This document shows, in pieces, positions 1 through 64,000 of a stretch of DNA of 64,000 bases (positions within the stretch are counted from its first letter, which is position 1; each line of letters begins with the position of its first letter). The position numbers were made by a program, and so were the translations under genes. This DNA comes from Eledone cirrhosa (lineage: Eukaryota): positions 8,804,001 to 8,868,000 of the forward strand of contig OZ024762.1 of assembly GCA_964016885.1 (NCBI GenBank), read 5' to 3'. Under the pieces are notes generated by a model, which ran no database searches, had not been told where the DNA came from, and worked only from the letters and a program-made list of their open reading frames with translations.

Positions 1-958
1 GCTGCTACTTCTCCGAATTGAGAAATCACTGCTCAGATACAGTGAGTTCCTCCGAAGGGTCTTTGGGGTAACGTTACTCGATAAAATGCGTAGCTCGGAG
101 ATCAGAGAACCACTCCAAGTAGAGCTGCTACTTCTCCGAATCGAGAGATCATAGCTCCGATACTTTGGACATGTGCTTAGAATGTCTCAGGAAAGAAACG
201 CTGGACAGATTTGTAACTCGGAGAGCAGAGAGTCACTCCAGGTAGAACTGTTACTTCTCCGAATTGAGGGATCACAGCTCAGATACTGTGAGTTACTCCA
301 CAGGGTCTTTGGGATAACGTTACCCGATAAAATGCGTAGCTCGGAGATCAGAGAACCACTTCAGGTAGAGCTGCTACTTCCCCAAATTGAGGGATCATAG
401 CTCTGATACTATGGTTTCCTCCGATAGGTCTTTGAGGTAAAGTTACTCGATAGAGTGAGTAGCTCGGAGATCAGAGAGTCACTCTAGGTAGAGCTGCAAC
501 TTCTTCGAATTGAGGGATCACAGCTCCGATACTATGGTCATGTGGTTAGAATGTCTCAGGAAAGAACCGCTGGAGAGCCCCTCCAGGTAGAGCTACTACT
601 TCTCCGAATTGAGGGATCACAGCTCCGATACTATGGTCATGTGGTTAGAATGTCTCAGGAAAGAACCGCTGGAGAGCCACTCCAGGTAGAGCTACTACTT
701 CTCCGAATTGAGGGATCACAGCTTTGATATTATGGATATGTGGTTAGAATGTTTCAGGAAAGAATCACTGGACAAATTTTACTGGCGAAACCAACAGGTA
801 GGAGACCCAGGGTTAGACCAGGAGCAAGATGGTTGGATAACATCCATGAGCTTGGCTGATCTTGCTTGAGAGATCCAGCCAGATCAGTTGGAGACGGTTG
901 CTTCTGACAGGACCCACTGGAAGGAGTGGTTGAGGACTCTGCATCCCCACGACCCTCA
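1..958 (+). mobile_element. RTE-clade (Expander/Rex3-like) LINE 3' end with internal tandem duplications
   Basis: Broken frames give LLLLRIERSQLRYYGHVVRMSQER..GQILLAKPTGRRPR, typical of the RTE ORF C-terminus. The block is repeated about 8 times with stops and ends in an A/(GAA)n tail. Confidence 0.85.
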
Positions 959-1128
959 AAAAAAAAAAAAAAGAAGAAGAAGAAGAAGAAGAAGAAGAAG
1001 AAGAAGAAGAAGAAGAAGAAGAAAGCAAAGAAGAAGAAGAAGAAGAAGAAGAAGAAGAAGAAGAAGAAGAAGAAGAAGAAGAAGAAGAAGAAGAAGGCAA
1101 AGAAGAAGGAGTCAAAGAAGAAGAAAAA
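959..1128 (+). repeat. poly(A) then (GAA)n tail of the RTE element
   Basis: Direct reading. Confidence 0.95.
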
Positions 1129-1220
1129 GATCTTTATATCTTATACTATAACGTTCTCTTAATTTCCTACGAATATATTTATTCTCATTCTCTTAATCTT
1201 GTATTCGTTTATTATGATTA

Positions 1221-1410
1221 GGCGGTGGATTGGCAGTATCGGTAGAGTGTTGTCCGCCATGCTTTGACGCATAGAGTTATGGCCCTTGCCATTCTGGGTT
1301 CAAATCTCGCCGAGGTTAACTTTGCCTTTCATCCTTATGGGGTCGATAAAATAAAGTACCAGTAATACACTGGGTAATTGCTGGCCTTGTGCCAAAAGTA
1401 GAAACAATTA
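1221..1410 (+). mobile_element. tRNA-derived SINE family A (Nin/Deu-like core), full length
   Basis: A-box-like TGGCAGTATCGG, B box GGTTCAAATC, core GCCTTTCATCC..GGGGTCGATAAAATAAAGTACCAG, tail GGCCTTGTGCCAAAAGTAGAAACAATTA. More than 12 copies in the window. Confidence 0.85.
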
Positions 1411-1779
1411 TAATTATTAGTATTAGTATTCCTATTATGTATTATTCTGTTCGTTTATTACGTATTCTCCTAAGGTAATTCTGTATTCTCTTCAACGTGT
1501 GTAAAGGTTTTTTTTGTGTCGGCTCAGTTCCGTTTATCTATAATTAGACAGTCTACACGACTTGAGGCTGTATGTAACTTTAGCAAACATCGTTCGTTTA
1601 TTTTTGTGTTTTTTGTTGTTGTTTTTTTTTTGTTATTTCTCGATGTTGGTGGTGTGGGGTGAATGCGGTGGTGGTGTTGTCTTTGTTTTTTTTTTATTTA
1701 TTTTAAATTTTTGTTGTTGTTGTTGTTGCGTTGCAGATGATCGACGTTGAGCGAGTATATATATATATAATAATAAATT

Positions 1780-1915
1780 TGAAGACTAAAATCCAAAGAG
1801 GGCTCAATAATGATAAATATATATCAAATATATAAGAACGGTAGAGCAAATATTTATTAAAATAACAGATTAAAGTTTAAGCAAAGAATCGGTGCTTTCA
1901 CCCTGACCAAAAGTT
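1780..1915 (-). mobile_element. Short Penelope-like element fragment, same family as 15786-15965, with hammerhead 3' half
   Basis: Near-identical to 15786-15910. Minus strand reads GAAA-GCA..TGC-TT-AAACTTT, then AATAAA. Confidence 0.55.
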
Positions 1916-1970
1916 AAACAAGACTGGAATTGAACCATCAGCACAGTTGAGGTATGTCATACATCAATTT

Positions 1971-2042
1971 ATATATTTTATCTGATGAGGACGTACTGAA
2001 AAAACAGCACAGTACCTCCGAAATATATATAATAAAATATAT
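1971..2042 (+). ncRNA. Type I hammerhead ribozyme (family H1)
   Basis: Stem I ATATATTTTAT/ATAAAATATAT (11 bp), CTGATGA 1982-1988, stem II GG..GTACTG/CAGTAC..CC, GAAA 2020-2023, palindromic TATATA, TA. Predicted cleavage after 2031. Confidence 0.8.
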
Positions 2043-2082
2043 TTTGATTACGTTGAATGTCTATATTTATTAATATTTTGAA

Positions 2083-2132
<50 letters not shown>

Positions 2133-2137
<5 letters not shown>

Positions 2138-2233
2138 CAAAATATTAATAAATGAAAAATATTCTCATAACCAAAATATATATTTTATTATACATATTTC
2201 AAAGGTACAATGGTGTTTAAGTACGTTTTCATC

Positions 2234-2236
<3 letters not shown>
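2133..2236 (-). mobile_element. Degenerate inverted copy of the H1 hammerhead element
   Basis: Reverse complement TGATGAAAACGTAC..GTACCTTTGAAATATGTATAATAAAATATA mirrors 1982-2085 across a (TA)n. Confidence 0.6.
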
Positions 2237-2264
<28 letters not shown>

Positions 2265-2266
2265 TA

Positions 2267-2477
2267 TAACGAAAGAAGTGTGGTAAGGAACCAGGTGGAC
2301 CATAACACACCAGAGTACTCGATAATTAGAGTAGTAGAGTGGATAGTAGGAAAAGAGTCAGGACCCCGACGGCTGAGTTCCGGCCGTTTCGACAGCTAGA
2401 TCTGAACTAACCCAGTAGTGTTAGTTGAGATCTAGCTGTCGAAATGGCCGGAGCCCAGCCGTCGGGGTCCTGACTCT

Positions 2478-2480
<3 letters not shown>
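2267..2480 (-). mobile_element. Fold-back Penelope-like element family F, copy 1
   Basis: Palindrome 2351-2480 carrying GAAA-CGGC..GCCG-TC-GGGGTC on both strands, flanked by (TA)n. Confidence 0.75.
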
Positions 2481-2556
<76 letters not shown>

Positions 2557-2559
<3 letters not shown>

Positions 2560-2746
2560 CGAAGGAAATGTGGTAAGGAACCAGGTGGACCATAACGCAC
2601 CAAAGTTCTCAATACTTGGGGTAGTAGAGTGGGTAATAGGAACCAGTAAGACCCCGACGGCTGAGCTCAAGCCGTTTCGACAGCTAATTCTGGACTGAAT
2701 TAGCCGTCGAAACGGCTTGAGCTCAGCCGTCGGGGTCTTACTGGTT

Positions 2747-2751
<5 letters not shown>
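2557..2751 (-). mobile_element. Family F copy 2
   Basis: Palindrome 2636-2751 with loop TGGACT, flanked by (TA)n. Confidence 0.75.
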
Positions 2752-2799
<48 letters not shown>

Positions 2800-2803
<4 letters not shown>

Positions 2804-3003
2804 CAAAGCAGGCGTGGTAAGATACCAGGTGGACCATAACGCAGCAGAGTACTCGATACTTAGGGTAGTAGAGTGGGTAATAGGCAAAGAGTCAGGACCC
2901 CCGACAGCTGAGCTCCGGCCGTTTTGACAGCTAGATCCGAACTTGGATCTAGCTGTCGAAAAGGCCGGAGCTCAGCCGTCGGGGGACCTGACTCCTTTGC
3001 TAT
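2800..3003 (-). mobile_element. Family F copy 3
   Basis: Palindrome about 2880-3003 centred on GATCCGAACTTGGATC, flanked by (TA)n. Confidence 0.75.
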
Positions 3004-3074
3004 ATATATATTTATATATATACAGAGAGAGAGAGAGAGAGAGAGATAGGATGGAAGTGGGAAAGATATATAGA

Positions 3075-3233
3075 GGAAGAATCGATTCTAGTACTCGACT
3101 GGTACTTTTTTTTATCGAACTCGAATGGATGAAAGGCAAAGTTGACCTCGGCGGGATTTGAACTCAGAGAGCGAAAACGAATATTATAAAGCATTCTATC
3201 CGACGTTCTAACGACTCTGCCAATTCGCCACCA
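3075..3233 (-). mobile_element. SINE family A, diverged copy
   Basis: GGATGAAAGGCAAAGTTGACCTCGGCGGGATTTGAACTC, the reverse core and B box. Confidence 0.75.
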
Positions 3234-3303
3234 TTTTGGACAGACTTTAACTCAACTTTAACACCATCCAATATACCCCTTCCGTTTTTTTTTCTTTCTT
3301 TAA

Positions 3304-3525
3304 CCCTTTACCATTTACATTACTCTATATTTACTATTGTATTTTCACGGTAAACACTTTATGTCACATAATTATCTCACATAATATCGAACCTACGAGA
3401 TTTGATTTCTATATTATCTATTTTGAGAACAATACCTTAACACAATGGTCAATTATGGCTGGTTTGAACAGAAAGAGGTAAGAGAATTCTGGCCAGATAT
3501 GGCCGCTTTAAATTCTAAAATGTTA
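3304..3525. mobile_element. piggyBac-type MITE fragment
   Basis: TTAA|CCCTTTA start; homologous to 42338-42548. Confidence 0.65.
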
Positions 3526-3904
3526 AGACAATCGACGTTAATTTGAGGGTAATCTTGCTGCTATTTCTAGCAGGTCGAACGACTACGTTGGCAGTAATAT
3601 ATATAAAAAAACTAACAAGCAAAAAAATTGTTGATGGCCATCTGTCACTCTCTTGCTTTGACTGAAACATAACCCTGATAAAATATCCAATTATCGTGCT
3701 GCTTATCTGCACGTGATCGATATCGATCTAAAAGTACAACATAGCATTTAGCATTGGTGGTCGATATATTTTTTTTTGTTTTTGTTTTTTGCGGGGGTTA
3801 GGATAGGGGCTCAGTTGTCTATTCTCTTTTGTTTTTAGATTTTTTTTGCTTTGTTTTTTGTTTTGTTGTTGTTGTAAATTAGTGTTTGTGCGCGTGCGCG
3901 TCTT

Positions 3905-4452
3905 GTTGGTGTTGGTGGTGGTGGTGGTGGTTGTGGTGGTGGTGGTGGAGGTGGTGGTGATATTGGTTGCGATGGTGGTGGTGGTGGCGGTATTGGTTGT
4001 GGTGGTGGTGGTGATGGTGGTGGTGGTGGAGGTGGTTGTAATGGTGGTGGAGGGGGTTGTGGTGGTGGTTGTAGTAGTGGTATTGGTGTAGTTGTGGTAG
4101 TGGTGGCAGTAGTGGTAGAGGTGGTAGTGGCGTTATGGTAATAGTAGTGTTGATAGTGGTGGTGGTGGTGGTAGTGGTAGAAGTGGTAGTGGTGGTAGTG
4201 GTAGAAGTGGTAGTGGTAGAAGTGGTAGTAGTGGCAGTAGTGGTAGAGGTGGTAGTGTTGGTGGTGTTGGTGCTGATGGTGATTATAGCGGTGACAGTAG
4301 TGCTGTTGTGGTGGTGACGGTGATAGTGGTGGTGGTTGTAGTAGTGGTGTAGTTGTGGTGGTGGTAGAAGCGGTAGTGGTGGCAGTAGTGGTAGATGGTG
4401 GTAGTGCTAGTAGTGACGTTATAGTAATAGTAGTGTTGATAATGGTGGTGGT
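3905..4452. repeat. (GGT/GTA)n compound microsatellite
   Basis: Direct reading. Confidence 0.95.
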
Positions 4453-5902
4453 CATAGACACAAGAGACTATTGCTATCTTCAAAGGAAGAAGAATGACAT
4501 TCAACGAGACTGACATTATAACCGTCCCTTGTCATCTCACCCTCCCCTTCCCCATCTCAAAGTGTAATTTACCTAATTTTCTCAACTATTATCTATCATG
4601 ATCAACTGCTATTAGCGCTACTTTTGCGTCTGGGACTTTCGCATTTTCAAATTTTAAAACTAAAAATTAAATCGTGCGAAACCATTTTGCTGGTTTAAGA
4701 GAAGATGTGTGTGTATAAACTTGTCTTGTACATCGCCTTTCTTTATTTCCTTCTTCCAGTCACTTCTATGCGCCATCACACTTCTTATCCTCCGCCTCTT
4801 TCAATCTTTTCTATATTTCATCTACCTGTCACCCACCTTGTGGATTGTCTCTCTCTGTTGACCACTGACTGCTGGTCTCTGTCCTCTGAGGCATTATATT
4901 TCATCTACCTGTCACCCACCTTGTGTATTGTCCCTCTGTTGATCTTCGGATCTCTATCCCCTGAGTTCAAATCCCACCGAGGTTAACTTTGCCTTTCATC
5001 CATTCAAAGGTCGATAACAAAAGAACAAGTCTAGTACTAGGGTTGATTCTTTCTCTATATCTCATTCTCACTTCCTCTTTATTCTTCCCTGGAGTAAATC
5101 TGCTGTATTCAGACTTGGGGAGATGATTGGCTCCTCCGAGGTCAACCTTTCCTTTCAGCCATTGAAGGTGAATAAAAAAAGGTACCAGTCAAGTACTGGG
5201 GTTGATTCTTTCTTTATATCTTTTCTCACTTCCATTCTCTCACTCATTCTATCCTTCTCTGGAAGAAATCTGCTGTATTCAGACCTGGAGAGGAGATAGG
5301 CTCCGCCAGATTTTGAAATGCCCTAGAAACGCCGTATGTCAATATGGCGTTCCTACGACTCTATCAGAAGTTACGGCATCCTGCATGTTAGAAATAAGTT
5401 CTTGTCTTATTTTTTTTTCCTTCCTTCAAGATATTTTACTGGAAAGAAGAATTCGTTGCGGTTGTTTCCGGTTGTCGGAACGAACTGTCGGAAAGAAACG
5501 ACAAGAGCAAGGAAGCCAATACATAGTAGCTCGACTTGCTAGAAACAGCAGTCAAACATCCTTAAAAGAATATCGTATTGTCTTAAGAAATATAAATACA
5601 GAAGTAAATATGTATATATTTATTTATATATATTTATACAGATATAAATAAACAGGTTTGATAATGTAATAGTTGATACAATGTTTACAATAAATAAATC
5701 TTTGATAAGAAAATACAAGGTCATGTGATATCTTCATCCTCCTCCCCCTCTCTGTCTCTCGCTTTCTTTCTCTCTCTCTCTATCTCTCTCACACACACAA
5801 TTGACAAGATGTTCAGTGGTAATGTAACAACTATCTATAGCTACCTATATATCTATCTTCGGATAATGATACCTACCTACCTATCTATCTATCTATCTAT
5901 CT

Positions 5903-6157
5903 ATGCGATACATCATAGAGAGGGTAGGGTGTAAACCCGGCTTCGGTGGGGCCCTGATCAACTTGGATCAGTCTAAGGCTTTCGATAGGGTTGACCATCG
6001 TTACCTGGATGCGGTGCTCGAGGCGGCAGGCTTCGGACCCGTGTTCAGGGGCTGGATTGCTGTAATGCACAACAGCAACATCTGCTCAAGGGTCAAGGTG
6101 AACGGTTACCTCTCGGAGCCGTTCCATATTACGCGATCCATTCGACAGGGATGCCCT
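5903..6157 (+). mobile_element. Tx1/L1-clade reverse transcriptase fragment, 5'-truncated, running into the gap
   Basis: ALINLDQSKAFDRVDH..GFG..F..WI..SRVKVNG..SEPF...RSIRQGCP matches the non-LTR RT motifs LDxxKAFDxVxH and RQGCP. Confidence 0.9.
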
Positions 6158-6357
6158 NNNNNNNNNNNNNNNNNNNNNNNNNNNNNNNNNNNNNNNNNNN
6201 NNNNNNNNNNNNNNNNNNNNNNNNNNNNNNNNNNNNNNNNNNNNNNNNNNNNNNNNNNNNNNNNNNNNNNNNNNNNNNNNNNNNNNNNNNNNNNNNNNNN
6301 NNNNNNNNNNNNNNNNNNNNNNNNNNNNNNNNNNNNNNNNNNNNNNNNNNNNNNNNN
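6158..6357. other. Assembly gap (200 N)
   Basis: Direct reading. Confidence 1.
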
Positions 6358-6392
6358 TTTGATCTTATATATTATATATATATATATATATA

Positions 6393-6671
6393 TACAATAT
6401 TAAATAAATGGAAACTATATTTATAAAACCATATCTATTTCATTATATATATTTCAGGGATAACATATTAACAATATGCTATGCCTTCCTCAGACAAAAT
6501 ACAATATAAACAGTTTTATAGATAAATGTCGAATCTATTTATCTATAAAACTGTTTATATTGTATTTTGTCTGAGGAAGGCATAGCATATTGTTAATATG
6601 TTATCCCTGAAATATATATAATGAAATAGATATGGTTTTATAAATATAGTTTCCATTTATTTAATATTGTA
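6393..6671. repeat. Perfect 135-bp-arm palindrome (6393-6527 / 6537-6671) of a hammerhead-bearing Penelope-like element
   Basis: Arms read as exact reverse complements around the 9-nt spacer GTCGAATCT. Confidence 0.9.
6563..6628 (+). ncRNA. Type I hammerhead ribozyme (family H2); mirror copy at 6436-6501 on the minus strand
   Basis: Stem I TATTTTGT/ATGAAATA (8 bp, 2 GU), CTGAGGA, stem II AGG.ATAGCATATT/AATATGTTAT..CCT, GAAA, TATATA, TA. Confidence 0.75.
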
Positions 6672-6755
6672 AATATACTCCAAATATTTGTTGAGTGCTT
6701 TTATATCAGTTATAAATATTTACTAGTTGTAACACAACAATTTAAATATAACTTT

Positions 6756-6799
<44 letters not shown>

Positions 6800-6803
<4 letters not shown>

Positions 6804-7316
6804 ATTATAACAATCGAAATCTCCAATAGGGGGGGGGACGCCACAAATGGGTTGTTTAATACCCCGTCGATAGAACAACCCTCAACTTCAGGAGTGTGTT
6901 GTGCAAGTGCTTTTTGCTCTCTTCTTTAACCTACAGGCTTATAAACAGAGAAGGCCCAATCACTCGGGCCATTTTCGCTTCATTCACCCACCTTTGAGTA
7001 AATTTACTGGGGTGCAGTGCCTCTCTCTCCACTCTGATTCTTCTTCTAAAGTGATACTTAATGAAGGGAATCAATTGTTGTCCGGAGAGAAAGACATCTG
7101 TCCTCAGTCCTCTCAAATCTCGTCCACCATATAACCTCTTTCACCATAGCCACCGTACAGAGGAAAACCGCCTCTCTTTCGTTTTTGAAAGAGGCTGGCG
7201 GTTTGATCCTTACTATGGACTCGGCAGTCAACTGGATTTGTCCCATACGCGACAGCAGTTGTTCTGCATAGTTCCACAGGTCGCTTACGCCCGGGCAGTG
7301 TTCAATTGCGTGAATG
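6800..7316 (-). mobile_element. Tx1/L1-clade LINE 3' end (ORF2 C-terminus and 3' UTR)
   Basis: HAIEHCPGVSDLW (HxxxxC end of the zinc knuckle) ... RRIRVEREALHPSKFTQRW. Homologous to 54915-55296. Confidence 0.8.
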
Positions 7317-7754
7317 AATAGATAGATAGATATATACATTGAGGTAGGTACATAAATAGATAGCTATAGATAGATATATACATTGAGGTAGGTACATAAA
7401 TATATAGCTATAGATAGAGATATACATTGAGGTAGATACATAAATAGATAGCTATAGATAGATAGTTAGATGAAGTGACAGTAAGAGTAAAATTATGTAT
7501 GTGTGCTCATGTATGTGTTTGTATGTTCAAATATATACAGACACACAGTCACACATACACACATATATGTATGTACACACACACATATATGTGTGTGTGT
7601 GTATAGATACCCATGTCACCACAGTTCAACCATTGTCATCATCCCCACCACCATCACTTATCATCATGGGATTTAGGGAGAGAGAGAGAAAGAGAGGGCC
7701 AATATTATTGGGCAACCTTCTGCAATAGCGAGAGAGAGAGGGAGAGAGAGCGAG

Positions 7755-8295
7755 AGGACCAAGCTGAGTGGGTAAGCTTCTGTGAGAGAGAGAGAGAGCC
7801 AAGCTGAGTGGGTAAGTTTCTGAGAGCGAGAGAGAGAGCCAAGCTGAGTGGGTAAGTTTCTGAGAGAGAGAGAGAGAGAGAGAGCCAAGCTGAGTGGGTA
7901 AGTTTCTGAGAGAGAGAGAGAGAGAGCCAAGCTGAGTGGGTAAGTTTCTGAGAGAGAGAGAAGGGGGGTGGGCTGAGTGGCCAACCTTCTATGAGAGCGA
8001 GAGAGAGAGAGAGAGAGAGCCAAGCTAAGTGGGTAAGCTTCTGCAAGCGACAGAGAGAGAGAGCCAAGCTGAGTGGGTAAGCTTCTGAGAGAGAGAGAGA
8101 GAGAAGGGGGGGAGGCTGAGTGGCCAACCTTCTATGAGAGGGAGAGAGAGAGAGAGAGTGCCAAGCTGAGTGGGTAAGTTTCTGAGAGAGAGAGGGGGGG
8201 GGGGGCAGGCTGAGTGGCCAACCTTCTGTGAGAGAGAGAGAGAGAGAGAGGGGTGGCAGGCTGAGTGGCCAACCTTCTGTGAGAGAGAGAGAGAG
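7755..8295. repeat. Minisatellite CCAAGCTGAGTGGGTAAGTTTCTG+(AG)n, about 12 units of two variants
   Basis: Direct reading. Confidence 0.9.
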
Positions 8296-8539
8296 AGGAG
8301 ATTGGATGACATTGAGACAGAGCTCAGAAGAGACAGACAGACAGACAGATATGATTCAGTGAGGGAGCTTTTAAGTTGTATGATTTCACTGTGAAGAAAT
8401 TAAGTTGAGCTCCACCATAACATGGTTTGGTGGGTGGTGGGTGTTGGAGTGGGGTGGGGTGGTGTTAGTGGTGGGTGGTGGTGGGGGGTATTGGATCTCA
8501 GAGTGGGAGGGGGGGGGGTACATTTCCTTTCTCTGTTAG

Positions 8540-8955
8540 TGGTGGTGATGGTGGTTGGTGTTGTTTGTGGTGGTAACGATACTTGGTGGCGATGGTGGTA
8601 GTGATGATGTTGGTGATGGTGATGATAGTGATTGTGATGGTGGTGGTGGTAGTGGTGATGGTGGTGATCGTGATGGTGATGGTGGTGGTGGTAGTGATAA
8701 TGATGATGATGGTGATGGTGTTGGTGGTGGTAGTGATGGTGGTGTTGGTGGTGGAAATAGTGGTGATGTAGGCAATGGTTGAGATGGTGGTAGTAATTGT
8801 GGTGGTGGTGGTGGTGGTGGTGGCAATGGTTGAGATGGTGGTAGTGGTGGTAGTAATTGTGATGGTGGTGGTGGTAGCAGTAGTGGTGGTGGTGGCAATG
8901 GTTGAGATGGTGGTGGTGGTGGTGGTGTAGGCAGTGGTTGAGATGGTGGCGATGA
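8540..8955. repeat. (GGT/GAT)n microsatellite
   Basis: Direct reading. Confidence 0.95.
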
Positions 8956-9399
8956 CAGCCAAAGGAAAGAATGAAGACAATTGAGAGGAGATAATCTGTA
9001 GTAAATGAAATGAAACGAAAGGACATGAAATGAAATAAAATGAAATGAAATCTGGAAACGGAAAAAATTATTTTATTAAATATAAAAAAAAAAATGATAG
9101 ACATGAAAGAAGTACTCATTGATGTGTGTGTTTGTGTATGTGTGTATGTGTATATAAATGTTTGTGTGTGTATGTATGTGTATATAAATGTTTGTGTGTG
9201 TATGTATGTGTATATAAATGTTTGTGTGTATGTATGTGTATGTATGTATGTGTGTGTATATATGTATGCGTGTTTGTGTATATATATATATATGTGTGTG
9301 CGTGTACATATATTTGCTTGTCTAGACATATATGTATGTATATATATATGTATATATGTATATCATCATATATGTATATATATATATATATATGTATAT

Positions 9400-9434
<35 letters not shown>

Positions 9435-9435
<1 letters not shown>

Positions 9436-9941
9436 TAGCAGTGGTACCCGGCGTTGCACGGGATAAGGTATTGTGAAATATATAACCGCCTTAGCTAAGC
9501 TTAGTATTGCCACAACCAAGGCTGGCAAAGAAGTAAGGGTCTGGTGGTACGTAAGTAAGCAACACTGTGGCTTAAAACGTGAGGAAGAAGTTGTGTGCAC
9601 TTACCAACTGTTTGGGGAATGAGTGTGAGATTTGTCTTGAGCAAGGGTGGCAGAATAACCAGAGGCAGCAGACATACAGACAAATATTATAAGGGTGCGA
9701 CATTATATGTATGTATCTATCTAAAAAGAGAAAGACTAAGAATTATAGAGAGAGATCGCTCAATCGCTTAATGTGGTCCTTAGGGCATTGAAAATTTGAA
9801 ATTGTTTTTACTCAGAACACTCCCTGAAACATAAGTATTACTTGTGTAAAGTTTGAAAACAGTCGGTTGGGTGCTTCTCTAGTTTTAGGGATTCAAACTC
9901 ACACACACACAGACAGACAATCTCAGTTATATATATATAGA
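9435..9941 (-). mobile_element. Non-autonomous Helitron
   Basis: Minus strand starts TC at 9941 and ends CTAG at 9435, with subterminal hairpin CCCG-TGCAACGC-CGGG. Inserted between A and T, no TSD, internal (ACAG)n near the 5' end. Confidence 0.75.
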
Positions 9942-10040
9942 TGTATTTATATCATCATATATATATGTATATCATAATATATATATATGTATATCATCAA
10001 GTTTGCAATTTTCTACAAACTTGACTGTCACCACTGAATA

Positions 10041-10079
10041 TGAACCTGAAGATTGCGAAAGTATGAAAGTACTTGTTCA
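10041..10079 (+). ncRNA. Minimal type I hammerhead (family H3) in an element at about 10000-10232
   Basis: TGAAC-CTGAAGA-TTGC-GAAA-GTAT-GAAA-GTAC-TT-GTTCA. Second copy at 54327. Confidence 0.75.
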
Positions 10080-10243
10080 ATTAACATTTAACATTTAATA
10101 TTCTACCATACTATTTCATTATAATATCATTATAATTTTAAAGGATTGTAAATAAAACGAGTAAATCAGACAAAGTTGGAATTCCTTTTATTAATATAAT
10201 CTTCTATACACAATCATACACACCGGTGTATATTTATTTATAT

Positions 10244-10291
<48 letters not shown>

Positions 10292-10293
<2 letters not shown>

Positions 10294-10575
10294 ACCAGGT
10301 GATGTGTTGTTTCCTTGAGCAAGACACTTTATTTCACATTGCTCCAGTTTACTCAGCTGTAGAAATGAGATGATAGGGACTGGGGTCCCTATCATTCCAC
10401 TGCAAAATGGTCGTGTAGGAGCTAAGGCAAAAATCACTCAGCATTCACTGTAAATGAGGTTGGTGTTAGGAAGGGCATCCAGCTGTAGAAATCAAGCCAG
10501 AATCAGTTCCCGTCCCATCCTTGTAAGCAGGGAAAAGTGGACGTAAAATGATGATGATGATGATGATGATGATGA
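10292..10575 (+). mobile_element. SINE family B, 5'-truncated
   Basis: Matches 48555-48835; RTE tail and (GAT)n. Confidence 0.85.
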
Positions 10576-10717
10576 TACACATATATATATATATATACAA
10601 CTACAGTAAACTGTCTCTATAGACCGGTTTAATTTCATCTGACAATCTGACCCATATTTTCTTTCAACAATTTTTTGAGAATATTCCAAAAAAGTAGGAT
10701 TTCCAGTTCACTTTATC

Positions 10718-10759
<42 letters not shown>

Positions 10760-10791
10760 ACATACATACATATATGTATACAGACGTACAG

Positions 10792-10852
<61 letters not shown>

Positions 10853-11034
10853 TATGTATACATACATACATATATGTATACAGACGTACAGTAGTATGTA
10901 TATATATATACATACATGCACACATATATATATGTACCTATGAAAAATGAAATTTCGTCTCATTTTTTCCGTTTATATATATATATATAGTGACGAAACA
11001 TAAGTCAATTGCATGAACTCATAATCCTTTATTT

Positions 11035-11090
11035 ACTGCTGTATATATTTCGATGATAGCCATTGAATGGCTATGACCTCATCAGGCAGT
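11035..11090 (-). ncRNA. Type I hammerhead-like motif (family H4), cleavage-site variant
   Basis: ACTGC-CTGATGA-GGT-CATAGCCAT-TCA-ATGGCTAT-CATC-GAAA-TATATA-CA-GCAGT, then AATAAA. U16.1 reads C, so probably inactive. Confidence 0.65.
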
Positions 11091-11869
11091 TAGTCAGTTC
11101 TTAGATATGCTAGGTCTGTGTTTATAGTGTTGATGGTATCAGAGCCTTGGGACATATATATATATATGTGTGTGTGTGTGGTGTATATATGTATATATAT
11201 ATATATATATATTTGTTTATGTGTATATGTATATATATATATGTATATATATATATATGTGTGTGTATATATATATGTGTGTATATGTATATATATATAT
11301 GTATATATATATATATGTATATATATAATTTAATTTTATTCTTTCTATTGATATATTTATTAACTTTTTGCTTTGCTACCTGTCTGTCTGTCTGTCTACC
11401 TGTGTCTGTCTCTCTGTCTGTGTCTGTCTATCTACCTGTCTATCTGACCATCTATCTATCCAGCCATCCCTCTATCTACCTGTCTGTCTGTCTGTCTGTG
11501 AGGGTGGAGGTAATGGTAGGTAGTGCTGTAGCTGTAGGATATTTAAAGCTGGTTCAGAAGATCTATTCGATAAATTTTTTTTTTTTTTTTTAAATGATGA
11601 AAAATTGAAAAAAAAACAAAACAAACAAATGGAAAAAAAAAAAATTTAAATTGGAAAAAAGGAAATAATTTTTTTTTTTATTTGCTTTTTTTTTATTTGA
11701 AATTTGAAGAATTGAAATAAAATTCTCTCACAATTTCCCTCTTTAGAAAATTAACTTTAATGTACTGAAGATCAATAAAAGCAGGAGACTCTTCAAGTGT
11801 AGTTGTTTGGTCTGTTATGGAGGAGGAAACAGACAGGGCTCCATTTCCTCCCCACTATTATAATAATTA

Positions 11870-64000: not shown

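Follow-up and report, generated by a model that had tools for sequence, protein, structure and literature searches.

The window, that is the whole stretch of 64,000 nucleotides of Eledone cirrhosa DNA that was analysed, contains six palindromes, all of which were found where a preliminary description of this DNA had placed them (Table 1). They are short insertions of a 3543-bp Penelope-like element (PLE) of the Hydra type. Read in the sense direction, each arm consists of GAAA, a stem, UC and GGGGU, and older copies differ from this by single changes. The preliminary description recognized the palindromic arms but overlooked the rest of the unit, namely about 79 extra bases on one side only of each copy and (TA)n on both sides. 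In the first copy, whose tailed arm is in sense orientation on the minus strand, the apparent 'loop' between the arms is templated loop II sequence of the parent. The arms correspond to the 3' half of a hammerhead ribozyme; in the example given in Table 1, GUC occupies 2729-2731, the predicted cut follows 2731 and the first catalytic box is lacking. As described before, CUGANGA is absent from all six window copies, and neither a first catalytic box nor the 5' strand of stem II is present in any of the six short palindromes. Genome-wide (3.0 Gb), one 27-nt arm pattern has 24,328 exact matches compared to none for the reversed control, so that the palindrome family is not due to chance. The window and 200 kb beside it, 264 kb in total, hold 33 copies or fragments.

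Table 1. Members of the palindromic element family in the window. Signed positions are counted from +1, the A of TTAGTCC at unit base 3405; sites and arms are defined in the text.
Feature	Position	Strand	Palindrome	Arms and remarks
Short insertion, older subfamily	2269..2481	-	2350-2481	Tail 2269-2349; tailed arm to ~-11 (2419), tail-less arm from ~-3 (2420); template, long older copies
Short insertion, young subfamily	2559..2751	-	2636-2751	Tail present; tailed arm ends at +1 (2696), tail-less arm from +7 (2697)
Example 3' half-hammerhead in a tail-less arm	2706..2735	+		End of stem II 3' strand, GAAA, stem III, GUC, stem I 3' strand
Short insertion, older subfamily	2803..3002	-	~2881-3002	Tail present; tailed arm ends at +1 (2943)
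Short insertion	15044..15258	-	15121-15258	Tail present; (TA)n filler at the junction; tail-less arm from -2 (15196)
Short insertion, middle subfamily	44918..45112	-	44995-45112	Tail present; tailed arm ends at +1 (45055)
Tail-end fragment of the element (seventh piece)	47476..47505	-		Site A end only, adjoining TA
Short insertion, older subfamily (sixth copy)	54654..54791	-	54677-54791	Shortened tail fused to an unrelated hairpin (54570-54654); arms meet at +6/+7

Other hammerhead-like motifs and palindromes are also present in the window. Two motifs, at 1982-2035 (+) and around 47700-47750 (-), belong to a different family; their first box is canonical, stem II is long and TA repeats come after GAAA. 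Four small motifs at 22810 (+), 25230 (+), 16570 (-) and 16379 (-) are of the minimal PLE type; their cores are canonical, and stem II is preceded by a bulged base. At 54400-54510 there is a match to the 3' UTR of a further PLE family, and the GIY-YIG loci of that family (L124, L128, L136) carry a minimal hammerhead-like motif. The hairpin joined to the shortened tail of the sixth copy is a separate structure of about 35 bp, for which no origin was found. Further palindromes, with arms of up to about 140 bp and several of them beside TA repeats, lie at 6387-6677 (adjoining a run of N), 15449-15563, 33076-33146, 43639-43746 and 12102-12178. Head-to-head insertion of other PLE families may have produced them.

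The parent element was reached through two loci in which the same sequence continues upstream of a non-inverted arm. A pattern of such upstream-continuing arms has 2579 matches, many of them forming opposite-strand pairs 0.1-6 kb apart, and the non-inverted copies expected by the preliminary description are found among them. One locus is a tandem of the 3543-bp unit with an intact ORF of 719 amino acids. Its reverse transcriptase (RT) part contains RWR (37), DKT (117), FDI, MGA and YRDD, and its linker CxCx5C, with CNC..C at 572. The endonuclease part is of the GIY-YIG type (VIY at 591, YIG at 606) with one Cys between the two motifs, without CCHH, and with CNLC at 670 (CxxC) and CKH at 698 (CxH). 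Among 8000 scored sequences, 2027 homologues of the ORF were identified, of which the top rows are 39-54% identical and the best carries PF01541; Pfam and PDB searches with the 719-aa ORF itself gave no matches. A single ORF combining RT with a GIY-YIG-type endonuclease at the C-terminus, together with tandem and inverted 5'-truncated copies, a pLTR and a one-sided tail, characterizes the element as an EN+ PLE. The order of RT and GIY-YIG, the RWK-like motif (here RWR), DKT, the CxCx5C linker, the lack of CCHH, the CxxC and CxH motifs, insertion into (TA)n, the tandem and inverted 5'-truncated copies, the one-sided tail and a hammerhead in the pLTR agree with the Hydra clade, the definition of which includes (TA)n targeting (PMC8557442). 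The element thus fits this clade by its motifs, the assignment being based on these and not on a tree. Contigs from three runs aligned to the 3' end of the element cover tail and arm, a coverage that cannot reveal the start site.

A search for the GIY-YIG family gave 10,597 candidate matches genome-wide, of which 150 were scored. The 50 loci examined are other PLE families, none with the palindrome element as its 3' end, and several further PLE families have long open reading frames. The U3-A8 core described below is retained in L291-L302, which are long copies from the older subfamily, and two of them (L294, L293) contain pieces of a diverged ORF, 32-82% identical to the young protein depending on the segment. 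Related families (L085:1-123, L082:3328-3410, L031:2604-2700, L080:7947-7976) have the middle of the pLTR in common and other ends, and the first of these is itself palindromic with a different axis.

The pLTR of the parent contains a complete predicted type I hammerhead in the order stem I, UUGA(G/U/C)AA, stem II (its loop about 31 nt long), GAAA, stem III and GUC; an intact example of 119 nt lies on the minus strand at L146:1451-1569. The palindrome arm is the 3' half of this predicted ribozyme, as the preliminary description had read it. The first box differs from the CUGANGA that had been expected: upstream of the arm, CUGANGA has 22 matches genome-wide, and the 10 inspected are junction or flank sequence without an intact ribozyme. 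In 37 distinct intact copies, the core pair is U3-A8 in 31 (UUGA(G/U/C)AA), C3/A8 in five and U3/G8 in one, while position 7 is free; U3-A8 is a described variant of PLE hammerheads (PMC4209133). The earlier prediction for stem II was nearly right, since CGGCUA pairs with UAGCCG in the non-inverted copies, and both sides of this stem change between the young and old subfamilies (18 of 20 rows). The minimum-energy fold is a three-way junction in four of six variants, with weak z-scores of -3.0 to +0.1. The Rfam hammerhead models gave no matches in the window, and none at E-values up to 10 on an intact copy. Long copies with a mismatched core (C3/A8 or G3/A8) recur (L236, L169, L277, L141), which means that a perfect hammerhead core may not be required for spread. 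An HDV-like or other ribozyme setting the 5' end was considered by eye and abandoned once the upstream template had been found.

At their 3' ends, the insertions are fixed at two sites. Of 18 long loci chosen for being opposite-strand pairs, 17 have one arm that extends to unit base 3544, here called site A, and a second that extends to 3465, called site B, with the two joined 5' to 5'. The short palindromes end at the same two sites, and the 79 nt of the tail equal their spacing. Each site lies at a UAU in the RNA, matching the (TA)n target, and of 131 palindromes, 116 have TAT after the short arm. For a PLE of the green anole, the protein has been reported to cut and extend both strands, with two internal starts whose spacing equals the tail (PMC11167929).

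At the 5' side, the short insertions stop at a narrow site. Among 107 arms of the young group (from 100 listed of 24,328 matches), 84 end between -5 and +6, 23 read through and none ends in between; the anchor had to reach +6, so that earlier stops are uncounted, and one row scored as short is a long arm with a mismatch. The catalytic core lies at -43 to -37 and the 5' strand of stem II at -33 to -28. Both are upstream of the stop and are therefore never reached by short copies, which end within loop II about 28-33 nt downstream of the stem II 5' strand. The hairpin just 5' of GAAA, which had been taken for stem II and for the axis, is instead the inversion junction, at which the stem II 3' strand is present twice. 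In the older subfamily, arms stop at the same +1 and also near -11, and the arm ends of long insertions (n=46) are scattered from 175 to 3457. The sequence contexts of +1 (TTAGTC, TCAGTC or TTAGTT) resemble the initiator consensus. This position is likely the capped transcription start, judging from the sequence features assembled here, and in Penelope the promoter lies within the pLTR (PMC2377424).

The bases added at the arm ends are consistent with such a start. Where both arms end at +1, C/G stands between them in 47 of 57 places at which the template has A/T (p=4e-7; 100 of 259 matches listed); this set is from one young subfamily, of which all long copies examined have T at -1. Arms abutting (TA)n reach +1 in 67 of 83 places, and the base after +1 is C in 23 of these arms, G in four, T in four and A in nine, while 27 have nothing (C versus G, p=1.6e-4; both counts from 100 of 214 matches listed). 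As a control, the first inserted base at long junctions is C at only 1 of 16 ends compared to 23 of 40 (Fisher p=7e-4). The extra C occurs on both arms in nine of the 100 matches listed and in one further locus (L198). Within long arms, no retained cap C was present in the loci examined. Reverse transcriptases can copy the cap G, which leaves an extra G at full-length 5' ends; no paper on this copying was found in the literature searched. The untemplated C at +1 is as would be expected from copying the cap, and a C of this type would indicate a sense rather than an antisense template. Against a run-off at a capped end speak the many arms with no or a templated base after +1 and the spread of the ends over about 11 nt.

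The way in which the two arms are joined can be judged from their subfamily types and junctions. In 91 of 95 palindromes, the two arms are of the same subfamily type, compared to a mean of 25 and a maximum of 40 after shuffling; 131 palindromes were found, and 36 of rare types were left out. Nearly all centres are different, with 59 distinct ones in 67 palindromes and 17 in 18 within one young subfamily. Concordant arms together with differing centres imply that each junction arises newly, from a single RNA or source, although gene conversion could account for part of the concordance. The preliminary description had thus been right that the arms share subfamily variants within a copy, that the centres differ and that each insertion was inverted independently. 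In many centres, the arms are separated by no more than 1 nt. Solo arms occur both with and without the tail, and in 6 of the 18 long loci the tail-less arm is longer, extending further 5', than the tailed one, which could also stem from later deletion of the tailed arm. Three arm pairs (L056, L067, L151) are nearly non-overlapping, and in two palindromes (L027, L224) the subfamilies are mixed between the arms at several sites. In 8 of 23 long junctions, both breakpoints lie within 60 nt of each other (1.0 expected), two of them being identical.

These observations are best explained by two separate primings. Most probably, the PLE protein nicks the target, two cDNAs are primed, both run off at the likely capped 5' end of the RNA and they are then end-joined head to head. 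In detail, the protein would nick both strands of a (TA)n repeat, and two internal sites in the RNA, separated by 79 nt, would each serve to prime one cDNA. Both cDNAs would extend to the likely capped RNA 5' end, which lies in loop II of the predicted hammerhead, and host end-joining would likely fuse them head to head. The two arms would mostly share a single RNA molecule or source locus as their template. The first catalytic box would then be missing through the position of the transcription start and not through the ribozyme fold. RNA cut by the hammerhead would likely yield a rarer class of arms that stop at the cut site, and long and tandem insertions would come from templates whose end is not +1. 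The components that can be read from the DNA are the parent, sites A and B, the stop at +1, the untemplated C, the variable junctions and the predicted intact ribozyme upstream.

An alternative is that a single cDNA ends near +1 and folds back through pairing of a few bases at its 3' end, priming the second arm itself; this arm, copied from the first, would join the target at site B. The common centres would permit a snap-back of 3 bp, a related process has been proposed for PLEs (PMC3846280), and the near-symmetric long junctions (8 of 23) would follow from fold-back as well as from one shared RNA end. Solo tail-less arms, the C that they carry, centres without any loop and the non-overlapping pairs would be left unexplained. 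As a general mechanism it is unlikely, and it may account for a minority of the palindromes.

Two primings could also be combined with a stop in loop II that stems from structural stalling or from breakage of the RNA instead of from a capped start. The fold prediction places a weak apical hairpin of loop II over +1, which makes a stall of the reverse transcriptase possible, and the spread of the ends over about 11 nt as well as the second cluster near -11 in the older subfamily would suit this explanation. It is nevertheless quite improbable because the excess of C is specific to +1, 23 of 107 arms pass +1 cleanly with none stopping between it and the core, and the site itself is initiator-like.

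The preliminary description had proposed that a single cDNA folds back on the hammerhead stem II and copies itself, so that the ribozyme fold sets the axis and the breakpoint. The covariation of stem II and the matching arms within copies are compatible with this proposal, and palindrome formation by self-priming has been suggested for PLEs (PMC3846280). Self-priming on stem II would, however, retain its 5' strand and the loop of about 31 nt, both of which are absent from the short copies, which stop short of them. Junctions of 0 or 1 nt between two arms ending at +1 cannot be fold-back loops, fold-back copying cannot reproduce a terminal untemplated C on both arms, and a breakpoint set by the fold is contradicted further by tail-less arms that are solo or longer than the tailed ones. 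The arms of L027 and L224 also differ at several subfamily sites. Taken together, the proposal is very improbable. There is next to no chance of a DNA transposon (MITE) or of a single ancestral palindrome that was copied whole, the case named beforehand as refuting independent inversions, since despite the long inverted repeats and an arm mismatch shared with the query by many of the best 30 DNA matches (selected by likeness to the query and not typical of pattern-selected copies), the arms are the 3' end of an element encoding RT and GIY-YIG, the unit is asymmetric with its one-sided tail and 59 of 67 centres differ.

A second stop peak coincides with the predicted ribozyme cut. Arms stopping beside (TA)n, no more than 12 nt beyond a fixed anchor, were counted. 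In the young subfamilies, 22 of 48 such arms stop exactly at the predicted cut (100 of 462 matches listed), 18 at the four positions 3' of it and 6 within the eight positions beyond these, and a further 2 extend to the cut if one substitution is allowed. After dropping two tandem duplicates and moving three cases of possible CpG decay, the peak comprises 17 of 26 arms (p=7e-11). In the older subfamily, 6 of 55 arms stop exactly at the cut, or at most 10 if substitutions are allowed (p=0.05), 27-28 stop at the positions 3' of it and 17-19 over the next 8, without a clear peak. The peak in the young subfamilies, as seen in genomic DNA, suggests, short of proof, in vivo cutting by the U3-A8 ribozyme. 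Template jumping from the cap onto the cleaved 3' end, end to end, was also considered; it was present in none of the loci examined and in one match genome-wide, and was not supported. A transfer relying on homology across the 41 nt between +1 and the cut would not be visible in the sequence. In four tandem loci, the long arms read through the +1 of the upstream unit, so their templates must be read-through, circular or jumped RNAs.

A wider reading is put forward tentatively, as a possibility rather than an expectation: the hammerhead may sort PLE RNAs into two fates. A start inside the ribozyme would leave a dead half on the capped RNA, and cleavage in the next, complete copy would remove its 3' priming sites. 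Capped RNA would then seed only palindromic stubs resembling strong-stop products, and unit RNAs that are cut and circularised (or read-through) would seed the long and tandem insertions. If this were true, fossil 5' RACE products would be present in the genome in tens of thousands, and the positions of the cap and of the in vivo cut could be read from them to the base.

The element class, the tail, the inverted copies and the U3-A8 core are already known from other PLEs. The element differs from the Hydra clade of PMC8557442 in its tail of 79 nt compared to 30-40, in a hammerhead with a U3-A8 core, long stem III and 31-nt loop II, and in the 84 of 107 arms that are stubs ending at one site, whereas high 5' truncation with no fixed stop is given in the accessible text of that study. 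Poseidon of the green anole, studied in vitro, is alike in that both strands are cut and extended, RT starts at two internal sites and the target is AT-rich, and the length of its products follows the template's 5' end (PMC11167929). In contrast, the accessible part of that study reports no homology between start and target, no reads at hammerhead-cut ends and no head-to-head stubs ending at the start site, while here both sites have a UAU matching (TA)n and a genomic stop peak is observed. The PLE hammerheads of PMC4209133, with U3-A8 in Schistosoma Cercyon, are likewise of type I and located in the pLTR, with U3-A8 covariation, a palindromic loop III and opposite-strand pairs 100-700 bp apart, and circular monomers were proposed as tandem templates. 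The metazoan forms described there are minimal and dimeric; stem III has 5-6 bp here, which makes a monomer hammerhead fold possible. In vivo evidence for PLE hammerheads is stated to be absent in the accessible text of that work. Penelope of Adineta vaga (PMC3846280) also has head-to-head inverted pLTRs, palindromes at the junctions, a tail on one arm and an Inr-like motif in the pLTR. For these, self-priming on an antisense template was proposed, whereas the junctions described here speak for a sense RNA, likely capped, on which priming occurs twice.

L1 twin priming uses two primers on opposite target strands, and retroviral strong-stop DNA is a short cDNA running off the cap. The pieces resulting from twin priming do not overlap, in contrast to the mostly overlapping arms here, and no strand transfer is shown for this element. 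No description of a dominant stub class at a start site inside a ribozyme, with marks of cap and cut at base level, was found in the literature searched, nor any paper on this element family or on start-site palindromes; that literature covered few subscription journals, and Repbase, Dfam or the supplements of PMC8557442 and PMC13282606 may list the family. Recently active Penelope families in one octopus are reported in PMC13282606, the accessible main text of which mentions neither Hydra nor hairpins, and the accessible parts of 10.64898/2026.07.22.740005 and PMC3088659 add nothing further on start-site stubs. The formation of PLE inverted repeats and in vivo hammerhead cutting are described as open across the accessible texts of PMC3846280, PMC8557442, PMC4209133 and PMC11167929. 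A young, intact, high-copy PLE family is informative here because its junction statistics separate self-priming from two primings, and its junctions mark the likely transcription start to the base in addition to a stop peak at the predicted cut. For genome annotation, the stubs resemble MITEs or SINEs, yet they are PLE products, and they add many perfect hairpins of 50-60 bp to the genome.

An unusual arrangement was observed at one long tandem insertion (L172-L173; G000:C1, ~91489170-91492740). At its junction, about 65 head-to-tail repeats of a 55-bp ORF segment (unit bases ~1616-1673) precede the inverted arm, and they reflect either repeated slipping on the template or an assembly artefact.
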